NCBI RefSeq assembly: GCF_018977255.1
Contig: NW_024704742.1
Coordinates: 96,598,001 to 96,662,000 of the forward strand
Reading direction: 5' to 3'
Source of the DNA: Callorhinchus milii
Lineage: Eukaryota
Length of the DNA stretch: 64,000 bases
Under the pieces are notes generated by a model, which had not been told where the DNA came from, searched no databases, and was given only the letters and a program-made list of their open reading frames with translations. The position numbers and the translations under genes were made by a program. This document shows positions 1-64,000 of this stretch, piece by piece. Each line of letters opens with the position of its first letter. Positions within the stretch are counted from its first letter, which is position 1.

Positions 1-47
1 CCGGAAGATTACCCCCATCACATCGCGGCCTTCCCTCTGAGAACAAA
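1..47 (+). CDS. Possible tail of a coding exon cut by the window edge (unidentified)
   Basis: CpG-rich start. Either frame 2 RKITPITSRPSL* (TGA 38-40) followed by T-rich UTR-like sequence and AATAAA 263-268, or an exon ending at the donor-like AAA|GTGGGT (47/48). Too short to identify. Confidence 0.2.
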
Positions 48-404
48 GTGGGTCCCTTATGTGTTCGGGGACACTGTTGCCTTTTTTTTGTTCTTTTTTT
101 CTTCTTCTGGTTTCTGTTTACATTCTGCGCCATCGCCACCTTTTTTTTTGTTTGGGGGGAGGGTTTGATTCCGGGGAAGGAGCTGCACTTAAAAACAAAG
201 TGCCATTGTGTTCGTTGGATTTGTTCGCATTCTGACTCTCTGCCAACAACATCATAAGGTGAAATAAATGATCACTGTTCCCGACAAAACTTTTCCCGTC
301 TGTCCCCCCCCCCCCCCCCATACCAGGAATATAAAGCACACTGTTGCTGCAACTGTGCCCCAATGACTGGGACAAGGGAGAGAGCACAGTCAAAGGGTAC
401 GACG

Positions 405-583
405 TTTCCCCCCCAAAAAAAAATGCGGTCACTCGATCCGCCGCTGTTTGTGGGACGGACGCTGCTGCGCGCAATTGGCTGCCGCGTTTCGCCCACAACG
501 TATACAGTCAATTCACCTTCCGGTATGATCTGTTCTCGAAGACGCGATAAGGCGCTATGTCAAATGCAAGTGTTAGTATTACT
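405..583 (+). mobile_element. SINE 3' half (long-subfamily tail), unusually CpG-rich copy
   Basis: Matches GCTGTTTGTGGGAC..GCAATTGGCTGCCGCGTTTCGCCCACAA..GATAAGGCGCTAT.TCAAATGCAAG seen in the other copies. Confidence 0.85.
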
Positions 584-589
584 AGTTGT

Positions 590-985
590 GGGCTCCACCA
601 TCAACTCCCCTCTTCCATCTTTCCCTCTGATTTTGAATATGTGAGGAGGCTCATGGATTTCTTTGTGACAAAAATCAAGGCCATCTGCTCTGACATCTCA
701 GCTAGAGCAGATCTTTCTCTCTCCACACCTTTCTTTACCCCCGGCCCTTTATTCGTTGCTTCTATCATGCTCACCGGTCTCTTCCCCCAACTACTCTCTC
801 ACATGAAGTATACTATTTATACCTCAATCATCCACCAACCCAGTTTCTGGCTGCCCAGCTATGCATTTTAATTGATATTATTCATTCTGTATCCTCAGGA
901 ACTATCCCTCGCCATTTAAAAGCAGCTGTCATCAGCCCCTCCCTTCTTAAAAGAAACTACCATCTTGTTGCCGCCCAACTATGGA
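590..985 (+). mobile_element. Degenerate L2 ORF2 fragment
   Basis: Translation LMDFFVTKIKAICS parallels [14 protein letters not shown] of the L2 at 55.5 kb; downstream sequence resembles the [12 protein letters not shown] region. Confidence 0.65.
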
Positions 986-1123
986 ATATAAAATAAGACG
1001 GTGTTTGTCCAGTTCTGCAGAGCACTGGTGATGGGTTTCCGCATATGTCAGACACCTGACTGACCCAAAAAATCTTAAGAAGGATGTACTCACCTCGGAA
1101 GGTGTCCAGTGATAGTTCATTAC

Positions 1124-1559
1124 TACTAATAATAATCCTTGCATGTGATCAAGCGCCTTAACATGAGATGTGTCAAAGCGCTTCACAGGATGTTCTGTAA
1201 AGTGGTGTGACCGTGTGTTTTGTGTGTAAATACAGGAGCCAATTTGTGCACACAAGTGTCCCTCAACAGGCATGGTGTGAGTGATCAATATTATGTGGGG
1301 TTAGTCGGCCAGGATCCCCAAAATAAACTGTCTTCTCTTTTCAAACAGTGCCATGGAACTTTGATACCCACCTCGCCGGGGCGAGGGGACCTTGGTTTAA
1401 CATCTCATCCGAAGGACAGAATCTCTGACGTTGCAGCATTCCCCCGCACTGCATTGGAGGGTCAGCATAGACTTTATGAGTTGTAAGTGCTGACGTGAGG
1501 CTTGAACCTGCAATCTTCTGATTCAGAAGCGGGAGGGCTACCAACTGAGCCAGCCTGAC
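1124..1559 (-). mobile_element. DeuSINE-like (SacSINE1/AmnSINE1-type) tRNA SINE, near full length
   Basis: Reverse strand reads GTCAGGCTGGCTCAGTTGGTAGC head, then Deu-like TTCGGATGAGATGTTAAACCAAGGTCCC, then the shared 3' module and (ATT)n tail. Confidence 0.8.
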
Positions 1560-1599
1560 AGACTAGAATAATACCTAGACTGAAGGGGATTCAACTTGA

Positions 1600-2065
1600 T
1601 GAGAGTCTGGGACTGGGGTTTATATTCCTTTAAACCGAGGAGGTAAGGGGTAATGTGATTTTGGTGTCTCAAATAATAAAAGAAATTGACAGGTTAGATA
1701 GTGGTCGAGGTAGATCCATTACAAGGTTGTACAGCCTTCAAATCAAAAATGCAATAGAACTGTCCAGTGTGGACTAGTTGGGCCAAATGGCCTCTTTCTA
1801 GTCTATGGTCAGGAAACATTTCCTGACACAGGGGGTTGTGAAAATCTGGAAGGCTCTGTCCCAGAAGCTGTAGACACAAAATCAATAGGGATGTTCAATA
1901 GAGAGATAAACAGATACGGTACTTGGGTAAGCAAGGTATTAAAGAGCATTGTAAAAGGTTGGGACATTGTAAAAGGGTGCAGCATTGAGATTAAAAGATC
2001 TGCCAAAATCTAACATATTGGTGGAACAGGTCCAATGGCCTTTTCCTGTTTTCTTATGTTTCCAT
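1600..2065 (+). mobile_element. CR1 LINE 3' fragments
   Basis: Degenerate 'RRLRGDLI.V.KI.KG.DR' and 'RKHF.TQ.VV.IW..L' CR1 C-terminal signatures, followed by a CR1-type 3' UTR. Confidence 0.6.
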
Positions 2066-2094
2066 GACTTCTGGGGTTCTGAATTCAACTGATT

Positions 2095-2260
2095 TGGCAA
2101 TATAGCCAGCATCCTGTTTGTCTTGTTTATTGCTGCCTCACACTGTTTCAACATAGTGAGTAATGAGTCAACTAACACCCAAAAGTCTCTTTCAACTTCC
2201 CCTCGGTAAGTTCTATCCTCTCCATGGAATGCATGTACTTTCTTTTACTTCCTACTGGTG
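2095..2260 (-). mobile_element. CR1 RT fragment
   Basis: ORF text LVDSLLTMLKQCEAAINKTNRML resembles the CR1 motif VD..L.M..QC..A..KAN.ML. Confidence 0.65.
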
Positions 2261-2289
2261 CTGTTATTTTTTGACACTCCATTCTCCCT

Positions 2290-2560
2290 GTTAGAAGTGC
2301 CATCCTTTGGATGAGACATTAAACCCAAGTCCCAACTGCCTATTCAGGTGAACATTAAATAACCCATGACTCTCTTCAAAAAAAAGAAGGGTGTTTCTCC
2401 CGGTGTGCTGGCTAACAAACAGGTAAAATTGAACATTCACTTCATGGCTGTTTGTGGGACATTGCTGTTCATACATTGGCTCCTGCATTCACCCAAAACA
2501 TTATAGTAAATCCCATGAAGCTCTATGAGACACACAAACGACATGATAAGCCATTACAAA
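2290..2560 (+). mobile_element. DeuSINE-like 3' part
   Basis: GTGCCATCCTTTGGATGAGACATTAAACC...TTCAGGTGAACATTAAA...GGCTGTTTGTGGGACATTGCTG. Confidence 0.75.
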
Positions 2561-4375
2561 CAGCTACAAATTTACATTTATATAACACCTTTCATATCGG
2601 GAGGAGGTCCCAATGCACTATATCAAATGTAAGGATTATTACATTGCTATTTCATCTTTGGTGCATTTCCACAGTCATACAGTTTCTTGGTTCCACTTCT
2701 ACTTATTCCCAACACCTTTCTTACATTTCCCACAATATCCTATCATACCGATATGGTCACCTCTGGTGTACTTCCAAGAAGGTACCTTCCCTATAAAATA
2801 TCATCTGAAGTAGAGTCAGTTAATGAGAAGAACTCAAACTGAATCTTAATTTCATGGCAGAAGCAGAATCCATAATATCTTTTCAAAGCAAAGTAGAAAA
2901 ATATTTGAGAAAGAAAAAATATAAAAGGAATGAGTAAAGGAAGGGAATGGCACTAGATAGATAGCTGTTTCAGACTCCCAGCACAGGAACAATAGAATAA
3001 TGGCCTTGTTTGCTGCAATATTCTACGAAGTTAAGTCAAAATTCTCAATTTCACAAAAATAATTTAGCTAATATATATATAATCTCCCAAACTATCCTTA
3101 ATTGGGTTTAAATTTGAAATACTAAGAGAGATTATTATACTTCCTACTTTGTTTTTTTTGGAGCTAGACTTTAATATGATATTATATTGTAATAATTTTG
3201 CATCTCAGATATCAACATAAAACATGCTCAGTGCAAGGAATCAATACGTGCGGCACATCACAGAATTTTATGTTCCACCCACTGTCTGCAATGTATTATA
3301 TCTTCCGAAAAGCACACCACAGCATTACAGTTGGATACACCTCACACTTGCAAACATCCTATAACACTATGAACCTCTCATCAGCCATTTCCTCTCACAG
3401 AACAGATTTCCAACACAGTTACATCATCTCTCAGGGTTTTTGCAGCACACAGTTCCCATTTGGCTTGGTACTCAACACCATATAGCAGACAAAGGCAATT
3501 TTCAGAATAAGTTTTGAGAGCAGGATTAGGGAATAGTCATTTCAGCTCTGAAGTTGAGTTTGAGCCCAACAGTGAAACCAGACCACAAACACATAACTAT
3601 CCCTAATTGGATAGTACTACATGTTTACAGAGCCACTCAGCAAAATTACAGTGCTGATCAATGTGGGAAATCGGGGAAAAAATCATCCTGGTACAGTAGG
3701 GAGGGTTCAGGTGAGGTTGGGGCTAAGGTACATTTTTGGAGCAGAGGGAGCTTTATGTTGCGATTATATGGGCATTATCAAGGTCTAGGACTTAAACACC
3801 AAAAGTGCACTATAAATTGGGGTTGAGGAGTGCAATCCAAAAGTGAATTGCGCTGGAGTCCTGTTGCTGAGACTAGCTTAAGGTGGTTCCAAGAATATAT
3901 TGATTGAAACCACTGCACAGAAAAACGAATATTCCATTCGACCTCCCAAGATTTTTCAGGGGACCAATTTATTTTTTTGAGCCAATCACTTTTAAACATA
4001 ATAGAACAATCTAACACCTCATATTAGAGCTCTGTGCACCTGCTTGTTTGCAGATTCACAGAACTCTCCTCAGACCCCCGTCAATGCTATTAGAGCAGGA
4101 AGTATAAATCAGGCTTCCCATTCCCCATTGTTCCACGGCTGGAAACGATATTGCTTTAAATCCAGCAGCATAAACAGGTTATTACTCTGCGGCTGTCTCT
4201 GCTGAATCAAACCTATGAGTGTTTGAAATGGGAAAGTGTTCCATTCCCTCACACCGATATACTTTGGCTCAATGAGTACAAAATGGAATTACACACAACA
4301 AGGGCAGAACTGCATGTCATTTCATTTCAAAAGTTTTTTTTAAATAAAAAATATTAATAAAAACAGCACATATGT

Positions 4376-4958
4376 GGTCTCTGAAATTTCACCCAATCTT
4401 AACCAGCAAAACTATTTTGTCTCAAAATGTAAGTTCACACAATATTATAGAAATTAATCCTTGCATTTGATATAGCGCTTTTCACGTCGGGAAGACGTCC
4501 CAAAGCACTTCACAGAACACACTGTAAAGTGAATTGACTGTATATTTGGGGGCGAACGCGGCAGCCAATTGCGCACAGCAATGTCCCACAAACAGTTGTA
4601 GATCGAAAATGACCAATTTATTATTATTTTTGGTTTTGGAGGGATTATTATTAGGCGTGTGGAGTAAGGAAACTTGGCCAAGGTTTCGCCCTCTGCCTGG
4701 AATTGAACTCAGGTCTCTCGCTTGCAAAGCGAGTGCTCTAACCACTGAGCTACAGGACTTAAGAACATTCTTAAATTGAATTAAATTAAATTGAATATAA
4801 ATATGGCAGCTAGTTTACTTTAAAGAACTATGGTGGTGGGAGGGGGGAAGGAAGCTTCCAAATTCAGATTACATTTAAGAATTTTTTCCACTGTTTGGCG
4901 TGACCTCAATTTTTTAGACAAAGTGGCTTTAACAGACTGAGAACAGATGGAATTTGGG
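4376..4958. mobile_element. Palindromic MITE (family also at 10.9, 16.2, 27.6, 35.6 kb), interrupted by a SINE
   Basis: Left arm CTGAAATTTCACCCAATCTTAACCAGCAAAACTATTTTGTCTCAAAA is an imperfect reverse complement of the right arm TTTTTTAGACAAAGTGGCTTTAACAGACTGAGAACAGATGGAATTT. Confidence 0.55.
4455..4759 (-). mobile_element. Young tRNA-Ala-derived SINE (short subfamily; recalls SINE2-1_CM of C. milii)
   Basis: A box TAGCTCAGTGG, TTTGCAA anticodon-like loop, B-box-like GAGTTCAATTCC, L2-like 3' tail; near-identical to six other copies. Confidence 0.95.
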
Positions 4959-5114
4959 TGTATGGTAGTCTACATTGGCTTTTGGTTGGTTTACACTATA
5001 TTAGACTATATTAGACTGATCAACACAACCAGTTTACAATACTGTCACTTGTTAGTTATATACAGCAGTTGATTTTAATAGTGGTGCGTACATTGTAAAA
5101 CATTGTTAACTTAC

Positions 5115-5279
5115 CTCAAGACCCTCCTATTCGACCGTGCTTTCAATCTCCCTGCTTCCCCCCCTGCCCTCCACCCTCCCCCACCCCGTCCCCCAGTTCG
5201 GGTCCATAACTCTGTCCAGTGCCTTAGGACGTCCTCCCAACGTGAAAGGCGCTATACAAATATAATTTTGTTGTTGTTT
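5115..5279 (+). mobile_element. L2 3' end fragment
   Basis: CTCAAGACCCTCCTATTCGACCGTGCTTTC...GGACGTCCTCCCAACGTGAAAGGCGCT...TTGTTGTTG. Confidence 0.85.
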
Positions 5280-5654
5280 TTATCTGGGTCTTCTTTTCCT
5301 CTTGTGATGCAGGAGAAGCGGGTTCATTGTAGTATGCATAATGTGATGGAAGAGCTATTCCTCTTCCTAGACGTTGTTCCAAAATACAATGGAAGAAGTC
5401 GGATTAAAATTTTCAAATTTTATTTTTGCATAAATAAATTCTGAGGCAGTAGAGTGCATTAGTATTCTAATATGTTGCACCACAAAACTGTCAGGCATGG
5501 GTTCACTCCTGTAATTCTGCACATGGTGAATTGCTGATCTCAGCATGTTTTAAGGAGGGGAAGTACCAAGCAGAGACCAACTAGTTTTACATAGGGCGGG
5601 AGAAAAAACAGGAGGGCAAGCCACCCAAGGCCATTAGGATGGTCGCCAGTTATG

Positions 5655-5785
5655 AATAATAATAATAATTATAATATTTGCATTTGATATAGCGCCTTAC
5701 CAAATCTTTGAGACGTCTCAAAATGCTGTAAAGTGACATGACTGCATATTTTGTGGGCGAAAGGCGGGAGCCAATTGCGCACAAC
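5655..5785 (-). mobile_element. SINE 3' fragment
   Basis: (AAT)n, TTGCATTTGATATAGCGCCTTA, and GCCAATTGCGCACA. Confidence 0.8.
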
Positions 5786-6615
5786 CTATTGTATTGCACA
5801 ATTTATACCATGTATTGGCAGACACCTGCAAGTAAGTCGATTGCCTCTTATCACACTGGGAAATAGTTTGCAGTATGGAGGAAATCAAGAAGTATGTATT
5901 TTAATTTGGCTTTTACACATACTATATGTAGTTGTGTGATACCCTTGAGCATGATTGTCTGAGAAGGTGGTGTGTTCAAATTCAGTTTTCACTCTTGCTA
6001 ATTGGTGTTCGTAACTGATTTTGTTTACCCTTTCAATGGTAAGTAATCTTCACTGGAGGATGTAATAAACAAGGCAGTGACTGTAATTTTAAAGCTATCA
6101 TAGATAATCCATTGCTCGTGTTTGCAAAAATGTCATCCGTTTTCAGCTGTGGCCATCATAAAGCAATCACAATCATTTTTGAAACTTCCAGCATGTAGTT
6201 TTCTAATTATAGATGATATAGGCTTCAGATTAGAATTCTGTCTTGGGTGTAACACTAATGGTTTATCCAAATATATAGTGACAATTAATTTACAAAAGTG
6301 TTATTTATATGAAATAAGAATCCCCCACACTAATGTTGTAACTGTGTAGAATAGCAAAATAGAATATTCTAGAGACAGAGTAACATATAGGATAATGTCA
6401 CAGAGGTGAAAAGTAAGTGTGATGTGATAATTATCACTTGTAATAGTTAACACATGTCCTTCCAGAATTATCATAAACAATCTTTAAGGTATGAGACTGC
6501 ACCCTGAAGGATCAAACAAGCAACAACAAGTTAGGAGACAGTAAAAATTATCAGGTCATTTGTTCTGCATTGTGCATTCATGTATTCAGCAGCTTCGTGC
6601 TACAACACATGGATG

Positions 6616-6909
6616 TAATACTAGTAATCCTTGCATTTGATATAGCTCCTTATCACGTCTTTGAGATGTCTCAAAGCGCTTCACAGAATATACTGTAAAG
6701 TGAATTGACTGTGTATTTTGTGGGTGAAATGCGGCAGCCAATTGTGCACAGCAGTGTCCCACAGACAGTCGTGGATTGAAAGACCAATTTATTATTTTTT
6801 TTAAAAGGAATTATTACCCCTGGAAAAGCGATCCGCCAATTGACAAACAATCGGGTTCCTACTTACTGCTAGGTAAACAGAGGCATGTGGAGTAAGGAAA
6901 CTTGCCCAA
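6616..6909 (-). mobile_element. SINE, long subfamily, 5'-truncated
   Basis: Carries the extra internal segment (GCCTCTGTTTACCTAGCAGTAAGTAGGAACC on its own strand) and the TCAAA-loop tail. Confidence 0.9.
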
Positions 6910-8511
6910 CATTTGTATTATCATACACGAGCAATGTATATGGTATTTGACAACCTGATTAATAGTGGTACTACATTAAATATTCCTATACGCTGTGCTA
7001 TAGTAAGTATAAAAGGGGAGGCTCACTTGCCGTATAAACACCAGCGCAGACTATTTAAGCCAAATGACTTGTTTCTGTGCTATAAAATTCTATGTAATTC
7101 TGCATCGACAACATTGACTCACCATAATGAGTTTCATAAAGTGTAGTTATGCAGAGAATTTACTCTATACAGCATATATATGTATATTCTATGTGTGTAT
7201 GTGTGCGCGTATAGCGATTGAATTATATAGTGATATATTCTTACATTTTTGATTTGCCTATAACGTCTCTCTTTTCAGTGGAAAAATGTTGCATGTCAAA
7301 TATGGGTTGCTTTATATCATGTTCTGTCAATCAGCACAGGAGGCTTTCTGCATTACTTACTGGTATATTGGAACTCTTGAAGGGTGTTTCGAAGGGAGCT
7401 GAAAATAAATAAAGTTCCATCTGACAGTTTCTCATTTATGGGAGAGGAATCAAAGCTGTTTGAAACTTCATTTTCAGTTTCATACCCTGAAGATTGTGGT
7501 GTGATAATTCTGGATGGAACAGCTTATCTGAGGGGATTAGGTAAAACACGTTCTTTCTATTACTGGTGGCTTCAGCTTGTTCAGCTGGGTAGACTGTGTC
7601 ACATACTATCTCTGGCCCTACATGTGTCACTAATCTTATCTATATCTTTTCTCCTGCTTCTCTCAGAGCTCTGGCCTCTGTGTCTTCACCTTTCATTTTG
7701 TGATGACGCCCAGTAAATTCCTATTAACCCTCCTTCGCAGATTTCTGTTACGTGTCAACTAATATGATAGTGTTAGCTACGTTCAAAATGTTTTAACAGA
7801 ATACAAAAAAAAAAGTTTTACACCATCCTCACCTCTGAATTGATAACGTCTATTGTTGGCCTAGCACCAGCTACACAACACAAAGAAAATTCTCAGAATT
7901 GCTATAGAAATATGGAGATGTAAAAAAAAATTGGAGATTCTGAGAGATTCCTAAGCAGAATCTTATTAAATTGGAAAGTACTATGATGTATAAATTAAGA
8001 ATGGCCTGTTTTTCTCAAGCTCTCTGGGTTGGATTTTAAAGCTGACCTCAAATTGTGTCAAGCCACAGACCTTCCACAAAGATCAATGTGGCTTATAAAC
8101 AAAGGGAAAGGTTTATGGAATGGTCCATCTGTACTGTATTCAAGGCACTCGCTTCACCCTACCCATCATGGGCAGCTCATTCACTCAGGCAACTGAAGCA
8201 ATTTTAGGTAAAGGATAGAAAACCTGTTCCTTGTTGCGAGCTCTTGCATAGTTCCTGTTTCAGCAATTGCTTATTTCTATGATTGATTGGAACTGTGAGT
8301 TGGTTGCATTGCCTGCCTTTTCTTTGTCAAAAAAGAAGCACATTGATACTTTCCTCCAAATCTGTTTATTTTCTCCTTTTAGACAATAAAAATTAACAGT
8401 TTATTCGTACTTCAGTCATGTATAGATGCATCTGTTACACTCGAGATGAAAACTCCTCCAATAGCTCTGTTAGTAAAAACTACTTCTTCGTATGATATTG
8501 GGCCATTGAGA

Positions 8512-8700
8512 GGCAGAAGATCCCTGGTTTCATTTTCAATCTGTTCTTAGTTAGTTGGTCAGAGTCAGGATGGCAGTAGGAGTGTTATAATTGGGTTTAA
8601 TGCCCTTGTACTAAGGGAGCCAAAGTTCCTGATTTTGATCACTCCCCAATGACTCTTTGTGGAAGGTGGGATTCCATGTGGACATTGGGATCAAACAAAT
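8512..8700 (+). mobile_element. Ancient SINE-like family copy (unnamed; other copies at about 21680-21885, 22490-22790, 36940-37150, 58069-58115, all minus strand)
   Basis: Shared degenerate motif series TTAGCTGATCTCAG..GGCAGTAGG..CTACAATTGG..AAAATCAGCCAGGGTTCCTG.TCCTGATC across several loci. Confidence 0.55.
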
Positions 8701-8839
8701 GCTTTTGACCTGTGAATAAACAAAACACATTGCATAGGTCTCTATGGATGATATTCTTCCAAAATTATTTTGAATGGGGAAAGAAATCTTCTCAGCGTGT
8801 ACAGGTTCCAGGGTGCAAATTGCAATTTCCCAATGAATT

Positions 8840-9000
8840 TACTTATATAGCATGTAAATGACGACTGGAATGGATAACCAAAAAGGTGGTTGAGGGCTGG
8901 ACGCTGAACTCATTTAAGAAAAAACAATGCTGTATTGGGAGAATGGTAGAGTGGGTATTCTGAAAGGATGAAATCATCATCCAAACCTCTCTTGGGATTT
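8840..9000 (+). mobile_element. CR1 3' end fragment
   Basis: TGGAATGGAT..CC..AAGGTGGTTGAGG..TCATTTAAGAAA ('WN..P..VV.A...FK' region); similar to 28.7 kb and 47.2 kb. Confidence 0.5.
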
Positions 9001-9041
9001 GTCATCTAACAGATACTTGTTTGGCAACCAATAATAGAATT

Positions 9042-9418
9042 GGAGTCCTGTAGCTTATTGGTCAGAGCACTCACCTCGCAAACAAGAGGATATGGGTTCG
9101 ATTCTCAGGAAGGCCATTAGGCATGTTTCCTTACTCCACACACCTTTGTTAACCTAAGTAGAAACCCATTGTTAGTTGATTGGTGGATCTCTTTTCTGGG
9201 GGTAATAATCCCTTCAAAAAAAGTTTTTTTTAAAAATAATAATTTGGTCATTCAACCCAACACTGTTTTGGGACACTACTGGATGCCATTGGCTGCTGAG
9301 TTTGACCCACAAAATATACAGTCAATTCAATTTACAGTAAATTCTGTGAAGCACTTTGAGACATCTCAAAGATGTGATAAGGCGCTATATCAAATGCAAG
9401 GATTATTATATTATTATT
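9042..9418 (+). mobile_element. SINE, long subfamily, full length
   Basis: GGAGTCCTGTAGCTTATTGGTCAGAGCAC head, GGTTCGATTC B box, internal segment, tail ending GGATTATTAT. Confidence 0.9.
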
Positions 9419-9663
9419 GTTAGTATAAAAGAAGAAAGACCTTCAGAATTTTGCTGTTTGGAGGTATAATGGTATGAGGCAAAAGTTTATTTTTGATTGT
9501 CTTGAAATTGTTTTTGGGTGGTAGAATTATTTTGTATTTAATGAGAGAAGTGGAGTAAGGAGTATTTTAAGAGCATCACACAACTTCTCCTTAAGGCTAC
9601 CAAAAAACAGTAGAAAACTTCTTATAATTCATGAAGCCAAAGGATATGAGTTTTATATACACT

Positions 9664-9753
9664 TGACCCAACTGACCCAACTGTCCAGCGCTTTGGGACA
9701 TCCTCCCGACGTGAAAGGGGCTCTATAAATGGAATCTTGTTGTTGTTGTTGTT
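9664..9753 (+). mobile_element. Extremely 5'-truncated young L2 (terminal ~90 nt)
   Basis: Near-identical to 57293-57370, including the (TTG)n tail. Confidence 0.9.
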
Positions 9754-10947
9754 GAAACAATTTTTCAAAAATACCAGTACATTAATTGAAAAAAGTTGAT
9801 TTCCTGTATTTGAGGCTAATTTCCCTTGATTAAATTCTGGAAAGAATATCGCTGATAGTCTAGGTTTTGAGTACATCATGCAATGTCATTCTTTGATGAC
9901 GAATGTTTTAGAATATTTGGGTTGCATCAATATTAACTATGAAACCTATCATTTGGTATTTATCTCAGTTTAGATTCTCTTTAACAAATACAAGAATGCA
10001 TCTGAAAATTAATGGTACTCACTTCTACCTTTCTCTTCATTAAGACATGCAAAATCTGAGTGAGAAGTTTAAAATCTTTTCAATTTATCAGCAAAACCGG
10101 TCAAGTTTGGTATATAACAGAAGTAATGTTAATTGCTCTGGATTATCTTGACAATGAACTTCGACACCAATCGATATAGCACTGCGACATTTGCTTCCCA
10201 CATACTATCAGTCTTAGGCCTCCATAGTTAACAAATTAACTTTACTGCAATTTTAGGGGACTATTCCAAAGGCTCTTGTGAAATTAGTTTGGTTAGCCCC
10301 TGAAAAAAATAATTTGAGCAATATTAGTTATATTTAAGAGGTTTCATACTTAGAAATAAAATCCCTACGTCAACATAATTCCAACATAGTTTACATGATT
10401 ATTTACTATGTACAACATTTCATTGTAATTATTTTTCTTTGATGGTGCAATATCCATTTTATATTCATTTCACAGGTCTCTGTAGTTCAGAGTCTTGTAG
10501 CCTTGCTGGTAATGTTCATTAGGTGCTGGATTCATGGCAGTTCTTGTGTAGTGAAACTCATAACTCATGTCCACAGTAAACTAAGATGAGACTGCTATAG
10601 TCTGATTCACTTGTGACCTCTAACAGTCATTAACAAGTGCAGACATCATCCTAGTTTCTTGGACCACATTGAAACAGATGCCTCCTGAGATGGAGTATTA
10701 ATTGAGATTTAGTCAGCTATATCTCTCTCCTCCAGAACTTACAGGACTTTCCTTTTGTTTATAAGGTAGTGTTCTAATAATTGCAATTTTCTAATAAGAG
10801 GCATTTAGGGACTATCTTTCTAAGGAGAAATGTATTACATTTAAATATAGGGGTTCTTTTGTGATAATTGTACAAAAAAGTATTATGAAAAATTGCAAAC
10901 TTCTTCCATTGGACATAAATATTTTCCAAACATTTGGAAATATTGCT

Positions 10948-11162
10948 GGGGAGAAATTCCACCTGGGTCCAGATTCACTGTAATAACATAACATTTCAGA
11001 GCATCCAGAATTTGACAACATTTTAAATGTTGTTTTAATTTTGAAGCTAGTTTTAAGAACCACAAAAATCTGACTTCAATGTTAGGAGTGAACCTAACAA
11101 TTTGCCAAATTCTGGATACTCTGAAATGTACCATAAATACAGTAAATCTTACCTTGGGTGGA
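10948..11162. mobile_element. MITE with ~60-bp terminal inverted repeats
   Basis: CCACCTGGGTCCAGATTCACTGTA..ACATTTCAGAGCATCCAGAATTTGACAA versus TTGCCAAATTCTGGATACTCTGAAATGT..TACAGTAAATCTTACCTTGGGTGG. Confidence 0.75.
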
Positions 11163-12419
11163 TCTAGATTTACTGTATTTATGGAACTTTGTGGGTGGAA
11201 GTTGGGTGGATCCCCATCTTCTTCCCAATAATAGCATTTCACACAAGTTACAAAATTTTAAATTATTCAATGCAACATATAATTGCAGGAGATTGCACAA
11301 GCTAAATTGTATGAGATGAAACCTGTATTGCTTTTCTTGAATGCAACAAGTAACTCTTATTGCGACAAATTTCTGAAGATGTTTTTGTCACAGAAGGCTT
11401 TTGTATACTTTCTGCTACAAGGAAATTTCATACTCAAATGGTTAATGCATTGCATGTAGATTATTTCTATGCAAATGCATTAATGCAGAAAATACAAAAT
11501 GAATCATGGCTTGAAGGATGGACAACCACTGATTAACTACACCAGTGTAATAAAGCCCAATGGAGCAGTGACTGAAACATTCAGATCAAAATGTAAATCT
11601 TATCATACTGCAAACTATTTGCATGAAGGTATATTATAACATCAATGGCAGTGTATAAAATTGTAATAATTCATATGAGGAAAGTGGAGCAAGTGATGAA
11701 TTTTACTGTAGCAAAGGCAATTAAAAGGTCTAATTCCTTGTTTCGGCAAGAATAAATAATTTTAAATGAGGCTATGAGTAGACAGTTTCATTTAAACATG
11801 GAAATGAGATTTATCACTATAAATAAAGATGTTGCTTTGTGCACAGCAATATCGAAAAGGTACAAGGGCAAAACTCAAATTTATTATCCTTATTCCAATG
11901 AATATGTGTAACAGCAAAATTAAAATGTTCTTGTGTTACTCTAAGGTTTATGGTACCATTTTTGCATCATAGACAGAAGTATATATCAAGTTTACAACAT
12001 TCCAGGCTTTTTTGGGAAATACTTAGTTCTGTTTGACTGAATGTATTATTGTAACTGGCCATTCAGACCTGCTTCAGGTCAGCATCGGGTCTAGGTTGAT
12101 TAGCTGATAAACGTCTGGTTTTGTTCAGGCAGGAATCTGTTGTGAGTAAAATAAGTGGCACAAAGAACTTCACATACGTGGGGACAAATAGCTCCAGTGT
12201 TATTGGAGCTCAACAGATGTATGTATGTCACAAAGATCTCATTAAAGGGGCATCATCAAAATAAATTGCTTTGCCAGATATCTTACCATATTTACATAAG
12301 GGAAAGAAATAAGATTGTGGTTTTGCTGACCATATCTGCCACTACATATTAAGTTTTAATTTGAGTAAAAATGCAACTGGAAATATAATATCCCTTCCAT
12401 TTAACATAATGCCTATGAC

Positions 12420-12703
12420 ATAGAAACATACTTTACAGTCAATTGCAGTAAAGTGCAATGACTGTGTATATTTAGATGAATAGAGCAGCCAAAGCTTTTC
12501 AAATGGTGTCATGGGATCTTTAGCGTTCACCTGAACAGGCAGAAAAGGTCTTGGTTTAAACATCTCATCTGAAGGACGATAACTCTGATGATGCAGTGCT
12601 CCCCCACTACTGCATTGGAGTGATAGCCTAGTCTGTGAGTTCAATCCTGATGTGGGACTTGAACCTAGAACCTTCTGATTCAGAGGCAACAGAGCCAGGC
12701 TGG
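12420..12703 (-). mobile_element. DeuSINE-like copy
   Basis: GGTTTAAACATCTCATCTGAAGGACG Deu-like core and tRNA-like head (GTGGGACTTGAACC..TTCTGATTCAGAGGC). Confidence 0.75.
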
Positions 12704-12945
12704 TACCTCAGGTGAAAGAATACTGTATTCCAGATCTCACATCTGTTATAGAGAGCACTGCTCAGACTTCACACCTGCACCTCAGACCACTACAAGCAAA
12801 ATCTCGATTGAGGTTATGGCACAGAACTGTTAATGGAACCAAACTCATACAACAATGGTTGAATAGCTTGTTTCATTCTGAAATGTCTCCATTTGAGATG
12901 TCTTTTTCATGACTGTCTAATCATTGTTATGCAAGAGTCAGAAAA

Positions 12946-13425
12946 GTCACCCTGGCTCAGTTGGGGCACTGTCACCTCTGAGTCAGAAGTTTGTGGATTC
13001 AAGTCCCACGTGAGGACTTTGAACTCACAGTCTAGGCCGACACTCCAGTGCAGAGTGAGTGCTGCATTGTTGGAGGTGTATTGTTGGAGGACTCTCTCTC
13101 AGCTTCCCCCTTGCAAGTTGGAGGTGCTTTTCTTCAGATAAGATGTTAAACCGAGGTTCCATCTGTCTGGTCAAGTGGACGTTAAAGATTCCATGTCACT
13201 AATTAAAAATAGAAGTCAGTTTCTCCTGTGGTTCTGACCAACAATCCTTGCAAAGTGAGTTATTCACTTCACTGCTGTTTGTCAGATACGCAAATAAATT
13301 GGCTGCTGTGTTTACCTATTACTATACTGTCATTAAAGCACAGTAAATCCTGTGAAATATTTTGAAACATCAAGACCACATGATAAGGCACTCTATCAAA
13401 TGGAAATAGTGTTACATTATTATTA
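12946..13425 (+). mobile_element. DeuSINE-like copy, near full length
   Basis: CCTGGCTCAGTTGG..TCTGAGTCAGAAG..TTCAAGTCCCAC head; TTCAGATAAGATGTTAAACCGAGG Deu core; shared tail. Confidence 0.8.
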
Positions 13426-13499
13426 AAGCTTATTCTTTTAACACTGGGATCATCATTGTTGCTTTCTTCTGCATTGTTTCTAGGGCCTGGGTTGCCCCC

Positions 13500-13775
13500 T
13501 TATGACATTGTAACAAGAGCTGTATGGAATACTCTAGATGTGGCCCGACCAGACCATTGGTCGGGAATCTTAATTAAACTGATTTGGCAATGAAACCAAG
13601 CATTCATTTTGTCTTTATTAATGCTGCTTCACACTCTTTTGATACGGTGAGCGATGAGCCAACTAATACCTCTCTTTCAGCTTCCTCCTTGCAAGTCTAC
13701 CTCATCCATAGAGTACATGTGCCTCCCATTCCTATTTCCTATATACAGGACCTTACATTTATCTGTATTGAATTA
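13500..13775 (-). mobile_element. CR1 RT fragment
   Basis: Homologous to 2095-2260 (GCTGCTTCACACT..GTGAGCGATGAGCCAACTAA). Confidence 0.55.
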
Positions 13776-14149
13776 AAAACGATCTTTGGGAGGAGGATCT
13801 AGCTAACTGTTCCAGAAACTGAACCAGCCCAAATCCTATCATTTGGTGTTTCTATATCTTATCATGCTGTGCTTATACTGCTAGGAACAAACCTGCTTCG
13901 CACCCAGCAGTACAGCAATGTGAAGTGACACATTCAGTTTACATTTCCCATTCCTTACTGCTTAGAATCATAGAATGTTTCTGGTACAAAGGAGGCCATT
14001 CCACCAATCAAGCCTGTGGTAAATTCCTGTGCTGCCCGACTGGATCTATCTGACGTATCCCCATTCCCTTGCTCTTTTCCCACCATCTAATGGGGAAAAA
14101 ATCTGAGGTATTCCTTATTTAATGCTGGTGTAAGGTAACATTGAATAAA

Positions 14150-14395
14150 CCACCATCAGCAGATGAGCTTTCAGGCATTTGGTGCCTGCTCTCTGGAACT
14201 CCATTCCAGGTCTTTCCGACTTACTCTCTCCCTCCCTCCCCTCTCAAGGTACATCTCAAAACGTACCTTTTTGCCTCTGCTTTTGGTCATCTAACCCCTC
14301 CTCACCTCACCCCCAGCTCTGGTACCCAGCCAGAATTGTCAAGCACACTAACATCCTCTCGACATGAAAGATGCTATATAAGTGTATATTGAGTT
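14150..14395 (+). mobile_element. Degenerate L2 3' end
   Basis: Translations ALWNSIP and LKVHLKTYLFASAF, then a decayed tail. Confidence 0.75.
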
Positions 14396-15294
14396 TATTG
14401 GGCTCTATGCTATTTTCTTGGTCATATTTTTATTGCAGCTTTGATCTGCCAAGGAGGCTTGAAACTTGCTCAACCAATAGAATAACTTTTAGTAATTGAT
14501 CCAATTGATCAAAGAAAAGTTATTGTTTTTGGCTGTGGAGAACGCATTTTTCAACCTTACTTGCAGATCAACTTGCAGAACAAAATGTTTGAGTCCTATT
14601 GTATGGCTTAAAATTTATAAAGTAAAAATTGCCCACTTCAGTTGAAGAATTTGGTGACCATCAGGACCTGTGAAGGAAGAAACCATTTACCTGGAGGGGT
14701 ATGCTGTCATCTGGTGATTTACACCGGCAATAAATAAGAAATACCGCAATGTCTACCACAATTTTAGTGTTTTCCAAATATTTATCCAGTTTTCTTTTAG
14801 AGGCAAAGCATTCAGTATTCAAACAAGCTGCATAAAAATAAATTCTTCCAACTTGCCCTTTCCTCTTCCTGTGATAATTCACTGCTCGTTTCCTTCAACG
14901 TATTTCACAGTATTCGACAGTGAATATCATCAGAAAATCTGAATCTGGGCCAGAAAAAACAAACACCCAATATCCTTATTCCTTGGTTGTGTAACTTAGT
15001 GGGCACAGAACAGCAAAGACAGTTATTTGCTTTCATTTCTACCAAAGAACTGGTTACAGTAATGACTCTATAATAACATTAAAACAAAACCTCCATTGAG
15101 ATATCTGGGTGGTGCAGTGGCCTTCAGCACACCTTGGGAGAACAAGCACTGTGTGATATACACCCACTTCATTTGTATTGCAGTGAGTATAAATTGTTCT
15201 GCTCCAAAAACCACTTCCTTCAGGCAGTGTCAGGAACATAGCTCTAGAACGGTTCTGCAGGTGTGCTAGTGAATTACTATTAAATGTATGAACC

Positions 15295-15424
15295 CAGTAT
15301 TAATGTGACAACACAGCATTAATGTGGCATTAATGTAATCCTGCAGCCTTTATATGATAATGCAGCATTAATGTGACAACATTAATTAACATAGCATTAG
15401 TGTTAAATCACAGCATTAATGTAA
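15295..15424. repeat. Degenerate minisatellite of (CA)GCATTAATGT
   Basis: About 6-8 copies of the core with variable short spacers. Confidence 0.8.
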
Positions 15425-16224
15425 CCTTATTCAGATATCATGTTCAATTATTCTACCTAAACAAAATCTCTAAGACCTATAAGAGATCATTTGCAAAATT
15501 GATGCAACTTCGGTAACCTTAAAATACTTTTAATGAACATTGACAAACTGGTCACAAATCACGCTTCAGGCATTTTTAAATCTACTCAAAGAGGATACAG
15601 ATTCAACTTGATGATTGCCTCTGTCTCTAGATGTCCATAATTCAAGAGTTTTCAAGGAGTGTAACTCAAAGAGCTTCAAAATCAGTATCTATGTTAACAT
15701 AGGAGCCTTACTTCACTACTATAAAAGTGGGCTTTATGTAACACTTTATGTACCTTTAGTCCCATATTCAACCTTACATATATCCAAAAAATTCAGTTTC
15801 TTCTTTTCATCCTATGAGATCGAGGGATGAAATTCCACTTGCTGTTAAAGGTACTTACCGTTCATTTATAATAGAGCAATCCCATTACAACTACACATGT
15901 TATGGTCAGTAATTTTATCACTCCGTTGAAGCTCTTTACAGATTTGAAACGATCAGTCCGTTTTCTATCACAAAACATTTTTCCACTAAATTAGTATCAA
16001 ATACCACTAGAATGGTAATAAATCACTTTTTTAAAAAATGTTTTTTATTTTCATTAATCTACATCAAAATCTTCATTATTTTTGTTTGTTTTGTTGCTTT
16101 GAATTTAAAAGCTTTCCCTAGGCTGAGCAGCAAAACTGCTTTCAGTGGAAGAAATACATTTATGGAGAAACACTCAGCATCAAGAAAGCACAAGAAGAGC
16201 AGCACAGAAGCTTCAAAAGCCACA

Positions 16225-16425
16225 GGACTGAAATTGCACCTAGTCATAGTCGACAAGACCATTTTGTCATAAAATTTTAGATCATGCAGAAACATTCTTA
16301 ATTTGGAAGTCAGGTGATATAAACTGCAGAAAACTGGCTTCCAAATTATGACTGAATCCACAAACCAAGCAATATTAAATTTTAAAACAAAATAATCTCA
16401 CAAGATTAGGTGCAATTTTCAATCT
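16225..16425. mobile_element. Palindromic MITE
   Basis: TIRs GACTGAAATTGCACCTAGTC / GATTAGGTGCAATTTTCAATC; inner IR TAATTTGGAAG / CTTCCAAATTA. Confidence 0.75.
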
Positions 16426-17145
16426 CACATTTCTTGAACCGAACTGAATAGATACAGCCTCAAGGCTTCAGAACTACGCTGTTTGAGAACCAATTCTTCA
16501 TTTCTGCTGCTGAAAAGCTATTGTTGTCATCAAACAATTAATCTTCACCGTACCTTTCCCTTTTCCCATTGCATTTTCCATTTCCATAAAACATTGCCCT
16601 CCCTGTGCAGTAAATCTATTTTAATTTGTACACTAGGAACAGAATTATTTAATGTAAGCATATCCTAAATTGTAGTAAATAACTTGCAGTGCAACCAATA
16701 TTTGAAAAAGATACATTTCAAGTTATTATCACAAAACTCTGGTCCCCTTATTTTACTGCCAGTTACACTCCACAACAAGAGTGAAGTAACCACACATTGC
16801 ACCGCACTCCCGTCCCCCCACCCCCCCCCCCCCCCCACCCCCATCACCCCGACTTCATCTCAATCTAGATGCAATTAACACCAATATTGCATTACTGTCA
16901 ATTGCACCTTTTGGCCTGCAACTTAGCAACATCAGAGTGAACAGTATATTCAGTACCGATCAGTGATCTTTGTATTGGATAAATACAGATATCAGTCAGC
17001 CAGTGATGGATAATGAAGGGGATGGTGGTGAGGAGGAGGTGGCTAATAAAGGCTAAATGACGGTAGGAGGAAATCTGTTCAAGCTAATTTTGTGGTCTAA
17101 GTGAGAGTGTTGTTTCATCAGTGCATATCACACAAGCACTTGTTT

Positions 17146-17240
17146 ATAATCCTTGCATTTGATATAACACCTTATCACGTTGTCGACACATTTCAAAGCT
17201 CTTCGCAGGATGTACTGTGAAGTGTAGTGACTGTCTCTTT
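17146..17240 (-). mobile_element. SINE tail fragment
   Basis: TAATCCTTGCATTTGATATAACACCTTATCACG. Confidence 0.7.
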
Positions 17241-18039
17241 GTAGGAACCTTGTACTTTTTATGGTCAGTATGCATGTTGAATTGAAGTCTATCAATGGAT
17301 CCAAAGCAACAAAAAAAATCTGCATTCAAAAAAGTAGGGATAACTCAAGGTTTTGTTAATAAAGTGGCAAATTGACAGATTCAGTTATTATGGGGGTTTC
17401 CATCTTAAAGTTAGGAAAGGCTGTGTACTTGAAAAGCAGTATTTGGGCTCCACAAGATTCAAATGGACTGTAAATTGTAAATCTGTCACAGGGTCTTAAC
17501 GTGGTAAATGAGCAATAAAATGATGAGCACTTTGTAATATTAAAAAATAGTTGCTTCACAAGGAAGATTAAATTTGCAGTGGATTTTTATTAACCTATAC
17601 TGTAGCTGACTGGAAGTAATTCATAGCTTGGTAAAATTCATGTTTTTTTTATATATGGCATTTAAATTTACCATTACAAGGGCACAACCTTGATCACAGA
17701 AAGTTGCTGCATTGCAAATGTAACATTCAATAACTGCTTGAAGGTAACTTTTAAAAAGTTGAGCTAATAAACTTCATTGATGAGGAGGAGATTAAAAGTT
17801 AAATAGTTAGATGCTGTAGAAATTCACTAATGAATTGTTATATTAATTATTACTTCTCATGGATCGTGACTTGGCCCTTTTCTGCATAATGATGTTTCTA
17901 AGCCCTCTATGTCTTAAAAATTATTAAGAATTTTAATTTTGAAATTGTTTCCAGTTTTTAACACAAACATATTATGTTAAATTTCTCTCTGAATTTAATG
18001 GAGAGTTTGGAATCCTTCAATATTTCCCAGTTATCAGAA

Positions 18040-18300
18040 TGCCCGTTGCCCTTCAAGACAAATGCTTAAGATCCCATGGCAATTTTTGCTTGAAAAGAAA
18101 AAGGAGTTCCTCCTAGCGTCTTGGCCAACAATCTCCTACATAAAATCAGACATACACTTTATGGCTGTTTGTGGGACATTGCTGTGTGCATATTGGCTGC
18201 CGCCTACAAAGTCACTACACTTTACAATGAATTCAGTGAAACACTTTGAGACATTTTGATGATGTGACAAGATGCTCTATCAAATTCAGTATTATTATTC
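18040..18300 (+). mobile_element. DeuSINE-like 3' part
   Basis: AAGATCCCATGGCA..GGAGTTC..TGGCCAACA..GGCTGTTTGTGGGACATTGCTGTG. Confidence 0.75.
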
Positions 18301-20794
18301 ATATGGTATAATGTACCTCGGAAATGTATACATACATTTATGTGGAATAGGCAAAGCTCCACAGATTCCTACTGTAAATTGTCTTTGGAAATACCTGAAA
18401 CTCTGTCTTCCTTAAACTCGTAGAGACTACAATCCCTCAACGTGGGCGATATTTAGCTAAACCTTTCTCAGGAAGTTACAGTAAAGTCAAAACACAGGCT
18501 AAAGCCTGACTATGCTTGGGAAAGATGAATGCAGACAGAGAATACAATTCTTGTAATAAGTGCTAACCTGTGAATAAATTGTTTTTTGGGGGGAGGATAT
18601 TTCACCCTAAAGAAAGAAAAAAACGCACAATTGATAAATTGTTTTTGCCTCAACATTTATAACCTGCAACAAGTGATATTATCCTATGAGTAGCTCAAAA
18701 GACCATGGGGAGTGCTGAAAAGATGTAATCCCCAAGAAATGTCCAAGCTCAATGCTCCTTTTTTTCAGCAGTGTCCATTTATTTGGTCTAATCCAGATGT
18801 GATGACTGATGCAGTCATTATGATGTTCTGTGTCATGACCTCCAGCAAAATGGAACGCCATGTCACCCTGATCTATTATTTTGCTTTCAGTATTTGCTCA
18901 ATAAACATGGCTAAAATGGAGTGGCTATGCGATAGCACTTTATCATTAGAAGTGTGCCACTATTATTTTATGGGGCCACAATGCAAAGCAATACAGCAAT
19001 GCTTCCACAGAATAATAGTAAAACACTCCCCAGTTTAGACAAAAAAAATCTGCTGCTGTGACAAGCAGGCCAACAACATCCCTTGCTGTTCACACAGCCC
19101 TCAGGCTACCAAACGGATTCAGTTTCCCCCTTCAACATTCAGCTCTCTGTAGAATATTCATCCTAGATATGCTATTTCCTGTGTGAGAATCAAACACTCT
19201 GGAGAGGGAAAGATGGGGTGAAAGATCATAGGATTAACAAACTGAGGTAACCTTGCATAATAACTGTGAGTACTAAACGTTTCTTTTGTTGTTTAAAAAA
19301 AGAATCAGTGCCTTGTGGTAAACTGGTAAAAGTGAAATGACCCACAAGAAAAAAATGCATCTCTGTCAAAGTAATTAAGCTTGAAATGTTGGGTGAGAAG
19401 AATAACATGTATCTATATCCATTCAGATATTATTATATGGATTTACAAATGTAAGGCAAAAATCTGTAAATTAAAAAAATGATATTTGTCAAAACCTTGG
19501 AAGCCAGAAATAACATGTACTTTAAACCTACTTAACAAGCACAATATATATATATATATTATATATACTTAAACTCCCATTTCTATTCTTTCTAAAAGCC
19601 CAAATCTTTTATCACGCCGCTTCCTTTCTTTTATTATAAATATCTTCTCTTCAAATGAATGTTATGGAAATGGATAATAAGCATCCCTACAAGATCAATT
19701 TCTAATCTCTATGAATATTAATCCACCTCGTATGAAAGAATAAAAAAATTATGACACCCTGCAGACTGGCAGACTGCCTTCCATCAGAAAAAAAATGGGT
19801 CATTAATTTTTAAAAAGGAAACATTCATTATTATGCTTTCTTAGACAAGACTTTGATTTTTTTTAAATGAAATTATGACCTTAATTTACCTTTTGATAAT
19901 GAACATTGGTAATACTAAACAGGCTCATGCATATACTATTAACAGTCAGAGAGGTGCAGGTCTAAGTACAGAATTATGTCTGATCAATAGCTATTTAATG
20001 TCTGGTTTGCATGTCTTTAAAGGACAAGGGCTAGGAATGGACTGTTTAACATTCCAGTCACATGACACCTGAGGAGAATAAATCAGTTGCACAGCAAGAC
20101 ACCACACAACTAATTTTCATGTAAAAGGGTGATTGCCTTTTTGCCGTTGTGATGTTTTTCAAAGCTGTTTAAGCACAAACATCCTCATCTATTGGATATG
20201 AATTATTAATAAAAAAGGAGGCAAGCTTTCTTTTTCTAAACACCATCCACAGACTGAAGTGCTTAAAGGGATTCCTGATTTACATAGTCCCAGTTGGAGT
20301 TTAATGAACACTGCCGGGCCACCCTTCAACATGGAAATGAGCCTTCATGTATTTTAAGCAGGGAATCTTTTTGCTGGCAATTTATTCACCTAAGATCTAA
20401 AGTTTTTGACACAACGTGCATCAGATAAACTGTCGCCTAAATTGCAAACTAATTAGCGATTCAAACATTTGCAAGCTGATTGCTGACAGAATAATTTACA
20501 CTTGTTTCTCAGCTTCCAGCTGGCACAGTCTGGTGACTTGAGCCCTAATTAACGCTGGTACATCATTCATGTTCTGTCATACCAGTACATACAATTAAAA
20601 GGTACTTTCAATGAAATCTCAAATAAAAAGGGCTACCGAGTGCAAATGTGTGGAGATGAGGGTTGTTTACACTGAGGACCTGAGACAGCTCATTCCAAGG
20701 AACAAACAGCATTTCCAATCGTTGGTATGTTAAAACGCCTTTATTATTCAAGCTGGTAATGTCATTTTTTCAAAAAAAGGATATATTTTATATA

Positions 20795-20945
20795 TTAATA
20801 ATAATCCTTGAATTTGATATAGCGCTTTTCACATCAAGAAGACGTCTCAAATCACTTCACTGGAATTATTGTAAAGCGAAGTGACTGTATTTTGTAAGCA
20901 AATGCAGCAGCCAGATTGCACATGGCGATATCCCACAAACAGCCA
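20795..20945 (-). mobile_element. SINE 3' fragment
   Basis: Shared 3' module with (AAT)n. Confidence 0.75.
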
Positions 20946-21343
20946 AGAAGTCAGCAACCGTGTAGCATTCCTGCATTTGATCCTACTGCTCCTTTGTGTG
21001 TTCTGATAAATATCAAAGAATTATGGTGCATCCCCCCCCTCCCCATGAGTGTTGTAGGATCTGATTGGGCTTGTGCCAAAACGCTCACAAATTCAATGGC
21101 CACAGTGTACCCTTATACTTTAAGCGTTAATGAAGGGTGTATCTCCAGCAAAGGTGAATTAAGCAGTTCTTTCATAAATGTGAAAGACCCATAGCTAGCA
21201 AGGGCCAATGTTACTTCACTACGTGAAGAAATGCCTAGAATGCATCGTTGCCAATAAAGTGTTCTATTTATTGTGTGGGCATGTTCATATCCTTAGAGAT
21301 GTTAATTCCACTAATTTTCCCCTCACTCTTCAAAGTGCTAAGT

Positions 21344-21675
21344 CAGCGTTTCTCAAATGCAGCCACCCATAGGATTCTGTGTGGCATAGCAGTTCCCCAG
21401 CTAGGGGAATGGAGAGTATGTGTGCGTGGAGGGTAGGTAGCTATGCCAGTTCGAGTGCATTGGGCCCACTGTTGTGGAGGGTGTGGCCGAGCTACACCTC
21501 CCAGAGAGCGCCACAAGGGTGGGCAGCCGGTTGGGCATGAGCACGCTCTCCCTCCCTCTCTGTCTCTCCCTGTGCACCAGCTGTCTAGAGAAGGGGGGAA
21601 GTGACAGTTTATGAAAAGTCACACTGTGACCACCAGTAAGTGTTGGTGGCCATAAAATTTGTTCGAAAACCACTG
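21344..21675. mobile_element. Non-autonomous hAT (Charlie-like) DNA transposon
   Basis: Termini CAGCGTTTCTCAAA / TCGAAAACCACTG; flanking 8-mers TGCTAAGT (21336-43) and TGCTACCT (21676-83), 6/8 identical, consistent with a decayed 8-bp TSD. Confidence 0.6.
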
Positions 21676-21909
21676 TGCTACCTCATGTTGGCATGTGGTT
21701 CTGCAGGCCACGTGGTCACCTAATGAGTGCAGGTTAGCTATTTGATCACCGAGGGCATTACAACTGGGACATAATCAGTCCTCACCTGGCACCCATCCAC
21801 ATGCAATTTCTTATAGGGGTCACTTGGCAATGATCAGGGCTGTGAAGTCAGATGACTTTCCTCTCACGCAACCCTCGCACTCCTACTCCACCCCTAATTG
21901 ATATCAAAG

Positions 21910-22320
21910 TGTCACCTGCCAACCTGGCTCAGGTAGCAGCATTGTTGCCACTGGGTCAAATGATTGTGGACTCAATTCAGGACTTTGAGATCATAATTTA
22001 GGCTGACACTCCATTGCAGTAGTGGGGGACTGCTGCATTGTCACAGGTGCCGTCCTTTGGATGAAACATTGAACTGAAGTTCCGCCTCCCAGTTCAGGTG
22101 AGTATTAAAGATCCCATTGGCACGATTTGAAAAGAGAAGGAGGTTTCTCCAGATATTCTGGCCAACAATCTACCATTCAATGCATGGCTATTTGTGGGAC
22201 ATTGCTGTGCGCAAATTGGCTGTCACATTAACCTATAAATATACAGTCACTGAACTTTACATAATCTTTGTGAAGTGCTTTCACACTTTATAGGAGCAAT
22301 ATCAAATGCAACGCTCATTA
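21910..22320 (+). mobile_element. DeuSINE-like copy, near full length
   Basis: CCTGGCTCAGGTAGCA head, GGTGCCGTCCTTTGGATGAAACATTGAAC Deu core, shared tail. Confidence 0.8.
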
Positions 22321-22489
22321 ATTCCTGCAGGTCAGGTCCTCAGGGAACAACATAGCAGTTTTACACCATAGGTTTGTCTCTGGAGTAAAATTATACTGTA
22401 AAGTGGCCAGTTGACCTTCTTCCAGCTTTCCAACCAGTTGTGAGTGGTGAACCAGAAGTTGATCCAATCAGCACAGTAATGTTCTCTCC

Positions 22490-22790
22490 TACTCTTCTGA
22501 AGCTGTTGACCTATGATGTGTATCTTTCCACAGATGCCTGCATCCCATATTCTGTTACATTGCTCAAGTGGCCATTCTTCACTGGTGAGTCTCGATAGTA
22601 TCAACAGGCCATTGAATTGTGGAAAGGATCGCAGCTGATCCCGAACCTGTTCTAATCCATTCCAGTCCGAAGTCTCCAGCAGACTCACTAGAGAGCGATC
22701 AGGGGCAGAAACCCTGGCTATATGTTCACATCCCTTGCCCAGGATAGACCAACTGTAGCATCCCAACTGCTGCCTTGGCTGATGTTAAAC
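22490..22790 (-). mobile_element. Ancient SINE-like family copy (same family as 8512)
   Basis: Reverse strand: CAGCCAAGGCAGCAGTTGGGATGCTACAGTTGG..AGCCAGGGTTTCTGCCCCTGATCGCT..GAAGAATGGCCACTTG. Explains the 144-aa ORF. Confidence 0.6.
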
Positions 22791-24504
22791 AGTTCAGAAA
22801 AGCTGAGCAATAAAACTATGACCTTCAGGTCTGTAAAGCTAAGACATTCACTAGGCCATCTCTTTAGCTACTGGGCTATTACGCTAAAAAAAAATCTAAT
22901 GAGAAAATTTTCTAGTTCTTCTCAGATCTTTTTGACCATAATTTTTCCCTGAAAAGTTTGTTGTTTGTTACACATAAGAGGCACGCAGCTGCCAAATCAA
23001 GAGCATGAGCAGTGATTTAGATTGGATACTTCTGCTAGGGAACTAGACCAAGACCTCTAACGTAAAAGAGAGGGGGAAAAAAACCTTTGCACGGAGATAT
23101 CTATTTATACTTTTCAACTGATTTTCAGACCCTTAGGTGGCCGTAGCAAGAAGCCCATAGCAATGTCACATGGAATTCCTCAGTGGGAACAATATAGACA
23201 GAAGTGGAAGAAATTGATTTGAAATGGATAAGGACATGTAACCACTAAGGTGTTTGAGCTACCAAATTCAAGGGTAAGACCCTAATTTCCTTTCCCTTCC
23301 AGTACTGAGTGTCCTTTGCAGTTTTCAAGAGAGAGCTGTCATGTTCCATCCACGGGAATCATGCTCTGCACATTCCTACTACTGACGCTCTGAAAGAAAC
23401 ATGAGAAAAATGGACAGAACTCGAGATGCATTTAACTCATGGTATTGCCAGAATAAGGTGTATATACTATATCCAAAAAAAATATTTTTGTTAAATTTGT
23501 ACTGTGGTGCTGAAATCCTTCAGCACTCAAAGCTTTAATAACAGATTTATAATCCTGATTGTCCCCTGATCTCCGCAGTGTACAGGGACACCACTGATAT
23601 CATTCCAACTCGAGTCTCCACAGATCCAATTGTCCCAAATTCCCAATACCTCAGTAACCTTGCATCAGATAGAGAAGTAGTGAATGGGATTAGCTTGGAT
23701 TAGAAGGATCTATGTTTATAAAGACACTAATTAAAATGTTGACTGCAGCAAGAAAATATTAATCAGGTATCAAAATTGATATGCATTGCAAGCCAGTCTT
23801 GATAAGGTCTTTATCTCATCCCTGAGCTACCTGCTGTGCGAGTGGGGACCGGGTTGGGACAGAGAGACGGTTTAATTTTCCATACATTGTAATGAAATAG
23901 TTGGCAAAATCTGGAATGACTGATTAAATTCTAGAAATCACATCAAAACAAATAGCACTGTTTAAAAATAGCCTGTTTAATAAACAAGGCGGTTCGTAAA
24001 GGTTATAAGAAATTATATCATGTTTGTCATGAATACTTCCCAGAAGTTTTCAGATGTTATCACTGATCTAAGCATATGGATGGGACTTACCAATAATACA
24101 TCACTGTAAGAAAAGGATTGAAATTACATATAGTCGAAAAATTAATAATTCATTATTATGAATAAATAATGGCAAAATTGTTGCAGTCAATGCAACAATC
24201 CACTGAACAGATATCGTTGCATTACATTATTAACCCAATTTAAGATTTATGCCTTATTATTCAGGGAAAGGAAGTAACCTTAGTAAATGTTGACTGTTCT
24301 AACCATTGTCTGTAAGTAGTGTTTCTTCCTCTATAATACTGTATGTACAAAGCGTTTACTTTTTTTTACACCAAACTCAAGTGAAGTTAAAAATAGGATT
24401 ACCATCTTGTTCTAATACCAATTGGAAAAGGGTCCTTTCCTATTGTTTGTGCTATCATGTCTTTATTATCTTTATCTATTAGCTATTATTTCGCCCACAA
24501 GTTG

Positions 24505-24623
24505 GCATTTCGCCCACAAAATATACAGTCAATTCACTTTACAGTATATTCTGTAACGTGCTTTGAGACGTCTCAAAGAAGTGATAAGGCGCTATATCAA
24601 ATGCAAGGATTATTATTATTATT
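24505..24623 (+). mobile_element. SINE 3' fragment (long-subfamily tail)
   Basis: TTTCGCCCACAAAATATACAGTCAATTCAC...GAGACGTCTCAAAGA..GATAAGGCGCT. Confidence 0.85.
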
Positions 24624-24961
24624 AGCAATTCTTTACTCTTACATGGCATGTTAGGAGTGAGCAGAAAATCACAGATTATTCAAGAAGTTGTTACATTTTA
24701 TACACTTACATTTTTGTTTGTACAATTCATTATATAAAAATAGGCTGGTAATACCTTATGGAACTTATAGTTCATGATGTTCAATACCATGAAACACACA
24801 ATTTGTGAGATCCTACGTGACACAGCAGAAGCTTCATCTTCAAAGGAAAAGACAGGCGCAACATCAAAGAAATCTGCCGCTACCAAGGGAAAACAAACAA
24901 AAACTATTTATATGAAAAATTCATTATCTACTACATAATAATGCCAGATGCTTCAGTGAAT

Positions 24962-25055
24962 TTAAGACAATAATCCAATTGAGGGGTTCAGATGAGGAAT
25001 GTAAACCACTCATCTGAAGTCACCTGAACCCCTCGATTGGATTTCTCTTATAAGC
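24962..25055. repeat. Hairpin element, possibly Crypton/Eulor-like
   Basis: 24972-24995 pairs with 25020-25043 at 22/24; alternative perfect 10-bp stem 24987-24996 / 25009-25018. Confidence 0.6.
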
Positions 25056-25799
25056 CACAGAGATATATCCAATGTCTCTTATTTATAATTCTCTACCTTC
25101 CATTTTATTTTTTTATTTTCCTTTCTTCTGGTAAAAACGGCTTTCACAGAGTAGTGACAAAATCACTGTTGAGTTATGTGATCTTTCACGTTTGTGACAT
25201 ATTTACAGTATAGGATGTGAAAATTCCTCCGGCCTGGTCTGATAACCTCTTTTTATTTTCATTTCAAAACCGTCTTTTTCCCCCAAGAGGGCTCTACACT
25301 ATAAAAGTTTCCATTAAAGCTATAGTACCTCTTCAATTTTAAAGGCATATGCCCGCACAGCCTTATTGAGTTTGTTATCAATTGTGCAAGTGTCCACCTT
25401 TGCTAGCATTTACTAACATATTAGTTCTTATAAAAAAAGGGATTTGATTTTGGATTATTAGCTCAGAACAAAGAAGAGTGAAAAATAACACTGGTGTATT
25501 AAAAATTGAACAGCTTGGCCTGAATTTTCAGTTAACTCTTCGAGTGCTGAATGTCTTTTATGACAGACAAATATTCACCTTGTTCTTGTCAACAGAACAC
25601 CTGCAAAAATGCATTCTCTGTGAAGTCTCCGGGGTGGCAATCAAATGTGCATTTGAGTTGAAGACATATGAAGAATCACAGATGAGCTCCAACATTTGAA
25701 TAAACTAAAATCTTAGAAACTTGTGAAATGTTATAGGCTGGATCAGTAAATCCTACTTCAGAATGTTAGAGATAAAGTGTTTGCAGCAGCTCTGCACTA

Positions 25800-26380
25800 T
25801 CACAAGATCACATAGAAGTTTGCATGAAGAAGGCCCTTTGCTCCATTTGATTTCATTCTTCCCGAAAATACCCACCTTTCTGTCTTTCCACCACAGCAAG
25901 TTGTTTTTTTTCAAATGAGTGCAGCATCATAGTTTCATGAACTCTTTATTGATAACCTGTTCCAGTTACTAATAGCCCCCAGGGTAAAGAAATATTTCCT
26001 GGTATCTGTCATAAAATTGCCCTTTGCAATCCTAAACTCGGGTCCTCTTCTTCTGCTGTCTCAGTGCACTCTTTTGACATGGTGAATGATTAGTCAAACT
26101 AACATTCCCAGATCTCTTCCAGCTATAATAGTGTTTTTTTTGCTCAAAACTGAAAGAAGTTGGTCGTATGATCATAAAAAAAGGATAGATAAAAAAGACT
26201 CTTCAACCCATTTCATCTCCTCCTTGCAGAATATTCACCAGTGTTCTGGCTATCCCACTTCTAGTGATGCTATAGATTACCTTCTGTGTAAAGAATTATT
26301 TATTGGTGTCTGTCCTACATTTGCCCTTCACAACCTTTACCAATGACCTCCTGTCCTGTTGCTTTGGTGGCTTTTAAAAC
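25800..26380 (-). mobile_element. Two degenerate CR1 3' ends in tandem
   Basis: CACAAGATCACATAG..CCTTTGCTCCAT..TTCCAGTT..GTAAAGAAATATTTCCTG pattern present twice. Confidence 0.5.
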
Positions 26381-26489
26381 AAGTTGGAATGGCATTGGTC
26401 CATAAAACCAAGATATCTCTGACTTTGTCCATCAGCAAATCCAAAGAACTGACTACTGTACTAATTTGATCGATCACCAGATTAATTCA

Positions 26490-26727
26490 CCCACAAAAAG
26501 AAACACAGTGAAGCCCTTTGAGACATTCTACCAACATGAAAGTCGCTATAATCAAATGTAAGGATTATTATGATTATTTGTGAAGATGTGACTATAAAGA
26601 TGTGTTCCACTACAAAATACCCAGTCACTACACTTTACGTCAAATCCTGTAAAGTGCTTTGAGATGTCTTCCCAGTGTGAAAGGTGCTATGTCGAATGCA
26701 AGGAATCTTCTTTTTATTGTTATTATT
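26490..26727 (+). mobile_element. Two SINE tail fragments
   Basis: GTGAAG..CTTTGAGAC..TGAAA..GCTAT..AAATG.AAGGA present twice. Confidence 0.6.
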
Positions 26728-27059
26728 TAATACAGTTTAATTTGTATTATGTGATTCAAAATATACAATCAAATATCAGATACTAACATAAAGTAATTAC
26801 AAACATTTCAGAATTTGAAAAGCAAAACCGCAATCCTCTAACTGTAACATTTGTTGGGATGAAATTGTCAGGTGTGAATGAGCATAATGGAATGTATTTC
26901 CATGAGACCATAGCACTGCCTGTGGCATTTTCTGTTATGCCTCTGTCTTTGTTTAAATGTCAAACGTTAAGTAAAAGCAAGGGTGATTATTAGAAACACG
27001 TTGAGCCACAAAAGGCAAAAAAAAAAGCAGCTGCTGCTGCTACTATCTTCTTTTTCATA

Positions 27060-27180
27060 ACAGCTCCCTAAGACCCAAGTTCAAACTCAGCCAAAGGATA
27101 AGACGTAAATGTCACCATTTGTCAGTTACGGGTCATGATTAAAATGAATTTTGACAGTTTCATTCCACCCCTTAAAAGTC
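27060..27180 (+). mobile_element. Possible LF-SINE/AmnSINE2-like remnant
   Basis: GACCCAAGTTCAAACTCAGCC (B-box-like) followed by AAATGAATTTTGACAGTTTCATTCCA, loosely recalling the LF-SINE body. Confidence 0.25.
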
Positions 27181-27573
27181 TTCTTAATGCAGCCATTTGG
27201 ACTGATAGATAGTGTGGTGATCGAAGGGTTGGTGCTTACATTCTTTCACAAAGTGAGTTTTGCATCTAAAACAAGTCGCCAAGGAAATGCACCCTGTGGT
27301 GGATCATCTCAGTGAGAGAGGAAATTACAGAGTGAGCGACACTGCCTCATGTTATGGAATAGCAACCTTACAAGAGTCTGGGAGCTTCCAACCCTCTCAG
27401 TTGGAAAACCTGTATGTGAAATGTAAAAAGGAGAAAAATTGTTTCAATAACTGAGAGGGCAGGAGTAAATAAAAATAACTTTCTAAAGCTGCCCATCACT
27501 TTACAACTTTAGCGCTGAAAGACCACTAATAGTATGAAGAATAGAAAGAAGTGAAAGCTGATGATTCTCCGAA

Positions 27574-27783
27574 GCCTGAAATTCCATCTAACCTTAACTT
27601 GTAAGGCCAATTTATCTTAAAATGTCAGATCATGCAGAATTGTGGAACAATCTTAAATTCAGTAGTAATTTGGAAACAGGTTCTTAGAACTGCAGAATTA
27701 ACAGCTTCCAAATTAAAGTTGAATTTAAACAATTTCCACAATCTTAAATTCTAAGATAAATAGTCCTTAATTACAGGTTAAGA
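27574..27783. mobile_element. Palindromic MITE
   Basis: Nested IRs: TTAACTTGTAAGGCCAATTTATCTTA / TAAGATAAATAGTCCTTAATTACAGGTTAA, and TTGTGGAA..TAATTTGGAA / TTCCAAATTA..TTCCACAA. Confidence 0.75.
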
Positions 27784-27904
27784 GCACAATACAATTTAAA
27801 TTTATAATGCTTTTCACGTCGACTTCCAAAAGCGATTGACAATGCTGGATGGGCACCTGAGCTGTAGATGGGAGCCAAGGGAGGCGACAGATAATAATAA
27901 TTCT

Positions 27905-28211
27905 TAATAATAATAATAATAATCCTTGCATTTGATATAGCGCTTTTCACGTCGGGAGGACATCCCAAAGCGCTTCACAGAAAATACTGTAAAGTGAATT
28001 GACTGTATATTTGTGGGCGAACGCGGCAGCCAATTGCGCACAGCAATGTTGCACAAACAGTCGTAGATTGAAAATGACCAATTTATTATTGCTTTTGGTT
28101 TTGGAGGAATTATCATTAGGCGTGTGGAGTAAGGATTCGCCCTGCCTGGAATTGAACTCAGGTCTCTCACTTGCAAAGAGAGTGCTCTAACCACTGAGCT
28201 ACAGGACTCCA
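27905..28211 (-). mobile_element. Young SINE (short subfamily)
   Basis: Full head and tail with a small internal deletion; an older tail fragment follows at 28215-28300. Confidence 0.95.
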
Positions 28212-28482
28212 TCAAATCTTACATTTGATAGAGCACTTTTCACGTCGAGAGGAAGTGTCAAAGAGCATCACAGAATATACTGTAAAGTGGAGTGGCTGTG
28301 TGTTTCACGAGTGAAAGCATGGAGTAGGTGGAAGATTGGGTCTCTGGTATGTGGCTTAGGCTGAATGTGTCTCTAGAATTCTGCTCACACATTAATCTTC
28401 GTTTTGACTTTGCCTCAGTACCTTGGCATAAGACCGACATCTGAGTGGAGTTCCATATTTGCTATTTTCAAATTTATAATGT

Positions 28483-28660
28483 AATAATAATAATCCTTGC
28501 ATTTGTTATAGTGCCTTCTCAAGTCATTGAGCTGTCTCAAATTGCTTCAGAGAATATATTGTAAAGTGGATGACTGTATTTTGTGAGCGAAACGTGGCAG
28601 CCAATTGCACGTAGCTGTGTCCCACAAACAGTCATGGATTCGGTGACCAAATTATTATTA
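28483..28660 (-). mobile_element. SINE 3' half
   Basis: Shared 3' module. Confidence 0.8.
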
Positions 28661-28687
28661 TTGTTTACAATTCCACAATTTAAACCT

Positions 28688-28950
28688 TACAAGATCACAA
28701 AATCATGGCTGAAGGAAACCCATCGGTTCATTTGATCTCATTATTTCACAAGATTCACTCTACTATTCTTCCATTACAGTATCAGGCAGTTTCTTAAATT
28801 ACTCCAGCATCTTGGCCTCAACCACCCTTCCTGGATATCCATTCCAGTTGTTAATTATGGTTTGTGTAAAGAAATACTTCCTGGCGTCTGCCTGAACTTG
28901 CCTTTTGCAACCCTGAATCTGCTTTCTTGTTCTGCTGTTTAATTGCCATT
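28688..28950 (-). mobile_element. CR1 3' end
   Basis: Translation ARKYFFTQTIINNWNGYPGRVVEA, the typical CR1 C-terminus. Confidence 0.8.
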
Positions 28951-29223
28951 TAATTGACAGATTTATCCATGAGAGATTAAGTTGAAATTGCCTAGTTGTA
29001 AAAAAAAAGGCAGTCACCATTCCAACTGAGGGAATTCATCTGAGGCACAAAACTTCACAGGAGAGGGAGAAAAAACACTATTATTATTTCTTGAATAACT
29101 TCCACAAGTTAAATTGCTTAGTATTTGAAACCATCATTTTAGTGCTCCAATAAATATTCTGGCTGCTTTACGTAATCTTCGTGGCCATAAATACAAATTA
29201 CAATGTATACATTGTATACAATG

Positions 29224-29553
29224 GTGGAGTCCTGTAGCTCAGTGGTTGAGCACTCGCTTTGCAAGCTAGAGACCTGAGTTCAATTCCAGGCAGGGCGAAA
29301 CCTTGGGCAAGTTTCCTTACTCCACACGCCTAATAATAATCCCTCCAAAACCAAAAACAATAATAAATTGGTCATTTTCAATCCATGACTGTTTGTGGGA
29401 CATTGCTGTGCGCAATTGGCTGCCGCGTTCGCCCACAAATATACAGTCAATTCACTTTACAGTGTGTTCTGTGAAGCGCTTTGGGACGTCCTCCCGACGT
29501 GAAAAGCGCTATATCAAATGCAAGGATTATTATTATTATTATTATTATTATTA
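29224..29553 (+). mobile_element. Young SINE, full length
   Basis: GTGGAGTCCTGTAGCTCAGTGG...GGGACGTCCTCCCGACGTGAAAAGCGCT..(ATT)9. Confidence 0.97.
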
Positions 29554-29929
29554 TACATGGATCTGGGCACTTCTGCCAGGGAAAGTAGGTTGGACTTTCT
29601 CAATTGTATCTGTTTCAGATTTCTTTCTGCAATTAAATTGGTTTTCGAGTGGGTGTCTAGAGACAGACCGATTATGGGAAAGAGTGTATTGATCTTGTAG
29701 CTAAATGTTATCAATATTTTTAATTGAAAGTCTTTTAATTGTGACCAGCAGTTGCTTCAACGTTAATACTAATAAAATAGGAATATTGGCAAGAGCGGTG
29801 AAAAACGTGGATCTGTTCTGCAGATTCCTGAAACAATATATATTTTTTGAAGTGTTGGAGATAGTAGGATCTGATGGGCAATTCATTCTGAAAGAAAGAC
29901 GCCTTTAAGAAACATCGAAGCATGTCACT

Positions 29930-31200
29930 AAAATCTTTAGGCAGCCAGTGTCATGTGGCATTCACATGCGAACAATCAAATCAAATCTGATTGGAGCGTT
30001 GTCAGTTGGATAAAGGTTTATCTATCACATTATAGCATGGAACTAGCAGGCTGAACAGATGAATGAGAGCGCTGATGGCTGAACTGACAAGGCTTGAAGA
30101 TGGGTAACATCCTTTAACCCCCCCCCCCCCCACACCCACACACCCACCCTCCCATCACCACTCAGCATGCATCAGCCGTTTACTTCAGAACAGTCAGCAA
30201 GCTGTGGCAGCTCTTTGATTTTTAACATTGCCTCTGCTCGGTATTCAAGACCACCCCCCCCCCACCACACTCTCCCCTCCCCTCAGAGGTGTCACCAGCC
30301 AGTGTTTCATTTTATTCCTTAGCCTTTGGGGTAATGTAAGAAAATTGAAGAGATTAGGAGCCCATCTCTTTCCTGTTCATTGCATTTCTGTTTCAGTAAA
30401 TTGCTACCAACCTTCAATCTCCTGGTCAAGGCTCTCCAAGCTCTTTCAACTGATATGACAGCCCAGTCAGCTTGATAAATGGTGCACACCCCCTCCAGCA
30501 GAATGTAAGAGATTTGCAATATGAGTCCACCATTGCGCCTCCTGCACATAAAGAGAAAAATTATCTTCAAAGTTACCATTGCAGGAATGCCGAGTTCATT
30601 GCACAATAATCTCTCCATGACTTTCTCTATTGAAATGCAAACAAAACGGAAATATTTTAATTCCTTTCATGTGATTGTGCTGTAACTTATCGGAAATTCT
30701 GCAAATGCGTGTCCCTCGTAATGTCTAGTGTGGCGTTCAATTAATTATGACCAAAACTGATCATTTTCAATTAAGCACCGTGGGTGTCACATGCATGGTT
30801 TTGCAAACCAAACTGCAATGTAATGCCACTCATGCATTCGTAATTACAAATTTGTCAGTCATTCCTGGGCCTAATGTTAATTGGACCATGCAGTTTGAAA
30901 CGTCCGCCCCCATACTAATATAAGAAAATCACTAACAATCGCAGGACGTTGCCGGATGTGGGGGATTGTAGTTTGTACTCACTGTATTTCTCTTGCAAAG
31001 CAGCAGCNTTTTTTTGCACAATGAAGGCTGCAGGCATTATGCAGGCTGAATCAGAATAATCTGCCACAGACTTGTAATAAAATGACTTAATTTGCTTGCA
31101 ATACATTCACAGCAGAAGCCAGGAACGAAACATTTTCTAAATTATAAGTTATTTATTAGGTGGCACCGAATCAGTAATTCTGTAAGGCGAAGCCTTTTAG
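29930..31200. promoter_or_regulatory. Candidate conserved non-coding enhancer block
   Basis: No recognisable interspersed repeat; dense TAAT/TAATTA, TGTCA and TTTGCA motifs with retained CpGs. Inference only. Confidence 0.35.
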
Positions 31201-32589
31201 TTATGCAGGCAGCTGCTGCAGCAGGTTGGCAAAGACAATGGTAACTTTAAGGTCTAGCAATGGGAACGGTATCTATTTAACATGAGCACCATCTCTGAGC
31301 AAACAAATCATGGAGAAACTCTGCTACGGGATTGCTTGCAGGACCCACTGATGCTCACAACAGCTTCAAGTTCACCTTGTGTGAGGAGAGGTGCCTGCTG
31401 ACCCCAGAGAAAGCAAAATCCAAATGTCGATTTGTAGATGGAGTGAGGAGAGCCTGCTGGCTGACAGCCTGATTTATTGGATTCTTCCAATTAATCACCG
31501 CCAGCCTGTGGCCAAACTGATTTCCAGCAAAGCTGAAAGGCAGTCGAGGGAAACGGGCTTATAAGCATAAAGCCGCATAATGGTGTTCAATGAAGTGTGA
31601 GACTTTTAGTTCAGTTTCACTGAGCTTACCACACCACCAGAATGTCAAAGAGGATTGTGGGTGGAAAAATTATGGATTTAAACTGCTAGCTGTAAATGAG
31701 GTCAATATGTCTGGTTCATAAACAGTCCAAACCATTCCTTGAATTCAGTGAGGAGGAAAATTAGCGTGCAGCCGAAGCTGTAGACAACCCTCATTGAGAT
31801 ATAATTGCAGCTATAAATACAGGTGAAAAGCTTGATCTGCATTAACACATAACACATTTCTTTTGGTATCTTGGCATTGCAATATTTGCATCTATACCCT
31901 GTGTTCATGGGTCAGAGACTGTTCAAATTAATTGATGGGTCCATTATAGGCTATCCTATTTTATTCAGGAAATACTGAAAATCAAAGGAGCACATCAGAA
32001 GGATTTTTCTTAGCTTTTCCATTTCAATAGCTGTAGCTGAAATGTGTGAAGGGACACGCGTTTTTGAAAAGCGGGCAGCTTTTAAAACAATAGTTTTGTT
32101 AGATCCTTTTGAATCTCAGTTTAATGAGGTGACATCAAAGGCTAGTGCAGTATCCTATGAAGTTTTAAAAAAAACACCACAGACTTTGCTAAGAGAAAAC
32201 ACCAAGTCCACTTTTAGCCTCCCCTGGGCCAGCAAGAATCTTTATGCTAAATCTCCCATTAATGTACTTGAGTACAACCAGAGCCCAAGATCATTCTTTT
32301 TCCTCTGTGTGTTCACACTAGGACTCAGCACATGCCATGTTGTCCTTAACTAATGATTGCACTTGTATTCTTCATCTCTCAGAGGCACAATGTAAAATTA
32401 ATGGGGATAGCTGGTCATATGAGACATTTTGGGGTACACATTGCCTTGTGAGGCCCAAAAAGCCTTTTATTTTTAACAACTATGGAAAAATAGCCAACAT
32501 GCACATGGTAATTTACCATAGACAGCCATGAAGTGAATGAACAACTTTATCTGGTGGATTGTAGTCCAGGACACTGGAAGAATCTCCCT

Positions 32590-32715
32590 TCATTTTTTGA
32601 ACAGTCCCATAAGATTTTTAATGTCTGAACTTGAACAGGCAGACAGAACCTCTGTCTGTTTAATATCTCATCTGAAGCACGGCACCTACATCAATGCAAC
32701 GCAACCCCAGCACAT
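32590..32715 (-). mobile_element. DeuSINE-like central fragment
   Basis: GTTTAATATCTCATCTGAAGCACGGCACC. Confidence 0.6.
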
Positions 32716-32787
32716 GATAAAAATGGCATCTGACTCTTGTAGCTCGTTACCCTCCTGAAACTCAAAACGTTTGATAGCCACTTGTGT

Positions 32788-33283
32788 ACAACAACAACAA
32801 AATTACATTTATATAGCGCCTCTCACGTCGGGAGGACGTCCCAAGTTTATATCTCAAGTCGTGAGGATGTCCCAAGGTCCTTGACAATATTAGCTTCAAA
32901 TCTGAGCGGGGGGTGGGAGCTGTGAAGGGAGGGGAGGGGAAAAATAAGTAAAAAGATGGACTTTGTGGAGTCCTGTAGCTCAGTGGTTAGAGCACTCGCT
33001 TTGCAAGTGAGAGACCTGAGTTCAATTCCAGGCAGGGCGAAACTTTGGGCAAGTTTCCTTACTCCACACAGAGCCTAATAATAATCCCTCCAAAACCAAA
33101 AACAATAATAAATTGGTCATTTTCAATCTACGACTGTGCCGCGTTCGCCCACAAATATACAGTCAATTCACTTTACTGTGTGTTCTGTGAAGCGCTTTGG
33201 GACGTCCTCCCGATGTGAAAAGCGCTATATCAAATGCAAGGATTATTATTATTAAAGAGGTAGGTCTTGAGACAAACCTTGAA
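32788..33283 (-). mobile_element. L2 3' fragment interrupted by a SINE
   Basis: (ACA)n..GCGCCTCTCACGTCGGGAGGACGTCCC on the left; AAGAGGTAGGTCTTGAGACAAACCTTGAA resumes after the SINE. Confidence 0.7.
32965..33253 (+). mobile_element. Young SINE with internal deletion
   Basis: Full head and tail; lacks about 30 nt around TTTGTGGGACATTGCTG. Confidence 0.95.
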
Positions 33284-33752
33284 TTTTTTTGTAAAGTCAA
33301 CGCCCCTTTGACATACATTTGGTTGGTTTTGCCTGCCAGAAGTAGCCATTTTGTTTCTTTCTGGGCTGGGTTTATTTAGGTTAACTGGCTGCTTGGCGGG
33401 TTTAAATGGTTTGTGGCTTTTAAAAATATCGTTTCCTTATGTTTTGTGTGCTCCTGCCTCGCTGTGGAAAAGAATCCATATGCTTGCTTGTTTTTTAACC
33501 CCAAATGTTTAATACAAACACATTTGCATGGATAAATTTTCACATGATCTTATTCCCACATTGTATTGGGTGCCAACACGGGGGGGGGGGGGGGGAGAAT
33601 AAGAAAGCAGGTCACAAATGTTGGCAAATCAATCAGCCTCCCCCTTCTGTTCTGCACTCTGATGCCAGAGTTGGCCTGAGGAAAAGAATTTACAAGATTA
33701 GAGGTTACACTGTTTTTTTCCCCGCTTCTTATACTGTTTTACTTTCACCAGT

Positions 33753-34077
33753 ATAATAATAATAATAATAATAATCCTTGCATTTGATATAGCGCTTTTC
33801 ACGTCGGGAGGACGTCCCAAAGCGCTTCACAGAATAGACTGTAAAGTGAATTGACTGTATATTTGTGGGCAAACGCGGCAGCCAATTGCGCACAGCAATG
33901 TCCCACAAACAGTCGTAGATTGAAAATGACCAATTTATTATTGTTTTTGTTTTGGAGGGATTATTATTAGGCGTGTGGAGTAAGGAAACTTGCCCAAGGT
34001 TTCGCCCTGACTGGAATTGAACTCAGGTCTCTCACTTGCAAAGCGAGTGCTCTAACCACTGAGCTACAGGACTCCAC
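33753..34077 (-). mobile_element. Young SINE, full length
   Basis: Near-exact reverse complement of 29224-29553. Confidence 0.97.
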
Positions 34078-35621
34078 ATATATAACTAACATTAGCAATG
34101 GTGGGCTGGGTCAAAAAGTAGCAGATTGACTTTAAAGGACCACATCTGTCAGGATAATTCTCTCATGAGACAATTTACCAGGTCAGCAAACGGAAGAAGT
34201 GCGGGATGATCACTCACCAAATGTTTCCAGTCAATGTGAAGCTGCTGTCAACATAGCTAATCAAATACCAGGTTGCATCTCGAGGGTATTCAAGTGTAAG
34301 TGAAAAGAAGTTATTCTAACCTTGTGTATATCACTGAATGAGACTAAGTTTGGAATATTGTGTTAAATTCTGTGTTGTGTTGCAATGTGTTAATTGATGC
34401 CTATTTGCAAATTGATACTGAGGTCAAGTTAGTGATCTTATGATATTTAATACATCAAAAAAAATTAACACATCAACTGGGCCTTGAGTGAAACTGGAGT
34501 CAAACCTTTCATACTGGTCATGTCCAAAAAGTCAGGCGTATGTGAGACTCCCAGCTCACGTACTGTTGCTTTGGACTGCCTGTTAGAGGAATATTAATTT
34601 AAGGATTTTTTTTGTTGATCGGATTTGGTCAGTCGGAAAAAGGGAACAATTTTAATCAGCTAAATGATCATTTCTAGTTTTCCTTAAAAAACACTTCTCA
34701 TGAACCAAATCGCCAATCTTTTCTGATACCACAAATTCATTATTTAATTCATTCATAGCTTATTTTGTGATAAATTAGTTACAAAGTGTATTAGAGAGGC
34801 AGATGTAGTGGGAAACTACTGTGGTCAAAGATGTAATATCACTCAAACCAAATGAAGGGTGTGTTAGTAGCTTCTTTATCAATCCAAACTCTCAAAATTC
34901 CACCACTCTGAACCACACTCCTTGTCCCACTCCCAGTGTCCTTTTGTACTTCCTGCCCTTTTTATTGGCCCTTTTGTTAATTGTCAATTTACTCATAAAG
35001 GAGTTTCCAACAAAAGAGGAGACTGCTCAATGGACCGATAATACCCCTTTAATCCAAATTTTCAAGTTTATTTTTTACTCGAGAGAGGATTTCCTTTTTG
35101 TGTGCAGTGCTGGAGAAATAAAAGTGGTTCAAATAGATTTGAATCCATTTGATCTGCACAATTAGGGCAGGAACTGTTTCAACAACAACAGCTTATATTG
35201 CGCCCTCCACACAGGTAGCTTCTCAGAGCACTTTCAGAGCATCTTATTACTGCTATAATACATAGGTTGGAAAAGTCTGTGCTTAAATCAACCATTTTCA
35301 ACGCAACTAAGCTTTGATAACATCTGAAACCATGTTAAAAATAGATTCCAGGTACTGCAGTGATCTGTGTCAGGGAGAGTCACTGAAGGGAGATCAGACA
35401 CATTCCCAAATAGGGAGGAAAAACAGATGAAGAGTCACACTAGGATTCTTTCAGTTACCGAGTTACACTGGCAGAGGCTTGGGAGAAGAATGCTCTCTTG
35501 GCTGGGAACTAATGTATGGCATAGTGAGGCCTAAAAGGGTAAGGGTAAGAAATACGTAAGAGGAAAACTTGTCAACGTAGCTTCCCCCCTATTGAAAGAC
35601 TATTCACCTCAACACATATTT

Positions 35622-36040
35622 GGGGTGAATTCTATCTGGATTTGCTCTGTTTAGAATAACAAATTTATATTTGTTAATGTAAATTAACATTACATTAATG
35701 TTGATTTACATTAACACCTTTCACATCGGGAAGATGTCCCAAGGTGCTGGACAGTCCAGAGTTTGTACTCGAGCTGGGGGTGGGAGTTGGGGTGCATTGG
35801 ATGGGGGCTAAGGGCAGTACGGGATGCTGGGGATGGGGTTAGCATTTAATGTGGCATTTTAGAGGGTTCAGAATTTGGCAATTTCTTAAATACAGCCATA
35901 GTTTTGAAGCCGTTTTTCTGTAAGTTCTTTCAGGAAATGCTATTTCAAAGTTAAGACTAAATTCAACAATTTGCCAAATTCTTGACACTCTAAAATGTTA
36001 CGTGAATAAAGTAAAGTTACACCCAGTTAAAATTTCCTCT
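35622..36040. mobile_element. MITE (10.9-kb family) interrupted by an L2 3' fragment (about 35655-35840, minus)
   Basis: IR CATTTTAGAGGGTTCAGAATTTGGCAA / TTGCCAAATTCTTGACACTCTAAAATG; L2 tail CCTTTCACATCGGGAAGATGTCCCAAGG. Confidence 0.7.
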
Positions 36041-36189
36041 CGACTGTCACTCTTCAATGACTTGTTTATCGTGGCAGGCAGAAGGTTGGGACATTCTTCC
36101 AATGTGAAAGACGCTATATAAATGTAATTTGTTGAGCTGGCTTGATGGGGAAAACATATTAAATCAAAACTATTCACTGGGTTTTATAT

Positions 36190-36546
36190 TAATAATAGTC
36201 CTTGCATTTGATATAGCTCCTTATCACGTCTTTGAGACATCTCGAAGTGCTTCACAGAATATACTGTAAAGTGAATTGATTGTATATTTCATGGCCAAAA
36301 TGCAGTAGCCAATTGCACACAACAGTGTCCCACAAACAGTCGTCGATTGAGTAACCATATAATTTTTAAATTTTTTTTTTGCAGGGATTATTACCTCCGG
36401 AAAAGCAATCCGCCAATCGACTAACAATCGTAAGCAAAGGTATGTGGGGTAAAGAAACTTGCGAAATGTTTCATCCTGCCCGGGAATCGAACCTGGGTCC
36501 TCTCGCTTGCGAGGCCAGTGCTCTAACCAATACGCTACAGGACTCC
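36190..36546 (-). mobile_element. SINE, long subfamily, full length
   Basis: Own-strand head GGAGTCCTGTAGCGTATTGGTTAGAGCACTGGCCTCGCAAG..GGTTCGATTCCC. Confidence 0.92.
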
Positions 36547-38311
36547 TAGTAGGGCTTGTTTTGGTTACAAGCACTACTGGGATTCCATACAGAGAAACAT
36601 CACCACAAAATACACCATCATTACCAGTTCCTACACTTACCCCTATCCCTACACTTATATTCCAGCCAAAATTTAAATTCAGTGGGACTACTTTGTTGCT
36701 TCTGGTGTCTTTCTATGATGTAGCAAAATTCAGAAGTAGCAAAATATTCTTAGGTGCACATTGTATTTATTTGTATGAACATTCCCTGCCTCAAATTTTC
36801 TCCCTCCTCTCCTGAGGCACTGATTCGCACACAGTTCTACTGTTGCTAGTCTCCTTCCAGTTCCTCAATAGAACATTGTTCATGGGTGATCCTAGACAGT
36901 AAGTGCTGGAAGGTTATTCAACTGTGCAAACTACCACTGCCAAACCTCATCCCAATCACTCAAAATCTACACCTGGAAGCTTTTCACTTACTAGGACTCT
37001 CCAGATGGAGATCAGGAATGGGAAATCTGGCTGATTTTCCCCTTCTCCAGCCCAGGCCACAGAGGCTAATTGTAACAGACTTATTTCATCCTCACTGAGA
37101 TCAGTTAAATTAGCCATTGACCAGGCATCAAACCAGAGACCTTTTTTGGCTCAGTTTTTTACAGGGCCGTGACTTTACGAACCAAGTCATCAAGGGAGTT
37201 GGCTCACATGATTGTTTTTAAAGCTCCATCTGTGACCTACAATGAGAGCAGTGAGAGCCAAGGTATGTTCCTTTGAAAACAGTTGGAACTTGGCCAGGAC
37301 AGAAGGAGGAAAGCTACCCACAATCATGTTTCCCTTCCTTCTGTTGGTGAAACTGTTTCACGATATAACTACGGCTGTTTCATTGGCAGGAGTGATGCAT
37401 CCAAGTGCTAAGAACCATCTTTCAATGTGGGTTCATAAATAAGATTTTAGATAAGGGAGGTTTCCTCCCATAACTTCTAGAATACCTATCGGGCAGCCTG
37501 TAAGTCAGTCGTTCCCTAAGATGGAAAGATAATCCATCCAAAAGCCAAGGATAGAAATTCCTTTGTTTTCATCAGAATATAGTCACATTGTATTGATGCT
37601 GATATGAAAAATGATTTCTAATCCAAGCCAACTCTTAAGTCAACTAAATGAGTCCTACTATTACTGGAAATACACTAGTATATAATATAACATAATTTAA
37701 TTATAATAATATATAACAAATTATTATAAGATATTAATGTTCTAATATATTTTCTAGTGTTGAGCTGCATTTGGTTGCCATGACACCACTCCCTGGGTGA
37801 CAGGCTAACATTATTGTATTTTGGCATTTCGATTATTTGAATGTTGGAGCTGAAATTCTCAGGTATGGTTTCCACATGGTTAAAACAAAATAGGGTAAGT
37901 CAATGATACAGTGTCTTAGCACCCTCCACCGCAGGCTAATGTCCATTTTGTACTTATTCCTCAGATATTTCTCTAGCAGGCTGATCCAGTGAACAATCAT
38001 AGTTTAGAGTTTAGTATACCGTATGTCAATCTGCTTTGACCACACTGCCTCTACCAACACCCACTCAGAGTGGTTGTCAGATGCTAAAGCAATACTGTGG
38101 CATCACTAATTTAATACATTCTGAACATTGTACTCATGGTTTATTACAATGTTCAGAATATAATGTGCGTCACAACTTCATGCCATTGTGACAAGGCTGA
38201 AGCTGGCTCATGTCCATTAAGAGAAATATCAGAGTTTTCAATGGGTTCTCACATTTCCAGGCCATGTCACACCAAATTGTTCCCAACTGAACTGATTACT
38301 GAGAAGAATCA

Positions 38312-38717
38312 GTGGAGTCCTGTAGCTCAGTGGTTAGACCACTCACTTTGCAAGTGAGAGACCTGAGTTCAATTCCAGGCAGGGCAAAATCTTGGGCAAG
38401 TTTCCTTACTCCACACGCCTAATAATAATCCCGCCAAAAAAAAAAACAATAATAAATTGGTCATTTTCAATCTACGACTGTTTGTGGGACATTGCTGTGC
38501 GCAATTGGCTGCCGCGTTCGCCCACAAATATACAGTCAATTCAATTTACAGTCTACTCTGTGAAGCGCTTTGGGACATCCTCCCGACGTGAAAAGCGCTA
38601 TATCAAAATGCAAGGATTATTATTATTATTATTATTATTATAATTGCTGTGAAGCGCTTTGGGACGTCCTCCCGACATGAAAAGCGCTATATCAAATGCA
38701 AGAATTATTATTATTAT
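38312..38717 (+). mobile_element. Young SINE, full length, with tandemly duplicated 3' tail
   Basis: Main copy 38312-38642; second tail CTGTGAAGCGCTTTGGGACGTCC..ATTATT at about 38647-38717. Confidence 0.96.
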
Positions 38718-41700
38718 AAGAAGGAGACTGCCATGGAAACACGTTGTAACTCTATTGTACTAGAGGAGTAGGGGGAGAAGGGACTGGTCTTCAATCGACA
38801 ATACTATGTTGGGCTCATAGTATGTAGCTTCCAGTTTTATATTGCTTTTTTATACCTCGGGAACAATCCTTGGACTATTGCCAAGAGAGAACTTATATTA
38901 ATGTTTTCTATGGTGTATGTGTGTTAGTGGTGAGAGGCATTGACATTCTTATTTCTAAAACAAAATCCAAGAGGTGATTTTATTATTTTTTAAATCTCTT
39001 TGTTAAGATGCCTGAGAGAACCATGCCTATTTCTCCATTGGGACACCTCCTCCATTAGCAAACTCCTTCTTTTCTTTTTTCTTCACATTGGGCTTGCTCT
39101 CTTCTTGTCTCATTTCAGATTTCTTTCCACATTACTATACTTCCTAGAGTGCTGCCCTGCACCTTGCAAACTGAGAGCTTGGGAGATCTCATTGTGCCCC
39201 GGCACTCAATGCTTAGCTTTTCCTTGTGCCTGGAATATAGGAGATGTAACTTCAGAGTTGGAAGCCATCCCTTGCTTTGCACCTAGACCAGCTTTTAATT
39301 CAGAAACAAAATATGTTTAAAGGTAAACCAATTAATACTTTAATTAAAAAAATAAAGTGTTTGAGGCTTCCTTCTTGTGTTGGTGGGTGGTTTACTATAG
39401 TTGCCATCACTATCGGTGACTGAGGTGAGAAAAGGCTGCAAAACAAGGTCATCTCGGAGTTGAAGTTTTTGATTCCCTATAAGGCACATAGATTTCTCTA
39501 CATGAGATCAACAACAACAACTTGCGTTTGTATAACACCTTTCAGGTGGGTAGCATCTTAGATACAGGTTATGCTGTCTTTCTGACAGTGAGACCACTGC
39601 AACACTTTTGTTTTCTTGAGGAGCACATTTTCAACCAATAGTTTTTTTCCTACCAAATAGGCAGCTTGTAAGAAATTTGCTTTTCTCCTGCTGGTAAAAG
39701 AAGCCAAAATCAAAATGCTGCTTGGTTTTAACATCAATCGAAGAGAAAACTACACAAGGAAATTTTAGGTGCAGCTGTGATGATTTTCTATTGCTGACTT
39801 GATACAGTGCACTGTATGGAGGGAAAATAAACCATTATGGTTAACAATGTTTACGGTATGCACACACAGCAATACTGTATAACCTTGCTTTACTCTGTGA
39901 TGGTTTGTTTTTAATTAAAACCTCCTTTACTTCGAATCATCATTAAAGATAAATACGATTACTAGCAGTATAAAAAGAACTATGAATTGGCAGCCAAGTG
40001 CTCAACAAGCATATAAAGCTAATCTCTAGTCTGATTGAAAATAGAAGTATTCCTTTCAGAGAAATTCTCTTTAATATTAAAATGTTCCCACTTGCAGTAT
40101 TTTGGTATAAAAATGACTCATCTTAGTTTATAGTGATGTGGATGCTCACTATATGTATTTTTTATTGTATGATTCACTTATTATAATATAATAATAATGC
40201 ACTTATCTGCATCTAGTACTTTGAATGCTACAAGTCCTTAATGGCACCTCAATTGCCAGCCTGTATACAGTATTTTGCACCTGACTGTGATTTTCAGGGA
40301 GACAGAATCCAATAACTTTAGCAGATGTCTGGAAGGAGATGAGGCTGATTTGCAGCTAAATGTTTCCAGATTAGCAGCCAAATGGAAGTGTTTTTTTACT
40401 GCAAGCAACTAAAAGTTCTCCAGTTCCGTGGCTGCGACGAAGCCACAATGGCAAATATCTACAACAAAGATAGAAGAGGTGAACGGCATTGCACAGTTAC
40501 AGCCCATTGAAAAATCAGCCCCAGTGTTTCAGAAAATGCGTAAACATAGAGGGAATCAATCAATTATGGAAAATAAAGATGCAGCTGCATGTATAGATTT
40601 TACCTATCACCATACAAATATAAAAGTACGCAATGAAAGATAATATCATTTCAACACAACATTCAATGTTATCAGGATTAAATCCTGTTGTCCATTGTTA
40701 GGTCCTTGACTTAGATTCGGGTCTTATGTTAATGATTTTCAATTAATACTTAGAAAAATTCTGCCCTTGAGGAAATCATTGATCTCCCTATTACTTACAA
40801 GCACGTGCAGCCACTAACTTTCATTTAACCAGTAATCAGCTCTTGCACTGCTTAAATATTGAGGTCACTTGTGGGAAGACCATTGGAATGCATGTGAAGG
40901 ACTGATGTGGCAGCACTGGATATAAAATAAAGGTAGCAACAGACAAAGAAAATTACACATCTATCCTCCTGAACTGGCCGTCTGCCTAAATTGCTAATCA
41001 CAGTAACCTTGTACTTAAAAACATCTGTGTTGAATACGAACAACAGTTTTTTTTTCCCCCCTGTTTTTAAAGCATGTTTAAATATACCGTCTTGACACAC
41101 AATCAAAGGACAAGCTGTCTTCATTATATTTCCTCCAGTTTCTTTTACTTTAATTCTGCTTCATTCTTTGTTCTATGAGTTTACCTGGGAGACCACCTAA
41201 CATCAGAGGATCAGATTATTGAGATAATTGAAATTTGTTCCACAGAATCAGATCCTACAGACATCAGTTAAATCTTCTTTACCAGTACTAGGACAATATC
41301 ATTCAAGCAGACCTTAATAGAGTTTTTTTTATATATCATTTTTCCTCCTGTTTCTTATTTTCTGTTTTATGAGCTCAGCACATCCGTATACATAATGGGA
41401 ATATTGCTTGAGCAATTGCATTGGATTTCTGAGCGTATAGCTTTATAATTGTTATATAGGATTTGACATTTGTGCACATTATAACATTTCTGTGAGAAAG
41501 CTGTGGCTGTAATTCCACTGCAATACTGCACGGAATACAAGCTAATTTGCATAAAATAATCTTATTTCTCAAAATTGGACTTGATGTTGGACCTGAAAGA
41601 AATAAACAAGCGTCTAGTCAGCGAGTCATGATCTTGAATCGCTGAAATGATAATATTATTACAGTAACCAATGCAAACTGCAAGATTAAATCGATCGAGA

Positions 41701-41967
41701 GTCTCAGACACAGATCACTGATGCAGGTTTTTTTTTAAAGTGTTCTCAACCATATAGTTTAATCCAAGTTGTGGAATTTTTGAGCTCTTTTTTGTAGGTG
41801 ACAGAGAAATTCCCCAAACTTCAGTAAATACGCTCACCGAGGTTGCTAAATGTATCACTGATTTTCCTCCTCCCCCACGACCCCACATGAATTGATCCTT
41901 AAATCATATTGTTTTACAATTAGAGCTGGAAAAAATGAAAAGCAGCAAATTCTGGAGATCTTGAAGT

Positions 41968-42120
41968 AAAAGTAGAAAATGCTAAAAACACAGCAAGTCA
42001 AGCAGACAGTGAAAAGATAGATTAGTGTATCAAGACTGACAAAGGGGCACATGCGAAGCGTTAACCATTCTTTCACAAGTTGATTGACCTGCTGTACATT
42101 TGCAGCAATTTCTGCTTTTG
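41968..42120. mobile_element. Penelope-like inverted-LTR remnant
   Basis: Arms AAAAGTAGAAAATGCTAAAAACACAGCAAGTCAA / TTGACCTGCTGTACATTTGCAGCAATTTCTGCTTTT; homologous to 47215-47314. Confidence 0.65.
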
Positions 42121-42439
42121 TTCTATAATTAGCTTTTCCTCATTGCCTTTTATCCAGAAGACGTCACTATTTTATCACTGCAGTGACTTCCAAGGAAGCC
42201 TCATGGAAAATGCAATGAGAACCAAATTATAAGGATGTATTGAAATCACAGGCATATCAGCATTAAACGCAAAATCACAAAGTCACCTTTTCTCGTTGTA
42301 CGTGCAAATTATATAAACATGCACTGAAATTGCTTACATTTTCAGGAAATGAAAACTGAAGTTAGAAGGCAAGGAGGGCTTTAGACCATGTATTTTGTAA
42401 GATAACCAGGTGAGGTTACTTTACAAACTTGACTATCTT

Positions 42440-43560
42440 GTCATAATTTCACTAATTTGTGGCGGCATTTGCCTCCGCACAAATGTCAGTTGATTATTAG
42501 AAAATAAACAGGAAAGCACACAGCAATGGCATTGCTTGTTTACCTGCTGTGGCTTTCTTAGCCAGTGAATAAATGTCATGCAAATGGCTTGCCAGCAATA
42601 AACTGCCAATCACTCGGCTGGCATTCATGATGATTTGCTAAATCATTTAAAGAGCCATGCTTTACTAAATGAAAAAATATCAGCAGCTAGGGCCTATGTT
42701 TAAACATGGGGCAAGTTATTATCCCAGAAGACTAGAATGAAATGAAGACATCTTCCAATTAAAGCTGCATATGAACCCAGACAAGGCCCCTTTTCATAAA
42801 AACAGGCAGATTATGAGTGGGAACTACAGCGACAGAAGCTTTCATTACAACCTGATTATGGTGATATAATTCCCAATGCTGTGTCTGGGCCGAACTTCAC
42901 ATTTGAAGCTTTTTAATATAATTTCCTTTGGGTGAATTGCTGAAGATTTATTAAACTTTATGAAAGGCTTAGAGATCCAATTTAAGAGGACATACCAGGG
43001 CAATACCGACAAAGCATAAAATAAATTCAAAGAAAGTTTAGCATAGACAAAGCTAGAACTATGTTTTATTGAAATTATTCCTGTGCAAATGATTCATTTT
43101 AAGTATGAAAAACTAGGTTTGGCTTTGTACGAGATTAAACCTTTGCGTTTAGAGTTTGTTTCCCCTTGAGGAGTATAATTTGTATTAGCTAAAAACACTG
43201 AAGTGGTATTCTGTTAAAACAAAAGCTAATACGCAATAGAAATGAGAATAAAATATCTAGTTGCAGGTACCTTTTATCATCACAAAGGCATTTTAATTAT
43301 AAATCTTCCATTGGTAGTGCACAAATGTTATCAATGACCTGTGTGTTGGTTTTCACCTTTGTATTTTATTCTCAAGCACCTCTCTCATTTCCATTTGTCA
43401 GAATTAATAACGTCCTGGTCCATAGATAATTAACACAATAAAACGCTGCTAATTTCACAGTGTGCCATTATAGAATTAGACAGTTTGCAGTAAAAACTGA
43501 TTAACCCTCTGAGGTGAGCGATGACATTTCAGCTGCTGATCCTCAAATTAAATTTGCATT
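42440..43560. promoter_or_regulatory. Candidate conserved non-coding enhancer block
   Basis: No recognisable repeat; ATGCAAAT, TGTTTAC, AATAAACA, TGTCA and TAATTA clusters. Inference only. Confidence 0.35.
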
Positions 43561-43744
43561 TTTTTTTCTTTTTCATGTCAAATTCTTTACAACTAACCTT
43601 TTTTTTTAATCATCACATACTGTGCAGTAACTACCCTTCAATTAAAAGAATTAGATGTAATTATCCAAGGCTCTTAATTCCTACACTAACTGGTGACGAG
43701 CAATTGCCTCTAACTGCAGTGTCATTTTTAACATCAACAACAAC

Positions 43745-43900
43745 TTAATAACAATCCCTGCATTTGATATAGCACTTTATCTCATCATCTAAATATCTCA
43801 AAGTGCTTCCCAGGATTTACTGTTAAGTGTAGTGACTATTTATTTGTAGATGGACGCAGCAGCCAATTTGCACACAGCAATGTCCCACAAATAGCAATGA
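43745..43900 (-). mobile_element. SINE/DeuSINE 3' fragment
   Basis: Shared 3' module. Confidence 0.75.
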
Positions 43901-44150
43901 CCATTTTTGTTGGAGGATTGTTGGCTGGAACACTGGGAGCAATACCCGTCTCTTTTCACACCCATTCTATATTCCTAGACCATCCTAAACAAAACAGCAC
44001 AAGATTCTTATATAAAACTTGTCTGAAATTTTCATGCAGGATAATATCTCTTTGTTTTTGTGTGAATTTAAGTGCTCCGAGATGCTAACCTGCATGAAGG
44101 GCACTATATAAATGCAAGTTGTTGTTATTGTTGAGTTAAAATGCCATATA

Positions 44151-44225
44151 CAGTAGATCTCCATTATGACATGGCATTTAAGGGTCCATAAAATCCAACC
44201 AGCATTATAACAGTGGCACTATCAC
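44151..44225 (+). mobile_element. Possible Tigger/pogo-like TIR fragment
   Basis: TA|CAGTAGATCTCCATTATGAC..GGGTCCATAAAAT..CATTATAAC. Confidence 0.3.
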
Positions 44226-45133
44226 TGGGCAGTGTTTTCATGTTCAATAACAACAACAAGTTGCATTTATATATCAGTGAACAATGGCACAGTTTGATGC
44301 TCACCTAGGGAGAAAGGAGAGTTGACTGCAGATTAGGTCGAAGAGGAAAGATATAAAGATGGGTAAAGAGGGGACAAGGCAGAGGGATGGTGAGACAGGG
44401 AGTTCCAGAGATTCAGGGCGTTCATTATGCATGCAGGCAGAAAGCTGGTTTGCTTCAAAGTGCTGGCCAACTTTTCACAAATGTCCGACTTCCGGTCCGA
44501 CTTCCGGTCATAAGATCATCCGGGGATATCACATCCTGTACATTGTGATATGATGATAATTAGCACATCAAATTGCACAAATTTTCCTTGTTATTTCTCA
44601 ACAGGTCTCTTAATATGAAATTTGTAATAAAGCAGATCGGAGGACTGGAAACCAAGTCAATGTTACATGCAGTGACATTGACGACATCAGCATTTAATGG
44701 GAGTTCCGATTTATAATTGGGCCTCATCATCACTATTACATGGAACACTGACCGCAATTTCAGCCCTCAATGTTTCAGAGATGTGATCATTGCATACTTT
44801 TTCAGCACTTACTAGGCCCAAATTCCATCTATTCCAAGACTTTAAAACCATTTTGTCTTGGTTTCATTCAAGAAAGTGCAGAATTGTGTAATTGAGAAAA
44901 CATTTTGAACTCAGTTTTAATTTAGCAACTGCATTTCCGCAGCTCTTTAAAAGAAATGTCTGCCAAATCAAGACATTGAAACATTTTTCACAATGTCGCA
45001 TGTTCTGAATTTTTTTAAGACCAACTACACTTTCAGCTTAAGACTATAAGACTACATGGAACTCTGAGTCACAAACTCAGTAATTACACATTTCCTATCA
45101 AGAAGTCTGTTAAGAAAGAGAAAAGGCACAGAT

Positions 45134-45246
45134 TAATAATAATATACTTACTTTTGATATAGCGCCTTATCATGTTTTCTAGATGTCTCAAATCGCTTCA
45201 CAGAATATACTGTAAAGCAAATTAACTGTATATTTTGGGGGCGAAA
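45134..45246 (-). mobile_element. SINE tail fragment
   Basis: TTTGATATAGCGCCTTATCA..TCACAGAATATACTGTAAAG. Confidence 0.75.
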
Positions 45247-46649
45247 TTAGACCCTTTTACACAGTCACTATTTTTTAAGTCATGCTGATATGAAATTCTC
45301 TATTGGACTTTTCAGTGTAGCATTGGCTGCATTCGTTTTGTAATCAAGCAAGTGAGAGGCTGCCATCCTTTATAGCAGCTGTTGTAACCTGGGTAGTGTG
45401 AACATCCTTTGCCAATCCTTACACAAATCCTTGTAAATTAATCAAAAGACTCCAACTGTATGTGTGAAACCTTGAAATGAGGATCCAGCAACATGAATAA
45501 AGCACATATTTGTGTTAAAGTGCCTCTTGATTTTGTAATATGCACTTGTTTATGGTTAGCTAAATTAGTTTGTTTGGTCAAGTCAGGTGTCTGACACATG
45601 CCGAAACCTATTGACATACTTAAGAACATCCAAACCAAATGACTGAGAGATCCATATATATGCATGGAGATTTCCGTGTATCTGGAATGGAATGTACACT
45701 CTCTCTCCAAAGGGTTACACCTTGCACAGGTTGACAAGAGCCAAAGTTTGGGGATCCCAGAATGAGCATTGGGGTACTGCTGGAGTTTAAACAGCTAAAA
45801 CCACATAAGTTACCTTTGTGAGCAGCTTCCTGCTGCTTGTCCAGCTAGGACCACCAGGCCATTTAGAGTTTGGGTTTGAAGGATTAATGAGCGAGAGGAA
45901 TGCATTCACCCACTGACTGGTGTGTCCCTCCCCATCCTTCCGATAGCCAGGCTGGTTGGTCTGTCATCAACAGTGCTTTGAGAACTGTGGACTTTCCTGG
46001 CTCAGGAATTGGATGATTGAGACAACCCAAGAGGACTGACTCGATTCCATGCCAGGAGATGTCAGTGCTGGAGAATGGGATGGTTTTAAGCACCCAAGTC
46101 AGATGGGAGTCCAGTTATATGCAGGGAAAAGTTCCCTCCATTTTACTTCAAACAAGCTTATCAGTAAATGGGTGATCTCAGTAAAGCAGCAGCATGAATT
46201 TTTCCATTCCCATAGCACAAATCCTAGTGACGTCTCAGAATGGGACAACCAGTTAATAACATCTAAAATGTGTATTTATACCAGTTCATATGCCAGCAAT
46301 AAATTGAATAGGCCTTCCTACACTCCACCAAATAGAAAAGAATGATTCACTTCATTCTTTCACGGTTTTGTACATTTGCGGAGGAACTATGCATGAAAAA
46401 TAAAACCTTGAGAGAATTGGCTTATTGCCCACTGAATGCAGCAGATTCTATCCTTCTTGCTCTCCAATATGCCAGGAAACATCCCTCTATCCTGCCTATT
46501 CCCTCCCCCTCAACACCCCCCACCCCAGCCACATACACAACTTATAGCACACCACGTCTGGTATTAATAAAAGATCAGATTCCTGTTTGGATTCCATATT
46601 ACCTGTCGAGGAGATTGATCCACTTTCTGATAAGAACCCATAAGTGGAC

Positions 46650-46960
46650 GTAGCCTTGGCTGGCACTCCAGTGCTCTACTGGGGGTGTGCCGCAATGTTG
46701 GAGATGCCATCATTTCAATGAAATATTAAACCAAGATCTTGTTTGCTTGATGTCACATCATGATTCAAAAAGGAAGGGAATTTCTCCTGATATCCTGACC
46801 AACATTCCTCCAGATTATTAGTTATTCACCTCATGGATGCTTATGGGATCCTGCTGTAGGAAATGACTGCCAGAATTGTCTGCTACAGTCATTGCACTTG
46901 ACAACATTCACTGTAAATCACTTTGAGACATTTTAATGTGATATGGCCCAATAAAAAATA
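46650..46960 (+). mobile_element. DeuSINE-like copy
   Basis: GGCTGGCACTCCAGTGC..TGTTGGAGATGCCATC..ATTAAACCAAG. Confidence 0.7.
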
Positions 46961-47077
46961 AACCTCTTTCTATATTTCTTTAAAATTTCAACATGCTTCT
47001 ATACGTACTATTTTTTTAGCCATACCGTGTAAGAGTACTAAGCACATTGGTCTGGTGGTAAAGGCACCAACCTAGTG

Positions 47078-47150
47078 CAACAACAACAAATGATATTTAT
47101 AAAGCAAGCACCTTTCATGTCGGGAGGATGTCCCAAGGCGCTGGACAGTC
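47078..47150 (-). mobile_element. L2 tail fragment
   Basis: (AAC)n..CCTTTCATGTCGGGAGGATGTCCCAAGGCGCTGGACAG. Confidence 0.8.
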
Positions 47151-47214
47151 AGGGATTTGCAGAGGGTAATTAACAATTGGAACAGGTTGCCAGGAAAAGT
47201 GGTTGATTTAAAAA

Positions 47215-47314
47215 ACAAAAACAGAAGTCACTGGGAACACTCGGCAGGTCAGGCAGCATCTATGGAGAAAGGAAACTGAGTCAACGTTTCGGGTCCACGA
47301 CCCTTCATCAGAAC
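47215..47314 (-). mobile_element. Penelope-like LTR fragment
   Basis: AAAACAGAAG..CTGGGAACACTCGGCAGGTCAGGCAGCATCTATGGAG..AACGTTTCGGGTC..GACCCTTCATCAG, typical of shark Penelope-derived repeats. Confidence 0.7.
47277..47314 (-). ncRNA. Minimal hammerhead-ribozyme-like motif
   Basis: Minus strand: GUU CUGAUGA A GGGUC-GUG-GACCC GAAAC GUU GAC. Confidence 0.55.
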
Positions 47315-47484
47315 ATACATTTAAAAAACAGCTTGATTCAATGATGGGAGGAAAGTAAGGTGGGTGTTCTGGAAGGATGAGATCGGATGGACCAAAGGGC
47401 TTTCTTCATCCAGATCAATATTGTGAACTTGTGCATAAAGAGGACATGTTTGGAGGAGCTGGTAATATTATTTGCTGATTTGTA

Positions 47485-47770
47485 TACTCCTTTAGATGAG
47501 ACATTAATCTCAGGCCCTGTCTGCTTGTTCAGGTTAAAAATCCCATGGCCTTATTCCAAAAAGACAAGGGAGTTTCTCCCAGTATCATGTCTAACAATCT
47601 CCCAAATAAAACTAGTCATTCACTTCATAGCTATTGTGACATTGTTGTGCACAAATTGATTGCCGTGAGTATTATACAGTCACTATAATTTACAGTAAAT
47701 CATGTGAAACTCTTTGAGACAACATCCTGATGTAAAAGTCGCTATATCAAGAGCAATAATTATTAGTATT
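47485..47770 (+). mobile_element. DeuSINE-like 3' part
   Basis: CCTTTAGATGAGACATTAA..CCCTGTCTGC..ATCCCATGGC. Confidence 0.75.
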
Positions 47771-48504
47771 ATACAGAGACCCCTGCTGGAAGGTGTACAT
47801 GTGCAAATGGCAGATAAGGACAAGAAAATGGCTAGTCTGTGATGCCCTAACCATACCCCAACTGAGCCAAAATGTCTTCAGAGGTGGAGGAGAGGGGAGA
47901 AAATTGGCAAAAATAATAAGATGATTGTTTATTGCTGAAACCAGACTGAAAAAAAAGACATTTCCTTGCCTTGGAAACTCATCAATGATGGATGTAGTGA
48001 AAGTAAGAATCTGTGTCAGAAACACATTACACCTAGTAAGAATGTTGATTTTTCTTTGTAAAAAATCTCTGTATCAGTTTTACAGGAATAATTGAAGAAT
48101 ATTCTGCAACCACACCAGATCCAATTCAAACAACTGAAACACAAACTATGCAGAACATGAATAAAGAAGCTAGGTGGCCTCTCAACAACAAAAAATCCCC
48201 AAAGAATTGTTCAATTCGGACCAAAATTTGGATTTCCCCTCCCTCTAAACTAAATCTGAATTGCTGCAGTTTGCATCAATTCTAATTCCAAGTCACCCAG
48301 CCATTTAATCTCTACCGCACTATACACCCAGGCAACAGTTTTAATTCATTTTTACAACTTTTCCTGACAGATAAAGTGAGCTGTAACCAGAGTAGTATAA
48401 AACCCATCAATTCAGACAATCGAGTTGAAAACGCGCTTGAACGATGTGGCTCTTACCTTGTTTCTCTCTGTCCGTTGTTTTTCTTTCTTCCCAATCTCTA
48501 TTGC

Positions 48505-48541
48505 ACTCTCTGTCTCTCTCTCTACACACACACACATACGC
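48505..48541. repeat. (TC)n(AC)n microsatellite
   Basis: Directly visible. Confidence 0.8.
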
Positions 48542-49074
48542 ATAAGTATCAGAAGACAATACTCCAAATAACACAAGAAGACCATTAAACTGTAGATGTT
48601 CTCCTTGATTGGTTTTCTTCGCAGCATTCAGTAGCTGTCAGCCTTTCATTCAAAATTGCATTCATGACGCCGCTTAACTGACACATTATCCTCTGAACTG
48701 CACATTTGTACTAGATAATTATTGCATGAAGTCTATTGATATCTGATATCAAGAGCCTAAAATAAACTGGTACCATAGAATTAGTCAGTAAAAATAAGGA
48801 TAGGAATTCTTGCAGCTACAGGAGCAATTTAGGAACATGTAAATAGTAGCTAGTAGGAATTTTATTAAGAACAAAACATAAGCAGAACAAAACATAACGT
48901 GTGCCTATATATCTGCAGCTAGGTAGTTTAGCACCATTTTCTTAGATTATATGGACATTAGGGTCTAATATTCACCATTAGCTGCCACCATTTTCAGGTA
49001 TGCCAAGACATCACCAAAGGAGAGTACATATTTAGGTTGCCAAGGGCAATTTCAGGACAGATACCAGGAAACAT

Positions 49075-49371
49075 AGAGTCTTGTAGTTTAGTGGTTAGAG
49101 CACCTGCCTCGTAACCGAGAGGCCTGGGTTTGATTCCTGGCAGGGCGAAAATTGGTCAAGTTTCCTTACTCCACACACCTGATAATAATCCCTCAAAAAA
49201 AATTGATCACTTCAATCCACAACTGTTTGTGGGACACTGCTGTGCGTAATTAGCTGCAGTGTTTCGCCCACAAATATACAGTCAATTCACTTTACAGTAT
49301 ATTCTGTGAAGTGCTTTGAGACATCTAGAAGATGTGAAAAGCACTATATCAAATGCAAGTATTATTATTAT
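49075..49371 (+). mobile_element. SINE with short-subfamily structure, diverged
   Basis: Head AGAGTCTTGTAGTTTAGTGGTTAGAGCAC; lacks the internal segment. Confidence 0.9.
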
Positions 49372-49570
49372 AGTTGTAATATTTCTTTACACAAAGAAAT
49401 ATGCCTAGATTTGGGTTACCAGATAGAGTGACTGAATTCATTTAAGAGTTCATTCTGTTATCTTCTGTGCGACCTTACACTATTTGGAGTTTGGGATTAA
49501 AATTACCAATTGCAAAGAAGATTATGCTCTTCACTGTATCAATTTTAATGGTGGACGGTGAGCCTGCCAC

Positions 49571-49940
49571 AATAATAATCCTTGCATTTGATATAGCACT
49601 TTATCACATCTTTGAGATGGCTCAAAGCGCTTCACAGAATATACTGTAAAGTGAATTCACTGTATATTTTCTGGGCAAACAGGGCAGCTAATTGCGCCCA
49701 GCAGTGTCCCACAAACAGTTACGGATTGAGTGACCAAATTACTTATTTATTTATTTTTGAAAGGATTATTACCCCCGGAAAAGCAATCCACCAATCAACT
49801 GACAACCGGGTTCTGACTTACTGTCGGTTGAACAGAGGCATGTGGAGTAAGGAAACTTGCCCAAAGTTTCGCCCAGGAATTGAACCCAGTCCTCTTGTTT
49901 GCAAGTTGATTGCTCTAACCAACATGCTGCAGGACTTCAC
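49571..49940 (-). mobile_element. SINE, long subfamily, full length
   Basis: Head, internal segment and tail all present. Confidence 0.92.
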
Positions 49941-51187
49941 AATCCACCTTACAAGGATTAGCTTTCAAGACATTTAAAGACAACATTTTTTTTGGTTAGA
50001 CATGTCTGCCTGAAAATGATCCTGTTAAAACACTTAAAACATTGAAATAAAATTGTGGTGGATTCCTCATTCATATTGGGTGGCTTATCACAATGGTTTA
50101 ATCTGCCCTAAATTATTACTGAGTTTCTAACCTTATGAAAGTGCCTCCAAAGAGTTTACATTAGTTAGCAACCAGCCAAGATTTACTGTAATTTGGTTCA
50201 GGCCTCGCCATTCAACTATATCCACACACCAATCAAGATGACAGCTCCACTTCAAAACAGAACTGATACCCCCCCAAAAAATAGTGAGATGTCTGCAGTG
50301 TTCTCTTGAAAAATTACAAATGGTTCAGGTCCAAAAAAGAGTGCATTTGCTATTGTGCTATTTGCATGGTTTAAAAATGTACTCAAACATTGATAAGTGT
50401 ATGGAATAACTTAGCATGCAATATAATAGTTGCAACGCCAACCAGAGGATAGCGGTTTGATGAACTGCATGACTTATTTGCTCCTGCAACCTTTCCTATA
50501 CTTTTAGATAACTTTCAAGACAAAACTAAAATGAGTTTGCCTGGAAAGCCAGAAATAATAACAGAAATAGAAGGATAACAATATTTTGGATGTGATCCTT
50601 TTTTTGTTTTAGACTAAGTTTACTCCATTAGTTTGATCGTACCAACTTCACAATCTACCTTACAGTCACTGATGAAATATATTTTACTATTGAAATCAAT
50701 TCATCCTTGTAACCATCTGTATATTAGTACATTTAAAGGGCCTTCTTAATCTGAAATCTTAATCTGAAACTCTTTTATGATCTTGCATTGAGCAAATTTT
50801 TCATTTCATGCTCAGAATTGGACTGGCTATTATCTTGTGTGGGACCTAATACTACAGTATTTGGAATTATTCTGTCATAAGACCATCTATGGACATAGCT
50901 CTATGTTTGTGTGTTGCAAGCAAATAAAATATTTTTTTTTGAAGTATCATTTTCACAATCTTTACAAAGCAGCATTTGCACTCTTCACAAACAAAATTAG
51001 GGACAGTTTCATCTGTAGTGATCTCTTACTTCTTCTCATTGAGGAGAGAAGAACCAACTATTGTTATTTGCTCACAAAATACACAGTCACATCACTTTAT
51101 AGTAAATGCTGATCACTTTAAGACGTCTCGATGACGTGATAAGATCTAGATTTACAGTGTTTGCCCATTAATCTACCTGAATATAAC

Positions 51188-51510
51188 AATAATAATAATA
51201 ATCCTTGCATTTGATATAGCACTTTTCACGTCGGGAGGACGTCCCAAAGCGCTTCACAGAACACACTGTAAAGTGAATTGACTGTATATTTGTGGGCGAA
51301 CGCGGCAGCCAATTGCGCACAGCAATGTCCCACAAACAGTCGTAGATTGAAAATGACCAATTTATTATTGCTTTTGGTTTTGGAGGGATTATTATTAGGC
51401 TCTGTGTGGAGTAAGGAAACTTGCCCAAGGTTTCGCCCTCTGCCTGGAATTGAACTCAGGTCTCTCGCTTGCAAAGCGAGTGCTCTAACCACTGAGCTAC
51501 AGGACTCCAC
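51188..51510 (-). mobile_element. Young SINE, full length
   Basis: Near-identical to the other young copies. Confidence 0.97.
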
Positions 51511-52450
51511 AATGGCTTTCTGAAAAGAATAAACCACCTGAATCCCAAACTCTGATTAGGCCAGTTTGCTTGTCAGCTTGTCCTCTGCACAAACCCTGGC
51601 CAGGGATTGCCAGAAAAAAACTCAAGTAAAAATTAAAGTTTAAAATAATAAAAAGCAGACAATAAGTATACTTGGAGTTTTAGTATAAGTGCATGGTTGG
51701 GCAAGTGATGGAGAGAAAAAACGAATGAGTGAGTGAGGAGAGAGATAACCACTTTTCCTTACCTGCTGAATATAAAACTAACCAACAGAAACATCAGTGT
51801 TGAATTAAAGCAGTTAGTGTACAGCAAGAAGCCAAACATATACAGTTTGATCTATTTACCATTTTTCTAAATGTATACTATTAAGAATGTATGAAATCCT
51901 CCAAATTCTGTGTCTGTGCATATTGCATTTTGCATGCTAGACTTTGAAATACCTTTTCAATTGTATAGTCATCTCATCATAGAGAGCACAATTTGCTGAA
52001 ACATAAGTGAGTACCTAATGGATATCTAAAGAATACAAATTCACTAGCTTATAACAAGCAATATTTTTTCGTACACTTCAGTGCTTGAATAAACGTCTTG
52101 AAAATAAGTCATGAATATTATAAACCATATTACTATAAATAACAACTTAAGACAGATAACATTCAATCTTTAACATACCACGCTAAATTTAAACTCCTTC
52201 CACAATCCCCGCTAATGTTGCAAAATGTATGAGAAATAGTCATTTGGATCATTCTGGAGATCCAAAGTCAATCCTTTGAATTGGCAGCTTCCATGTTGCG
52301 GCTGTTCTGGTGAGCAAGGCAATCATCACCCAACTCAGCCGAGAACAAGTGCTTCATTTATTGCGGCAATTGATTCCTATCATGTACTTTTCCATGAAGA
52401 TTGGATTGGATTGGTTCCTGGCAAAATGGGACTGAGGGAGGGAGGGAGGT

Positions 52451-52957
52451 ACAACAACAACAACAAGATTTCATTTATAGAGCTCCTTTCACATCGGGAG
52501 GATGTCCCAAGGTGCTGGACAGTTGGGTCGGGACCGAAGCAGGGGAGAAATGGTCAGGGTGAGGGGAGGGAAGGGAGGGAGCGAGGAGGGGAGGGAAGGG
52601 AGGGAGCGAGGAGGGGGTAGAGAGTCGAGAGGGGAGCTGAAGGCACGGTTGAAGAGAAAGGTCTTGAGACCGGCCTTGAAGGAGGAAAGGGAGGAAGCAA
52701 TGTGAAGGCACTGGGGGATGGAGTTCCAGAGCCTAGGGGCTGAGAGGCTGAAGGCTCGGCCACCGATGGTAGGGTGGTTAGGGCGGGGGATGTGCAGCAG
52801 ACCAGACCCAGAGGAACGGAGGGTACGGGCAGGTAAGTAGGGGGATAGAAAGTCGGAGAGGTAAGAGGGAGCAAGGCCGTGAATGACTTTGTAGGTGAGG
52901 ATGAGGATCTTGAATTCGATCCTCTGGGGGATGGGGAGCCAGTGGAGGCGAGCGAGG
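52451..52957 (-). mobile_element. Young L2, 5'-truncated (~500 bp)
   Basis: Close reverse-complement match to 56895-57370, with (AAC)n tail. Confidence 0.95.
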
Positions 52958-53055
52958 TAAGGAAGTAGGGAGGGAAGGAGGGAGGGACGACGTGAAGGAG
53001 AGGACGGGCAATAGAGGGAATGAGAGAGGGGAAGGGGAGGGGAGATAGGGATGAG
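52958..53055 (+). repeat. Polypurine (GGGA-rich) low-complexity tract
   Basis: Directly visible. Confidence 0.7.
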
Positions 53056-53384
53056 TTCATTTTTTAGAAATCATTGTCTTATGATGTCAAACCACCTGAA
53101 AAGTTCTTCTTAGATAATTACTGCCATGTGCAGTGACTGCATCTTTTGGCAAAGGTTAGAATATAATCACAGTGAATTTCTCCAGTTTGGTTTGTGCCCG
53201 CAGTCCTTCGCACCTGCCCAACAAAATGTTGCCTTTTTTCCCCCAATTTATCTGAATTGGTTCATTTAGGACCAGTTTATAGCCTGACTTTCAGTTTCAG
53301 AACCGATTCCTAAAAGGAACTCAGAATAGTACGTCAGACATTAAATTCAAATTTATTTGTGTCAAAATTGTGGCAAAATTATTT

Positions 53385-53517
53385 GTGTCAATTCCCCCAC
53401 AAATAAACACAGTCACTCACTCCACTTTACAGTAAATCCTGTGAAGCTCTTTGAGACATCCTCCTAATGTGAAACAGGCTATATCAAATGTCATTATTAT
53501 TATTATTATTATCATTA
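53385..53517 (+). mobile_element. SINE tail fragment
   Basis: CACTTTACAGTAAATCCTGTGAAGCTCTTTGAGACATCC..(ATT)n. Confidence 0.7.
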
Positions 53518-54204
53518 TGGGTGATGTGTACTAAACTTTATTAAAATTACACACAACCAAATATATTGTACACAACCATTGTGTAATTATGAGTATTATT
53601 AAACTCGCCACTTTTATAGTGTATGCGTCTGCAGAGGGCAACACTTTGTCTGTATAATTTATGTTGTTGACAACAATGATTTCAAGCAAAATTCAGTGCC
53701 CTGAAGCTCAAGCAAGTGTTTCCATTGAAACATGATGCAAAGATACCTTTAGCTAAGTTATTATCAATGGGCCAATTTAAATCTGTTTATGCCAGACCTT
53801 TGCATTGATAATTACTAGAAATGTGTCTTCTCAGGATTCTGAGAGGGCCTCGGACTGACTTGGGAAGTTTAAAAGAGCTATTTGCTCTGGGACCTTAGCT
53901 TACTAAAACCTACAGGAAAAAAAACTGTGATGAAAATAGTTTGTCTATTTTCATAGCTTATTAAAATAATTTTACATAAGAAAGGATAGCATAGTCCCAA
54001 TGCAAAGCCATTAGGGAGCATACATAAGAGAGGAGGGAATGCAACCATGAGAGATGAGGAATAGAATGTTAAAGAGGAGAGGATTTGGAGGAGTGAAGGC
54101 TCATGTGGAGTATGAGGTCAGACTAGTTGGTCCAAATTGTTGTTTCTTTGCTGTAATGTTCTATATACCAACTCCCAGGTACCAGTAGCTGTATTATATA
54201 AACA

Positions 54205-54375
54205 ACAACAATAACTTATTATTCTTGCATTTAATGTATCGTCTTATCATGCTGTTGAAACTTCTCACAGTGCTTCACAGAATTTACTGTAGTGTAGTGA
54301 CTCTATACCAAACACAGCAGCCAATTTTTATACAGCAATGTCCCACATATAGCCATGAAGTGAATGTCCACTTAA
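54205..54375 (-). mobile_element. DeuSINE-like 3' fragment
   Basis: CAGCAATGTCCCACATATAGCCATGAAGTGAATG. Confidence 0.7.
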
Positions 54376-55351
54376 TAAGCAATCCCGTTGAAAAAATACT
54401 GCATTTTAGACCCCACAATGTGATCCACCACTGAATTGATTTGGTTCTTTTAAGAACATAAACATATTCGCTTACACACACAGACACATTCATACACAGA
54501 AACTTTTAAGAGCCCCTCGTGTTTCTACAGAAACAGGATCAGCTATTCTCCACTTTCACAATGAGGTGACTATTAACTGTCAGAGAAACTGCACACCAGC
54601 AAGGTCTCCAGAAAGGACACTCCTACACTCTGCTCACAAATATAACACACAACATACTTTCTGTGTGTTGAAATGTGAGTACAGTTCATTGTGTGTGTGG
54701 CACTGATATTTTCCAGGCCTGAGAATGTGACAATTAACTGGAGTACAAACATAAATGATAACACAAACCACATACCTCCCTCTGCATCAATGCATCCTCC
54801 TCCTCATCTTTTCCCCTCCCCTCTATGGACCACCGTGGTTTAGCTATATTACCTCCATATGCCTTATTAGTACTGCAGTCAATTTCATATTATAAGTCAT
54901 TTTATAACACAAACCTAATAAAATCACTTTGACATGAGGTCCAGTCTGGATATAAATGGAAAGCATGTGTGTTTGAAAGTCTAACACATCAGAAATATTT
55001 ATTTATCCATCACAGAGCACAACAGCGATTTATATTTAAAAACATAAGAAGTTAAACTTTTTTCAATATACGCTCAGCCTGCTTAGTTTTCTTTGTTAAA
55101 ACAAAACTATACAGGACAGTATCTACAAAGCTGTAGTCAGGGCAGCATTTGATAGAGGGCGGACTTTCAAGGGTCAACTAGCAGCATCAAAAGCTGTACA
55201 TTCTACCCAATTAGTGGAAATAGGCTTTTTATTCTAATAGTGCTATCACTTAGTGGCCCCTCTCAGCATATTACACCAGATCACTTCAGATATGCATTTG
55301 CATATTCAGTGAACTATTATTGGAAAATTAAGTTTCCTAATTGCTATATTT

Positions 55352-57270
55352 TGGCTGGACCTCCTCAAAATTTACCGCTCCACTCTAGCCTCGGCCAAGT
55401 CGTCCTTCTACTCCAGGATAATCCTGGAGGCGAAGAACAACCCCAGGCTACTGTTTTCCACCACAACCCGACTCCTCCGTCCCCCCGCCACCCCGCGCAG
55501 GTCATCTCCTCCAACCTTCACTGCGAGGAGATGCTGGATTTCCTTGAATCCAAGATCAAGGGAATTCGCTCCGCGGTCACTTCCCCTCCAACATCCACCA
55601 AACCCCCACCCCCTCATTCCTACACTCCGACTGCTACCCATCCTCCCCTACTCACTTTTGTACCCGTTTCCCCACCCTCTGTCACCAAACTCATCCTATC
55701 CCTGAAACCAACCACCTGCTCCCTTGACCCCATCCCCACTCCACTCCTTATCTCCCAGCTCCACTTTCTTGCCCCACATATCACCGACATCGTCAACCTG
55801 TCCCTCTCCTCTGGCTCTGTCCCCATTCCCTTAAAAACTGCCACCATCACGCCCACCCTGAAAAAACCCTCCCTTGATGCGTCGCAGCTATCAAGCTACC
55901 GGCCCATCTCCAACCTCCCCTTTCTCTCCAAGGTCCTGGAAAGAGTTGTCGCCTCCCAACTGCGCTCTTTCCTTTCCACCCATTCACTCTTCGAACCCCT
56001 TCAGTCAGGTTTCCGTGCTGCCCATAGCACAGAAACTGCCCTGGTCAAGGTCACCAATGATATCCTGACCATCTGTGACCAGGGCTCCCTCTGCCTCCTC
56101 GTCCTCCTCGACCTATCGGCAGCATTCGATACGGTCGACCACGCTATCCTACTCCACCGCTTGTCCTCCCACCTCAACCTTCAAGGCACTGTCCTTGAGT
56201 GGTTTAGGTCGTACCTTTCTCACCGTCTTCACTTTGTCTCACAAATGGCTTCTCCTCCACCCCCCGCACTGTCTCATGTGGTGTCCCTCAGGGCTCTGTC
56301 CTCGGTCCCCTCCTCTTCACCCTCTATATGCTCCCCCTGGTGACATCATCCGCAGACATGGAGTTAACTTCCACATGTATGCGGATGACACCCAACTCTA
56401 CCTTTCCTCCTCTACTCTCAACTCCACGACCACCGATGTCCTGACAGCCTGCCTGTCCGACATCGAGTCCTGGACGAGAGACAACTTTCTTCAGCTCAAC
56501 GTGCGAAAAACCGAGGCCCTCCTGATTGGCTCACGTCAGCGCCTCCGCACCTCAGGCGCTGACACCATCAGCATCCAAGGCTGCACTCTCCACCTCTCAA
56601 AGCCAGTCAGGAACCTCGGCGTTTTGTTCGACCCTGAGCTGTCCTTTCTCCCTCACATCCGCACCACAACTGGCACCGCCTTCCATCACCTCCGGAACAT
56701 CGCCAGACTACGGCACTACCTCACCCCTCACGCTGCTGAAACTCTGGTCCACGCCTTTATCACCTCAAGGCTGGACTATGGGAACTCTCTCCTCGCCGGC
56801 CTTCCCGGCACCTCCCTCCACAAGCTGCAGGTCATTCAGAACTCTGCAGCTCATGTACTGTCCCGCACCAGGCTTCGGACCACATCACTCCCACCCTCGC
56901 TCGCCTCCACTGGCTCCCCATCCCCCAGAGGATTGATTTCAAGATCCTCATCCTCACCTATAAGGCCATTCACGGCCTTGCTCCCTCCTACCTCTCTGAC
57001 CTACTATCCCCCTACCTACCTGCCCGTACCCTCCGTTCCTCCGGCTCCGGTCTGCTCCACATCCCCCGCCCCAACCGCCCTACCATCGGTGGTCGGGCCT
57101 TCAGCCTCTCAGCCCCAGGCTCTGGAACTCCATTCCCCAGTGCCTTCGCCGCCTCCTCCCTTTCCTCCTTCAAGGCCGGTCTCAAGGCCTTTCTCTTTGA
57201 CCGTGCCTTCAGCTCCCCTCTCGACTCTCTTCCCCCTCCTCGCTCCCTCCCTTCCCTCCCCTCACCCTGA
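55352..57270 (+). pseudogene. L2 ORF2 reverse transcriptase, truncated and frameshifted (endonuclease domain absent)
   Basis: Continuous RT homology across three frames, with shifts near 55491, 56240, 56340, 56878, 57114 and 57150. Confidence 0.9.
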
Positions 57271-57370
57271 CCATTTCCCCCTGCTCGGGTCCTGACCCAA
57301 CTGTGCAGCGCCTTGGGACGTCCTCCCGACGTGAAAGGCGCTTTATAAATGGAATCTTGTTGTTGTTGTT
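55352..57370 (+). mobile_element. L2-clade LINE, 5'-truncated, young
   Basis: ORF2 motifs [47 protein letters not shown] (56378-56389), SRLDYGN, LHWLP; 3' stem-loop and (TTG)n tail. Confidence 0.97.
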
Positions 57371-57403
57371 TTGTTTGAATTTGCAGAAAGGTTCAGATCA
57401 TAG

Positions 57404-57692
57404 CCTGGGCAGGGCAAAACCTTAGGCAAGTTTCCTTACAACACACGCCTCTGTTTACCTAGCAGTAAGTAGGAAGCTGGTTGGTGATAGATAGGTGGAT
57501 TGCTTTCTGGGGATAATAATCCCTTAAAAAAAATTGATCACTTAATCCATGACTGTTTGTGGGACACTGGTGTGCACAATTGGCTTCCACATTTGCCTAC
57601 ATAAGACACAGTCACTCTGTTTTACAATATATTCTGTGAGCACTTTGAGACGCCTCAACAACATGATGAGGCACTACATCAAATTATTATCA
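57404..57692 (+). mobile_element. SINE, long subfamily, head truncated
   Basis: GGCAAGTTTCCTTAC..CGCCTCTGTTTACCTAGCAGTAAGTAGG. Confidence 0.85.
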
Positions 57693-59859
57693 TAACCCAA
57701 GTCTATTTTTTCCCCTTTAAAATTTTCTCCCATTCCTTTCTCCTTTCCTGAAAGCATTTTGACTCATTTTTCCTTCTACTGGGATATGGTTTGACAGGTA
57801 CCAGTTATCCCTCCAGTGACAATTATTTAGGTGTGAACTTTGACAGTGACTTTCATCGAACTGAGTTGGGGCATGAGAACCGCATCCTGATACAATACTC
57901 AACTGGGACTCATGCACATACACCTACCACAAGTAGTTTGTGGAAATAGTATAATAATAATCCTGCATTTGGTAAAGCACCTTATTAGTGACTGTGTATT
58001 TCTAGGCAAATTTGTGCCCATCAATGCCCCACAAAACATTATTGGATACCAATAAACTGGAGCAGGAACCTGGCTGATTTTCTCCTCACTAACCCAAAGG
58101 CGCCAAGGCCAATTCAAATGTCCTAACTGCTCTGAATAGTGTCATTTTTTATTCCAATGTTGCTTTGGCTTTTAGAAATCACAATCGCAATTGAATGTTT
58201 CGAATAGGAATAGGGTTGACTAAGCCCAAAATCTGACTTGATATATTTGGGAAATCAGTGAAAGTTTAAATCGAGAAAAATTGATTCCCACTGCATACCA
58301 CCCAGTTTCTGTAAAGCACTCTGAGATGTTACCCTATGTGAGCGGTACAATTCCATAAGAATAATCCCTACATTTGATATAGTACCTTAAACGTCGGGTT
58401 GACATCGCAAAGGGATTCACAGGTTATAACGTTAAGTGTTCCAAAACTTTACCCACATGAAAGGCGCTATATTTATGCAAGCCGTTGTTGTTACTTAAAA
58501 GTGTTTTGTGGGTGAATGCCCACATAAATGCAAATTGTTATTATTGTAAACATTGTTTTTTGTTGTAGTTTTTTATTGTTTTGAACTACAAAATTGTTGC
58601 ACGATGTATCATTAATGAAGTGCATACGCAGCGTGCAGCAATTGACATGCATGCAACCTTACGATCCTAAAATCGGCCCTTTTTGTAGTCAAAAAGATTG
58701 CTAAAATCCATTAAAGAAGCACAAATAAGATTCAAAAATTAAGTTGAAAAATTTGAAAAGCAGCAACACTAGTTATGAAACATTGGATTTTCACCCGTAT
58801 TGTTTACTGGTGTTCTGCATTTCAAGCATCTGCAAGAAAAAGAAAAACAATAACAATATCGTGCTATAGATTCCAAAAGGTGTGAATGTGAAGACAATTT
58901 AAAAGGAAGGCCAAGGATAATTGTGGATTAAGTTACTGAACATGCTCCATTGGCAGCGTGACCCCGTCAACCAAAAGCAAGAATGTAACGAATGTGTTTG
59001 AAAGGTTAGGTTGTAAGTGTATTAATATCTTCAAATAAAACATCAATCCTCGTTTTTTTTTTAAAAAAGTATTCCTATTTATTTCAGGACTATTTATAAA
59101 ATCTGGCTGATGACTTTTATGTAGATGAAGCCATGTCCGTGGTACGAGGCAAACGGTTTTGCTGTGGCACATTTCTGGACAGCACAAGTTCTCTTAGGTC
59201 AGACAAGTTGTCATTGCTACGGTTCGTTGCTAGGTCACAATTAGCCCCATATGTTGCCATATTCAATGGATATGATTCAACAGTTTGCCCTGTCACTTTG
59301 ATAGCATAAAGCTGTACAGTGTTCAAAGAGTCAGACATCTCATTTGAATATCCAATTTGTCTCTGTGGAGTAATATAGTTATATCTCATTCAGGCAGCAC
59401 TAGATTTAGCTCTGTACTGCCCTCTTCAGTCAGCAATTGGAAGATCCTGGCTGTGATGTTCAGCTTTCCCTCAGTACAGCATCCCAGCACTAATTAAAAT
59501 GGATGGAACTTTGCTTTCAGCCCAGGGATCTCGCACTAATGAATTTGTGGAAAACAAAAGGTAGAATGCAGAGGTGCCATCAAGCTGGCCTGCGTTTATT
59601 ATAAGTATTTCTATGAATCTAATTGTAACTCATAACTGCTCATTTCCTATCATTCTCCATAAAGCATTAATCACTGTAAACGTAAAATGTTTCTGAATAG
59701 ATTTTGATTTTCCTTTTGATATTTCTTTCAAAAATTAGTAAATTGTGACTAGTTGCTCTTCAAAAAATGATGGATGTAACTTATAATAATACGAACTCGT
59801 ATTTGATAATAACAACAACATGGATTTATATAGCGTCCTTCACACAGGATAGATTCTCA

Positions 59860-60108
59860 GAGTGTATTTGATAATAGTGCCTTTCACATTCGGAGGACTC
59901 AAAGCATTTCAAAGTATATACTGTAAAGTGATTGGCTGCTGCATTTGCCTATAAAATACCCAATTTGCAAAGTCCCACAATGCCCAATTTTATCCAGGGG
60001 ATTGTTGGCCCAGACATTGGGAGAAACTCCCTTCCCTTTGCAAATATAGGATCTTTGATGTCCACCTGAGCAGGTAGATGATGCCTGGGTTTAACACGAT
60101 CCCCCAGA
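59860..60108 (-). mobile_element. DeuSINE-like fragment
   Basis: GGATCTTTGATGTCCACCTGAGCAGGTAGA..GGTTTAAC. Confidence 0.65.
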
Positions 60109-60347
60109 TAAAATTGAGCTGAGATTAAACTCATTTGAAGTTTAATATTCAGCATTTTCTAATTGGATTCCTTAATAAGAAACTAGAGGTACATTGCCCT
60201 AAACTGCTGCAACACAATCTGCTTTACTTGTGGTGTTCCCGTGAGTTGGTGTTACATGCGTGATGTGCTTCTAGTTACCAGAAGGAATTCCCACTTAGTT
60301 TCCTTTTTAGTGAGGTCCATTACAGCAATCCGTGTAATCTAGATATC

Positions 60348-60473
60348 AACCCGGCTCAGTTGGTAGCACTGTTGCCTCTGAATATGAAAGTTGTTGATTT
60401 GAGCCACACATCAGGACTTTGAACTTACGTAGTCTTGGCTGACACTCCAGTGTATTGCTGCATTGTTGGAGGG
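60348..60473 (+). mobile_element. DeuSINE-like 5' part (tRNA head)
   Basis: GGCTCAGTTGGTAGCACTGTTGCCTCTGA..GGCTGACACTCCAGTG. Confidence 0.75.
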
Positions 60474-60487
60474 CCTTTACAGGCCGC

Positions 60488-60720
60488 CTTGTAACATTCC
60501 AACCTTGATGTTCTTGAGGTCCAAGTCTAATGTCACGTACCAGGCATACTCTGGACCAGGTGCTTAATCCAGGTCCTCATGTGAGGGGCCTTGGCAAATA
60601 GACATGCCCGTTGTGAAGCCTCCACCTCCAGTGTGCTTAGCAATAAGTCAGGGTAGGCCAGAGCCCTCCCTCCCTGCAGCCACTTCCAGTGTTTGCCACG
60701 TTATGTCAAAGCATAGCATT
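60488..60720 (-). mobile_element. Possible RTE-like LINE 5' region
   Basis: Minus strand ends in GGTTGGAATGTTACAAGG (a WNV-type endonuclease start) after a GC-richer UTR-like stretch. Confidence 0.3.
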
Positions 60721-62711
60721 ATCATCCGTCTTTAATTAATGCTCACCAGAGTGGATATAATCCATTGGCAAGTTTCACTAGTAGGCAGCAGTCCAGTTTA
60801 GAAGTCCGATCAGCTTTGCGTGAGATGTTTTTGTTCAGTGTTTTTCTGTTTTCATTCTGACTGAATTGGACTGAATGAATGCTTAAATGAACCGTGGTAC
60901 GAAGATTTTCCAACTGAGTATTTTTAATCTAGAATTTGCAGATGCTGATCCAAGCATAATCTTGATCCAAGCATAACATGACAAAGTAGTTATGCCTTTA
61001 TCAAGATTTAGCTGTATTTAATATTCTCAAGCTTGGCAGAAATGGGGATTTACGCCCTGTAACTTCGCAGAGAAATAACAGGCGTAATAACATTAGCATG
61101 CTTCCAAATGGCCTTTTTACACAAAAAAATCTTTCTACAAAAGGCATGTTGTGAATCAAATATGAGCTATTGGTTAACACTACGGTGCTCTTTATAAATA
61201 TTTATGCTGCTTAAAAATCATGGTTTAAAAAGAGGGAGATGGCCCTTTAAGTTACCAGTGGTATTGCTGGGCATTTCTCTCTAGCACACAACAGTAAAAG
61301 ATCGCTCAGGCGTTTGTTTACGCCCAGGATCCATATTATAATATAATTTGTATACCCCCACAGGCACTACTCTATGCCACTGCACAAATGAATATTAAAT
61401 TGCATCCTTATGCACCAGCGAGCATTCGGCAGATGCAGAAGTCAGAAAACAGCAGAATAACACTAGCTGCAAGACATTATTAAACGTAGGCCACTGAATA
61501 CATAAAACTCATGACACAGAATCGATAGCAGGGAAAGAGAAACCACTTGTGACATCAGGGAACATAACTCACAAGTACCTCCGTGGCTTCCCATCACTAG
61601 TTTTTTTCTTTTCAAGACATGGTTCCCCCCATTCCGTTTCAGCCTTCAAGCCTTGCATATAAAGGAGAAGAATAAGCATTGTATGCTGGTCGCTGGGGGT
61701 GATCAATTACCTATTTCAATTTTGGGTGGCCTGGGCATCAATATATTTTGATCCATCTGTAATTCCACTGAAATTGTAATTGTACTTTTTGATAGGGAAG
61801 CAAAGAAAATTTCTGCAACAGTGGGATATACACTGTTTTAATTTTACACTGCACTAAGCAGTACAGGCTTGGCAGGAATTTTAGTAGTGTTCTATTACCA
61901 ATGTCAGAGGATGTCTAATCATCATTCTTCAGCAGGGCCTAGGTATTACCCTGCTTAATTAAATTTTGGCACTTGAGATTCAGAGGCCATATGTCCTCAG
62001 GAATGCCTGTTTACAAACATTCAGCCAGGAATAGCCAAGGAAACAAGAATCCAAATGCATTTTTTGTATTTTAAGCAAAGTTGGTAAAGAGTCACAGTTG
62101 AGCTTTCATTTTTATATATAACAACAAAAGGCAACAACTTGCATATACATAGCATCCCTCACACTTATAAATATCAGAGCTTTTGTGAAAAATTAAGTTC
62201 TGGAAAGAGTTGCAATTAACAGAGAAATCGCAGAGTTGTGGTGAGGAAAGTTAAACTGCTTGGTTCTAAATGGCCTAAGGATTGTTTTTTGTTGTTGCAC
62301 AACATGCTGATGCAGAGCTCAATCATACAATGGCATTTTCACAATGCAAGTGCTGTTAGCGCACATGTTGATAGACAGCGCTCTGAAGTTCTGAATTTCA
62401 ACTTTACCCAGCAGCAGCAATGTCTTTTCAAGAATAATTTCCTTCTAATATTATCCTCCATTTCCTCTGTTCATGTTTTCTGGCCCAAACGCCATGGAAA
62501 AACATATTTACTAGAAACTTTTGTTGCTGAATGATAAAGATGTGAACCATAGAAATGGACAGAATTCCATCCCCTTTGCCATTCAGAAAATTCTCTTAGA
62601 AAATGCACTCAAGAGGTGTGTATGGGATCACTACAAAGCAATCTCCATTCATAGGAATCTTTTTGGAAATTAAACTACCAAAACTGCATTGTATGCATTT
62701 TATTTTTAAAA

Positions 62712-62875
62712 ATAATTATATAATATAATAATCCTTGCATTTGATCACATCTTCGAGACGTCTCAAAGCACTTTACAGAATATACTGTGAAGTGAATTGA
62801 CTGTATATTTTGTGGGCGGAACGCGGCAGCAGCAGTGTCCCACAAATAGTCATGGATTGAGTGACCAATTTATTA
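62712..62875 (-). mobile_element. SINE 3' half
   Basis: Shared 3' module. Confidence 0.8.
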
Positions 62876-63029
62876 GCACATACATTCTTCTATAGGTTTC
62901 AAAGAATTCAAGGCATAATATCATAGCATTCGATAAAAATAGTGTTACAGTAAATTCCTGATAACTCCTGACTCCAAGGGAGAAGAGCTCAGCAACTGGT
63001 TATCCAAAGGTCAGGGATAGGGCCTTCCC

Positions 63030-63045
63030 AGGTCACGATAGGTCA
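63030..63045 (+). promoter_or_regulatory. Perfect DR4 nuclear-receptor element AGGTCA-CGAT-AGGTCA
   Basis: Exact consensus match; function untested. Confidence 0.35.
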
Positions 63046-63389
63046 GAGGCATGTAATCTGAGCATTTACGCTCTACCTCCACTGAGCACCAGCACTAATC
63101 ACAGGATAGGACGGAAGGCCTCTACAACTGGTTATCCAATCAATTTTACATTGCTTTTACCAACAAGAATTTCTAGAATGTACCAGTTATGAGTTAATTG
63201 GATGGAAAAGTAAATTCAGAATCCCTTCGTAACATTTTGCATGGGAAGCAACCGGGATATTGACACCATGGCTACTTAAGTGGTAGTGACAAGTTAAGTG
63301 TCTTGTTATCATGAGTTTACTGTATATTCATCAGTTACTGAATAAAATTGGTTTGTATCGCTGTAAGCAGCTGCTGCTCAAGCTTTGCA

Positions 63390-63945
63390 TCTCCAACTAG
63401 TGGAATCATCGCTCAATAGGAAGGATGTCTGGCCAAGCTGCAGACAGGATGATGGTGGCAATGCTCTCATGCATTTCATGTTGAGTTTGCAGAGAATTCC
63501 TGGTACCTGCCACCCACCTAGCAAGAGTTCAAACCCATGCTTGTCAGATGTCAAATGGCCAACTGCTTACAACCCTCCTTGCAGAGGAAGGTAAGCAGGG
63601 TCTCCTTGGAGCTGAACTGGCTCAAAGGTGACATATTTGGCAATGGAATGTCGGAATTGAGCCAACCCTCTGTGGCGGTCTTCATGGTCAGTTCCTGAGC
63701 CAGGTAGATGGGCAGTATTCCAGGGCACGGCAGATGACAGCATAGCCAGACTGGCTCATCAGCTCCCATTGACCCTTATAGGTCAAGCCAAGGCCCTAAT
63801 GGGTAGGGTGGTTCTAGCTGGAGAAGCAGCAGGAAAGCTTGCCAGACAGCGGCTTCATTGGCAAGCTAGGCGGTATTAGCTACTTGTACTTCAGCAGTAC
63901 CCCCAATACACGCTCTGGGGTCCCTAAGCCTTGGCTCTTGCCAAC
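63390..63945 (-). mobile_element. Degenerate RTE-like LINE 5' UTR and endonuclease start
   Basis: Minus strand GCATGG-GTTTGAACTCTT (decayed WNVRTL), then CTCTGCAAACTCAACATG..ATTGCC (decayed EL.KLN.DIA). Confidence 0.4.
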
Positions 63946-63956
63946 CTGAATCAAGT

Positions 63957-64000
63957 AATAATAATAATAATAATAATCCTTGCATTTGATATAGCGCTTT
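63957..64000 (-). mobile_element. Young SINE tail, cut by the window edge
   Basis: (TAA)n TCCTTGCATTTGATATAGCGCTTT. Confidence 0.9.

Follow-up and report, generated by a model that had tools for sequence, protein, structure and literature searches.

A minimal hammerhead motif at the end of an abundant, probably Penelope-like repeat in Callorhinchus milii

The window analysed here, a 64-kb stretch (64,000 nucleotides) of Callorhinchus milii DNA, contains a minimal type I hammerhead motif of 35 bases on the minus strand (47280-47314), which forms the first third of a 101-base insert (47218-47318, minus strand). We judge it likely, at a probability of about 0.85, that the insert is a solo, heavily 5′-truncated retro-copy of the 3′ end of a pseudo-LTR (pLTR) from an endonuclease-bearing Penelope-like element (PLE). 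Minimal hammerheads (min-HHRs) in the pLTRs of metazoan PLEs were reported by Cervera and De la Pena (2014, PMC4209133), where they are described as mostly solo copies present in thousands per genome. The class has been known since 2014, and the insert is a further member.

Read along the minus strand, the motif opens with the 5′ arm of stem I (GUU, 47314-47312) and the first core box, CUGAUGA (47311-47305), followed by an extra A after A9 (47304), the 5′ arm of stem II (GGGUC, 47303-47299; five base pairs including G10.1-C11.1) and a three-base loop, GUG. The 3′ arm of stem II (GACCC, 47295-47291) leads into the second core box, GAAA (47290-47287), then into C15.2 (47286), G16.2 (47285), U16.1 (47284) and U17 (47283), and finally into the 3′ arm of stem I (GAC, 47282-47280). 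The boxes CUGANGA and GAAA are present in type I order with a UH cut site, here UU, and the cut is predicted between 47283 and 47282. Stem III is absent; in its place AACGUU (47288-47283), a true palindrome, holds the C-G of positions 15.2 and 16.2. Stem I consists of three pairs, a U.G wobble, a U-A and a G-C. The original prediction of a minimal hammerhead core with this palindrome, a 5-bp stem II and a 3-bp stem I was borne out by the minus-strand sequence, which fits the published consensus throughout; of the span it gave (47277-47314), the end stands and the start lies three bases beyond that of the motif.

How readily such a motif arises by chance depends on how much of it is counted. 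Taken by themselves, the two boxes are not significant (two matches in the window against 1.13 expected, with at least two in 30 of 100 shuffles), the folding energy of the stretch is ordinary compared with shuffles (z -0.03), and the Rfam search that had been proposed as a check found no hammerhead covariance model matching the motif at E≤10. A full descriptor comprising the boxes, stem II, the palindromic 15.2/16.2 pair, UH and stem I, which had also been proposed, gave a single match in the 64-kb window and none in 600 dinucleotide shuffles, even at its loosest setting (stem II of at least 3 bp, stem I of at least 2 bp); this descriptor was built post hoc, with the motif already known, and was modelled on the published min-HHR consensus. 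The motif moreover follows that consensus at places outside the descriptor (the A after the first box, G10.1-C11.1 and a U-rich 5′ flank), and the repeat whose end it occupies shows PLE anatomy. The hammerhead motif is thus confirmed as a real feature whose full descriptor exceeds chance, and a fortuitous likeness within an unrelated repeat is barely credible, even with the boxes at chance level, an ordinary energy and no Rfam match in its favour.

Published PLE hammerheads were represented by the >80% consensus and 56 example rows in supplementary Fig. S3 of PMC4209133. The motif agrees with this consensus at every position, sharing CUGANGA-H, a stem II with G10.1-C11.1, GAAA, the palindromic 15.2/16.2 pair, UH, a short stem I and the lack of stem III. 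Its 5-bp stem II and its 3-bp stem I, one pair of which is a wobble, lie within the ranges of the class (about 4-8 bp and 2-6 bp, respectively). By manual count, stem I has at most 3 bp in 29/56 of the rows, U occupies position 17 (giving GUU) in 24/56, and exactly C-G-U-U follows GAAA in 15/56; a short stem I or GUU is therefore no mark of decay. Reading GUU as a decayed GUC is unneeded given the 24 rows with U17, and the eight A>G places of sequencing run X14, all of them listed, do not include 47283. The motif differs from PLE min-HHRs in its three-base loop II and in the U.G wobble that closes stem I beside the cut site, and the wobble is its one odd feature. None of the 56 published rows comes from a cartilaginous fish, so the comparison is with the class and not directly with sequences of related species.

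The limits of the insert are given by its target site. Identical 12-base, AT-rich duplications beginning with ATT lie on either side (47206-47217 and 47319-47330, plus strand, 12/12 identical); the duplicated sequence is of low complexity, and a comparable bracketing repeat occurs at 11/9037 window positions. The insert splits an older host repeat (47150-47433, plus strand), which we take to be the 3′ end of a CR1-type LINE and whose relatives at about 25800-26000 and 28690-28890 are uninterrupted. Since the duplication is perfect and both flanks come from one older repeat, the insert can be set at 47218-47318, 101 bases. Sequencing contigs of other host-repeat copies have joints that skip 160-172 bases across the insert. 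Compared with its relative at 28.8 kb, the host copy is short of about 19 bases, so the insertion site is not perfectly clean. The match to the repeat family spans 47213-47314; accordingly, four insert bases at the 5′ end (47315-47318) fall outside it, and five bases of the left duplication are also family sequence. In organism B, the match of one orthologue-like contig breaks off at 47325, inside the right duplication, which would fit an insert limited to certain lineages, but an empty site is not proven, the left flank (47000-47062) having no coverage there. To the right of the insert, the unique stretch 47325-47599 is covered by contigs from organisms B and C, both of which have a 12-base deletion at 47473 as well as changes at 47440 and 47453. 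A short repeat tail lies just before the host repeat (47078-47149); with two others (9680-9748 and 52455-52523), it matches the 3′ end of the LINE remnant at 55156-57370, like a LINE-SINE pair.

The repeat family was followed in contigs of four of 24 sequencing runs (X1, X10, X12 and X14), aligned to 47000-47600 at a likeness cut-off of 80%. The family match is present in organisms A, B and C, and the family is very abundant in all three. In the holder run, summed depth is about 10 on the unique flank and 681,120 at 47252-47272, and over the insert it is 10^4-10^5 times that of the unique flank; neither figure is a copy number. Loose contig ends before 47213 share one consensus (574, 463 and 85 contigs in X10, X12 and X14), which appears to be an optional 3′ tail, shown over 30 letters, that is missing from the copy at 47218-47318. 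Behind 47314, loose ends are similarly frequent (520, 449 and 86 contigs in these runs) and agree poorly (0.36-0.42), so they give no evident sign of a PLE body shared upstream. Contigs also join 47275 to 47314 on the opposite strand (3, 9, 8 and 1 contigs, 21 over all four runs), an arrangement that reads as head-to-head inverted copies; other joints lie at 47255, 47269 and 47270.

Among 40 of the 70 variant rows, seven fall in 47213-47277, whereas 47278-47314 has none; the contigs behind these counts were filtered by likeness and had end mismatches clipped, and the counts do not speak to preferential conservation of the core. Among the rows listed for X1, the run of the organism itself, the window carries the minority letter only at 47243 and 47276, both outside the ribozyme, and the five core adenines show no variant at 8% or above in X1, X10 and X12, since the rows shown include every T>C and T>A place counted for these runs. 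This suggests that the copy is young, with the family's usual core. In all three runs with loose ends behind 47314, the first consensus letter there would give stem I a fourth pair, and the truncation has thus probably removed one stem I pair. The weak upstream consensus would also put CAG at the 5′ edge of stem I (47314-47312, minus strand). [quoted passage not shown]

Insertions of endonuclease-bearing PLEs have been described as truncated pLTRs with an inverted partner, an optional tail of 30-40 bases and a short target-site duplication (PMC3846280, PMC8557442, PMC8969392), with duplications of 8-10 bases, a head-to-head inverted pLTR and a tail of about 31 bases in the accounts of PMC3846280 and PMC8557442. 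For Poseidon of Anolis, PMC11167929 reports that the element protein nicks at ATT, that two internal starts of reverse transcription define the tail and that uncut RNA is used. The insert resembles the insertion units of Penelope/Poseidon, Neptune and Nematis in its short duplication, AT-rich site, 5′ truncation and derivation from uncut RNA, the last because it spans its own cut site. Its family, like these units, has a tail in some copies and head-to-head inversions in some, whereas the copy at 47218-47318 itself has neither tail nor inverted partner. Penelope elements have also been reported in shark genomes (PMC8455134, PMC4350176). From this anatomy we infer both the PLE parentage and the priming route. 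The element protein would have nicked an AT-rich site within the older repeat, and reverse transcription may have been primed at the inner of the starts within the element RNA, which yields no tail and where five bases are common to target and family. About 100 bases would then have been copied, through the still-uncut ribozyme, before synthesis stopped, and repair would have left the 12-base duplication. Within the parent element, cleavage after GUU would require either a dimer, in which A-C-G-U of both copies forms stem III, or the aid of protein.

The PLE origin that had been proposed for the motif is thus favoured by the insertion anatomy (target-site duplication, optional tail and inversions), but no PLE open reading frame could be tied to the family. 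A Pfam scan of 170 window frames (49 of the 75 with at least 85 residues and 121 of the 132 shorter ones) found no PLE reverse transcriptase or GIY-YIG frame, and a protein search with the 41-residue open frame across the insert gave no candidate, which is weak evidence. Pattern scans of viral contigs, metagenomes and prokaryote genomes found no family locus; the ten loci returned (viral 0 + 6, metagenome 0 + 2, prokaryote 2) matched only the 18-23-base pattern and were set aside as chance. Nor was a host gene identified in the same 170 frames: Pfam matches were limited to LINE reverse transcriptase pieces at 55-57 kb and weak matches to alpha-2-macroglobulin (A2M) and T2SSM (the latter at E 0.0093). 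The A2M match comes from a 49-residue frame at 59348-59494 (plus strand; E 0.0025 among 121 queries); it has no support from solved structures, in which the best PDB thioester protein scores E 1.1, and the frame is either a chance match or a worn exon. The LINE pieces belong to a remnant at 55156-57370 (plus strand) with two RVT_1 matches in different frames (E 2.5e-15 and 9.1e-06). Two LINE 3′ ends of about 500 bases, 52453-52957 and 56895-57370, are 87% alike and lie 4 kb apart in opposite orientation. The window also holds a young SINE family of about 320 bases, with copies 72-97% alike (4455-4759, 27905-28214, 29224-29554, 32963-33254, 33753-34078, 38312-38644, 49076-49383 and 51180-51513) and a tRNA-like head (Rfam tRNA, 33.3 bits, 49077-49148).

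About 5 kb from the insert lies an old relative of the family in the form of a fold-back (41924-42117, located with nhmmer), in which an inverted arm bearing the tail (about 41924-42025, minus strand) stands head-to-head with a forward arm whose ribozyme core has decayed (about 42033-42117, plus strand). It is bracketed by a 15-base direct repeat (41909-41923 and 42118-42132, plus strand, 13/15 alike). The nhmmer match to the family is weak (42036-42122, E 0.014). When the forward arm was compared with the young copy, none of 1978 random window stretches scored as high, and none of 1986 did so for the two arms compared with each other; for the inverted arm and the young copy, 37 of 1985 did. 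The tail is one-sided, on the inverted arm, where 18 of 24 letters, counted by eye, match the X14 tail consensus. As its core is decayed, the fold-back offers no dimer partner to the hammerhead at 47280-47314.

The many contigs that end at 47314 with unlike flanks could instead mean that the insert is complete: a defined non-autonomous mini-element, either a SINE- or MITE-like PLE derivative or a non-LTR retrozyme monomer, with its start at stem I of the ribozyme and a PLE protein copying it in trans, and present here at full length. One and the same inverted joint is seen in all three organisms, and non-LTR retrozymes are described as derivatives of PLE pLTRs and as present in the one chondrichthyan sampled (10.64898/2026.07.22.740005). 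As set out in that source and in PMC7229834, they are likewise non-coding, carry a type I hammerhead and are akin to PLE pLTRs, but they form tandem arrays with typically canonical hammerheads, whereas the present copy is single and dispersed, has a minimal core and is flanked by a target-site duplication. No tandem copy lies in the window, whose 64 kb hold one descriptor match and not an array with a hammerhead in each unit, and the ribozyme is minimal and not of the canonical retrozyme type (PMC7229834). The pile-up at 47314 is itself partly built in, since any longer copy necessarily gives a loose end there; the loose letters retain a weak shared consensus, and depth declines towards the 5′ side, as truncation would give. 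We therefore regard a full-length mini-element as unlikely, and prefer a truncated pLTR copy.

It is also conceivable that the ribozyme itself sets the ends of the family and that the inverted arms are cDNA of the 3′ cleavage product, and hence a record of cleavage in vivo. Forward arms would then begin at the 5′ edge of stem I, and the inverted arms of fold-back copies just 3′ of the cut site; the recurrent joint 47275/47314 lies seven bases from the predicted cut, and the layout of the old copy at 42 kb is similar. Against this, depth is maintained across the cut site (328,058 at 47277 against a mean of 314,408 over 47273-47293 in X1; 3.10 against 3.35 million in X10), there is no listed pile-up of ends at that place, and other joints occur, at 47255, 47269 and 47270 as noted above. 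The undiminished depth at 47277 rules out the cut site as the start of most copies; together with the lack of a listed pile-up, it indicates that most copies extend across the cut and derive from RNA that was still uncut. Ends set by the ribozyme are consequently very doubtful.

A different proposal, that the copy is a working regulatory ribozyme cutting a host transcript, alone or in trans with family transcripts, appears highly improbable. Its core is intact and equals the family's majority letters among the rows listed, and family contigs are plentiful in X14, a run guessed to be RNA; the unique flanks are uncovered in that run, which has no bearing on expression. Opposing it, no host exon was identified among the 170 window frames scanned, the hammerhead fold is predicted to be lost in the natural flanks, the helix available between molecules has only four bases (-1.7 kcal/mol), and the organism B contig stops at 47325 in the manner described. 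Folding predictions, which leave out tertiary contacts and proteins, place the hammerhead fold at -6.6 kcal/mol and a misfold at -8.0 kcal/mol. The predicted pairing probability of stem I is 0.12-0.16 for the motif alone, below 0.02 with 20 flanking bases and 0 with at least 50, and two copies folded together are predicted to prefer a non-catalytic duplex (-22.7 kcal/mol). The descriptor scan found no intact dimer partner in the 64-kb window.

Low activity appears to be general in this class. According to PMC4209133, a min-HHR monomer was uncut and dimers were weakly cleaved, and the review PMC6765202 credits dimer cleavage to Lunse et al. Eight of nine Xenopus retrozyme dimers are reported without cleavage (bioRxiv 10.64898/2026.07.22.740005), and for the Anolis PLE hammerhead PMC11167929 describes cleavage only with protein. 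Given the absence of an intact partner in the window, the predicted misfolding in the flanks and this generally low activity, the lone copy would most likely never cut. The earlier description of an inactive relic with a truncated stem I is thus probably right about inactivity but not about its cause: the core is not decayed, and truncation likely cost a single pair.

We found no paper describing this particular family, which repeat databases probably hold, and the motif sequence was not found in paper texts or in the supplement of PMC8557442; the available passages of PMC6155905 and PMC7229834 name no shark family. As one among very many dispersed retroelement ends, the single locus matters little. 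The purpose of PLE hammerheads is termed unclear in PMC8557442, and cleavage was unnecessary for insertion in vitro in the experiments of PMC11167929. Were the ends of the family after all set by the ribozyme, PLE hammerheads would have a role in building the inverted insertion. A family this large and fairly uniform could allow statistics on where copies start relative to the cut site and on selection acting on the core.
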